Shown here: positions 1 to 64,000 of the stretch, in pieces
Layout of the letters: every line of letters begins with the position of its first letter
How positions within the stretch are numbered: position 1 is the stretch's first letter
From: the human T2T-CHM13v2.0 reference genome, Homo sapiens
DNA length: 64,000 nt
Reading direction: 5' to 3' (one strand)
Assembly: GCF_009914755.1 (NCBI RefSeq)
Contig: NC_060947.1
The notes under the pieces: generated by a model
Told to the model about the DNA's origin: nothing
The model's database searches: none
The model's input: the letters and a program-made list of their open reading frames with translations, nothing else
Program-made: the position numbers and the translations under genes

Positions 1-135
1 ATCATTTACATTCTGTCTGTGGTGCTTTCACGCTACAAAGGCAGATCTGAGTGGTTGTGACAGACACCGTATGGCCCACAAGGCCAAAAATATTTCCTAT
101 CTGACCCTTTAAGAAAGAGCTTGTTAACTCCTACT
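1..135. mobile_element. hAT-Charlie DNA transposon fragment (MER58-like end)
   Basis: GTTGTGACAGACACCGTATGGCCCACAAGGCCAAAAATATTT...CTGACCCTTTAAGAAA resembles the MER58 terminal region as I recall it. Confidence 0.6.
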
Positions 136-428
136 CTACATCTTTCCTATTTTCGGGAGACAGATATATAGATAGATATGGAAAGGCAACATAGACTAGA
201 GATAATATTACTTTAGGGGCCTCCAGATGATACTTATTAAAATAAGCACTCAGGTAAGAACCTGTTAATACGTGCATGTTAATCAACCTCATTAAAAGCC
301 TATAATAATGTCTCCCTGGACTTGCAATTAGATGAGCTGCGTGACATCTGTTTCGTCATGAGAACTATGTTATAAACCCCAAACACATTTGGGAAAGATC
401 AGACTAAAATCATGGTTCCCTCAAGCAC

Positions 429-597
429 CTGTCTTTTTCCATAAACTTCTTGAAGTTCCTCCGATGAGGTGTGGGCTTGAGGTCTATGCAGTTACGGAGA
501 GAATCCTCTTCAGAACCAAAACCGTTGTAAGGTGGAAATTTCCTTTCTATTTTTGGAGGAGGAGAAGGAGGCTTGCATGAAACTGAGGTAAAGTTCT
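429..597 (-). CDS. EFHC2: EFHC2 internal coding exon (probably exon 8): (E)NFTSVSCKPPSPPPKIERKFPPYNGFGSEEDSLRNCIDLKPTPHRRNFKKFMEKD(S)
   Basis: 169 nt; acceptor ttgttctAG (599-598), donor AG|GTGCTT (428); phase 1 start fits the upstream exon; FPPYNGFGSEEDSL motif typical of the EFHC1/2 (Rib72) family. Confidence 0.96.
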
Positions 598-1806
598 CTA
601 GAACAAAACAAAGGCAAACAAAACATCAATATTTTTTTTGCCCTGATTATGGCTGTTTTGAAAGGTTTGTTATGTTTTCAAGATGAACATGGAGATCTTT
701 GTAGACTATTTTAAACTCTTTCAAACAAAACAGCAAAATCCTGTGAGAGTACTTTTCAATCATGTTTACAAAAACCATGGAACTCACTTAATAATCACCA
801 TTGGTTCAAAAGTTAAAAAAAAAAAAAAGAATCTATGTCAAATAAGTAAACGTTTATATTTTGTCATCACATTCCCATTTCTGAATATTTTTTGTTCTCC
901 TCTGATTTTTCCAATAATATGAAAATTCAAACTTGAAACTTTAGGCCACTCGTTCCACATTTTAACCTGTAATTTAGCCCTCTCCTATCTCAGTCAACAC
1001 TCACTAATAAAATTCTTTTCCAAACAGGACTTACTCCTGACTATTCACCTTTATCCTTCCCCATCCACCATCTCCTCCTACTGCACCCTGTATTTGAGTA
1101 CCCTCCATTGCCTCCAAAGTAACTCCAGGTCATAGTACTTCCCTATGTAGTTCAAAAACAAACACCAAAACAGAACTTTCCTCTCACCAGCCACGGCCCC
1201 AGGTAGCTTTTGTTAAGCCCAAGAAAAGACTACAATTGCACTCAAATGCAATGAAGCGAACAAACAAAACAGAAAAAGAAAAAACTTTTAAAATAGCCAA
1301 CTGCCTACTCTCTCCAAGGGAGTGCTACGCGGTAAATACTGTTGATTTTATTTATATACTTATCATCTGTGAGGAAAGAGAGGTGGAGAGAGAGCTGGTA
1401 ACATATTTGTAATAGCCTAGGAGCTTTCAGGTACTCATTTGCGAGGCTGTACAATCTCAGAAGCAACCGTGCTCTCCAGAGCAAGGAACATATTGACCTG
1501 GTCTATCCAAGTCACTGTGTTTGTCCCCAACATAAATGGCAAAAAAAGATGCCACATCTTTCCTAAAACAAAACAAAACAAACTCCCACAGAATCTATTT
1601 TCTACTTCTTCCCCAAGCTTCAGTATGACATAGGTGTTTTCAATCCTGTATGAAAGGAGTTCTACATAAGCAAATATTTCCTTTTCCACTGTCAAAGTTC
1701 CCATAGAGGAAGAGTACAAATTTTAGTGCACACCTCCGGAAGAGAAAATGGAGATCAATTTTTCATCCAAGATAACCTAACTCTTAATATTAAGGTGGTT
1801 GTTTGG

Positions 1807-1840
<34 letters not shown>

Positions 1841-2504
1841 CTGATGATCAAAAGGCTAAGGGCTTGAGGCCACTTCTAACTCTTGTTGAAAACATTTTCA
1901 GCTTTCATATGTCCTTAGACTTCCTAGCAGCCTTTGTGTGAAATTTCCCCAAAAACAATCCCCAAAAGAGTATTGTTACATCCTAACAGAGACTGCTTAC
2001 AGCAGACATGTTTATAAAGGTGACTCAGTGAAAGGGGGGAGCCAGTGTGCCAGTACAGAAGTGACTTGTGAGCTTCAACTATTGCTATTTTTATGGTGAT
2101 TTTAAAGAAAAGTCTTGGAAATAAAGAGGAGAGTTCAAATCTTGGAATTGGGCAGAATTGCAGTAGACTCTATCATTGCTAACCATTACATCTAACACAC
2201 CACTGTTTGGTCTTTCATTTCAGGAAGAACATCATAGCCATGGCAGGAGAGCTGTATGTGATTATTTAAAAATCTGGGCCTGAGGAGTTTCTTTCAACAG
2301 GAGACATATACATACAACTCTACATACCAATCTAAGCAGTCTAACCAAAAGAGGACACATATTGAATCTCAAAGTAATTAGGACTGCATTCTACACTTCC
2401 CCCTAGAATTACAGGGCTTATACCACACTGTTGTTTTCTCAACCATATAATTTTTGCAACAGATTTAAGTAACAAAAGAACCAATTTAGAGCTTTCCTCT
2501 GCAC

Positions 2505-2523
2505 CCACAGTGCCATCTAGTGT
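2505..2523 (-). promoter_or_regulatory. Candidate CTCF binding motif
   Basis: Minus strand reads ACACTAGATGGCACTGTGG, close to CTCF core CCACYAGRKGGCRS; motif match only. Confidence 0.35.
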
Positions 2524-5500
2524 ATAAAAGCTGAGAACTTTTCCACTCCATCATGCCTGACTTTTATACCACCACATACATCTTTTTGGAAACTCTGGCT
2601 CAAGATCCAACTTTAAATCCCATTTATCTGGGTAATTTGCATACGTTCACAAAGCTCTGGACTCACAGCTGAATGACAAGTTTCCTCACTTTGGTTTTCC
2701 ATCATCCCAGCATCCTGCGTGTTTTAGGTGTTCAAAAATATTCATTGAATAAATGAAAAAGTATACATTTTTGTACAAAGCATCTTCCCCAATGTCTCAA
2801 GTTGGCATTCTGCTAGATCCTGAGACAGATATGTCTTTTAATTATCTGATTCCTCTAATTCCAAGTGACTTGTCAAAACATATATATATTGAATGCCCAT
2901 CCATGGTTGACTAGATTCCAACAAATTGGCAGACAGATGATACATATTACAAAGGAGTCTTAATGCTTCTTCGTGGTGATTTTCTATTCACCATCTCAGT
3001 GGGAAAGACTACTGGGAAAAGCCTTCAGTTACCTCAACGTTCACTGCTTATGTTCTAGTAGCCTAGAGATGAATACAGGTTTTGGGAGGCTGGAAGCTTA
3101 AATAATTTGGGCAAAGCTCTTCTAGGCAAAGAATGTCAAATTACTAAGACAAAGTTAGGCCAGGGCCTTGGATTGGGACCCCTGGAAAGGAAGACCTCTA
3201 AAGATTACGCTTCATTAGCTTCAAGGTAAATCCACTTGTGCTTGTATTCAATACCCATGTCAAATGATTTCAATGAAACCTAAATTCGTGAATCACATTA
3301 TGTTAGAGCTATAAAATCTTTAAGAATCCTCCCATCTCAACCATCTTCATTTCATAGGGGAAGCAAAAGAAACAAAATTGTTAGGTCCATCAGGGCCATG
3401 TGATGAGACCAGAAGCCAATTCTATCCTATTGGTGCAATTTTAAGTGTCCAATTCACTCAAATAATCATTAAACACTCATCTTAAATGTCCTGCTGTTCC
3501 TAAAAATTCAGAGATGGCCAGAAATGACTCCACAAAATTAAAGGTGCTTTAAGATTTTTGTTGAATCTAAGCATAGCCCAATAAGTGTTCAACAGCAACA
3601 AGAATGAACAATCTTGTTACTAGTTTCATTGTCCCAGCCACTAAGAAAAAATAAGAAAGTCCACTGATAGACAAATAATAACCTAAAGCAGAAATTCCTA
3701 CGTAAGAACAGTTTACATTTGATCCCTGTCCTTTTAGTGAAAGAAACACCTGCTGGAACCCCTAGAGCCTTTTTCAACCTTCATGCTATAGGAAAGATCA
3801 ACAGACCTCCATCTGCCGGACCGTGTTCATTCACATAAAATAATGAGGGAGTGACATGCTACAGCCTGGCAGGCAAGCCAGGGCCAGCAGGATGGCCAAA
3901 CTGTCTGATGGAGGGGGTCCCACTGCACTATTAAAGAGAAGAAATCTATGGAATCACCTTCTCCTTAGAATCCTTAAATGTATGAAGGAATCATCTTAAG
4001 AGATTGAGTTTTACACAGGAGCTCAAATGTCTCTTGGAATTTTAGCAAGCCCTCCACTTCTACATAAATAGAAAGGTTATCCATGTACCTTTCTTGGGAC
4101 TGTGGCCAACTCCTTCTCTTTGTCTGCCATTTTTTCTCCCCCAAAATATGTTGGGGTGTCATTACACAGGAGAAGGTACTAAAGCACCAAGGCGGCGTAC
4201 TGCGTTAGAAATCTCCCGTGACTTCCTGCTAGAGACGCCCCTAGCTGTGTTGCTGCTGCTTGTCAGATCCTTCCTGCGTGCTGCACAGTGGAGATACCCA
4301 GGTTTTCTACTGAACACAATTATTGACAAAGGAGGAAATGTGACCACAATTATTGACAGAACCACAATGATTGATGGGACTTTGTCCTGGTTTGGGTTTT
4401 AAGGATACCAAAACATAACGCATGTAATTTGGTCAATTTAAAAAATTGCTGAGACCAGATGAACTATAAATAAAATTAAAATGGCAGAAATAACTGTATC
4501 TAAGCAACATTAAGGATATTAATTTAACCTTACCAAAAAATCAGGAAAAGCAAATGCAAAGATTATCAGAGAACACTGATTCATTCTCCCCTCCACCTCA
4601 TCATAGATATAATTTCTAGTCTTTACTTACATTAAGTACACTGTTGTAACACAAGAAATGTTGTGTAATAATAGTGTCTGTTAAATGGGATATTTTAACA
4701 TATGTTATGAGAAATATAAAAAGTCAGTGTGACTATGAAATGCATCATAATTTTGCATTTGCATAATTTTCTGTTTAAATGCATAATGCTCATGTTATAT
4801 TAGCTTTAGAGGCACAGACTACTTTTTTTTTACATAATACAATTAGTCCACGGAGTGAACAAAAGAAGTGAACAGAAAGAAATTAGCACAAGGACTCGAC
4901 TGAAATGGACCATAGGACATTTGAAGCTGATACATTTACCCAGGACGGCTCGATTTGGAGCACACCAGGGAATTCACACTGCCTCAAAAAATTTTCTAGA
5001 GAAGCCGTTAAGACCCTAACAACATACTAAGTCCCACCAGTAGGACATTCATTTTCCCAAATGCAACTTTCATATTCTCACCAAGCTGACAGACAAACAT
5101 CAACCAAAAGTTAGACTTTATGTTTAAGGAATCATATAATGCTTTGGAACACCACATCCTTTATATTAAGGTAATCATCAGGTGTAAGTTACGGTTTTTG
5201 GTGACTCATCTTGATATATACATTTAAATTTTCATTCTACACTAAAGACGGATTCCAAACAGGCATCTACATTTATTAAAGGCCAAATTCTTTTCCCACA
5301 GTCTAGGGGCCACCAGCAGCTTCTCTATAGCAGCTGCCACCTGCACATTCCTGGCTGCTTCTTGTCCACAGTCCCCAAGGCAAATATGCCCAACTGTGTC
5401 CACTGAAGGGGACTAATTTTAGAAAATAAAAAGAGGCCACCAATTTGGCCCCAGTAGGGCCCATACATTTTGACTAATCTGGCATGCAGATGCAGTGCAA

Positions 5501-6579
5501 CAAATTCCCCTAATGAACCTAAGAGTAAAACTGTAAGCCTTTTTCACTCTAACCCCCTTGTGTACTTGATGTGCCTTCTCTCACAATATAAAGATTCCCA
5601 GAAGGCCAGGAATACTACACAATGCGGACAACAAGACACATAACATGGCTTCATCTCATTCTAGTGACAAAGCACCTTGTCTTTCAAGAAGCTGCGGTTG
5701 CACTTGGCTTCCATCTTGCCCCTCGGGGAAGTGTGTTCATATGAATACTCCAAGGTTCAGAAAGAAGTACAGGACTAAGTACCCACTATCCCAACTCCAG
5801 TACCAAACTGGGAGGTCAGCAAGTCCCATCAATTCCTAGCAGCAGCAGGTACCTGGAGCCTCAGGTAGAGGGGAGTTTAACAAATGAGGGTTTATGCTTT
5901 AGGTTTCACGTCACATCCTCCGCCAGCTTCCAAGACACTCATAACACGGTGTCACTCGCTGCAGGTCTCAGTTCCCCTTCCAGCCTAGAAACCTCTTACA
6001 CAACTCTATCTCCTAAGTCTACTACAGTGACCTACATATAGTAGGTGCTTAATCAATCACTCATTTTCATTCTGAACTGAACTAACCTTACTGGAATGGA
6101 GTTAATATCTGAGAAGAGAGAAGCTTAAAACCTGGCTGAGCCTCACCAGGAAAGGTAGAGCAAACTAGCAGAAGAGAATTCCCTCAATAACTCAATTAGG
6201 TATATCCATTGTGGTAAGAAGAAGTAAGTGAAAAGAAAAGCATTCAGATTTCCATTTCGATTGCTAAACCAAAACATTTACCCCCCCAGCATCAGGCAGA
6301 CAAGTTCAAATCTTGGCTCACTCTTTGCTCACTGTATAACCTTGGACAAATGAGCCCCCTTTAAGCCTCGGTTTTTTTCACCTCTAAAATGGGGATAATG
6401 AGCCTATCCATAGAGAATTGTTAGGAATATATAAGACAACAAACGGCTGGAAGATAGCAAATGCACAATAAGTGGTAGCTATTATGAGCCTAGCATTTGA
6501 AACTCCAAAGTAAAATCTTAATTAGGGAACAAACAATTTAATTTTAAAAATATTTTTAATTGACATATGTATCACTTAC

Positions 6580-6718
6580 CAATTCCATATTTAGACTTAT
6601 AATAAGACTTCGTAAATTCATCACAGTCATAAAGGAGCACTTTTCTTCCCCACACATTGATGGTGACTCCTAGGGACAGGTCACTATCTTTGTAAAACTC
6701 TTGGTCTACTTTTCCTAG
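6580..6718 (-). CDS. EFHC2: EFHC2 internal coding exon (probably exon 7): LGKVDQEFYKDSDLSLGVTINVWGRKVLLYDCDEFTKSYYKSKYGI
   Basis: 139 nt (46 codons +1); acceptor gtctttttttAG (6720-6719), donor G|GTAAGT (6579); end of a DM10 domain (GR..LYDCDEFT). Confidence 0.96.
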
Positions 6719-7110
6719 CTAAAAAAGACAAAGGAACATAGCATTGGCACCATGGACCCTCCAAAGAACCAGGAACCCCTTCCCAGAGAAAAAAAGGAAA
6801 TTAAAAATAAAACTTCAATCTTTAATAACTAAATTTTAAAAATCAAATAAAAAAGCAACCAGTTGATGTTAATATTCTAAAGTATTATTTTAGCACTGTA
6901 GTATTATACTTACAAACTGCAATGCATTGCATATATTTATATAGACATTTCAGCATGTTTATTACTGATAAATAGCAGTACAATGCATACATTTATGTAT
7001 TCATCGATTTCATTCACAATCTCACAAGAGAAGAGTACGTAACTCGCCCCACTGTTCAGGTTCCAAAGAAGTCACACTAGAAACAGGTAATAAAATATGA
7101 GGTTCCTTCC

Positions 7111-7224
7111 CTTATATCTATCGAACAGGTAGCCATCCGCTTGGTTCTTTATAAAGTCACCATATGAATTGAGAACTGCTCGATCTGTTATCTGGCCTGG
7201 TTGATAGACTCTAGGTGGGCAATT
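7111..7224 (-). CDS. EFHC2: EFHC2 internal coding exon (probably exon 6): NCPPRVYQPGQITDRAVLNSYGDFIKNQADGYLFDRYK
   Basis: 114 nt, phase 0/0; acceptor ttttgtcttccAG (7226-7225); the frame-compatible 3' end is followed by GGAAGG rather than GT (see findings), so this boundary is less certain. Confidence 0.85.
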
Positions 7225-8501
7225 CTGGAAGACAAAATCAAAACAAGATGTGGTAGGATTTAATCCATTCCCTTTCTTACTATAACCCCAGGGCTGGCAT
7301 AGAGGTGGCACTCAATGAATATTTGTTGAATGAATGAATAAAATGAATTAACTAATGTTGGCACACTGTAAATGTCAGGTATGTCATTATTATTTTATAT
7401 TCAGCCTATTTTTCAAAGTCATTCTAAAAACAGGTTTTTCTGACACCTCCTGGTTGCCTGCTATGGGTATCCCAGGGCTCCCTCTGGGACAAATTGTGCC
7501 TCTCCTGCCTCCAAGCAAACGCAGTAGGGCTTCCAGCAGTGGGCTCAGAGAATCTGGGAAAGCCTCCCGGTGAGGACTGAATGGCCAGCAGTTATTTGCC
7601 TCGGAAATTAGCATTATGGTAACCTTTTCATGTGCACTAAGAAGACACTTTATCCAAATAAGAAAGAAAATATAACATAGAGCTTTTGAAAAAGCCTTTA
7701 TGTTCTTAAGTGTCCTTATAGGTGTTTACAGGTCCTTAGATGGTGTTTTTTTGGTTTTTTTTTTTTACTATGTTATGACATTTTAAAGATGGGGAAATAA
7801 GCTCAAAGAGGTTAAGTGATTTGCCCAAGGTAACACAGCTATTAAGGGGCAGACTCACAACTCTAATCCAGGTCTGGGCTGTTTCTGCTGCACCCAAATT
7901 ACATGAGCTCTCAAATGGCCATAAATATTTGTAGAAATCAATCTGACAACTCTTTTTAATGTTAAATAAAATGCAAAAGTCATCACTGCCACTAGCTAGT
8001 GGCTAGTTGGTGACTAGTTGCTACATTCAGAAAAGGCACTTTGGTTTGTAAACTTGCATGTGTATGTTTGTGAGTGCATGTGTACATGCACATGTAGGTG
8101 CACGTGTATAAGTGTGTGTTTGTATTCACAACCCAGACCAAACCATGGGCTCTCTTCAGTAGTCTGCAGTGCCCTGTCCAAAGCCACAAGCAATTCTTTT
8201 ACTAAGGAGTCATTTAGTTTCATAAAACTGGATGTGAACTCAATGATGAATAGGTGCTTTTTCTTACATTTGACTTTTTTCCTTTACTTGCCTTAACTTC
8301 AATGTTCCAACTCTAATTGATCATATTCTCTGTATTACTTTCACAGATGTGTATTAATAGAGGGCACAAAATGAAAGGTTTCTAAATACCTGCACTAGTG
8401 CATGGTTACTATCATCATATAGTCATAACACACAACATTCCAAACAGTGACTAGTCTCTTGACCCACAAGCAAATTCAAAGTGGTTATATCCACTGCTCA
8501 C

Positions 8502-8753
8502 CTTGGGTAGCTTACTCCTCCGGAGGAACATTTTTAGAGCATCTCGGCCTGAGCTGTGTGGAAGCAATTCTTTGATTTCAATAGTATCATCACACAAGAA
8601 GTAATGCAGGATGAGTTCTCTACGGTCTCCAAACATTGAGACTGAGTCATCCCACAGGCAGAAGAAACACAAAATCTTGCCATGATACTGGAGGAACTGT
8701 TTCAGGGTGTCGAGGGATTCGTAGGGACGTAAGGGCTCTACGTGTTCTACAAC
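8502..8753 (-). CDS. EFHC2: EFHC2 internal coding exon (probably exon 5): [36 protein letters not shown]...[10 protein letters not shown] (start of second DM10 domain)
   Basis: 252 nt = 84 codons; acceptor ttgcAG (8755-8754), donor AAG|GTGAGC (8501); matches ORF 8451..8759. Confidence 0.97.
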
Positions 8754-8850
8754 CTGCAAATGGAGAAAATGTCAATAATAGTTGCAGGGTTTGCATAATC
8801 ACTTCTAAGATATACACAATCAAGTGACAAATATATAAAGATATATTTTT

Positions 8851-9166
8851 GGTCAGGCATGGTGGCTGATGCCTGTAATCCCAGCATTTTGGGAGGCCAA
8901 GGCGGGAAGACTGCTTGAGTTCAGGAGTTCAAGACCAGCCTGGGCAACATGGCAAAAACACAACTCTTAAAAAAAAAAAAAAATTAGGCAGATGTGGTGT
9001 CACACGCCTGTAGTCCCAGCTACTTGGGAGGCTGAGATGGGAGAATTGCTTGACCCCAGGAGGTCAAGGCTGCAGTGAGCCATGTTCACACCACTGCGCT
9101 ACAGCCTGGTCAACAGAGTGAGACTCCATTTCGAAAAAAAAAAAAAAAAAGAAAAGAAAACAAAAA
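8851..9166 (+). mobile_element. Alu (AluJ-like)
   Basis: Dimeric Alu with A-tail; TSD-like AAAGATATATTTTT / AAAGATATTTTT. Confidence 0.9.
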
Positions 9167-9264
9167 AGATATATTTTTCTACAGATTATTCTGTGATTTT
9201 GTTTTTAATTTCAACTATGACATAGATACATACACATCTATAACCAGTTTTAACCTTAAGAACT

Positions 9265-9629
<365 letters not shown>

Positions 9630-9639
9630 CTATACTTCT

Positions 9640-9976
<337 letters not shown>

Positions 9977-11139
9977 CTATACTTCTTTAATATTTTTTAA
10001 AACTGACTTTTCAAAAAGATTTAAAATTCTTATTTAAGAACAGACAAAACTAATCTACGGTGACAGAAATCAGAACAGTAATTGCCTCTGGGTAGGGAAT
10101 TTGACCAGAAATGGGGAGAAAGGAACTTTCTGAGGTGGTAAAAATATTCTACATCTCGATTTTTGTGTTGGTTACTCAATTGCACACATTTTACAAAACT
10201 TGTTGACCTATATACTTAAGATTTATATGTTTGACTCCGTATTAATTATATCTCAACCAAATACATAATTTGTCTTTTCACTGGGAAATTCATATGTGTT
10301 CATAATTCTTACTCATTCAAAGATTTTTGTGAAGGTAAAAGGGAAGAAATATATTCACTGTTTTATTTCAGCTCAAAAAGCTTTAGGTATCAAGGATAAG
10401 AATGCCCCGGAGAAACAGGAGCACAGCAAATGGAGAAGGTCTTAAGGTCTGCAGAGCCTCTGCCTCGGCTGTCCTCTGTCCCAGGAACCACTAGTTAGTT
10501 CCATAGTCTTCTTGATGCAACTCTTCCCTCTATTTGCACTTTCGCAGCCCTGTCGTGGAGTTAAACTGCCCCCATTTCATCTGATGTAACCAAATAGGAC
10601 TGTTATATAAGGAAGTGCACACTGACAAGGGAGATGTTATCCCAAATCAGGTTATACAATCTTTTTGTAAATTTTTGAAATTTCTATCTGTCGAGGGCAG
10701 TCTAGGTGCAGTCTTAACCCAAGACAGTGGGGAGACATGATGGCTTTCCAAAGACTCTTCAGTCTTATCTCTGATATTTAAATGAAATTATGGGACCACT
10801 ATTTCAATTGATTGAAAAATGTTTCTTTGGCATTATGAGGCCTCTAAGAAAAGCATTATTGATAATATATGGGATTCTTTTCAGTCTAAGTTAAATTGTT
10901 TAATTTTAACTTTACAGTTCAAGACAGCAAACACTGCAGAAGTAAATGTATGAAAGTCAATATAGAAGCCTCTTATTAAACTCCTAATTTCCCAAAGATT
11001 ACTATATTTATTGAAGAATTTTCTCCCTGAGGGAATAAATGCTAAAATGATGTTCCTACTCTGAAAGGAAATTATTTAAAACATTTCTTAGCTGTTCTTG
11101 GTATTTATTCTCAATTCCTGGCACAAAAGATCTTTTTCT

Positions 11140-17860
<6,721 letters not shown>

Positions 17861-19386
17861 TAAATATACATAAATTTTTTTCTTCATAAACCTATGAAAT
17901 CCCACAGTGCTCTGCGCATTTTCATATAATCCATCATTATTCACAATCACTATCATATAACAACAACTGTTAGTGAATGACTGCAGCCATATGCAAAGGG
18001 TGGCAATTCATTTGGATCCATTTCCTTCAAGTTCTCTCTGCTGGTTCTAAATTCTTTCTATTTATCTAGACTCTTTCATCCAGGGCATTTGGAAAAAATA
18101 AAAATGAATCCAAACCAAAAAAAATCCCTTTGTACATCAATATACAGGCATTTCACCTTAGATATTCCAGGATCAACAATATATATATTTCTCCAGAGGG
18201 CTGTATGCCTACAACAACATTAAAGAATAATTCTGCTGGGGCTGGGAGGCAGGAATAGATGAATGATCCTACAAGTGGCTTTTAAAAAGAGATCAAAACA
18301 GAATCAAAAGAGAATTTTGTTCTAAATTTTGTTACCTCTCTGCAAGGAAATGAATCATAAGTTTTAAAACAATAAAAATCAGACAAAACTCATCTATGGG
18401 TATAGAAATGAGAACAGCAGTTGTCTGTGGTGGGGAGCGGGATCGATTCGATAAACACATGAGGGGACTTTCTGGGGGAAGAGAAATGCTCTACATCTCA
18501 ATATGGGGGTAGGTTATAGGGGTACGTGTATTTGTTAAGACTCATCCAACTGTACACTTAATTTCTGTGTATTTTACTGTGTGTAATCACACTTCAATAG
18601 AAAAGGAAAAAGGAAACAAGTGACAATGATGGAAATCAGGGTAAGAGTCAAGACATTTGCGATCCAGTCCCAGCAAGGAGATTAGCTGGGTGTTGTCACC
18701 TTCCACCCCCCTTTGAGTGTTCAAATTCTTCTGGAAAACAAAATTTGGGCCCAGGGACTGTTTAAAAAATAGGAAGACAAAAATAATACTAAAAATATTG
18801 AGTCTTTACTCCCTTACACTAGCTGGGGTCAGACCTTGTACATAAACATCCTTTCCTAAAGGGGGTATATCAGAATCATGGTCTTCCTTATTCTTCCAGA
18901 GCATCTTGGCATCCAATGCCATCCTAAGAGGACCTGGAATTTCCTAGGAGGAAGAAAAAATGTGTACCCAAGGCTTGCTTCACTAAATCACTAGTATAGA
19001 AGCAAAGATCTTTCTAGCCAGAGTTAGACAACTAAAAAGCAAAAACACAAGCCAAGGAAATGTGGATACAACTCATATACCATCAGTGACCACAAAGTCA
19101 ATTGTGGGTGCCTAGAATCTGTCTCACCTGTGCAGTTCACTGAAGACTCCTACTGCCTGAAAGAGAGAGTCTCTACAGAGAGAATTGGGGTGAGGCAGTG
19201 AGGAAGTCATTCTTGCTCTGTGGCTAACACTCAGCCTTCCCTCTAGCCCAAAGAAGAACAAAACTGGAATAACTATGGCTCTAAAAGCTCTTTCACATCT
19301 GCATCAGGAGTACAAACACCCTTTACTGACTTTCCAAAGGGATTTTTATTTTGAAGACAAGAACTCAACAAACGTCAATTCCTTAC

Positions 19387-19610
19387 CTCTCTCCGAATCT
19401 TCATGTAAGGATCTTCTGGACATTGCACTGGGGGATTCACTTTGACCCCTATTTTCCTCAAAAAGTTTCTTGTGAATGCATCACAGTCATAAATCTTGAA
19501 TGTCCGGCCATAGAAGACAACCTCTGTGCCGACATTAAAATGATACACAGTATAAAACTGATCCTCATCAGGAGGCGGAAGAGTAATCCGATGACGCCGG
19601 ATAGAAGTCC
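19387..19610 (-). CDS. EFHC2: EFHC2 internal coding exon (probably exon 4): (G)TSIRRHRITLPPPDEDQFYTVYHFNVGTEVVFYGRTFKIYDCDAFTRNFLRKIGVKVNPPVQCPEDPYMKIRRE
   Basis: 224 nt; acceptor ccatAG (19612-19611), donor GAG|GTAAGG (19386); second half of the first DM10 domain; phases fit both neighbours; read manually, not in the ORF track. Confidence 0.96.
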
Positions 19611-20506
19611 CTATGGCATGAAAGAAAATACAACTGTTTTATCATGTGGCTAACAAGTAAGAAGATACAGCACATTCACTAACAACCCTGAATACTTTCC
19701 CGCAACAGAAAACTGGGCAAAGGACTCGTTCTAGGAAGCAGCATTAGTACATTCCAACTCTGAGGAAGTCAGAATGAGCTGAGATTTCTGAGGTTCAGAG
19801 CTCTGTGGCCAGCCTTGCATGTGGTTAGAGTTGCCTAAGTGGTGCTTGGGAAGTATTTTAATAAACCATAAAGACTGGGGTGAGGATGGGGGATGAAGGA
19901 CAGGGGACATAAGCAGAATGACGAAAAATACCAGACGCTGCCATCATGTCTTTTCCTAGAACAAGCCTGCTCACATTCAGCCACCAGCAAGCACTCAATG
20001 TGAGCACACTCAACAGGCATTAAGGCACCAATGCAGAATGCTCACAAAAATGTGTACTCATGGCTCAAAAAAAAAAAAAAAAAAAAAAAGCTAGTAAGCT
20101 TTGGAATGATAGGTGCCAACATTGACTTAGAAGTTTCAATAAGGATGAATCACTTTTGGCTGCTGTGAAGTTTCATGGAATCTTCTTTCCTCTATCAACC
20201 TATTTTTCCTCCTCCTTCCTCTATAGCCTCTGTCCACCTCCACCCAAGCACTACCTCAAGTGAGGGTTATCAGAGGCTTCACAGTTCTAGCCAGTGCTCT
20301 GGGCCAAAAGCTCTAGATCTCATCCCATCTTCTACTTCCAACCCTGATGCCCATTCATTTCTCCTCTTGAGAATATGTTCCCAGGGTCCCACGTATATCC
20401 AAAAGAGTGGTCAGCCACTGGAGGTAAAAGAGTTCCTTGCCTACATGAGTGTACCAACTATACCACACCATACCAGCCAAGTTACCCAAATATTGCTGCA
20501 ATCTGT

Positions 20507-20830
20507 TGTTAAGGATTGTTTAGGGGCCAGGCATGGTGGCTCATGCCTGTAATCCCACCACTTTTGGAGGCCGAGGCAGGCAGATTGCTTGAGCCCAAGA
20601 GTTCGAGACCAGCCTGGGCAACATGGCAAAATCCTGTCTCTACAAAAGAAAAAAAAAATTAATTAAAAAAAAATTAGCTGGGTATGGTGGTGCCCACATG
20701 TGGTCCCATCTACTTGGGAGGCTGAAAGGTGGGAGAATTGCTTGAGTCCAGGAGGTCAAGGCTAAAGTGAGCCATGATCACACCACTGTACTCTAGCTTG
20801 GGCAACAGAGCAAAGCCCTGTCTCAAAAAA

Positions 20831-20862
<32 letters not shown>

Positions 20863-21425
20863 AGAAAAAAGAATTTGAAAAAAAGAAAAAAGGGTTTGAG
20901 ATTTTATCCTACTTGCAAGATGAGAAGTTAGCCTTCCATAGTTTCATGGATGCTGGTAGAAGACAGGAGGTGCCTTGGTCAGAGACAAAAGGCAGTTTAT
21001 TAATCAACAGCAGTAAGAATAGCCTAAATATCAGCATTTCTTTTTCCAGTTTCCTAAGCCCCAATTCCCACAGGATGACATAGTAAGGGCCAGGTAACAT
21101 TTGTACATGCAGTGGGTTACATTACAGGAGAGTAACCCTTAGCTTAGGGAACCCAAATCTTCTATAATTAGCAATAAGCATCCCTGCTCTTTATCTCCAA
21201 GGGAGCTACTATCTTTATTAGACTGGAAGGAGACACTAAGCCTCTATCTTCCAACGCTATAAGCAAACCTATACTTTGCTCCAGAGGGAGAGACTATTTT
21301 TGTCTTCCACAGCTACTTGCTATATAAACATCCTTGAAGAGATAGTCCAGAACAAAGAGAAGTCAGTGCCTCTGCTTACAAGAGATACAGAAATGCATGA
21401 TACCATGGAGAATTGTCTCTCAATA
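20507..21425 (-). mobile_element. Solo LTR (ERVL class, MER68-like) interrupted by an AluJ
   Basis: Minus strand begins TATTGAGAGACAATTCTCCATGG and ends ...GCAAGTAGGATAAAATCTCAAACCC|Alu|...; family assignment from memory. Confidence 0.6.
20525..20890 (+). mobile_element. Alu (AluJ-like)
   Basis: Dimeric Alu with A/AAAAG tail. Confidence 0.9.
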
Positions 21426-23569
21426 TCTGTAACTGACTTAGGCCTGAGAATCTACTCCAAGAACAAAGAGAAAAGGAAAGCAGAACAAACTGCAGATCTA
21501 ATGATTCAATAAAAATTGGCTTGTGGGAACTCTGCATGGAGGTATTTTAATATAAAGATGTCAACCTATCTTCTTTGTATTTTATACAGCACTGAAAATG
21601 GTGCCTTTTCTCAAAGTCTAGAGACACTTAGAAATTAGTCATTGCTTATTCATTAAGGAATATTTAATGAATATCTTTATGTGCCAGGAACTGTGTTGGG
21701 CTCTCTTCCATTATTCTACTTATCATCTTTTCACTCTGTTGAGGGGAAATTACCTAAAATCATTTTCAGCTTCTTTTCTTTGCAGCAATTTTTAATTACT
21801 TGGTGCATTAAATTAAAATAATAAAACTATAAAATTAGAACTGGCCTAGAATATTTTTAAATGTACTACATAAAAGATGATACAATTTTACTGTGAAAAA
21901 ATTATACTTCAATTAGCCTTTAATTCATAGCACTGAAAACAGTATGCAAATTATTTAATCATTCAAGATTAGACATTTAGAACAAATTGCATACTTAAAC
22001 ATGTATAAAAGGATGGGCATTTCAGGTATTTTCAGGAACCATTATATACTACTTTAAAAATACTTATATTGTGACAGTTTTTAAAATATATAAGAATTAT
22101 TCAACAGTCAGGAGCTTCTTCAAAAATTCCATCTATCTTGCATTTTTACTTCATTATAGAAATTCAAATAAGCAAGTTAGCGATGATTTTTGTTCCATAA
22201 GACTTTGAATAGGAGTCCTATATTTTTCTAGGTGGCAAAAACTGGCCCACCCACTGGGCTTTTAAATAATACTAATCACAATCATCATCATAGCCCTAGG
22301 ATAAACTTTCACTTACATTTTCTCATTTAATCCTCAATAATTCTATAAGGCAGATAATACATGAAATATGAATATTCAGTTTAAGGATGAGAAAACCAAA
22401 GCTCAGAGAGGTTAAATGCCATGCCCAAGGTCATGCCCTAACAAATGGCAGTAAAAGATCTTGAAGTTGGGCTTTCAGACTCTAACTAAATACCATTACT
22501 TTCCATAGTTTGCACTGAGCTGTATCTCACTGTACTGCAGCTACATATTACTTGAGGAGGAAGAGCCATAGGCATAACAGGATGGAAATGGATAAAAGAG
22601 CTACCAGCCACCATGAAAAGAAAAGAGAGATGAAGCTGCTCTTCCGAAAGAACAGCCTCTCTCCTCGAAGGGGAAATTTCCAGAGATGCCCACCCACTGC
22701 TATGGCAATGCACCCTGCAGGGCCTGCCCCACCAGCTGACTTGCCTCTCCCAGGAGCCTGCAGATCTCAAGCCCCCCAACTCTTCCTTCTCTTAGCCGCT
22801 ACACTTCTCTCACTAGATGCTTCTCAGAAAAGGCCAGGGAAGCTCTTCTTGGTGACAAAAAAGAATCCTGAACACCCATGAGTTAGAAAGAAAAGGCAGG
22901 TCTAACACTAACAGTAAAGTTTTGATAACCAAAAATCTAACGTCACAATTCCATATTAATCAGAAAACCAAGGTGGGCCATTTGAAATGTACAGTTGCAC
23001 ATGAGAGCTTTCAATAACATATTCATAGGATTTCTCAACTGTGTCCTTTGAGAATTAAAATTTCTAATTATCAGAATTTTTATGTTTTTAGTCTTCCACG
23101 ATAAATGGCAGAAACTCCATCAGCAGGAATTTGTTTTGGGATATCAAAGAAATGGGCAGGATACCATGTCCTTGACCCACATTGAAGAGCAGGTGAAATC
23201 ATCAAGGTAGATAAATAAAGATATTGTTACAAAACAGAAAAACAACTAAAGCACCATATTTGCCCTTTAAATTTTCAGGAGTTTATCTTAACTGCCCAAT
23301 AAAGACTATTGGGACACATGTCCAGCTTTTCCTCATCTTCATGTTTTACATTTCTCTTCCTTTGTAAAAGCCCTGCTATCTGGCTATGCTCTTCAAGCTT
23401 TAACTTTCTAACATTTCCCTGTGGTTTAGATCAAAGTGACCATATATCCATTTATGTTTCATGTGTTTTCATGTTATTCAGTTGAGACTTGCCTTAGATC
23501 TTTGCTCATACCACTAAATTTACTTTTCTGGAATTCACCTTCCAGAATTAAGACTCCAAACTCTCACCT

Positions 23570-23879
23570 CTATTTTATTTTTTATTTATTTATTTATTTT
23601 TGAGACAGGGTCTCACATCATTGCCCAGGCTACAGTGCAGTGGCATGATCATGGATCAATGCAGCCTCAACCTCCCAGGCTCAAGCGATCCTCCCTACCT
23701 CAACCTCCCGTGTAGCTGAGATTACGGGCATGGCCACCACGCCTGGCTAACTTTTTATTTTTTGTAGAGACAGCCTTGCTTTGTTGCCCAGGCTGGTCTT
23801 GAACTCCTGGACTTAAGCAATCCTTTTGCCTCGGCCTCACAAAGTGCTGGGATTACAGGCGTGAGCCACTGCACCTGGG
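23570..23879 (-). mobile_element. Alu (AluJ-like)
   Basis: Reverse Alu with T-rich tail; TSD TCACCTCTATTTT. Confidence 0.9.
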
Positions 23880-24579
23880 TCACCTCTATTTTAATTTAAG
23901 TATGTTAATTTCATTTTAGTAATGCTGCAGGCCTAGAGTACATCCAAGTCTAAAGGCAGATATTTCTTAGGTAAATGAAGATATAACTGCAATTGCCACT
24001 TATCATCACATCTACAAGTTTGTGCCCTAAAAATACTAAGAGGCTTAACCACAATCACACATAACAGAGTGTCTTTTCTTCCTCTTGTGCTTACTATATT
24101 CCTCTACTAAAATGACTTGTATACTTTTACTTTTATTTTTCTAAAATGTCACCTTTAGAGTTTCGGTTTCACAAGAATAATTATTTTTATATACACAACC
24201 GGGCACTCACCTTGCAGCAAAAGAATAAGAAGTTAAAAATTCCACATTTCTGCTCACAATAAGAAACAGTAACCCTACGCATCTCCCCCTTAGCTATTGA
24301 AAAAGCACCAAAATAACAGATGCTTTAATGTCCTCTTGCATGACCACCTTCTTGCCCTGTTTTCCCTATTCAATCTATGATCTGCTCCCAAATACTTCCC
24401 AATTTATTGTCCCACCACTTTATCTCATGTTGCTCCTTTTGACTATTCTGCCTTTCTCTTCCATCTTTATCTAGAGAAACTTTTGAGGTACCATTCAAAT
24501 GCCAGATTCTCTAGTGGATATTGGCTTTTCCTCCTCTAATCCCTCAAGTACCTGGTTCTCTCCCCAGTGTCCACCCTCT

Positions 24580-25063
<484 letters not shown>

Positions 25064-27692
25064 TCCCACCACCCCTCCACCACTTTATGGGATATAATAC
25101 CTATATATAGTACATGCCCAATAAGAGTGAATGGCATATGAATGACTGACTTCTATTTTGTGTGATTACATTTGCCTGATCAAGCAGATTATCTTAGAGT
25201 ATTAAAAAATATATATATGAGAAATACTACCTTATTAAGGGGCCAAAACAAGTCATTAGTGGAAATCAGTGTTCTCAACCAAGATGCACTAAGAATCATA
25301 GGGAAGCCAGTTCTTGACCCCATGTCTACAGAAGAAAAAATTCTGGGGTGGGCTAGGAGATTCTGAGGATCACTTTCAACTGAGAACAACTGGTATAGAC
25401 CATACCAGAAAATCACGGCACATTTCTAATCATTATCCTTTCTTTAGCACAGATTAGGCTGGACTTGGTGTATTTAACTGACAATTATTCTGTTAGACAA
25501 TTAGAGGTAAAACTACTGGATTAACCTCTGACATTCTTGGCTTGATATAATGTTGTTTTAACTACATTCCAGCAGAAAAGCAACACGTTCTGTAAATATA
25601 ACACATCTAACCGAAAAGAGAGTGATGTCCTGGCAAGAAATGAAAGCAAGCCTTGAAGTGCAATACTGGCTTTCTTGACTCATAACACACACAAATCTCC
25701 TTGCCAACAAGAACTTGTGAATATTAAAAATATGTTGTTCTGATTAGAAGCTGCATGAATGCCTATTTTGGTACCATGCTAATGGATGCCTCTTTTGTTT
25801 CTGGCTGATTCCAAACTCCCCCCACCCTAAAAAATTACATGATAATAGAGGCAACCAAAAGGGAGCAGGGGAGGGTTATAATTCCTCCAGTTGCACTAAT
25901 TTCCAAATGGTCACACAAGAAACAAGTGCATCTGACCTCCAAGTTCATCTAGAAAATATCAAAATCCTATGGAAGTGACAGGAACGCCATCACTGCACAG
26001 CACCTAATCTTGACCATTTGCCTCTTCCCAGGGCCCAGATGCATGGAAAGCAAGCCCGGGCCACTCAAGTCACAACTGAAAGAAACACTACCTACCCTGT
26101 CCCACTGACGTCTGAACCACTGGCTCATTAAGTGTTTTCTTTTTTCCAATCACTTAATTTAGAAAAGCTTGAAGAAGGCATTTAAATGATTTTTCAAACT
26201 ATCTGCAGTCCAAATAGACCTTCCTTAACAAGAATTATCATATTAAATATTTCAAGAGACTGGTTTCTCTCTAAACAAAGCTTGGTGACAGAGTGGTTAT
26301 TCATGTTTGCTTTCTACAGGATTTGCTACAGCCTTCCAAATTTCTCTACTCTGCTGACAAATTCAATGTCATTACGCAGCGTGATTACTGTGTATTCTAT
26401 ACACAACTCTTGAGCTGTGTCTTCACACAGGGAAATGTCCTGACCACAGTGAGCCAATCAAAAATTCGGAAAATTTCCAGAGACTTTAAAGTTGTCTTTT
26501 ACTCAGGTCTTTTTTTTCTGAGACTTTATGATAGCATTCCTCCCTCCTTACACAAGAATGATTTTCAAGTACATCATTATGACTATCTTCAGCTTGCCTT
26601 TGGAATCTGCCTATGTGAGATTTGAAATCAAGAGTCTGAAAGAATTGAGAAGTCTTAATAAAAGCCTTTCCAAGATTCTAAAAGAAGCTACATTTCATAT
26701 TTCTTCTTGGATAGTTTAATAAAACTAAGATGAACTGGACAGGGGCCAGTGAGCTATAGGATTATGAGCTTTCACTTTAAAGGTAATAATGAAAACAATA
26801 ATGCAAGTCACTAACCCAGGCCTGGGGTGTCCTGTGACCTCCAGTCTATCATTTGTGCAAGTTTGGTGTCATGGTGGGAAAGTAATCAGAAAATAAGCAG
26901 AGCTTAGTGAGGGAATATCAGAACAAAATGTTTAGGTGAAAACCTGTAAGAAATTTTTTCTTTTTGCCACAGCAATACTATTATATAATCAAATACACGT
27001 AAGTAAAATAGATGTCCACAAAAATTATAAATTGTAAATTCTTTGTTCTTAAATAATCTTCAACCATTTTCTAATGCATTCTTGCCAATCTTTAAAAACT
27101 GCCTTATATGTTTTAAATGACCCTAAAGAATCTAAAACCTCTTGTCCCTTTGTAAAATAAAATGTCATACTTTTAACCTTAAAATTTGTGAAAACCTGTT
27201 TTTAAAATGTTATGGTATTTCCATATTTCCTGAAAGATTTACCATTAGGCCAAATTCACCAAATAAAATGGCCAGGGAGTGGATAGTGTATCAGTTGGAA
27301 CACAAAGAACAATGAGGACAGTTCATATTACCTCCTCATACTAATCTTCGTCTTTTCCCACCACTAGTAAAACCAAGCAGAGACACTAAATTGAATTCCC
27401 TTTATCTTTCCATCACCTCACCAGTGGCTCTCCTCTAACATGGTAGAATAGCCTGGTCATGATCTGGGCACCTCTGATTCCCAATCTCCATTTCTAGTCT
27501 TGACTTTTTTCCTGAAAACACATCCTAAGTTTGTACCTGCCTGGAGGGGCATCACCACACAGATGTCTAACACCCCTTCAAAGGCCTCATGCCCTGAAAC
27601 ACACCCCAGATTCAAACCCCAATCCTGTTTCTTGCTCTGTGCTCCTGGGCTTTATAAAGGTATCATGACTCAACCACAGAGACCTCTGAGGC

Positions 27693-28106
27693 CGATATAG
27701 TTTGGATATTTGTCCCCTCCAAATCTCATGCTGAAATGTGATCCCCAGTGTTGGAGATGGGGCCTGCTGGGAGGTGTTTGGGTCATGGGGGTGGATCCCA
27801 CATGAATGTCTTTGTGTTGTCTTCGCAGTAATGTGTGAGTTCTTTCTGTTGGTTACCGTAAAATCTGATTGTTAACAAGAGTCTGGCATCCCCTCCTTTC
27901 TCTCTTGCTCCCCGTCTTGCCATGTGACACGCCTGCTCTCCTTTCACCTTCCACCACGAGTAAAAGCTTCCTGAGGCCTCACCAGATGCAGAAGCTGGTG
28001 CCATGCTTCTTGTACAGTCTGCAGAACTGTGAGCCACATAATCCTCTTTTCTTTATAAATTACCCAGCCCCAGGTATTCCTTTAGAGCAATGCAAAACAG
28101 ACTGAG
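27693..28106. mobile_element. ERVL-MaLR solo LTR (MSTB-like)
   Basis: GATATAGTTTGGATATTTGTCCCCTCCAAATCTCATG ... ATAAATTACCCAGCCCCAGGTATTCCTTTAGAGCAATGCAAAACAGACT. Confidence 0.85.
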
Positions 28107-30997
28107 CAAATTACCTCCCTAAGCCTGTTTCCTTTTCTGTAAAAGCTGACAGTGACAGTAACTACTTTAGATGGTCATCAGGAGATTAAATGAGATAATG
28201 ATAAGGTAGGCACTTTTTCATTAGATATTCCCCCTCCTCACTCTCTGTATTTAATCACTGGCCAATGCATATCAACTCTGCCAACCAAATGTCTCTCAAA
28301 TCCTTCCCCAATTTTCTATTCCTACCATCATTGTCCTGGTTTGGACACTCAGCATTTCTAGCCTGAACAATTGCAAAACTCTTGGACTGGTGGCCTTGCT
28401 CCCTTTCCTTTCCAATCTGGTGGCCTATTATTACTCCATGAGATAGGGCTATGATGGGACTCAGTCCTTTTGTCCATTTTCCCAAAACATAGCACAGTGC
28501 CTGACACAGAATAGGCATCCAACAAATACTTCTTGGCAATGCTGGCTGGCTCCAAATTCATTATTCCAACCACCAGACACAATGAAGCCATGCTCTAAGA
28601 AAAACCTCAATCTCATGAGCATTGAAGGAAGTCCTCTGCACACTTAATGAGGTTGCATGACAACCTTATTCTCAGAGCCCATGGCCCTCAAATCCCTGCT
28701 TCTCCCCCTTGAACTCATTGTGGTATATCAATACAGAGCCCTCAGGCCTAGATTAGTAATTAGTAAGCAAAATTTGTTCAGCATAGGCAGAAATCATGAG
28801 ATGTGTTAAATAACAATAGGTAGGTAGGTATGCTAAGTAGAGCATGGGCATGTTAAACATAGAAAGAAAGGGATGGAAAAACCAAAAGATAACTGATTTT
28901 CAGTAGGTCGTAAATATACATGAGGCACCTGGACTCTAAATATTCATGATATGCTAAATATATAAGGACACTAAATATTCATGAGCACCCAATATTTATG
29001 AGGCCTCAATTTGGCCACTCATTCATCGGTGACACCCATTCTAGCCCCATGTGACCTCTGCCCAAGAAACACAAACAAAACCCAAGACTATCCAGCAGGC
29101 TTATTGACAAGCTACAGCCATGGCCAGGCACACTTCTCCCTGCATCTCCCCAACAGAGCAAGTGTGTGCCCTCAGCCCGAAGCCCCTTCTGTCTGTGGTT
29201 CTCCTTGCTTGAACCTCAGTTCTGGTCTCTAAACCATACTAGTAGCAGGGAAGGTTAGTGAAACAGAGACAGAACCATTGCTGACCCCAGGATTCAGGCA
29301 GTATGGTCCTTCTGCCTACTTGTACCCTGTCCCAAGTGTGTGAACCTACCCTATCTCTTTCCCTCTTTCTTCTCATCATGTGTTTTAAATTACTTTAATG
29401 TAACATGTGATTCATGCATTTTAATGTGATCCATGAGCCTTCTGTTTTGTGACCTCTGGGAGAGCCTGCATGTACAATTCTCAAAGGCCACCACTGTATC
29501 CAGGTAACATCCCACACAACACTCTCCCTGCTGCATACAGAACAGATTGTAGGAGGAGCAAGAATGGAAACAGGGAGACCACGTTAGGCAGCTATTCTAT
29601 TCCTCTAGTCAACAGATGAGGGTAGCTTAGGTGAGGATGGTAGTGAAGGGGATGGAAAGACATGGACATATTCAGGATATGTTTTTCTAGGAGAGTGAAG
29701 AACAGGGATGGTAGTTATGAGCAAGTAGGGAAAGTAAAAGGAGTATATATTGTAGTTAGAGAAGACAATTTCAGAGACTGAGATACTGGAGGTGGCAATA
29801 CTCTAAAAGGCAAAGAAACAACAACACACCCAAGAATCAGCTCGTCAAGGAACTGAGTACCCTGAAAGGTCATTTACACCAGCAACCAAACAAACACTCA
29901 AATCCTCTCATACTTCCAGCAGGCTGTCAGTGAAAAACCACCCCTGACCTGCCCCCAGGGCCATCTATCTACACGAGGGAACAAACAAATCTGTGACTCT
30001 CCTCTCCTCCGCCCCTACACCAGACCCCTAACCCCAACCCTACCCAGGTCCATTCCCTATAACTTCTAGCAGCTCTCTGCCAGAAAGTTCTTCCTCTTAC
30101 TGACCTGAACTCTGACCCCTAGGTCCCATCCATGAACATAAAGAGAATAAGGTCACCCCTTCTCCACATGACAGCCCTTTAGATTCCTGAGGACATTTAT
30201 CAAGCACACTGGAGTCTCCCCATTACAGACAAATATCCCTTTTCACTATTCTGTCTTGCACATGACAAATGTTCAGTTCTTTCACCGTCATAGTTGCTGT
30301 CCCCTGAAGTCATTCAGAACTCCGCAGCATCCCAAGAGAAGGACCCACAGCACAAACAGAAGAAATCAGTCATCTCCATTGATCTCTGCCATACTTAATG
30401 CAACCTAGGATTAGCTTCTCTGGTGGCCACATCACAGAGTTAACTCTTATCTGTGGCTGAGAGGAGTATGGACAAAGATGACTGGCATACACAGGGTGAA
30501 GGAACAATGACTCTCTGGTGAGGTACCATCGAAGTCTGTAGTTAACAGGTATGAGGATGAGGAGGGGGTGGTTGAAACAAATGACAGTAAATTCAAGAAA
30601 GAAGAGAATGCCAATCTGGAAGCTGCAGTAGAGAACAGCTTTCTCTTCTCCCCTAATGGTGTTGTGAAGGAAGTGATCTGCTCACGGCAAGGCGACCAAA
30701 GGGTTTGAGGAAAAAGTCAAAGGCACAGGAGAGTTTACTCATACCAGAGCAGCACCTGAAAGGATACAAGTATGCCACGGAGGAGTGAGAGACCCAGCCA
30801 ATGTTGACATGCAGAGGGTAGAAAGCTGGTAAGTCACAATCAATAACTACACGCTAATGGCATGTTTATATTCACCACTGCCAGCAGGTTAGACAGCCTA
30901 AACAGTAGCATGCAGTCTTTTGAAAAGCTAAAGGCAGGCAGTATATAAAGGCAGGAGTCAGAAGTGAAGGAACCATAACTCTGCTTTAAATAGATAC

Positions 30998-31148
30998 CTT
31001 GAAGTAATCCACTATTTTTCACCTCTGGTTCATTTACTTGAATTGTGTCATCTTCAGGGTAGAAGTAGATTTTATAGTATCTTATTCTGTAGTTGGTTTG
31101 GCTTTTATCAAGTACTTCCTCTTCCAAATAGGCATCAAAAGATAATAC
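30998..31148 (-). CDS. EFHC2: EFHC2 internal coding exon (probably exon 3): VLSFDAYLEEEVLDKSQTNYRIRYYKIYFYPEDDTIQVNEPEVKNSGLLQ(G)
   Basis: 151 nt; acceptor ttccaacAG (31150-31149), donor CAAG|GTATCT (30997); start of the first DM10 domain (YFYPEDDTI..EP..NSG). Confidence 0.97.
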
Positions 31149-32944
31149 CTGTTGGAATAATAATTAGAAACTAAGAAATGAAAAGAAAATTCAGCAAACT
31201 TAAAATTAACAAAGCAGCTGCCTGTATACTTTTTGTTAATATAAAGAAAAAAGTAGAGAGAATTTTTCCAAGAACTCATTCTACACATCAGCCATGCGAA
31301 TGGATATACAATCTAAGATACAATACATAAAGATTATTTAATACTTTTATCACCATCTGGTTAAAACAAGGAAATGATATTCAAGTAATACATCCATCGT
31401 TCAGCTCTACCATAAACTGAACTAGAGTCTGCCTTTGGGATTTCACAGTGGGATTCTAAATGTATATGTTATAGAGACAAAATATTCTTTCTCACAAGAT
31501 GAATAAGTTTTGTCATTTTTTTCCCATTAACAATAACACAAAGCTGCCTTGGTTCTGGCATAAAATTATCCTGACTGTTAGTCCTGATGATTGCTTGCCT
31601 TCAGGCAATTCAAGCAGGCATATCTGAAATTCATCCAATGCCCTGGAGACCCCACCTTACACTTCGGGAACCTCAAGGAGCCTAGCCCAATGCTAGACTC
31701 AGACTCATCTTGTATGGGGGCGGTAGGGAATAAGGAAGGGAAGGACAGGTGGATTCTAAAGCAGTTATGGTAAAATTCAGAGATAGTCAAAAATATCTTT
31801 GAAAATTCCTTAACTACTTTAGAAAACTGTGCCTCTCAGTAAGTAAAACACAGCCCATTTTTCTCCCATATTGAAGCAGATGACTGCCTGCTTCTTCAGT
31901 TGAAGACCAGTTAAAATCATTTCTTTATGCTTAGGTGCCATGTTGTATGAATAATATATATCTTTAGCCATTGGAAACATTCTTAATATGGCATCCTGCT
32001 CACACACTGAGCACGACAAGGTAATTGAGGACAACTGTGGGAAAAGTAGATTCAGGCTACCATTTCAAGCTTGACCTGCGGCTCAAGCTCTGTGAGAGCT
32101 CCATTTAAATATTCTCTTTGTCTCTCACTTTTGATCAATTTTTATAATTGAAGTTGCAAAACTTAACTGTGCATATGATGTAACTCCAGGGTTATTCAAT
32201 GTGGACAATATGATATATATGAGTGAGTCTGTTAGATGCAATCTACCCTCTAGGGGTGGTGGTCAGTTAACCTAAGTAAGAATATATACTCCAGGAGTGT
32301 TTAGCATATTTTTATCAGAAGCCCACACTTCAGAAGTGGCTAACAGAATGCCTCAGTAGCTTTTTCTTTGATCAACACAAGAAGCTTTGTCAATTGCCAT
32401 AAATGATATTAGAATAAATTTTAGTGAAATGATTGTATTCAAAATGCACATATCAGTTACAAATACTAACCAGGCACTGTCCTTACAGGAACAGGTTATA
32501 AGAGTCTGGTGAACCCAGAGATCTACTCCCTTCAGGATGGCACCTTTGGCTTCATTCCCAAATAGTCCTATGTTCAGCTGCTTTCTTAAAGAATTTGTCT
32601 GGCCTGACTCCAATTAGGTTAGCTAAACCCCATTGCTAGAATGCTGTCACATTTGTATTGAGTGAATATTTCAGATAAGATGCTGTTGGACAAGTATAGA
32701 GTTTCCTTCTGGGGTGACAAAAAAGTCTTGGAACTAGATAGATGTGATGGTTGCACAGCCTTGTGGATATGTTAAATGTCACTGAATTGCACACTTTAAA
32801 ATGGCTAATGGTTAATTTCATGTTATGTGAATTTTACCTCAGTTAAAAAAAGATATTAGACACTGAGTTGTGTTGGACACTTTAAAATGGTGAGTTTTTG
32901 TTATGTGAATTATATTTCAACTTTTAAAAAGTAGGGGGAGGGAG

Positions 32945-33209
<265 letters not shown>

Positions 33210-33943
33210 ATAATTTTTTTTAAAAAAGGAGGAGGAAAAAAAGATGTTGGAACACCTAAAAGGAGAAAGAGCTGGGGCTTCATCAAACTTTCAGTGTACG
33301 TAATATTTAATCTGAGATTTTTTTTTCTTTGTAATCAAGTAGGAAAGTGTAGAGAGAATATTCTTGGCTGTCACCCACCTCTATATACTGAATGCTGCCA
33401 GTATAAATTTGAGAATGACTACACTGGCATAGGTCAATTGACAACTGGCATAGGTCAACTGTCATGTATGTAATCATTAAATATTTATCAATCAAATGAT
33501 GCATTAAAAGAGAAGGATGCTAAATTGAAATAAAGAGAAAAGGAAAGACATTATCTTAGGTTGGGCTTCAATATGTCTAGATGAGGGACAGACTGATATT
33601 TCATAGTCTGCTCCCATGAGAATACAGGGCTGTCAAACTCCAGCATGAAAGATACAGAGCAAGTCAGAATGAGGTAGAGATGGAAAGATAAAAAAGGAAG
33701 AGGAAGAGGAAATTATAAAATGTGGTGAAGTAGAATGTAAGAGGAGAGACACCAAATAGATTAAAAAGTGATCTCACAAAAATAAATGATCTAATTGCAA
33801 TGGAACTTGATGTATCAGAGAATCCAGAAAACAGAACCTAAAATAAAAACTGTTAAAAATGAAAATTTATAGGAACATAATTATGATGTAAGGTGTTATC
33901 ATCATTTATGATGTCAAGCAGAAACTAGATAAATAAGGTCCTA

Positions 33944-34374
<431 letters not shown>

Positions 34375-34447
34375 TTATATGAGGTTACCTACCTGATCCT
34401 CAAGGCATTTGGAATTTTAATCTTAGCCTAGAGGATATAAAACCTTA

Positions 34448-34760
34448 GACCAGGCACAGTGGATCATGCCTGTAATCCCAACACGTTAGGAGGCTACATC
34501 AGGAGGATTGAAACACTTTAGGCCAAGAGTTCTAGACCAGCCTGGGTGACACATGGGTCCCTGTCTCTCCAACAATTTTTCTTTATTTAACTAGTCAGGT
34601 ATGGTGGTGCGTGCCTCATAGTCCAAGCTGCTCAGGAAGCTGAGGCAGGAGGATTGCTTTAGCCCAGGAATTTAAGGCTGCACTGGGCTATGATCATGCC
34701 ACTGCATTCCAGCTTGGGTGACAGAAAAACAGAAAAGAAAATAAAAAAGAAAAAGAAAAA
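34448..34760 (+). mobile_element. Alu (diverged AluJ)
   Basis: Degenerate dimeric Alu with A-rich tail. Confidence 0.8.
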
Positions 34761-35290
34761 ACTCCTGAAATCTGAAATCAATTAGCTTTAAATAACAGGT
34801 ATATGATTTCCTCATTACAAAGGAAAAATTTTAAATGTTAATGTTTCTGAATTCAGGATCTTCTTACAATTAAAGCCAAAAGAATCTCAAAGCAGTCAAG
34901 AATGCATTTTGATGGGAAGTAGTTCTAACTTGATATATGGTGCAAATTTAGCTTTGTAGAGAAGAATCTATCCTATCTTCATGACAGTTGAGTTATTTGC
35001 TTAGCATTGCATATCCCAAACAGCTGGATTTTAACATTAGATTCTTAATTTTCACTTAAAATGTTTGAAAATGATTATTGTCTGATGCAGTATGACACAA
35101 AAAATAATTGCGTGGAGAAGGTTGTCCATTGCAGGCTAGACCATGCAACTGTAAGGCAAAGGCAAAAGCCTAATTTCTTAGAATAAAGCATATAATTTTT
35201 AAAGATGGGGAGGCTGATGTGGCCAATACGTGAGTCAGAAAGACTATCACTTCAGGAATCAAACATCTAATGTCAAAAACTTACAGCTGA

Positions 35291-35680
<390 letters not shown>

Positions 35681-36404
35681 TCAACATCACATGTCCAAGT
35701 TTAATATGTTTAAGCTCTGTTTTATGAAAAAGGTTCAGACTTAAATTGTGAAGTACTATAAAAGGGATATAATGGTAAGGATAAATGCATGCTCTATATG
35801 TTAGTAGACAAGAAAAATTTGTGTACATTTAATACAGTGTTGTTTATTCTTCCTGAAAAAGCTGTTATTAAATCAATGGTTTCTCTCATGATTATGAAGT
35901 CCCATAATCAAGGAAATAAACGATAATACATTTTGTGTTGCATATAGAGGATGGCTCCTTTATACATGACAATATATATATTTACAGAAATATATCTGAA
36001 ACATATGCTAATTCACAAAAATTTTAATAAATTTTAAAAACAGAAAAATTATACAAGTTATATTCACTGATCACAAAGTAATACAACTAGAAGTGTATAA
36101 TGTACCTATAAACGAAAATTGTCACTCCTCATAATTGTACCAAAAATAAATCTAAAAATATAAAAAATATACAAATAAAATTTATATACATGTATGTAAT
36201 AAATTTATATAAAAGTATATAATAAAATATAAGGCCATACAAACCTATAGGATATAGGCAAATTTGCAATCTGGGGTAAATTAATGGATTAAAATTATTA
36301 CATAAAAGAATTTAGAGTCTGAGAGAGAGGATAAATTGCTAACAGTGTTTCTCAGCCTTGGCTATGCATTGGGAACTTTAAAAAAAATTTGAAAGACCAG
36401 ATCT

Positions 36405-36754
<350 letters not shown>

Positions 36755-36778
36755 CTATTACTATTTTTTAAAAGCTAC

Positions 36779-37300
36779 TGATGGGGTTCAGGACATGCTA
36801 CCTCGGCAAATATGCCGAGGCACATGGCACCTTGGCATTTGAGAAAAAGGCAGAAGCAGGAAGGTCTCTCTGACCTTCTTCCATCATTCTCCCCGGAGGC
36901 AGGTCATAACACCTAGGAAGGTCATTCTCTGACCTTCTCCCTTCCTCCTTCCCTATAGACTCGCATGTGACAGGTGTCCTGCCCTATACCCAGAGGAAAG
37001 GAGTGTCACATAAGGATGAAGAATAAAAATCGGAACAAACAAATCTTGCTATTATAAGTTCCCCCCAGTTTATTACCATTAGATCATATCCTTTTGTCCT
37101 CCAGTCACAGTTCTACATGACTGTCCATAAAAATAGTTTTTCCTGTTTCTTTGGATCATTTCTGAAGGCTCCATGTCTCCTGAAGCTTTCATTAAATAAA
37201 TTTGTGTGCTTTTCTCTTGTTAATCTGTCTTTTGTTATAGAGGTCTCAGCCATGAACTTTGAGATAGGCAAGTACAAGATCCTTCTTTTTCTTTCCTACT
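36779..37300 (+). mobile_element. ERV1 solo LTR (MER34/MER39-like)
   Basis: TGATGGGGTTCAGGACATGCTACC...GGCACCTTGGCATTTGAGAAAA; AATAAATTTGTGTGCTTTTCTCTTGTTAATCTGTC near the 3' end. Confidence 0.7.
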
Positions 37301-37370
37301 CTCCCCAGGTAATTCTGAAACATAGCCAGAGTTTAGAACCAGTGAGCAATGATTCAAACAAAAGCTTTTA

Positions 37371-37904
<534 letters not shown>

Positions 37905-38221
37905 TTATAATAATCATGCAAACATATGAAAATGAATTTTAAAATTGCAATTAAATAAGTGATATTCTGTAAGAACCGTGACTTATCAAAAACACAATGA
38001 ATAAGCTAATAACCAAGTAAGCAGTGAAAAAAATTACCAAAGAATTGCCCCAATAAAGTCTCCAACCAGGATGATTTACTAATGAATTTGTTCCAACTTT
38101 CAAGGAAAAGAAAATTACCAAATTATATAACTCTCCAGGATACCAAAAATGATGGAAAGCTACAAAGGTGAATTCCTATGCCTAATAGACGTACCATGAA
38201 AAAAAAGTAACTGTAAAACAA

Positions 38222-38339
38222 TAGTTCTCACCCTGGCTACACATTAGAATCACCTATAGAGCTTTTAAAAATCCTGATGCATTGGCCACACTGTCCACCA
38301 CCAGCCCCCCAACCCCCGCCACAGACATCCACCATCCCC

Positions 38340-38383
<44 letters not shown>

Positions 38384-38472
38384 TCAGATTCTCTCAGGGT
38401 GGGCCTAGGCATCAGTAATTTTTAAAGCTCCCCAAGTGATTACAAACTGCAAGCCAAGGTTGAGAACTACTG
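38222..38472. mobile_element. MER5A-like hAT element containing a (CA)n microsatellite (~38343-38379)
   Basis: TAGTTCTCACCCTGGCTACACATTAGAATCACC ... GCCAAGGTTGAGAACTACTG; CA repeat inside. Confidence 0.8.
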
Positions 38473-39239
38473 CTACAGAACAATTTCACTACTTATGATT
38501 TACAGAAGATCCTAAGTAAAATACAAGCAAACAGAATTTAATAGTCTGTAACAGTTACAAGCCACCTACACAAAAAAAAAAACAGCATTTTACTCACAGA
38601 TGCCAACATGTTTCCCAATTAGGAAATATGAGCAAATATATAATGATCTCACACCATTTCCTACCACATACATTTTTAAATGCAAGGGTAGTTCCTTAAC
38701 AAGATTACAAAAAGATCTGCTTTAAAACAACAGCCTAAATATCTAACATAATACTTAATTAAACTATGTGCCTACCAAAATCAGGAATAGAACAATAATG
38801 CCCCTACTAGCATCATTATTTAATATTGTTTTTAAAAGCTCTGGACAACGTAGAAAGATATGAAGTAAAAATATTAGCAAGAAAGAGACAAAAATTATCA
38901 TTATGGGTAGATAAAATAATGACCTAGGCAAAGGCTGAAAAACTAACAAAGATTTCAGTACAACCATACCTGAATTTAAAATATTCTTATGTGTTAGCAA
39001 TAACCAGCTAGACCATACAATGGGGGGAAAGTATGTTCATAATACAAAATTACAAAATACTTAAAAATAGTTTTAATAAAAACTCTGTGACCCAGATAAA
39101 ACTCTAAAAATATTTACTAGAAGATATATTAATAGAAGAGCTTGACTAAAAGGATAGGCGAAGTATATTCTGGATAAGCAGACTAAAATAACTTTTCAAG
39201 TGGGTATTTCAATGTCATTCTGGAGGGACTTAGAATTAT

Positions 39240-39563
<324 letters not shown>

Positions 39564-40621
39564 TAGTTCAGCCTATTAAAGATAGTTGTAAAATTTAAGT
39601 GTAATGAAGGAAATCTAGCTCTCCCAGACTTTATACCTTAATATAATAGTTCATTTATTAAAGTAGTACAATACCACAGTAACAAGAGACATAGTAGGTG
39701 TAAAAGAACAGATGCCCTGGAAATAGACTCTGTTAACAGGAATTTAACACATAATGAAAGAGGAGTCACATATCAATAAGCAAAAAAAGTACCAACTTGG
39801 AAAAGCATCAGTGTATAGCCTCCTTCCTGTAAAATCCAACCCAAATATCAGATGAAGTATTGGCTTAAATATAATAAATCAATTCCTTTCACCTTCCAAA
39901 AAAATAAATATGTGTCAAGCCTCAGAAGGAGGAATGACATTGCAGGCTTGGGAGAAAAAGAGAAAGAAAACATTTTTAAAAATTAAGATTTAACTACATA
40001 AGTTATAACTCCGATATACTAAAATATAAACAAAAACATGCTAACAAAACATTTTAGAAAATATGGCTAAACTTTAATTTTATAAAAATGTTTAATTTTT
40101 TAAAGACCCTAAAAGAGAAATGGGAAAACAGCATAAACAAAATTCATGAGAGGGTCAACAAATAAAAAGAAGTTCACTCTAAGAAACTGTCAGATTAAGT
40201 GCAAATTAAAATAACAACGAGGCATAGGGTTTATGTGTGTGTTTCTCCTATTAAATGGACCACTCATTACGGATGAGATTTTAAGTTAGTACAATTTTCT
40301 GCGGCAATGTAATGTTATGAGGAACCAATTTAAAATTCCTACCTCCTCTCAGGAACTCCATTTCCCCGCACGTAGTCCAAAGAAACAACCCAAAATACAG
40401 AAGAAACTTGTATGTGCAAAGATGTTCTTTGCAGCTTTTTATCATAGAAAAAAAAAGGTAGAATAAGGGGACCTGAAAAGTTAACAAAAAGGGAAGGGCT
40501 TGGTGAATTACGGCACATCTACGTTCTCCATGGAGTATTATAAAGGCACCAGCATGATATTTTTGAAAAACATGAGGCAATAAGAAAAATACTGAGGCTA
40601 TACAGTAATGTTAAGTGACTA

Positions 40622-41029
<408 letters not shown>

Positions 41030-41444
41030 TTATATACCACAGTCATAACTATGTTTTTTAAAACTATGTTTTTAAACTATGCTCTAAAAACCATGACTAC
41101 GCTTTTGGAAGAAACTGAGGGTGGAGGGGAGGAACAAAAAGCATGTAATGGCTGCAGCTCGGGTAGACACGTGGCTGGGCAGTGAGAAGAGGCGTGGTAA
41201 AGGAGGGGCTGGATGGCCGTGGGGAGGTGAGTGTTGCTCTTAGATGGAGCGGGCTGCTGGCCTGACCCAGGCTGGCAGGCGAGGTGATGGGGGCTGGGCA
41301 GGCTTCCCGACTCGGCTTCTACAGTATGTTCTGCCCTGTCCTCCAGCTGGCCGTTGGGGATCAGGGCATCTAGGCCAGAAGCCCACCCAGGGGCACCCTG
41401 TGTCTGATCCCTAAGGTGTCTTGTAGTCATTTCATGGACTCTGA

Positions 41445-41794
<350 letters not shown>

Positions 41795-41803
41795 GATCGG
41801 AAG

Positions 41804-42092
41804 CACTTTGACTCCCCGGAAGCACTTTGACTCCACGGAAGTACCTTTTTTTTTTTTTTTTTACATCCGGGAAGTTGCACAGCGCAAAATCAGACCATTT
41901 GGGACAGTCTTAGGAGTGCGTTCCGGGCTCGGACGCCATACCAGGCCACTTTGACTCCCCGGAAACACTTTGACTCCACGGAAGTACCTTTTTTTTTTTT
42001 TTTTTTTTACATCCGGGAAGTTGCACAGCGCAAAATCAGACCATTTGGGACAGTCTTAGGAGTACGTTCCGGGCTCGGACGCCATACCAGGC
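41804..42092. repeat. Near-perfect tandem duplication of a 143/146-bp unit
   Basis: Copies 41804-41946 and 41947-42092 differ by 2 substitutions and T-tract length (T17 vs T20). Confidence 0.95.
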
Positions 42093-42281
42093 CTGGATCC
42101 TTAGGACTTCTCCAGAGCACTTTGAAATAATTGTGGAAGGGCTTTGGCATCTCTAGAACACCGAGAACTGTGATAGACAGTTGAAAAAAGGAGGCGCCGG
42201 AGTGGCGTGAGGGCCCTCCAGCTCTGGGGCCCGTCGGCACGCAGAAAAGTACCACCGGAGCGGCACTTAGGTAGGATCCCC

Positions 42282-42365
42282 CAGCAAACACAGGTGCCCC
42301 GCAGAGCTCAGTAACGTGGTTTGCAGCAAACACAGGTGCCCCGCGGAGCTCAGTAACGTGGTTTG
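42282..42365. repeat. 42-bp tandem duplication
   Basis: CAGCAAACACAGGTGCCCCGC(A/G)GAGCTCAGTAACGTGGTTTG x2, one mismatch. Confidence 0.95.
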
Positions 42366-42600
42366 GAAGGGGAGAGAGGCCCCAAAGGCCTGAAAGGCCT
42401 AAAGGCTACTTTGTGGCCTGCACACCGTGTTTTTCTCAAGGTTCATCCTGCCACAGAAATTCTTTCTCCTCCTTCTCCTCCCATTCCTCAGCCACTGGCC
42501 TGATTAGGGCCGGCTCCAAAGACTGCCTCATTTGGAGCATTTGGAGTTCCTTTCGTCCTTGTGATCCCCAGTGCACTCTGCCAGCCCCGTTTTTAAAGAA

Positions 42601-44559
42601 ATGGCTTCTCTGGAGGAGGGTATCTACAGCCTTAAAATTAATTCCAAACGTAGCTCCTATAATTCCATGAACCCTCAATTTACAGCTGGAAGTGAGGGTC
42701 AAAATGAAACTGAGGAACCAAACAAGTTCCAGAGCAGGAAGGGTAGACCTCAAGATAGTGGCTCTTCATTGTCTCTGAGTGTTCTCCAGGAGATCCTGGG
42801 AGATGACATTCCAAAAGTAAAGGAAGAGGCTGTCATTAGTTCACAATCAGACCTAGGAGAGTGTCCCTACTGTGGAGAAAGACCAGCCAGGAATGCCACT
42901 ATCTTTGCTCCTCAAAAAGAGAAAGAGTCAGCCCCAGAAATGAGCAGCTCCTGTGACAAGAGGGTGACTGTTAATCCTCCTGAGAAATTCAGTGAGGGGC
43001 GACCTAAAACACAAAATACACTCATTTGTGAAAAATGCTCTCAGCCTTCAAATTTTCTGGATGACTATAACCCCCATGTAATAATCCAAAAGCGACTTAG
43101 CAACCAAAGTAGAGTCATTTGTGAAAAAAGCTCTCCACCTTTAAATGTTCCGGATAACTATAACTCCCATTCAGTAATTCAAAAGCACAAAGAAAAGATG
43201 GCAATTGAGCGCCCCTCTTCAGGGAGTGACTGGTCTGATGTAGGTGGAACCACAGTCATATTCTCTGAAGAGAAGCCATTCTCACTGTGTCTTCCTGTAG
43301 TGTCAGAGCCTCCATACTACGCCACTGACTACACCACTTTTCCACCTCATTATAGTCCTTGGCATGACTACACCAGCTCTTGGTTCAGCAGTACCAAGTC
43401 TTCTTGCTATCCCTCCTTGGGCAGCAGCAGTAACACATTGCAGGCTGGGAAGAGCAGCTGTAGCAGCAGCAGCAGAAGCAACAACAACATATTCCAGGGT
43501 GAGAGGAGCAGCCACCAGAGCTTCCTGAGTGATTATTCCACCAGTTTTCCAGTGAGCTCCGAAAACACATCCAGAGATCTGAAGATGACAGAGGAAGGCA
43601 GATCCAAGAATTCTTCCTTATTTTACTACTCCAGAAATGTGGAAGCAGAGGCGAAGGAGGAGAGAGTATATCAAGAGGAGACATTAGGACATCCTTATGG
43701 AGGACGTGCATCTAGCTTTCCGCCAAGGACCATCTGGCAGCCAGAGCAACCGGGTTTCATTGATACCCACTGTCATTTAGACTTGCTATATTCCAGGCTG
43801 CCTTTCAAAGGCACCTTTACCAAATTCAGAAAAATTTATAGCAACACCTTCCCCAAGGAGTTTCAGGGCTGCATTTCTTGCTTCTGCAATCCTCAAAACC
43901 TAAGTGATAACCTGTGGGAGGATCAGTTGAAAGATGATCTGGTTTGGGGGGTCTTTGGCTGTCGCCCTCATTTTGCCCATTATTATAACAACTATCAAGA
44001 AAGAAGTATTTTAAAAGCCTTACGACACCCCAAGGCTGTGGCATTCGGCGAAATGGGCTTGGATTACTCCAGTAAGTGCACCACGCATATCCCAGAGCAG
44101 CAGAAAGTATTTAAGAGACTGCTGCGGCTGGCCGTCTCTCTAAAGAAGCCCATGATGATCCACTGCCGAGAAGCCGATGAAGACCTACTGCACATCTTGA
44201 AAAATTACGTGCCCTCTGACCACAAGATACATCGCCATTGCTTCACTGGGAGTTACTCAGTCATCGAGCCCCTGTTGAACCACTTTCCCAACCTGTATGT
44301 GGGCTTCACGGCAATTCTGACTTACTCTTCTGCTGGGCAAGCCCGAGAAACTGTGAGAAAGATCCCGCTAGAGAGAATTATTGTAGAAACCGATGCTCCC
44401 TTCTTCCTCCCTCGCTGGGTTCCCAAAAGCTATTGCCAGTATGCCCACCCAGGCCTGGCCCTGCATACTGTGCGAGAGATTGCCAGAATCAAAGGTGTGT
44501 CGCTCTCCCACACCTTGACCGTCTTGCGGGAGAACACCCATCGCCTCTACCATCTTTAA
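42601..44559 (+). CDS. TATDN2P1: Intact 652-aa TATDN2-like protein: Ser-rich disordered N-terminus plus C-terminal TatD metallo-nuclease domain (~43753-44556)
   Basis: Single uninterrupted ORF from ATG 42601 (gaaATGG; in-frame TGA upstream at 42562) to TAA; TatD motifs [32 protein letters not shown] present. Confidence 0.85.
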
Positions 44560-44927
44560 ACAGAAAAGGCACAGTCAGGAGTCTTCCCAAGAAAGGAGAC
44601 CGGTAGCCTAACAAAACATACAGACTAGATTTGAACTCTGCGTATGTCCTGGGTCAAGGATGTGTTTGAAGAATTCGTTGGAACGGAGTAAACTAGGACA
44701 GGATATTTTCCTCAAAACCTTTTCGTAAGACTTCTGTTTCTGGCTGGTAGGGTGGGGTACAATGGGATGGCAGGAGGGTTAAGGTAAACTGCCCTTGATG
44801 TTATTAAGGTTTTTCTTCCCAGCAAAAATGCCTTAAGGTAGCCAGTAAAGAAGACAGCTTGATAGAATACAAAGAGTTTCCCAATCTAAATCCCTGTCCT
44901 CTGCAGCCTGCTTTTGATCGCTTGGTG

Positions 44928-44933
44928 AATAAA
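44928..44933 (+). terminator. Polyadenylation signal of the retrocopy
   Basis: AATAAA ~370 nt after the stop codon and 21 nt before a short A run. Confidence 0.6.
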
Positions 44934-45028
44934 GTCACCCTCCTACTTGTCTTTAAAAAAATGTAGAATTTTAAAAGTGAGGTAGGTGATTTGTGTATTA
45001 TATTTGTATATTATAGGAATTCTATTTA

Positions 45029-45510
<482 letters not shown>

Positions 45511-47953
45511 ATTTTTTAAATAAAAAATGTAAGTATACACTCAACAAGGTAAGCAAGATATACACACAATGAGTTTTCCTTTCAAAAAAAATTTTTCTAT
45601 CAAAAAAATTTTTTTTAATTTTAGATGAGAAAACTACTTTTCCAACCTGCTCCTCTCTCCCTGCATTTCTGTGTGGCAAATGCAAGTATTATACTCTGCA
45701 GTGTTTCTAACATGCAGGAGAGAACCTTGTTGCAATTCACCTTTATTTCTTTAGGAAGGGGAGTGAGCAATGTAGTTCTGAGTGTAGTATATCAAGAGTG
45801 GCCTAAATCAAAAAGCACAACCTTCATTTACTTATTCCATGAGTGAGGTAAAGAACAGTTCACTTACTCATGTTACTAGTAAAATCTTGCAATGCAAATG
45901 TGCAAAATTTGGGACACTTAGTAAATAGTTTGCTACTTAAGTGATAGATATTCCATTGAACCTCGAAGAATTATTATTTAGCATTTATTTTTCTGGCATT
46001 TGGTGTGTCTACTCTCCCATCCTGGAGGCATCAGAGAGCTGTGAAAGTAGCCAGTAATCTAGAAATTCAATTTACTCTTAGTGGTCCCTGGGCCATTAGT
46101 CCAGAGTCACAGAGCCTCTCAAGGCCCATTAACAGGCTCCCTGAACCTTGGCAGTCCTTTCAGGGCATGTCAACATTTCGCTTCACTTAAATTTTAGAAA
46201 GGCAGCTATTTCTACCTTTAAAGCTCAAAAGAAACAAACTGCCCACTTTGTCTTGGGAGACAGAGGGATTTGCTTTTTCAGTTGGTTTTTATTCATATCT
46301 AACTTCAAAATTCATACCTGCTTATTAAAAATTTTTGAGACAAGCAAAAAAATAAACGTGATTTTTTAAAAACCCAAACAAAATAAAAGCAACAGAAGGA
46401 AAAATGCACATGGTAAAATTGATTTTTTAAAAATCAATAGAAGAGTCAAATATTTACAAAATCTGGATATACAAAATTTGACTTAGGAAAATTGATTTTG
46501 GTAGAAATGTGATCATCAAAAAAAACTCAGATTGTCAAAAGCCATGATGGACAGCATTCATATAGACAAAAATTAATGAACCAAATGTTTCCAGTAAAAT
46601 TTATTGTAGAAAAAAAATCTATTGAAAATATTTCTTAATAGGAAAATATGGTAACAGTTTACCCGCATGGAAAAATTGTTCAAAGAATTAAAGTAGCTTG
46701 TAGTGGGGAAAAAAGTAAAAAGTAAAAATTAAAAAAAAAAACACACAAAGAGGGAGTAAAATAGCCCATAATGCTACCCACTTAGAGACAATCACTAACA
46801 TTTGGAGTAGCTCTTTGGCAGTTTTCTCTAATATTTCCATATATTGGCCAATTCCAGCATTGTACTTAAGTCAATTTTGCTAATTAATACTATTCACTTC
46901 ATAGTTAGCATAGCTATACATTTTACTTTCTCTGAGTTTATGATTTAAATACATTGTTTTCTGTATTTTTTGTTTAGGTTTAATTCTGTTTGTTTTAAAT
47001 ACTCAACTCAGACGGCATGTGCTTTTTCAAAACTATTGTTTACTGATACAAAAAATTGTGCTTTGAAATTTATTTTTCTTTTTGTTCTCTGATGTCTGTT
47101 TTATTGTGTATTTTTTAATGTCTTAAGCTAAATGCTTAGTTTATTTTTAATTTGGAGAGCAATAACAAAGCAGTCAATACTACAAATGTGTCTGTAATTA
47201 TAACTCTGCTGTATACATAGATTTAATTTGATAAAGTTTACACACTATAAAAATACAAACGTATTACAAAAATATGGAAATAGAGAGTAGCAGGAAAAAG
47301 TATATGGCATTTCTATTACCTAGAACCCCACTGTTGTTGATGTCTTTCCTTGACATAGTTGTGACCATATAGCCTGTTAAATTGCATATTCTTCTAAATA
47401 ATTCATATTTTTTTTCTATCCCTATCTTGGATTTGGGGCTCATTTTATGATTGTTATTCTTTTATCTTTCAATAAATACTCAAAATGTTTATGTTATGTT
47501 TTGAATTTTATTTATATTTCACGACCTATTATATATGTTTCTTTCTACTACTCACCACTAATCATTTTATTTCATGACCTCCCCATGGTTGAACTGTTTA
47601 ATTTGCTTTATCTCTTAATTGACTAGCAATTAAGCAACTTTTTCAGGAAAAGTATGTGGATAGCATATTAGTGATAAATTATATAACTGAGATCTTACTG
47701 CTGTTTTCACTAATGATAACACCTTGGCTGAGTTTAGATTTTCTGAGTCACATTTTCCCCTAAAAGTTATAGACATGGCTTCATTGTCTTCTGGCATTTA
47801 GTATTGCTGAGAATTCCAATGTCAACTTTGCCTTTGAGGGTTAAATTACTTTTTCTATCCTGATGCTTGGTAATTTCCTTGCTTTATCCTTGAAAATTTG
47901 TCAGGGTAGATCTAATTATTGATCTCTTTTTTATTTTCTCTGGTACAGAATAA

Positions 47954-48294
<341 letters not shown>

Positions 48295-50917
48295 GGTCTA
48301 CGTCTTTCTGTAATCCAGAAAGTTGCTTTTGTTTGTATTGTTTTCTTATGGTATGCTTAATCAATTTGGTTGCTTTTAATCTAGACTTTAATTCTTTAGG
48401 AACAATTGTCTGCATGTTAGAGCTCAATCCTCTGTCCAACCTGCCATCATCTCATTGCTCTGTTATCTTTTTCCATTGCATTTCAGGAGAATTTCTCAAG
48501 TTTACCTTTTCCATCACTCATCCCATTCTCCCCAGTTTTAATACTTTTCTTTACTACATATAATGCATTTTTAGATTCCTCACATTTCATCCTTCTTCAG
48601 CAATCTCCCTTTGACTTTTTGCCTGCAGTCTCATTCAATAATATTTTTAATTTGCTTTTACTTCTCACTTTGTATTATATACTTCCTTACACAAAGCACA
48701 TTGTTATCAAAAATACTTATTTTTTTCTGTAGAAAACATACTTTTAAAATAAGTATTTTTCTTCCTCTGCCTCTTGAATACTATGTTCTCCATTTATGTT
48801 GTAGAATCTTTTCAGAAACCTTAAGTTTCTTTGTTCATTCCTGAACAAAGAGCAGTCTATCTAGGCTGGTGTTTTCCACAAAATAGGGTGGGTGGGTGGG
48901 TTTTCTTTCACTCCCTTCACCATCTATCCTAATGTTCTTAGATACCTCCTCTCTGGTTAATATAAATTCATGTAGAGTGGTCAAGAGAAGTAGGAAGGGA
49001 GCTGGAACCATGGGTAGTCCCCAGCAGGAAAAACTTCTAATTTTCCATATAAACATTTTATGAGTTGACCCAACCTCCACTCCAGGAAGAGTGGCCAGTC
49101 CTTTGTATGCCGTTGCCTGTTCCATCAGAGAAAAGCCCGAATGCAGGGCCTGCTTTGACTTCAGTGTGACTATATTTCTGGGTCTCCTAGTGACACTCTT
49201 AAGCCATCAATAGTTGTGAAAGTAAACCATGTGGAAACCCCTACAGGTTGTCCTAACCCCCAACTCGATTCTTGTCACTTTCTCGGGAAGTGAAATTGCA
49301 AGTTCGTTTGGGTATATTCTTTCAGTATCATCCCATCTGCACTATATCAGGTGGAAACTCTTCAAAGTTTGCAACATGAAGGTGGAACACCTCCCTGGCC
49401 TCCAGCATGAATTTAGTTTCTCCACATTTTAAAATTTTGCAGTGATTTCAATTGGGATTGTGGAGGTGGGGGTACATCTAAATACCAATGCTCAAGTTAT
49501 AATCTCACTCCAAATTCTTATTTTTTTCCTCTCACTTCATTTTTTGATAAATTTATGTTCCTATGGATACTGTGTTTATATAGGCGTATCTTATTTTAAG
49601 AAAACTCAAGTTATACAAACCTGAATCTCATTTAGCATGTTGAACATAAGAGATGGTCAATAAAGGTAAGTTGCATAAATGAATAACAAAAAAGATAAAT
49701 TACAGAGGGATGACTTCCAAAGAATTTTTTTGTATTACAAAAATATCATAAACCTATTTATAATCGATACTCAAGTTTTCATGACTAAATCTATGGTTTA
49801 AGATAAAATGCACCTGTATGGGCAATATAAGCATTCATAAAATTTAGTTTTACTTGTCTGCATAAGACATGATTTTATGATGCATGAAAATGGAAAGGGA
49901 AGTGGCTAGAATGCTAGAATGTTCACGTAGCTTTATCACTAATTAACTACATCACTGGTACAAACCACTTAAGCTCTTTGTTCACTGATTAACCTTTCAG
50001 CAAAAATTAGAAAATCAACACTTGCTAACCACAGTGATAACCACAGCACTATTTAAAGAATTAAGAAAATTATGTATATATAACAGCTTTGGAGAGAAAA
50101 TGAATGTATAAAAATACTGAATAATATATAAATCAGTGTAGGATGCAAAGCTGGAAGCTTGAAAATACTGTCAAAACCATATCTAAAATAGTCTTCACAT
50201 CCTTATGGAGTCTATTGCGCAAGCAATTAAAAAACACTTGATATTACTAAGAGAAGAGATTCCAAACCACTGTTTAAAATCAGACTTCCTGGAAAAATGA
50301 TACTAGGACTAGAAGAAAGGGGGTCACCCTATCCTGCAGAAATCACATTGCTAATCATGGAGTTTTATAAACTGAATCAAGAAAACTGACATTCAATATG
50401 AAAAATACAAAAGAAAAACACCTACCATATAAAAAATTATATATATGTGTGTTTTTTTGTGTGTATATATATACATATATGATTGTTCCTTTATCTTTTA
50501 TAATATTTTTCATTTATCACATACACACACACACACAGAAACACATATGTATGTACATATGTAGGTTCGGTACCCCATATCCGAAATTCTTGAGAACAGA
50601 GTGTTTCAGATGTTTTTCAGATTTTGGGATATTTGCATATACATAATGAGATATCCTGGGGATGGGACACAAGTCTAAATAAGAAATTCATTTATGTTTC
50701 ATACACACCTTATACACATAGCCTAAAGATAATTTTATGTACTATTTTTAATGATTTTGCACATGAAACAAAGTTGTGTACATTGAACCATCAGAAAGCA
50801 AAGGTGTCACTATCTCAGCCACTCATATGGACAATCTGTGGTTATTTGGCATAATCATCATTCCTGACTGAATTTATATGCTTTGGATAAGCAATAATTT
50901 TCTTACACTTATTCACA

Positions 50918-51275
50918 TGTGATATGGTTTGGATCTGTGTACCCACCCAAATTTCATGTCAAATTGTAATTCCCAATGTTGGAGGTGGGTCCTGATGGGA
51001 GGTGATTGGATCAAGGGGGTGGATTTCCCCCTCGGTACTGTCCTCACTATAGTGAGTTCTCATGAGATCTGGTTGTTTAAAGGTGTGTGGCACCTCCCCA
51101 CTCCTTTTCTTCCTGCTCCAGCCATGTGAAGTGCCTCACTCCCCCTTTGCCTTCTACCATGATTGGAAGCTTCCTGAGGCCTCCTTAGAAGCAGATGTGC
51201 CATGCTTCCTGTACAGCCTGCAGAACCATGAACCAACTAAACCTCTTTATAAATTACCTAGTCTCAGGTATTTCT
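50918..51275. mobile_element. ERVL-MaLR solo LTR (MSTA-like), followed by a partial antisense Alu (~51285-51458)
   Basis: TGATATGGTTTGGATCTGTGT.CCCACCCAAATTTCATG ... ATAAATTACCTAGTCTCAGGTATTTCTT. Confidence 0.85.
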
Positions 51276-51786
51276 TTTCCTTTCTTTCTTTTTTTTTTTT
51301 TTTTTGAGACAGAGTGTCGCTCTGTCGCCCAGGCTGGAGTGCAGCAGTGGTGCGATCTCGGCTCACTGCAACCTCCACCTCCAGGTTCAAGCAATTCCCC
51401 TGCCTCAGTCTCCTGAGTAGCTGGGATTACAGGTACGTGCCACCATGCCCAGCTAATTTATACACTCTATTTTTTTAGGTGAGAAGAAACATCAGAAGAA
51501 GTTGAGGGACCAGGAAGTAGGTCCTCTAGAGATGAGGAGGCATTCTGCTGGATGGCTTTCTTAAATGTTTCCTCCAGAGTTATCAGCCTCATTAATAGAG
51601 GTTTTTGTCTTATAAGTGCCCCTGATTTTATCAACTGACATGATTTCTTGTTCTGTTATGGATGCATATGGCTCTAGTCATCCAATAATCCCATCACAAT
51701 TTCACCACATCATCTATAGGCACTTTTTTTTACAGTTAGCAATGTCATCTTCATCATCACCTTGATTTAGAACCATTTCAGCTATT

Positions 51787-51850
51787 ATAGGTTGGTGCAA
51801 AAATAATTACAGTTTTTGCCATTGAAAGCAATGGCAAAATTTTTGCCATT
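51787..51850. mobile_element. MADE1 (Hsmar1-derived MITE) fragment
   Basis: TAGGTTGGTGCAAAAATAATTACAGTTTTTGCCATTGAAAGCAATGGCAAAA. Confidence 0.75.
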
Positions 51851-52559
51851 TCTTTGCTTGTTTCATAATCAGCATACCATTAAATGGCACGTGTTCACTG
51901 TGATACTGATGGACTCACTCTTTCAATACATGTTTGAGACCTTCATTTTTAGCTTTATGCACTGTTTTTCTATTTTTCATTAATAACCTCTATACATCAC
52001 TTTTGTATAGAACTTCAACTGTTTATCATTCTGTTTCTTCAGGTCATATATAGTGGTCACTCCAACACCATACTCTCCTGTAAGATGCTTCACAGTTACA
52101 CTGCTGTCCAGTTTCTCCCACAGCTTGACTTTCTATGCTATGGATACACATAAATCCTTCCTCTTACCCATAGGGCTATCTTCAGACCTATTTGACATTT
52201 TCAACAATATCTTTACACCACAGAGCAGAGAATAAGCAAAAATACACAATGAGTAATGCACGAAGGTCTTGGTCCTACACGGGGAATTGTGGGGAACGTG
52301 CCGTTGGCATATCCAGCCTGCACATGTGCCATTTTATTACACTTTGTAGGCATGCTTGTTTGGGGGAATCTGGACATGTGCAAAGAATCTATACTGTAGG
52401 TGAAGGGGGTTGGAAGGGCTTTTTCTTCCCTTGGGATGCTGAATAAACTGTGTTGTGCACTTGTGTTTTGACTGTGACCCATCACATGAGGGCAGGTGTG
52501 GAATTTTCCACTTGTGGCATCATGTCAGCACTCAAAAAGTTTTCAGATTTGGTATACTC

Positions 52560-52562
<3 letters not shown>

Positions 52563-52608
<46 letters not shown>
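52563..52608. repeat. (GT)n microsatellite, ~23 units
   Basis: Pure GT repeat. Confidence 0.97.
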
Positions 52609-52613
<5 letters not shown>

Positions 52614-55600
52614 TAGCAGGAATAATATGAGAACCAAGGCAAAAACACTCCTTCATGCCATCATTTTGCAATATTTTTTAAAAGCTGGATTCCATGCAAA
52701 AGAGTCAGAAGAAAGATGCTTGGATATGATGCCCTTTATGTTCTCCTCCAGTCCAAAGAATTTGTTCTATAATTCTAGTAATTACCCAATAAATTGGACC
52801 TCCCAGTACATTGGATGATTTTAATGGGATTTTAATGATCCCAAAGTATGTTATTTATTTCCCACAAGTGCATCACCAACCAAGGTCACAAAATGGGTAC
52901 TTCCATTACTAATGGAAAATAATACAAACCAAACCAGCCACAGAATACCTGCTAAGTTCAAAGCTCTGTGCTGTGGATACAACACTCAATAAGACAATCT
53001 CTCCAGCTACAAAGAGTACACAGTCAAGTAAGGGGAATAAGACTATATGCAAATAACTGCAAAACAGAGTATGGTACCTCCAAATAATGATAATGCATTG
53101 GAGATAAAAGCTAAAAGCCATTAGGAAAGACTTAATAATATTGTAGCTCCGTATATATTGCCAAGTTGTCTTCCATGTGTCAGGCGTTGTGCTAAGCTCT
53201 GAGAATTCAAAGCTAAATAAAATAGCCAACACTGATTAAGTACTTATAATGGGTCAGGCATTGTATTAAGTACTTTTATACTCTTATCTCATTTACTCCT
53301 CACAAAACACCAATAAAGTAGGTAATACTGTGATTCTCATTTTATAGAATTCAAGATTTGGGAGGTTAAGTAATCTACACACAGTCTCAAAGTAAGAGAA
53401 TGAGACAGCTGGGAACACAAGATGCCTAGCCTCAGAGGCCACAAGCTTAACCACTATGCCCTGAACTGCCACAAAATCTCCACTCACTCCTGCTCAGTGG
53501 AGGACACAGAGAAGAGTAATAAGGGTTTATGAAAATGCTCCAAAAGGAGAGGGAATTGCCAGTCACCTGAAAGTATTAAGCAGAAGGCATCATGGTGGAG
53601 GTAACATCTGAAATGGGTCTTCAATGGGCTGAAAGACGGAGTAAGTGGACAAGAAGGGAAGGGCATTCTCTGCAAAGGGGAACAGCATGTGCAAAGTTAT
53701 GGGAGCATAGGAGTGTTCGGTATGTGGGGTACTGCAAGTCATTTTGTGTGGCTAAGGGTTGAGTGGTGATGGGGGAGCAAAGGAGATGAGACTACAAAGG
53801 TACAAGAGCCAAAATATAGGTGGTCCCTAAGCCATGCAAAGGAGGTCAAAGGAGTCTAAACATTTTAGAAAGTTAACTCTGTAGCAGAGTGGGCAGTTGA
53901 GAAAGGGAATTATATTGAAGGCAGGGATGCCTTCAACGGAGGCTACTCTCCAGGTGAAAGATGAACTAGGATGGCAGCAGTGGCCATGGAAAGAAGCAGA
54001 CTGATGAAAGGGAGATTTCAGAGGGAGACGAGAGGACTTAGGTCAACTGATCAGTGTTGGGAGAGGGGTGGGTAATGGCAGTTCTCTTATTTGTGTAAGC
54101 ATACACAAAAATATATCATTTAGTAAGTTAACATTTAGAAGTAACTCAAATAATAAGCCAGTGTGGCTTAGTCTCAGCATGGTAGTATATTCAAAGAAAA
54201 GGCCCAGCAACTAATAGCAATTGAAAATCCTGTTTCATCTTCACTTAGACCTCCAAGGAAAATCTAAAGGTGATCCAATTTATGCTGCACATCCACACTT
54301 CTCCCCCAAAAAAGCCTTTTCTCTCTTTTTCGATTCTCACGAGTTTCACATTTCATCACCATCAGTGCTCTCCCACTCATACTCTCTCTCCCTCCTATCC
54401 ACTTCTTCCTTTCCTATATCCCACAAAGCATAAGAACAACTGAAAAAGTCAGAAGAATCCTTAGAGGATGGAGGTGGAGAAAAGTGGAGTGAGCAAAGAC
54501 AAATTTTTGTTTAGCAGGCAGGGTATGTGGAAAAGGAGAAAGCTGGGAACACACAATAATATTATCTCCATTACCTACCCATAAGAACCAAAGCTTCAAT
54601 TCATAAAGCTGACTGTAAAAGCCAAGTAGACCAGAACTGAAAATAGTTTTAATATGTAAAACTATTAAAATATGATATTTTTGATATGTAAATATAAATG
54701 CAAAAATAAATGCTTTGAAATTCTGAATGAAAAATATCAACAAGTAGAATCAAAGAGAAATAATAAAATGCATGCAAAACATATTTCATATTTTAAGCCA
54801 AAAAAAGGGGGGAACATGGTAGACTGCAAAGGAAGTACAATTTCAACTAAACATAAAAGGACCTGCATGAAATTTCTAGAACCTAGAGGATCATGGTATA
54901 AAATCTATGAGTACAGTTATGAATAATAGGCATGTAAATACAGTTGTAGCAGCCTATTACTGACTGCTATTAGTTCAGAATAATGAAAAAATAAAATAAT
55001 TTAAAAGGTAGTTATTTATCACCTTTCCTCCTAAAAGACCATTAAGTAAATTTGCTAAAATAGAAGAGACATGACAAAATCTTTTGTTTAAACAATATAT
55101 GATTTTATGAACTACCCTAATTTCAACATAAATGGTGCCCAGAACAATTGGAAAGAGCAATACAATGATAGCTTAATAGCTGCTTTTTAGAACTCACTGG
55201 GCTCAGTGGTAGCATCTCCAAATTTATTCTTCTGGAAAATCCCAGAATTTTTCCCAAAGAAAAATGCAAGAATCCTGTAGCACAAATGAGCATTGGGATA
55301 GTCCCAGCTTATGCTTCACTTCCCCTAGGAAAACTGCTCTCCCCACCCCATGTAAGGAAATAATTCTTCGTGACTACTATGACCTGGGCATTTGACATGC
55401 ATTACCCATTTGATACTCACGGCAACTCTAAGGTGGGTTTTGTTATTCCCACTTGACAGATGAGGGAATTCAGGCTAAGAGAGGTTAAAAACATGGCCAG
55501 GATGAAATAGGTAATAGATGGTAAATCCAGGTTCTAAACCTCAGTCTAACTGAAAAGCCTTGTTCTTTCTACTATACCAAAGAGCCTCTCATTAAGGAGG

Positions 55601-55756
55601 TATTGCAGGCAGGCCATGTTTCCAAAGAACACCCTAGACACTGCACACAGAGTTAATTTCAGACAACACTCCATTTGGAGAGACATATATACCCTGGGTC
55701 CAGCCCTAGGGGAAAGGGGAAGGGGAAAGGCCCTAGTAATAATAATATCAATGATG

Positions 55757-56178
<422 letters not shown>

Positions 56179-56894
56179 TCACAATAGAAGATGAATAAAA
56201 ATGGATGAAAGTAAAGAGAATGAGGATGAAGAGACAGAAGTCCAATAAAAGAGAAAAGAAAACAGAAAAAAGGTAAAAAAATAAAAATAAAAATAAAATT
56301 AAAAAAAAAAAACACCAGAAGGGAAGGGACAAGAAGGTTGAGAGAGATGGAATAAAAGAAAAGGAAATGGGACAACATTGAAAAAAGAATGGAGATAAGC
56401 ATTTCTTCATATCTTTGAATAATGTGGTGTTATTAACATCTTAAAGTATTTTAAAACCTCTGAAGGAGGTTAGAAGAGTAATTTGAAAAAACTGAAGCAG
56501 AATGTTTTAAAGTAAAGGGATATCAAACCAGAGGACTAAAAAGGACTGTAAAATGCCCAGAAATCTGTTATAGTATATTATTACATGAATTTGCTACACT
56601 TTGTTTATATACACATTGTCAAAGCTGCGCCTCAAATCTTAAATCTCAAACAGTAAGCTAGATTCCAGGGCAGATGCACCATAAGATTCCGTTTATCTGA
56701 AATCTGAGAAAAAAATGAAAGACTAAGCTATGGTGATAGAAGTCAGAACAATGGGAAAGGGCTAAACGAATTGGGGGAATAAGGGAACCTCCTGAGGCAA
56801 CAGAGACGTCTAGACGGTGTCTGGGGTGGTGGTTACACAGATGCATACATTTGTCACAACTAATGGAATTGTATACTTAAAATAGGCTCATTTT

Positions 56895-57221
<327 letters not shown>

Positions 57222-57461
57222 TTATACCTCAATAAAGTTGATTTTAAGAATTAAAATGAAGTTTACCTCAATAAATGAGGACTCAAACAGCAAAATCCTA
57301 AAGAACACAGTTATTCTGTATCCTGAACATGGTGGTGGTTACATGAATCTATATATGGGATAAGATTCCACAGGACTGTTAAACTAAGGGGGAAAAAGTG
57401 AGTGCATGTAAAAACTGGTGAAATCCAAATAAAGTTTGCGGTTTAGTTAATAGTATTATAC

Positions 57462-58076
57462 TGTAAACCAAAAATAAAATTCTAAGCCCCCCAGCCATCT
57501 GAACAGATCCCTCCTCTAGGCCAAGGACATTCCCAAGTTAGCCTGAAAAACTAGTTTCAGGCCATGATGGGAAGGGGGAACCAGACATTCCTTATTATAC
57601 CCTCCTCCCTTTTGGAATTCAGGAAAAGTTGACCAGCATTATCGTCAACACAGACCTTAAGTCTGATAAGAAACATTTACAATCTATTCTGTCTGAAGCC
57701 TGCTTCCTGGAGGCTGCATCTGCATGATAAAACGTTGGTCTCCACAAGCCCTTATCATAACCCAGACATTCCTTTATATTGATAATAACTCCTTCAACCA
57801 ATTGCCAATCAGAAAATCTTTGAATCTGCCTGTGACTTGGAAGCCTCTCCCCGGCTTTGTGTTGGCCCGCCTTTCCAGATCAAACCAATGTACATCTTAC
57901 ATATATTGATTGATGTATTATGTCTCACTAAAAATGTATGAAAGCAAGCTGTACCCCGACCACCTTGGGCACATGTCGTCAGGACCTCCTCAGGCTGTCA
58001 CAGGCACATCCTTAACCTTGGCAAAATAAACTTTCTAAATTGATTGAGACCTGTCTCAGATACTTTGGGGTTCACA
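57462..58076 (+). mobile_element. ERV1 solo LTR (MER4 group)
   Basis: TGTAAACCAAAAATAAAATTCTAAGCCCCCC ... GCAAAATAAACTTTCTAAATTGATTGAGACCTGTCTCAGATACTTTGGGGTTCACA; TG...CA ends. Confidence 0.85.
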
Positions 58077-58785
58077 ATGCCAATGCTGATTTCCTGCATT
58101 TTTGTTCTTGTTTTACCATGTTGCAGAAGGTAAAATCCTGGTTTTGATAAGGTATATCAAACTGTTATATAAGATGTTATCATCGGGGAAAGCTGTGAAA
58201 AGGGTATTCAGGAACTCTCTGTACTATTTTTGTGACTTTTTGTGAGTCCAAAATTACTTTAAAAAAAATTTTTTTAAGAATACAGCTAGATTATATGGTC
58301 TATGGCATTTGTGCTATCACCCACCATCAGCGTTACAAAAAGTGAGTTTACCATAGGGCAGAGTCCTGCAAATACAAAATAAAGGAAGGTAAATAATTTT
58401 TTTTTTAATATTTCAAATAAACTTGCAGCTGGTTTGAACTCGGGGGGGAAGAATACATAAATAACCATGACTTTTATAGATTAAAAGTTCAGAACAAAAT
58501 ATAAATCAGCCTAAAATTTAAGTCAACAAGTCAAATAGTGACTATCAGTTTCTTCCTAATTTGTGAACTAAAATCTTATAAATGACAAGGATTTTATGTT
58601 CAAAATAACTATAATTAGTGTGCACAGAGGATGAGGCAGCAAGAGGGTAGTCATCTGTAAGACAAGAAGAGAGGCCTCAGGAGAAACCAACCCTGCCAGC
58701 ACCTTGACCTTGGACTTCCAGCCTCCAGAACTGTGAGAAAAAAAATTTCTGTTTAAGCCACCCAGTCTGTAGTATTTTGTTATGG

Positions 58786-59831
<1,046 letters not shown>

Positions 59832-59859
59832 ATGGCAACCCAAACAAACTAATATTTTA

Positions 59860-60545
59860 AGCTGTAATTTATATACCATAAAATTTACTACTTTTAAGCA
59901 TACAGTTCAATGGCTTTTTGTAAATTTACAGAGCTGTGTAATCATCACCACAATCCAGTTTAAAACATTTCTATCACTTCCCCCACAAAAGTCCCCTCTC
60001 CCACCATCAGCCCCAGTCAACTGCTGATCTGCTTTTTCCTATGTATTTGCCTTTTCTAGGATTTCATATATATGGAATCATATAATAGGAAGTCTTCTGT
60101 GTCTGGCTTCTTTTACTTAGTGTAATGTTTTTGAGGTTCACCCATGTTGTAACATATATATCATTAGGTTTCTTTATTGTTGTATAGTTTTCATTATGTA
60201 GATATACCATATTTTGTTTATCCATTATTACTTAAGGGACATTTGGGTTGTTCCCTGTTTTTTGGCTACTACGAATAATGATGCTATAAACATTTCACAC
60301 AGAAGTTTTTGTGTGAACATGTTTTAATTTCTTTTAGATGGATACATAGAAGTGGAATTACTGGGTCATGCAGCAAGTATATGTTTAACTAAGAAACTGT
60401 CAAACTGTCTTTCAAAATGGCAGCACCATTTTACATTCCTACCAGGAATGTATGAAGGTTCTAGTTTCTCTACATGATCACCGACACTTAGTGGTAAGAG
60501 TCTTAAAATTATAGCCATTCTAATGGGGATGTAGTGGTACCTACA
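59860..60545 (-). mobile_element. Old LINE-1 (L1M) 3' fragment
   Basis: ATGGAATCATATAATA..GTCTGGCTTCTTTTACTTAG..GGACATTTGGGTTGTT..CCATTTTACATTCCTACCAG, typical antisense L1M 3' end. Confidence 0.8.
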
Positions 60546-61384
60546 AAAGTTAAAGTTCAAAAAGACAATTTTAACTTTGGACTAATCAGAATAAGCCACA
60601 GGCCTAGTTACTGATAAAAAGTTTTGGCCTGAGGGAAGGGCCTTAAAATGTTGTCAAATAGCTAAATTCTAGGTTTTAGAAAAGAGGGAAGGAAGAACTC
60701 TCTTCTTTAGTAAAAGGCTCATTTATGATTCTCATTCTTTTTATTCCAAAAACATTTATTCCAGACTTGGGGATTATTTTTATTAAGTGCCTTTTGAATT
60801 TCAAAAGAAGATTAAAGAAACCTACATAATACAATGAAATTGGAAGCTTTATCACTTTAATATAAATTTAAAGACTAAGTGTTTTATTCTTAGTGACAAA
60901 TGCAGAATGCATAGTTGAGAATTTGGGGTATGACATGGTTGATTTCAGGCAAGATTTTTTATTTCTTCTCTAAAACTAAATAGCTGAAGATCTGTGTACT
61001 TGTGATGTAAAACATGGGATTAAAACGGCAAATGTATTGCAATTACGTTGTCTTATAATTATACATGTTGGTGTCTTTTATGACATGGTAATAGCAAGAG
61101 TCAGATAATCTGAGAATTATATAAACCTATAGAAAGATTTCCATTTGAAATTTCGGGTATGGTTTAATGGTATATCTAATGTATTTTCCAGTTTTTTTAA
61201 AAGCTTAATTGTATTTTATTTTTATATATTCTGATTATATTTTATAACATTCCTAACTGGCTTTAGGCAAAACTTCAAGAATCTGTATTTACGTATTGTT
61301 CTTTGTTAAGCAAGTGAAATTATAATGTACCTGATCATTCGTTAATCCTACCGCAGGAAAATTAAAAATTCTAGCTAGTACTGG

Positions 61385-61947
61385 GTAAGAAAGAGAAAAG
61401 TAGCCCCTGACATCCAGGAGCCGGCCTATACTATCAGCTGGTCTTGGTGCTGTTACAAGCTGGCCTGGCATCCACAGCTAGGCCTTGGTGTTCTCCTGCT
61501 AAACAAGAATAATTTCAGAGACCACCAACATCAGACAAGGCCACTCTGTGACCGTGACGGATCAAGACAAAACCAAGACCACTCCACAGTCACATCTAAA
61601 CACAGAAAATGAACCTTGTCCAGCCATGAAATGTCAAACATCCCCCTCTCCTGGCTCACAGAAGTGACAGCTGCTTCTCTCCCAATTATAGGTATAGACT
61701 CACTCTAGTCTGTTCTCTCCCTCTGAGATTTATTAAGATACCCAGTTGTAGATGTACCCCTACTTCCTGATAGCACCCAATCCAGAGCAAAGCCCTGCTT
61801 CCTTAATCACTCCCCACAATTACTTAACACAAGCCCAAATCCTATAATAAGCCTTTTCTAACACCTGCTTCATTAGACATCCCACAGTTGCTTAGGGTAT
61901 GTTTTTTCCCTTGCTGCAAATGAATAATAAACTAACTTGTTTAATCT
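61385..61947 (+). mobile_element. ERV1 LTR fragment (MER31-like) ending in poly(A)
   Basis: AGAGAAAAGTAGCCCCTGACATCCAGGAG...CAACATCAGACAAGGCCACTCTGTGACC; AATAAA 61926-61931 then A17; family from memory. Confidence 0.6.
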
Positions 61948-63245
61948 AAAAAAAAAAAAAAAAATCAAGATGACCCAGGGGACCAAATTATATTTTAAAA
62001 ATTTATTTTTATATTGTTCAAATCATAGAGTCACACAGCTACATAAATAATCAGCTACATAAATAATCAGCTCATTACAAGCTCGATGTCAATTAATGTA
62101 AGTGATTAAAATTCAATTGTGCGGTCAGTAGTTTTGATTATAACCATTATGTTTACAATAGATGGAAAAAAAAAGAAATAATATTTTCAAATGTATGCAT
62201 ATCCCATAAGATCAACTTTTATCTTGCCACTTACTATAACTGAGTCATTTGTGAAATAGCAAACAAATTAGGCTAACTAGGAGCTGTTGACAAATGAAAA
62301 ATGAGAGCAAAATTGTAGAGTCTATGTAAATGGGGCTTAACTTCCAGACGAAAGTCATATAAAAACATTCAGTCATTTGTATATTTCTAAATATTCCAAC
62401 GTTTTATAAAAGCAGCTAACTATAGATCTTATACAGCCACCATAGCGTAGCATAAACTGCTAAATGCCAAATTTCAATTAATAATGAAGTAGTGGGTGCC
62501 TGATGTAATTAGAGAGTCCTAGGCCATTAGATCCAGGGTCTGGGCTCAGTTCTAGGATAAACAAGCTGAATTTGACTTTAGTCAAGTTTTAGACGTAAAT
62601 TGCCAGAGGTAAAAGGGCCTTACAGATCAGCTAGCCAAGTCCTGCATTATAGTTAAGGAAACTGAGGCTCAGAGAGGTAAAGTGACTAAGCCACAATCAC
62701 ACATATAGTTAATGGCGGGACCAGAACCAGAATCAGTGCCTCCAACACCCAGTCTCAGACTCTGGTTCCTGCTCCATTTCTCCTTGAGAATGATTCTTCA
62801 TTTATATGATGAGGACAACCGTCTATATTTGCTTCCTACTCATGGAGGTACTGGGATGATGACTGGAAATAACTGGCGTGAGTGATGCATTTTGTGACTT
62901 GGACAGTGTTCGTGTTCTGTGTTCAGACAGTTATGATTATGGAATAGTCTTGTTTTTGTCTTGGCCCCATCATAGTCTGCTTTTATTTAAATGAATTCAA
63001 TGAAATAACGAAGTCTTTGAAGGGTGGGTGCAGTATTAAGCAAAATTCTTTTGCCTGTTTTTAGAAATTCTCCCAATGCTACGGGTTTTAAGCAAGTAGT
63101 ACACACACTGTGTTTCTCGGTGGAAACAGTATTGGCATTTGAGGTAGAACAATTTTTCCCCAATGTAGGGTTGCCTTCCCCACACTGCAGGATATAAAAT
63201 ATACACTTGGCCCCTGGATACTCAATGGTAGCAGCACCTCCTGGT

Positions 63246-63936
<691 letters not shown>

Positions 63937-64000
63937 CTCCTGATCATTGTGACAACTCAAAACACCTCCACATATTTCCAAATACCTTGCTAGGTTGAGA

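What the first reader, a model, noticed from the sequence alone, without database searches (positions are those of the whole stretch)
42601..44559. Probable functional X-linked TatD-nuclease retrogene hidden as a 'pseudogene', nested antisense in EFHC2
Seen: an intronless, uninterrupted 652-codon ORF with a complete TatD TIM-barrel domain retaining all six canonical metal-site positions: His 43768 and His 43774 (DTHCH), Glu 44050 (GEMG), His 44161 (IHCR), His 44236 (HRHCF) and Asp 44392 (ETDAP). It has a strong Kozak ATG, a CpG/ETS promoter-like leader and AATAAA. Known: TatD proteins are metal-dependent nucleases, and TATDN2 has been described as an R-loop-resolving RNase. Against my recollection of TATDN2, the catalytic domain shows many, mostly conservative, substitutions (DLLYSRL vs DMLYSKL; PMMIH vs PLVIH) while the N-terminal half is far more diverged. 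A neutral copy this diverged should have picked up stops and frameshifts, as the L1PA in this window has. Inference: an old retrogene under purifying selection encoding a fourth TatD paralogue, plausibly germline-expressed and convergently overlapping a cilia/flagella gene. I vaguely recall proteogenomic hints for TATDN2P1 in testis but cannot verify this.
Basis: partly seen in the sequence, partly recalled or inferred. Interest (0 to 1): 0.9.

Follow-up and report, generated by a model that had tools for sequence, protein, structure and literature searches.

The report
Ancient X-linked TatD nuclease retrogene
The human "pseudogene" TATDN2P1 looks like a real, roughly 100-million-year-old X-linked copy of the TATDN2 nuclease gene that is still kept open and is made as protein in testis, although that protein evidence was already published in 2018.

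Summary
Window 42601-44559 (+) is an uninterrupted 652-codon ORF. It carries a full-length TatD_DNase domain (Pfam E 3e-59, profile 1-253/253) with every metal or catalytic residue intact.

It is a processed copy of the multi-exon TATDN2 gene on chr3. In a marsupial-rooted tree it falls in one clade of 32 open-frame proteins from Euarchontoglires and Laurasiatheria (support 99), beside the eutherian parental genes. The copy therefore arose before the boreoeutherian split.

A chr13 DNA duplicate of this locus, about 9% diverged, serves as a neutral control. It has 7 stops and 3 frameshifts; the X copy has none. It evolves at omega about 1. The X lineage shows about 0.56 overall, about 0.3 in the TatD domain and about 1.2 in the N-terminal half.

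Constraint is moderate. The TatD domain changes about 6 times faster than the parent's, and catarrhines replaced a near-invariant active-site His with Arg (R455).

Translation and testis specificity are already in print: Zhu et al. 2018, two unique peptides. The age, the clade and the selection pattern appeared in none of my searches.

The parts
41489..42093 (+). Unique upstream region rich in GGAA/ETS-like words. It includes a 146-bp x2 tandem repeat at 41804-42093. An antisense Alu at 41505-41794 splits it, flanked by a 16-bp target-site duplication (41489-41504 and 41795-41810). Candidate recruited promoter; this is inferred.
   Evidence: Sequence read. TRF found period 146, 2.0 copies, 96% matches. 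CGGAAG clustering. The only other copy in the genome is the partial chr13 duplicate. No expression data.
42235..42600 (+). 5' leader made of decayed parental exon-1 coding sequence (parental residues about 5-126), now holding stops. It contains a 42-bp x2 tandem duplication at 42282-42365.
   Evidence: tblastn of the elephant parental N-terminus gave one HSP over window 42235-42699 (35% identity, E 6.7e-12, stops inside). The macaque HSPs cover 42380-42541 and 42547-42699. TRF result.
42601..44559 (+). Intact 652-codon ORF of TATDN2P1, stop codon included.
42601..43758 (+). N-terminal half, residues 1-386. Fast-evolving, omega about 1. It starts at the parental internal Met (after macaque residue 126). 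It lacks one residue of the parental KRKR/KRRR basic motif, near human residue 44.
   Evidence: NG86 omega 0.96 against chr13. X lineage 5 synonymous / 23 non-synonymous. Identity to dog orthologue 0.36, against 0.79 for the parental pair. Indel.
43022..43186 (+). Anthropoid-specific internal tandem duplication of about 31 residues (ICEK...IQK repeat).
   Evidence: Internal blastn self-hit through chr13. In the alignment it is present in human, chr13, Saguinus and Plecturocebus, and absent in non-primates and parents.
43759..44556 (+). TatD TIM-barrel nuclease domain, residues 387-652, class II (HxH).
   Evidence: Pfam PF01026 E 3.2e-59, profile 1-253/253. PDB sequence matches. Invariant H390, H392, E484, H521, H546, E596, D598.
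43963..43965 (+). Codon R455. Arg stands where 21 of 25 retro-clade rows and 23 of 23 parental rows have His. The position aligns to E. coli TatD H62 and, by index arithmetic, to TATDN1 H77, the phosphate-contacting His.
   Evidence: Role of H77 taken from passages of Dorival & Eichman 2023.
44170..44202 (+). Published testis peptide [11 protein letters not shown], residues 524-534.
   Evidence: Zhu et al. 2018, supplementary file 4. The peptide is present in the ORF. It differs from the parent (EADEDLLEIMK) and from chr13.
44377..44415 (+). Published testis peptide [13 protein letters not shown], residues 593-605. It spans catalytic E596 and D598.
   Evidence: The ORF is. chr13 reads IIVETNAPFFLPH; the macaque and elephant parental orthologues have ...APYFLPR.
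44560..44960 (+). 3' UTR homologous to the parental 3' UTR, with AATAAA at 44928-44933 and an A7 remnant at 44954-44960.
   Evidence: blastn to chr3 over 44595-44952 at 72% identity. Sequence.
42039..47259 (+). Segment copied as DNA to chr13 (C13:22451456 onward, 89-93% identity). It includes non-retro flank and an Alu, and runs off the fetched chr13 locus. Used here as the neutral control.

Best explanation
TATDN2P1 is a protein-coding retrogene, not a dead pseudogene.

Origin. A spliced TATDN2 mRNA was reverse-transcribed into an intron of EFHC2 on the X chromosome. This happened on the eutherian stem, or at the latest before Boreoeutheria split. The copy lost the parental start and first 126 residues, which decayed into a 5' leader, and it now starts at an internal Met.

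Maintenance. It has been kept open in primates, colugo, rodents, carnivores, bats, moles, a rhinoceros, and artiodactyls and whales.

Function, inferred. The product is a class II (HxH) two-metal TatD nuclease. Its catalytic core is under purifying selection. Its disordered N-terminal half, which in the parent gives R-loop binding, evolves almost freely. In man it is made in testis, as published. The likely role is a germ-cell-specific 3'-5' exo/endonuclease on RNA or DNA ends or R-loops, with altered targeting.

What is shown and what is inferred. Shown here: anatomy, ancestry, age, ORF maintenance and domain-specific constraint. Taken from print: translation and testis specificity. Inferred: enzyme activity, substrate, cell type and promoter.
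For: Anatomy. The catalytic residues equivalent to TATDN2 E593, E705 and D707 (= E484, E596, D598) are present together with the HxH pair and two further His. All are invariant in 37 of 37 aligned sequences: 23 retro-clade, 7 eutherian parents and 7 others.

Processed origin. The parental exons on chr3 lie at 10253428-10253964, 10263425-10264315, 10269660-10269788, 10271570-10271764 and 10272181-10272321. In the window they are contiguous, and exon-1 homology runs upstream of the ATG.

Age and single origin.
- dS against the parent is 0.50.
- In the full-length IQ-TREE trees, 25 retro rows form one clade at 98 (54 rows).
- With marsupial rooting, 32 rows form one clade at 99. It splits into Euarchontoglires (15 rows, 98) and Laurasiatheria (17 rows, 98) (51 rows).
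- Two indels separate all retro rows from all parental rows.

Selection, with the chr13 duplicate as neutral control.
- chr13 has 7 in-frame stops and 3 frameshifting indels; X has 0. If each change were equally likely on either lineage, p = 0.001.
- Polarised substitutions: X 18 synonymous / 38 non-synonymous; chr13 17 / 67, which equals the neutral site ratio of 3.75.
- In the TatD domain: X 13 / 15 against chr13 7 / 28. Binomial against neutral p = 0.003; Fisher p = 0.032.
- At 113 positions invariant in 43 non-anthropoid rows, chr13 differs at 14 and X at 7, of which 5 positions are also changed in chr13.
- X versus parent omega is 0.41 overall and 0.23 in the TatD domain.
- Simulated chance of no stop after 56-84 neutral substitutions is 0.12-0.05, before counting indels.

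Expression (print). Two peptides unique to this ORF, 3 PSMs, TMT signal specific to testis. RNA reads for the row seen were 19, 10 and 1 in testis and 0 in kidney, liver and tonsil, with a PhyloCSF flag of 1. Two later papers from overlapping data report testis detection again.
Against: Constraint is only moderate.
- Whole-ORF X versus chr13 Fisher test gives p = 0.12.
- ORF nucleotide divergence to chr13 (8.6-9.1%) is no lower than in the flanks (9.2% and 9.5%; 6.8-7.9% further out).
- The N-terminal half has omega about 1.
- TatD identity between human and dog orthologues is 0.73, against 0.96 for the parental pair.
- Human versus gibbon TatD identity is 0.95 (12 of 266 differ). From my recollection of neutral divergence, that is close to the neutral expectation.

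Active-site changes. Human X differs at 7 of 113 otherwise invariant positions. One is H455R at a residue that contacts the substrate phosphate in TATDN1.

Limits of the protein evidence. It rests on 2 peptides and 3 PSMs. For the one peptide row I saw in full, PEP was 0.051 and the Ribo-seq count was 0.

Untested points.
- The polarisation dropped 32 ambiguous sites and uses parsimony with a distant outgroup.
- The 'orthologues' are gene models, and 12 of 25 carry odd or partial N-termini.
- Neither their X linkage nor EFHC2 synteny could be checked.
- No structure model could be made.
Confidence: 0.8

Rival explanations
1. A gene on its way out. The retrogene was functional through most of eutherian history, but constraint relaxed in anthropoid or catarrhine primates. 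The human ORF is still open and leaky-translated in testis, yet no longer needed.
For: Five changes at otherwise invariant positions are shared by chr13 and so predate the X/chr13 split (S401P, T433N, H455 replaced, E505K, W579 replaced), and the human line adds A451V and Q507L. Catarrhine H455R and Plecturocebus H455Q affect an active-site His. Human versus gibbon, Nasalis and New World monkey TatD identities are 0.95, 0.92 and 0.79-0.82, near what I recall as neutral expectation. N-terminal omega is about 1. Whole-ORF Fisher p = 0.12.
Against: There are 0 disabling changes on X against 10 on chr13 since the split. The TatD domain shows 13 synonymous / 15 non-synonymous changes on the X lineage, against 7 / 28 on chr13. 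All metal ligands are kept in all 5 anthropoid sequences. The frame is open in human, gibbon, colobine and two New World monkeys. The protein has been detected.
Confidence: 0.15
2. A neutral processed pseudogene whose long ORF survived by chance. On this view the published peptides are false positives.
For: RefSeq calls it a pseudogene (hub annotation). Only 2 peptides and 3 PSMs support translation; the Ribo-seq count is 0 in the one peptide row I saw in full. ORF and flank divergence to chr13 are alike.
Against: With dS of 0.50 to the parent, several hundred neutral substitutions are expected. Simulation gives only 0.12 survival for just 56. The chr13 and chr6 copies are riddled with stops. 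A clade of 32 open-frame models tracks the species tree. Catalytic residues are invariant.
Confidence: 0.03
3. The locus acts mainly as an RNA, either as an antisense regulator of its host EFHC2 or as a decoy for TATDN2-targeting microRNAs. On this view the ORF is incidental.
For: It is nested antisense in an EFHC2 intron (hub annotation). Its 3' UTR keeps 72% identity to the parental 3' UTR and is the least diverged part against chr13, at 4.9%. TATDN2 is microRNA-regulated (abstract).
Against: An RNA role does not explain an open 652-codon frame kept for about 100 My, an excess of synonymous changes in the TatD domain, or invariant catalytic residues. No Rfam family matches in 41000-46000.
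Confidence: 0.03

Closest known systems
Human TATDN2 (chr3; 3'-5' RNA exo/endonuclease that resolves R-loops, Jaiswal et al. 2023)
   Same: It is the direct parent. The domain order is the same: a long N-terminal region followed by a class II TatD barrel. E593, E705 and D707 correspond to E484, E596 and D598. Of the two catalytic-site cysteines that paper names, by the 109-residue offset C656 corresponds to C547, which is invariant; the partner of C538 (position 429) is Cys in human and nearly invariant. Macaque-parent TatD identity is 0.76.
   Different: It is intronless and X-linked. It lacks the parental first 126 residues and one residue of the KRKR basic motif. It has an anthropoid-specific 31-residue duplication and a Ser/Asn-rich insert. 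N-terminal identity is only 0.50. Its TatD domain evolves about 6 times faster. R455 replaces His. Expression is testis-specific rather than broad.
Class II TatD nucleases with solved structures (E. coli YcfH 1YIX, human TATDN3 2Y1H)
   Same: The HxH motif and the Glu/His/His/Asp metal ligands are shared. YcfH matches over the full length, residues 387-652, E 1e-24.
   Different: Those proteins are single-domain and have no long N-terminal extension. The strand-3 His is replaced by Arg in the human X protein.
Testis-expressed processed 'pseudogenes' shown to be translated, such as UBE2L5P in the same study
   Same: Each is a retrocopy of a broadly expressed parent, with peptides and RNA restricted to testis.
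   Different: Here the copy went from an autosome to the X, and dates to before the boreoeutherian split with a traceable orthologue clade. I did not examine the other cases.
The other human TATDN2 copies (chr13 and chr6)
   Same: Same family. chr13 is a DNA duplicate of this very locus, and chr6 is a separate retrocopy of the parent.
   Different: Both are broken. chr13 has 7 stops and 3 frameshifts, plus D598N and H544Y. chr6 has at least 3 stops in the X frame and is closer to the parent (dS 0.26).

Membership tests
TatD nuclease family (Pfam PF01026), class II | Full-length TatD_DNase TIM-barrel domain above the curated cut-off | tested here: met
   200.8 bits against a cut-off of 27, profile 1-253/253.
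TatD nuclease family (Pfam PF01026), class II | N-terminal HxH motif that defines class II (Dorival & Eichman 2023) | tested here: met
   D388-T-H390-C-H392. H390 and H392 are invariant in 37/37. Class definition.
TatD nuclease family (Pfam PF01026), class II | Metal-binding or catalytic Glu, His, His, Glu and Asp (E. coli TatD E91, H127, H152, E201, D203; TATDN2 E593, E705, D707) | tested here: met
   E484, H521, H546, E596 and D598 are aligned and invariant. Mutational data from passages.
TatD nuclease family (Pfam PF01026), class II | Conserved strand-3 His of the G-x-H-P motif (E. coli TatD H62; TATDN1 H77, which contacts the phosphate) | tested here: not met
   Human has R455 (GCRPH). His is found in 21/25 retro rows and 23/23 parents. 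The equivalence to TATDN1 H77 rests on index arithmetic and is not a printed alignment.
TatD nuclease family (Pfam PF01026), class II | Divalent-metal-dependent nuclease activity | not testable with these tools
   Needs recombinant protein.
Functional retrogene (processed copy under selection) | Intronless copy of a multi-exon parent, with parental UTR homology and a poly(A) signal | tested here: met
   Five exon junctions are contiguous. There is 3' UTR homology, AATAAA and an A7 run. Target-site duplications were not sought, because the insertion is too old.
Functional retrogene (processed copy under selection) | Open frame kept in orthologues of several lineages | tested here: met
   A 32-row clade whose branching mirrors the species tree. 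These are gene models, and synteny was not testable.
Functional retrogene (processed copy under selection) | dN/dS below 1 on the copy's own lineage | tested here: met
   TatD domain 13 synonymous / 15 non-synonymous against neutral expectation, p = 0.003. Whole ORF p = 0.035 one-sided. N-terminal half not below 1.
Functional retrogene (processed copy under selection) | Transcription and translation | not testable with these tools
   From print only: Zhu et al. 2018, passages and supplementary file 4.

The most novel reading that the evidence does not exclude
Eutherian mammals carry a fourth, unrecognised TatD nuclease. It is an X-linked retrogene from the eutherian stem that became specialised for male germ cells. 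It kept the two-metal catalytic core and freed its targeting region: the parental N-terminus and basic motif were lost, and the region evolves at omega about 1. In catarrhines the phosphate-contacting His became Arg, which may have shifted substrate choice, for instance away from AP-site incision and toward exonuclease or R-loop RNA cleavage. On this reading it would act in germline genome stability in parallel with TATDN2, which was recently shown to be needed in primordial germ cells.
Probability: 0.3. Interest if true: 0.65.

Novelty: new member of a known kind. Interest (0 to 1): 0.45.

Why it matters
Two recent TatD papers state that humans have three TatD paralogues (passages), and RefSeq still labels this locus a pseudogene. 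A fourth, testis-specific enzyme would matter in three ways.

- It would add a player to germline R-loop and DNA-end processing. This comes just as TATDN2 has been tied to BRCA1-deficient cell survival and to primordial germ cell genome stability (abstracts).
- It would be a candidate X-linked male-fertility gene.
- It shares peptides and sequence with TATDN2, so it can confound antibody, siRNA or read-mapping work on the parent in testis.

The chr13 duplicate also gives a neat built-in neutral control for studying selection on a retrogene. The novelty is limited, because translation and testis specificity were published in 2018.

Tried and rejected
- Chr6 copy as an older relative. I first took it for one because its protein identity to X is low. 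Its dS to the parent is 0.26, against 0.47 to X, so it is a separate and younger retrocopy of the parent. It served only as a second outgroup.
- TatD-domain-only tree. The tree of 82 rows left the retro rows in a polytomy with the parents and did not show them as one clade. Only the full-length trees did.
- Search for the parental 5' end. A sensitive blastn of the leader (41790-42640) against the fetched chr3 loci gave only poly-T noise. The parental first coding exon (residues 1-137) lies outside what I fetched, so the retrocopy's true 5' end is not fixed.
- Dispersed-repeat origin of the upstream region. Rejected: only X and the chr13 duplicate match.
- Bacterial-type promoter and terminator scan. 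It has no bearing on a human locus.
- Rfam scan of 41000-46000. No family matched.
- Structure prediction. I therefore make no claim on N-terminal disorder or on the geometry around R455.
- Literature beyond proteogenomics. 'TATDN2P1' gave 4 papers, 'TATDN2 + retrogene' 3 papers, and 'TATDN2 + pseudogene + testis' 7 papers. None treats the evolution or enzymology of this locus. One uses a short stretch of it as a DNAzyme oligonucleotide.
- bioRxiv supplements and most of the supplements of the two later proteogenomics papers were not seen.
Full report
**Observation**

Window 42601-44559 (+) is one open frame of 652 codons starting at ATG. It has G at -3 and G at +4. AATAAA lies at 44928-44933, followed by a short A run.

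Residues 387-651 match the whole Pfam TatD_DNase profile (1-253 of 253, E 3.2e-59). Sixteen solved TatD-family sequences also match, led by E. coli TatD and YcfH.

They encode H390, H392, E484, H521, H546 and D598. The printed alignment to E. coli TatD puts E484, H521, H546 and D598 on E91, H127, H152 and D203. Passages of Jaiswal et al. 2023 equate these with TATDN2 E593, E705 and D707. They report that E593A and E705A abolish R-loop RNase activity. The X protein keeps the E705 equivalent, E596.

**What it is**

A six-frame search of the window's own genome found four loci:
- the window itself;
- the multi-exon parent TATDN2 on chr3;
- a stop-ridden copy on chr13;
- another stop-ridden copy on chr6.

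Parental residues 138-761 lie in five exons spread over 19 kb of chr3. The same sequence is contiguous in the window. Homology to parental residues about 5-126 continues upstream of the ATG but holds stops.

The locus is therefore a processed copy. Its original start and first 126 residues have decayed into a 5' leader, and translation begins at an internal parental Met. The RefSeq span starts at 42379. Recognisable parental sequence reaches about 42235 in a single weak HSP.

**Age and orthologues**

A protein search found close relatives with open frames in four primates:
- siamang, 90% identity;
- proboscis monkey, 79%;
- tamarin, 77%;
- titi, 75%.

It also found many proteins of about 580-720 residues, all named 'putative deoxyribonuclease TATDN2', in species that also carry the normal protein of about 745 residues.

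In a full-length maximum-likelihood tree of 54 rows, the 25 short-type rows form one clade (support 98), beside 23 parental rows (support 80).

I then added rows from a second search and rooted on two named marsupial proteins. The clade grew to 32 rows (support 99). It splits into two groups:
- Euarchontoglires, 15 rows: colugo, five anthropoids including human, squirrel, two mole-rats, jerboa, rat, three cricetids and one unnamed.
- Laurasiatheria, 17 rows: two moles, three carnivores, a rhinoceros, three bats, six artiodactyls or whales and two unnamed.

The clade sits inside the eutherian clade (99) in a polytomy with the parental genes.

Two single-residue indels separate every retro row from every parental row. 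One removes a residue of the parental KRKR/KRRR basic motif. Thirteen of 25 models start at the same MAS... Met. The other 12 carry predicted upstream exons or are partial.

dS between the X copy and the human parent is 0.50.

I conclude a single retroposition after the marsupial split and before Boreoeutheria diverged. No afrotherian or xenarthran member was seen among the rows listed, so loss there, or origin just after their split, remains open. X linkage and EFHC2 synteny in other species could not be tested with these tools.

A tree of the TatD domain alone did not resolve the clade.

**A built-in neutral control**

The chr13 copy is not a separate retrocopy. It aligns to the window from 42039 to at least 47259 at 89-93% identity. 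That span includes upstream non-parental sequence, an Alu and downstream EFHC2-intron sequence. So it is a DNA duplicate of the X locus.

It shares the derived G in codon 455 with catarrhines. It therefore postdates the New World monkey split (inference).

Since the duplication, chr13 has gained 7 in-frame stops and 3 frameshifting indels of 2, 4 and 1 nt. The X copy has gained none. Three further in-frame indels were not assigned to a lineage.

Nei-Gojobori omega between the two copies, using 643 of 652 codons:

| Region | omega |
|---|---|
| Whole ORF | 0.77 |
| N-terminal half | 0.96 |
| TatD domain | 0.60 |

I polarised the differences with the parent and the chr6 copy. This dropped 32 ambiguous sites.

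| Lineage and region | Synonymous | Non-synonymous |
|---|---|---|
| X, whole ORF | 18 | 38 |
| chr13, whole ORF | 17 | 67 |
| X, TatD domain | 13 | 15 |
| chr13, TatD domain | 7 | 28 |
| X, N-terminal half | 5 | 23 |
| chr13, N-terminal half | 10 | 39 |

The neutral non-synonymous to synonymous site ratio is 3.75. On that basis chr13 behaves neutrally (omega about 1.05). The X lineage has omega of about 0.56 overall, about 0.3 in the TatD domain and about 1.2 in the N-terminal half.

Tests:
- TatD on X against neutral: p = 0.003.
- TatD, X against chr13: Fisher p = 0.032.
- Whole ORF against neutral: p = 0.035, one-sided.
- Whole ORF, X against chr13: p = 0.12.
- All 10 disabling changes on one lineage: p = 0.001.

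Random substitution of the inferred earlier ORF leaves it stop-free in 12%, 8% and 5% of trials at 56, 70 and 84 changes. That is before counting indels.

At 113 positions invariant in 43 non-anthropoid rows, chr13 differs at 14, including D598N and H544Y. Human X differs at 7.

**Evidence that constraint is only moderate**

- Nucleotide divergence to chr13 is no lower in the ORF (8.6-9.1%) than in the flanks (9.2%, 9.5%, and 6.8-7.9% further out). Only the 3' UTR is lower, at 4.9%.
- TatD-domain identity is 0.73 for human versus dog orthologues, against 0.96 for macaque versus fox parental proteins. The N-terminal halves give 0.36 against 0.79.
- Within primates, TatD identity to human is 0.95 (gibbon), 0.92 (Nasalis) and 0.82 and 0.79 (New World monkeys). 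From my recollection of neutral divergences, which no call supports, these values are not far below neutral.
- Of the seven human departures from otherwise invariant residues, five positions are also changed in chr13 and so predate the split. Two of the seven (A451V and Q507L) are changed in none of the other four anthropoid sequences.
- The most notable change is H455R in the G-C-H-P motif. His is present in 21 of 25 retro rows and 23 of 23 parents. Arg is found in human, siamang and Nasalis, and Gln in the titi.
- This position aligns to E. coli TatD H62. By index arithmetic on the table it also aligns to TATDN1 H77. Dorival and Eichman report that H77 hydrogen-bonds the substrate phosphate rather than a metal. 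They found that H77A lowers AP-endonuclease activity ten-fold without affecting exonuclease activity (passages).

**What is already in print**

Zhu et al. 2018 (Nat Commun 9:903; passages and supplementary file 4 seen) show TATDN2P1 as their Fig. 5a example of a translated pseudogene. They report two peptides and three PSMs. TMT quantification is specific to testis while TATDN2 is broad, and RNA-seq is testis-specific. They suggest an independent function in testis.

The peptides are [11 protein letters not shown] and [13 protein letters not shown]. Both lie in the TatD domain of this ORF. For the first, the supplement lists the nearest human TATDN2 match as EADEDLLEIMK. For the second, the macaque and elephant parental orthologues read ...APYFLPR. 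Both also differ from the chr13 copy.

The row I could read in full gives q = 0, PEP 0.051 and 2 PSMs. Its Ribo-seq count is 0 and its PhyloCSF flag is 1. RNA read counts are 19, 10 and 1 in three testis samples, and 0 in four kidney, four liver and three tonsil samples.

Two later papers from an overlapping group report testis detection with two unique peptides in a 31-tissue data set.

No paper found by 'TATDN2P1' (4 papers), 'TATDN2 + retrogene' (3) or 'TATDN2 + pseudogene + testis' (7) treats its age, orthologues, selection or enzymology. Passages of two TatD papers state that humans have three paralogues. A 2025 paper on Tatdn2 in primordial germ cells does not contain the words pseudogene, paralog or retro.

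**How it most likely works**

Shown here:
- a complete class II TatD barrel with all metal ligands, under purifying selection;
- an N-terminal half that evolves freely and has lost the parental N-terminus and part of a basic motif.

From print:
- The parent is a Mg-dependent 3' RNA exo/endonuclease on R-loops, and its N-terminal region is required for R-loop binding.
- The parent is high in spermatogonia and early spermatocytes and low later.
- The X protein is testis-specific.

Inferred: the X protein is a metal-dependent nuclease of male germ cells. Its catalytic chemistry is conserved, but its targeting differs from the parent's. In catarrhines its handling of the scissile phosphate may differ too. 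The GGAA-rich unique repeat at 41489-42093 is a candidate recruited promoter, but I had no expression data to test it.

**Verdict**

The locus is best filed as a new, unannotated member of the TatD family and of the class of old testis-expressed retrogenes.

Its coding potential and tissue specificity were already published.
- its origin before the boreoeutherian split and its orthologue clade;
- the chr13 neutral control;
- the domain-specific selection pattern;
- the R455 change.

Interest is moderate.

Noticed in passing
window 42039-47259 and G000:C13:22451456 onward (L016): A segmental duplication from the X-linked EFHC2 intron to chr13, at 89-93% identity. It carries the whole retrogene, an Alu and intron flank. 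Its 5' edge falls inside the second copy of the 146-bp repeat. The 3' edge runs off the fetched locus, so its full extent is unknown.
   Followed up: partly
G000:C6:159853497-159856878 (L017, minus strand): The chr6 TATDN2 copy is an independent retrocopy that is closer to the parent (dS 0.26) than to the X gene (dS 0.47). It has stops. A review places hsa-miR-7161 in a retrocopy called TATDN2P2. I did not check whether that is this locus.
   Followed up: partly
window 41505-41794: An antisense Alu inserted into the GGAA-rich upstream region, with a clean 16-bp target-site duplication at 41489-41504 and 41795-41810. It lies upstream of the 5' edge (42039) of the segment copied to chr13.
   Followed up: no
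window 42282-42365: A 42-bp x2 tandem duplication in the 5' leader. chr13 has only one copy (a 43-bp gap at 42302). So this is either a gain on the X lineage after the split or a loss on chr13.
   Followed up: no
window 43400-43520 (residues about 268-306): An anthropoid-only Ser/Asn-rich insert ([21 protein letters not shown]) in the N-terminal half. It is absent from non-primate orthologues and from parents, and varies in length among primates.
   Followed up: no
window 44560-44952: The 3' UTR is the least diverged part between X and chr13: 4.9%, against 8.6-9.5% elsewhere. I have no explanation. Chance with 389 sites, a constraint on the UTR, and local gene conversion are all possible.
   Followed up: no
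G000:C10:64080566-64080943: A weak TatD-like match (29% identity to residues 473-602, one TGA inside) on another chromosome. Probably a fragment of a different TatD paralogue.
   Followed up: no
P0271 (Rattus, 413 aa), P0277 (Peromyscus, 1084 aa), P0270 (Scotinomys, 1031 aa), P0282 (Lemmus, 517 aa), P0130 (Jaculus, 657 aa): Myomorph rodents have divergent members of the retrogene clade, with very different model lengths. No mouse member appeared among the rows listed.
   Followed up: partly

What the first reader, a model, noticed from the sequence alone, without database searches (positions are those of the whole stretch)
42601..44559. Probable functional X-linked TatD-nuclease retrogene hidden as a 'pseudogene', nested antisense in EFHC2
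Seen: an intronless, uninterrupted 652-codon ORF with a complete TatD TIM-barrel domain retaining all six canonical metal-site positions: His 43768 and His 43774 (DTHCH), Glu 44050 (GEMG), His 44161 (IHCR), His 44236 (HRHCF) and Asp 44392 (ETDAP). It has a strong Kozak ATG, a CpG/ETS promoter-like leader and AATAAA. Known: TatD proteins are metal-dependent nucleases, and TATDN2 has been described as an R-loop-resolving RNase. Against my recollection of TATDN2, the catalytic domain shows many, mostly conservative, substitutions (DLLYSRL vs DMLYSKL; PMMIH vs PLVIH) while the N-terminal half is far more diverged. A neutral copy this diverged should have picked up stops and frameshifts, as the L1PA in this window has. 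Inference: an old retrogene under purifying selection encoding a fourth TatD paralogue, plausibly germline-expressed and convergently overlapping a cilia/flagella gene. I vaguely recall proteogenomic hints for TATDN2P1 in testis but cannot verify this.
Basis: partly seen in the sequence, partly recalled or inferred. Interest (0 to 1): 0.9.

Follow-up and report, generated by a model that had tools for sequence, protein, structure and literature searches.

The report
Old X-linked TATDN2 gene copy, not dead
The human "pseudogene" TATDN2P1 looks like a real, roughly 100-million-year-old, testis-expressed copy of the nuclease gene TATDN2 that many mammals have kept intact, although its protein product in human testis was already reported in 2018.

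Summary
Window 42601-44559 (+) is an uninterrupted 652-codon ORF with a full TatD domain (Pfam E=3e-59), and all listed metal-site residues are present. Zhu et al. 2018 (PMC5834625) reported two TATDN2P1-specific peptides and testis-specific RNA.

New here:
- The ORF is the human member of a single paralogue clade (100/99 support). The clade lies inside Eutheria and outside marsupials. Intact members occur in primates, rodents, colugo, carnivores, rhino, bats and cetartiodactyls. All share a start at canonical Met127.
- A chr13 segmental duplicate of the X locus, made in the catarrhine stem, acts as a neutral control. It has 7 stops, 3 frameshifts and a catalytic D-to-N change. The X copy has none of these.
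- Constraint is uneven. TatD domain N/S is 14/13 against 26/7 in the dead copy (p=0.05). The disordered N-terminal half evolves about neutrally.

Verdict: probably a protein-coding retrogene. Nuclease activity in humans is unproven. Selection in other species rests on protein models only, because no DNA or synteny was available.

The parts
41798..42093 (.). 146-bp tandem repeat (2 copies), each with a poly-T run and CGGAAG (ETS-core) motifs. It forms the CpG-rich 5' part of the island-like region upstream of the retrocopy.
   Evidence: TRF: period 146, 2.0 copies, 96% matches. (41780-42100 CpG o/e 1.02; motifs at 41816, 41835, 41978). A promoter role is inferred, not shown.
42143..42600 (+). 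Retrocopy leader homologous to the parent's first exon (5'UTR and codons for canonical aa 1-126), now outside the ORF.
   Evidence: 42143-42190 and 42379-42635 align to chr3 locus L016 at 81% and 72%; 42379-42635 aligns to chr3:10242651-10242912 at 72%; an in-frame stop lies 12 codons upstream of the ATG.
42601..44559 (+). 652-codon ORF of TATDN2P1. The start codon corresponds to internal Met127 (MASLEEE) of canonical TATDN2.
   Evidence: The shared 'MAS.E' start sits in the same alignment column in human, marmoset-type monkeys, mole-rat, colugo, dog, bat, camel, hippo and whales.
42601..43758 (+). N-terminal half (aa 1-386): predicted disordered and fast-evolving. It is homologous to the parent's disordered region that is needed for R-loop binding.
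   Evidence: pLDDT about 30 throughout. (50% identity to the parent). (N/S 25/3 on the X lineage against 32/9 in the dead copy). (parent fragment 490-761 alone does not bind R-loops).
43759..44556 (+). TatD TIM-barrel nuclease domain (aa 387-652).
   Evidence: Pfam. (model pLDDT 96.4, pTM 0.93). (the top 15 Foldseek PDB hits are all TatD-family, TM 0.77-0.84). (76% identity to the parent).
43963..43965 (+). Codon CGC = Arg455, at the position of the family-conserved active-site His (parent H564, E. coli TatD H62, S. aureus TatD H63).
   Evidence: alignment to 4pe8/4p5u. (His in 92 of 93 other rows; Arg only in siamang). (Arg in Nasalis, Gln in Plecturocebus, His in Saguinus). (H62A strongly reduces E. 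coli TatD activity). (H63A has little effect in S. aureus TatD).
44050..44052 (+). Glu484 = parent E593, which is essential for TATDN2 R-loop RNase activity.
44386..44394 (+). Glu596-Thr-Asp598 = parent E705 (essential) and D707 (partly required).
   Evidence: Invariant in 24 of 24 paralogues and 12 of 12 canonical sequences.
44170..44202 (+). Published testis peptide [11 protein letters not shown] (aa 524-534).
   Evidence: supplement of PMC5834625; it differs from the chr13, chr3 parent and chr6 sequences.
44377..44415 (+). Published testis peptide [13 protein letters not shown] (aa 593-605).
   Evidence: unique to the X ORF among the four human loci.
44560..44952 (+). 3'UTR-like tail homologous to the parent 3'UTR, with AATAAA at 44928-44933 and a short A-run at its end.
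   Evidence: 44595-44952 aligns to the chr3 3'UTR at 72%..
42039..45594 (.). Segment that was copied as DNA to chr13 (G000:C13:22451456-22454970) in the catarrhine stem. It includes non-retrocopy flanks and the downstream Alu.
   Evidence: 3587-bp alignment, 89.5% identity.. (tree position).

Best explanation
TATDN2P1 is the human orthologue of an old, eutherian-specific, retro-derived paralogue of TATDN2, and selection has kept it as a protein-coding gene. An mRNA of TATDN2 was reverse-transcribed and inserted elsewhere in the genome. In human the site is on the X chromosome, antisense in an EFHC2 intron. This happened after the marsupial split and before Laurasiatheria and Euarchontoglires diverged. 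The first 126 codons were lost from the frame, and translation starts at what was internal Met127. The product has two parts: a disordered, fast-evolving N-terminal half and a TatD TIM-barrel domain. The domain carries the metal-binding residues that are essential in TATDN2, which is a Mg2+-dependent 3'-5' RNA nuclease acting on R-loops. In human it is transcribed and translated in testis. Inferred: it acts as a germline nuclease on RNA or RNA:DNA substrates, alongside the broadly expressed parent. In catarrhines the conserved active-site His became Arg, so activity or specificity may be altered. Shown: ORF, fold, residues, phylogeny, neutral-control comparison, and the published peptides and RNA. 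Inferred: enzyme activity, substrate, cell type, promoter, and X-linkage or synteny outside human.
For: The ORF and domain are confirmed. The domain model has pLDDT 96.4, and the top 15 PDB fold matches are all TatD enzymes. Nine metal-site or catalytic positions, including the E593/E705/D707 equivalents and the TATDN2-specific cysteines, are invariant in 24 of 24 paralogues and 12 of 12 canonical sequences. Rooted careful tree of 35 rows: Eutheria 100/99, paralogue clade 100/99, its Euarchontoglires half 100/98, its Laurasiatheria half 100/100, and marsupials outside. The quick PMSF trees give the same result. The start codon position is shared across orders. The neutral control is the chr13 DNA duplicate, which branches in the catarrhine stem (99/98 and 95/91). 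It carries 7 in-frame stops and 3 frameshifting indels; the X copy carries none. At 112 universally invariant TatD sites the chr13 copy has 15 changes, including D598N, and human X has 7, mostly inherited. TatD N/S is 14/13 on the X lineage against 26/7 on chr13 (OR 0.29, p=0.053). In simulation, P(no stop | neutral) is 0.05-0.15 for 55-86 substitutions. With the frameshift expectation taken from chr13, my arithmetic gives roughly 0.01 for the human lineage alone, and intact ORFs are also listed for siamang, Nasalis (partial), Saguinus and Plecturocebus. Published: 2 X-unique peptides with 3 PSMs, testis-specific TMT signal and RNA-seq, and re-detection in a 31-tissue dataset.
Against: Amino-acid constraint in catarrhines is weak. 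Whole-ORF polarised N/S is 39/16 against 63/16 (p=0.30), and 38 differences could not be polarised and were dropped. Pairwise NG86 omega X versus chr13 is 0.78 (N-terminal half 0.96, TatD 0.60). CDS divergence from chr13 (8.8%) equals flank divergence (9-10%). The protein path length on the human X lineage (0.092) is close to that of the dead copy (0.11). The paralogue evolves about 3 times faster than the parent; cross-order TatD identity is 0.69-0.85 against 0.94-0.97. The otherwise near-invariant active-site His is Arg in human. Peptide evidence is thin, at 2 peptides. Among the 120 best hits listed in each, no paralogue appeared for mouse, rat, strepsirrhines, tarsier, Afrotheria or Xenarthra. 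Three bat models are flagged LOW QUALITY. Other species were seen only as database protein models, so their intronless state, synteny and X-linkage are not shown. RefSeq still calls the locus a pseudogene.
Confidence: 0.75

Rival explanations
1. The gene is coding and conserved in most mammals, but in catarrhines, including human, it is catalytically impaired or repurposed. After the His-to-Arg change at the active site and a burst of substitutions in the anthropoid stem, the protein would act as a pseudo-enzyme, a nucleic-acid binder, or a nuclease with changed specificity, rather than as a TATDN2-like RNase.
For: R455 replaces a His present in 92 of 93 other rows. E. coli H62A is strongly impaired. 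The anthropoid stem branch is long, at 0.24-0.25 changes per site. There are 7 human changes at 112 otherwise invariant TatD sites. The N-terminal half shows no amino-acid constraint.
Against: All acidic and His metal ligands are kept. The equivalent H63A in S. aureus TatD had no significant effect. Arg could still contact the scissile phosphate (inference). The TatD domain still shows a lower N/S than the neutral control.
Confidence: 0.2
2. The human copy is a decaying gene. Selection was lost in hominoids or catarrhines, the ORF is still open by luck, and the testis RNA and peptides reflect the promiscuous transcription and translation typical of testis.
For: Overall substitution pattern is near-neutral. 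P(no stop) is not extreme for the human lineage alone, at 0.05-0.15. Only 2 peptides and 3 PSMs are reported. The locus is a RefSeq pseudogene (hub annotation).
Against: The same-age chr13 copy has 10 disabling lesions against 0. Four other anthropoid species also list intact or near-full ORFs. TatD N/S is lower than in the control, and changes at invariant sites since the duplication are about 3 against 11 (the 3 against 11 split is my reading of shared states). The peptides were re-found in an independent dataset.
Confidence: 0.1
3. The locus works as a non-coding RNA (transcribed pseudogene, sponge or antisense regulator of TATDN2 or EFHC2), and the ORF is incidental.
For: It lies antisense within EFHC2 (hub annotation). 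Testis RNA is detected. The 3'UTR-like part is unusually similar between the X and chr13 copies.
Against: An RNA-only role does not explain a 652-codon frame kept open across at least eight mammalian orders, invariant catalytic residues, or the detected peptides. The low 3'UTR divergence is split evenly between the two lineages (7 against 8), so it is not X-specific constraint.
Confidence: 0.03

Closest known systems
Human TATDN2 (chr3), the Mg2+-dependent 3'-5' RNA nuclease that degrades the RNA strand of R-loops (Jaiswal et al. 2023, PMC10711561; abstract and passages read)
   Same: It is the parent gene. The TatD domain is 76% identical. E593, E705, D707, the HxH and His ligands, and the TATDN2-specific C538 and C656 are all retained. 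A disordered N-terminal region precedes the barrel.
   Different: The X copy is intronless and on another chromosome. It lacks the first 126 residues. Its N-terminal half is only 50% identical. H564 is replaced by Arg. It is reported as testis-specific, where the parent is broadly expressed. It evolves about 3 times faster. No activity has been measured.
Bacterial TatD / YcfH and human TATDN1 and TATDN3 (solved TIM-barrel nucleases: 4P5U, 6L25, 1YIX, 2Y1H, 8EFG)
   Same: The fold matches (TM 0.77-0.84), and so do the metal-ligand set and the sequence family.
   Different: Only 20-27% identity. Those proteins have no long disordered N-terminus. Their GxHP His is present, whereas human X has Arg.
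Retrogenes recruited to the mammalian X with testis expression, and 'pseudogenes' shown to be translated (for example UBE2L5P in the same 2018 study)
   Same: A processed copy of a broadly expressed autosomal gene, expressed in testis, annotated as a pseudogene, with peptide evidence.
   Different: Here the copy is shown to have intact relatives across many eutherian orders.

Membership tests
TatD-family metal-dependent nuclease (Pfam PF01026) | Profile match above the curated cut-off over the whole domain | tested here: met
   200.8 bits against a cut-off of 27, profile positions 1-253 of 253.
TatD-family metal-dependent nuclease (Pfam PF01026) | (beta/alpha)8 TIM-barrel fold like solved TatD enzymes | tested here: met
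   pLDDT 96.4, with eight strands alternating with helices; the top 15 PDB matches are all TatD family, TM 0.77-0.84, rmsd 2.4-3.7 A (one outlier at 6.4 A).
TatD-family metal-dependent nuclease (Pfam PF01026) | Metal ligands: HxH, Glu, His, His, Glu-x-Asp | tested here: met
   H390, H392, E484, H521, H546, E596 and D598 are present.
TatD-family metal-dependent nuclease (Pfam PF01026) | Conserved active-site His of the GxHP motif (E. coli TatD H62, proposed catalytic residue) | tested here: not met
   Human has Arg455. His is present in 92 of 93 other aligned rows. Functional data conflict between E. coli and S. aureus.
TatD-family metal-dependent nuclease (Pfam PF01026) | Divalent-cation-dependent nuclease activity | not testable with these tools
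   Needs recombinant protein.
TATDN2 subfamily (eutherian) | Groups with eutherian TATDN2 to the exclusion of marsupial and reptile TATDN2 | tested here: met
   Eutheria clade, including all paralogues, at 100/99; 100 SH-aLRT on the TatD domain alone.
TATDN2 subfamily (eutherian) | TATDN2-specific active-site cysteines (C538, C656) and a long disordered N-terminal region | tested here: met
   C429 and C547 are present. The N-terminal 386 aa have pLDDT about 30. However, the first 126 canonical residues are missing from the ORF.
Processed retrogene | Collinear with the spliced parent mRNA, no introns, on a different chromosome | tested here: met
   Six parent exons (chr3) are contiguous in window 42379-44952.
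Processed retrogene | Poly(A) tail and target-site duplications | tested here: inconclusive
   Only a 7-base A-run follows the AATAAA. Target-site duplications were not searched for and are expected to have decayed at this age.
Functional protein-coding gene | ORF conserved in orthologues across species | tested here: met
   Intact models in at least 24 species form one clade. These are protein models only; DNA was not seen. Three models are flagged LOW QUALITY.
Functional protein-coding gene | Non-synonymous rate below the neutral rate | tested here: inconclusive
   TatD domain OR 0.29, p=0.053. N-terminal half not below neutral. Whole ORF p=0.30.
Functional protein-coding gene | Transcript and protein detected | not testable with these tools
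   Taken from print: PMC5834625 passages and supplement file 4; PMC8062694 passage.
Functional protein-coding gene | Depletion of loss-of-function alleles in human populations | not testable with these tools

The most novel reading that the evidence does not exclude
Eutherian mammals have a fourth TatD-family nuclease gene. It is an intronless TATDN2 derivative about 100 million years old (X-linked in human) that databases label either 'pseudogene' (human) or simply 'TATDN2' (other species). It would serve the male germline, and in anthropoid primates it went through a burst of change, including replacement of the catalytic His, that gave it a new specificity or a non-catalytic role.
Probability: 0.3. 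Interest if true: 0.7.

Novelty: new member of a known kind. Interest (0 to 1): 0.55.

Why it matters
If accepted, a RefSeq 'pseudogene' would become a human protein-coding gene and a fourth TatD-family member. Its parent resolves R-loops and is needed for genome stability in primordial germ cells of medaka (PMC12709183; abstract and passages read). A testis-specific, hemizygous-in-males paralogue is a plausible candidate for male-fertility genetics. It is also a confounder in TATDN2 knock-down, antibody and read-mapping experiments. Separately, the chr13 duplicate offers a rare built-in neutral control for measuring selection on a human gene without other species' DNA. The core claim (translated in testis, possibly functional) has been in print since 2018, which limits the surprise.

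Tried and rejected
1. Neutral pseudogene: rejected by the chr13 control and by the cross-order clade of intact ORFs.

2. chr13 copy as a retrocopy of the X gene's mRNA: rejected. The alignment runs 340 bp upstream and 640 bp downstream of the retrocopy and includes an Alu, so it is a DNA duplication.

3. Independent retrocopies in different orders: disfavoured by paralogue monophyly (100/99), the mirrored species tree, and the shared start codon. Synteny could not be checked.

4. X-specific constraint on the 3'UTR as the cause of its low divergence: rejected. Changes split 7 against 8 between the lineages.

5. Full-length structure prediction: uninformative for residues 387-456. It was repeated on the domain with a deeper alignment.

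6. The careful PMSF tree search did not finish in two 300-s runs. It was replaced by a careful LG+G4 search, and the quick PMSF tree agrees with it.

8. Literature searches for the wider paralogue returned nothing relevant beyond the 2018 proteogenomics line. The searches were TATDN2P1; TATDN2+retrogene; TATDN2+retrocopy; TATDN2-like; TATDN2P3; and TATDN2+X-linked+paralog. Supplementary tables of other papers are not searched by that tool and could hold mentions.

9. No complex prediction was run, because no binding claim is made.
Full report
**Observation**

Window 42601-44559 (+) is an uninterrupted 652-codon ORF. Residues 387-651 match the whole Pfam TatD_DNase profile (PF01026, E=3.2e-59, positions 1-253 of 253). 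They correspond to H499, H501, E593, H630, H655 and D707 of the chr3 parent.

The start context is GAAATGG, an in-frame stop lies 12 codons upstream, and AATAAA is at 44928. The 620 bp upstream (41780-42400) have GC 0.54 and CpG o/e 0.78, against 0.23 for the window. This stretch includes a 146-bp tandem repeat with CGGAAG cores. Its 3' part (42143-42600) is homologous to the parent's first exon.

The ORF and its flanks are collinear with six separate exons of TATDN2 on chr3, so the copy is a processed, intronless one.

**Already in print**

Four papers in the searched library mention TATDN2P1.
- Zhu et al. 2018 (PMC5834625; passages and supplement file 4 read) identified two peptides, [11 protein letters not shown] and [13 protein letters not shown], with 3 PSMs. 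They showed testis-specific TMT signal and testis-specific RNA-seq, and suggested an independent function.
- A later reanalysis of 31 tissues found two unique peptides in testis again (PMC8062694 and its preprint; passages read).
- I checked that both peptides differ from the three other human TATDN2-like loci.

**Other copies in the same genome**

A six-frame search of the window's own assembly found four loci:
- the X copy;
- the multi-exon parent on chr3;
- a broken copy on chr6 (35-60% identity, many stops);
- a broken copy on chr13 that is closer to the X copy (74-82%) than the parent is.

The chr13 copy aligns to window 42039-45594 over 3587 bp at 89.5%. That is 340 bp upstream and 640 bp downstream of the retrocopy and includes the downstream Alu. 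It is therefore a DNA-level duplicate of the X locus, not a separate retrocopy.

In a careful 16-row protein tree it branches after the New World monkeys (99/98) and before the Old World monkey/ape split (95/91), which is the catarrhine stem. That makes it a same-age neutral control.

**Neutral-control test**

Projected on the X frame, the chr13 copy has 7 stop codons, 3 frameshifting indels (2, 4 and 1 bp) and 3 in-frame indels. The X copy has none.

Differences were polarised with the parent and the chr6 copy as outgroups. Of the differences, 38 could not be polarised and were dropped.

| Region | X lineage | chr13 lineage | Test |
|---|---|---|---|
| Whole ORF | 39 N, 16 S, 0 stops | 58 N, 16 S, 5 stops | p=0.30 |
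| TatD domain | 14 N / 13 S | 26 N / 7 S | OR 0.29, p=0.053 |
| N-terminal half | 25 N / 3 S | 32 N / 9 S | p=0.34 |

Other measures:
- Pairwise NG86 omega is 0.78 overall, 0.96 for the N-terminal half and 0.60 for the TatD domain.
- CDS divergence (8.8%) equals flank divergence (9-10%).
- At 112 TatD positions invariant in 33 reference rows, chr13 has 15 changes, including catalytic D598N and H544Y. Human X has 7, most of them shared with other anthropoids.
- A simulation gives P(no stop | neutral) of 0.15, 0.085 and 0.05 for 55, 70 and 86 substitutions. With the frameshift expectation scaled from chr13 (my arithmetic), the human lineage alone gives roughly 0.01.

In catarrhines, then, the frame is clearly protected, the TatD domain is moderately constrained, and the N-terminal half is not constrained at the amino-acid level.

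**Deep conservation**

A protein search (433 hits, best 120 listed) returned close, full-length relatives from siamang (631 aa), Nasalis (619 aa, partial), Saguinus (646 aa) and Plecturocebus (648 aa).

It also returned a second, shorter 'TATDN2' (about 580-730 aa) in squirrel, two mole-rats, colugo, dog, bear, rhino, several bats, camel, warthog, hippo and whales. One search added panda, mink, deer, sheep and buffalo.

In species with both proteins, the two lie on different contigs. The paralogue contigs are 113-181 Mb, which is compatible with X chromosomes but does not prove it.

Trees:
- A 58-row tree separates a canonical clade of 32 rows (SH-aLRT 100) from these sequences.
- With marsupial and turtle outgroups, identified, a careful LG+G4 tree of 35 rows gives Eutheria 100/99, one paralogue clade 100/99, its Euarchontoglires half 100/98 and its Laurasiatheria half 100/100.
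- The quick PMSF tree agrees. The careful PMSF search did not finish.

The paralogues share a start codon in the same alignment column ('MAS.E...'), which corresponds to internal Met127 of canonical TATDN2.

The copy therefore arose once, after the marsupial split and before the Laurasiatheria/Euarchontoglires divergence. From recalled dates, not from any call, that is roughly 90-160 million years ago.

Nine catalytic or metal-site positions are invariant in 24 of 24 paralogues and 12 of 12 canonical rows.

The paralogue evolves faster than the parent:

| Measure | Paralogue | Canonical |
|---|---|---|
| Path from the eutherian node | about 0.55 (human X) | about 0.16 (macaque) |
| Cross-order TatD identity | 0.69-0.85 | 0.94-0.97 |
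| Cross-order N-terminal identity | 0.36-0.54 | 0.78-0.84 |

Limits of this evidence:
- No paralogue from mouse, rat, strepsirrhines, tarsier, Afrotheria or Xenarthra appeared among the listed hits. That is not proof of absence.
- Three bat models are flagged LOW QUALITY.
- All non-human evidence is from database protein models. I could not see their DNA, introns or synteny.

**Structure and active site**

The full-length model is poor (pLDDT 44.5), with the N-terminal 386 residues at about 30, consistent with disorder.

The domain model (aa 375-652, 94-row alignment) has pLDDT 96.4 and pTM 0.93. Its top 15 PDB matches are all TatD-family enzymes (TM 0.77-0.84).

For the parent, E593A and E705A abolish R-loop RNase activity, D707A reduces it, and the fragment 490-761 alone does not bind R-loops (PMC10711561; abstract and passages read). 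All three acidic residues and the TATDN2-specific C538 and C656 are kept in the X copy.

One conserved residue is not kept. Arg455 (codon CGC, 43963-43965) sits where 92 of 93 other aligned sequences have His.
- By the alignment, this position is E. coli TatD H62.
- H62A strongly reduced E. coli TatD activity, and the authors proposed H62 as the catalytic residue (PMC4176340; passages read).
- The equivalent H63A in S. aureus TatD had no significant effect (PMC7201278; passages read).
- Catarrhines have Arg, Plecturocebus has Gln, and Saguinus keeps His. The chr13 copy has Cys at this site. I infer that the Arg predates the duplication, since CGC to TGC is a single change.

Whether the human protein is an active nuclease is therefore open.

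**Mechanism proposed**

Shown: an old processed copy of TATDN2, with its frame kept open across many orders, a TatD barrel with intact metal ligands, and published human testis RNA and peptides.

Inferred: it is a germline-expressed Mg2+-dependent nuclease acting on RNA or RNA:DNA substrates like its parent, with a rapidly evolving disordered targeting region. Transcription may start in the CpG-rich region, part of which was inherited from the parent's first exon. In catarrhines the catalytic chemistry may be altered.

The parent is itself expressed in spermatogonia and early spermatocytes and is needed for genome stability in medaka primordial germ cells (PMC12709183; abstract and passages read). 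This makes a germline role plausible but does not show it.

**Novelty**

Six literature searches found no description of the cross-mammal paralogue clade, of the chr13 duplicate as a control, or of the His-to-Arg change. The translated-pseudogene claim itself dates from 2018. Supplementary tables of unrelated papers are not indexed by the search and may hold further mentions.

I rate this a new member of a known kind: a fourth mammalian TatD-family gene of the retrogene type. Interest is moderate.

Noticed in passing
G000:C13:22451456-22454970 (locus L012 1957-5471), matching window 42039-45594: The chr13 TATDN2-like pseudogene is a 3.6-kb segmental duplicate of the X locus, including flanks and an Alu. 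It is not an independent retrocopy, and it dates to the catarrhine stem. Its official name was not checked.
   Followed up: yes
window 44560-44952: The 3'UTR-like part differs from the chr13 copy at only 4.9% of sites (19 of 389), against 9.1% for the other non-coding parts (binomial p=0.0026). The changes split evenly between the lineages (7 X, 8 chr13, 4 unpolarised), so this is not X-specific constraint. The cause is unexplained; low mutability, gene conversion and chance are all possible.
   Followed up: partly
window 41798-42093 and 42282-42365: Two tandem repeats lie just upstream of the retrocopy. One has a 146-bp unit (2 copies) with poly-T runs and CGGAAG cores; the other has a 42-bp unit (2 copies). 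Their origin and any promoter role were not determined.
   Followed up: partly
window 43022-43186: Internal duplication in the N-terminal coding half ('[23 protein letters not shown]' / '[23 protein letters not shown]'), seen as off-diagonal blastn matches to the chr13 copy. The parent seems to hold a weaker version of it.
   Followed up: no
G000:C6:159854885-159856878 (-), loci L005/L013/L017: A third, older and heavily broken TATDN2 retrocopy lies on chr6 (about 71% DNA identity to the X ORF). A review (PMC5408686) places hsa-miR-7161 in 'TATDN2P2'. Whether that is this chr6 copy was not checked.
   Followed up: no
TATDN2P1 locus (hg38 chrX:44290573-44290591, not mapped to window coordinates): A CHEX-seq paper (PMC10645931; passages read) reports a single-stranded genomic DNA segment in TATDN2P1 that catalyses porphyrin metalation in vitro.
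   Followed up: no
proteins P0116 (bear, 723 aa), P0103 (Saccopteryx, 979 aa, extra PF18697), P0067, P0095, P0119: Several paralogue gene models carry N-terminal extensions unrelated to canonical TATDN2. These suggest upstream exons or chimeric models in those species. Three bat models (P0051, P0084, P0321) are flagged LOW QUALITY.
   Followed up: no
window 43385-43711 (-): A 108-aa antisense ORF lies inside the Ser/Cys-rich, low-complexity part of the gene. It is most likely a chance ORF.
   Followed up: no
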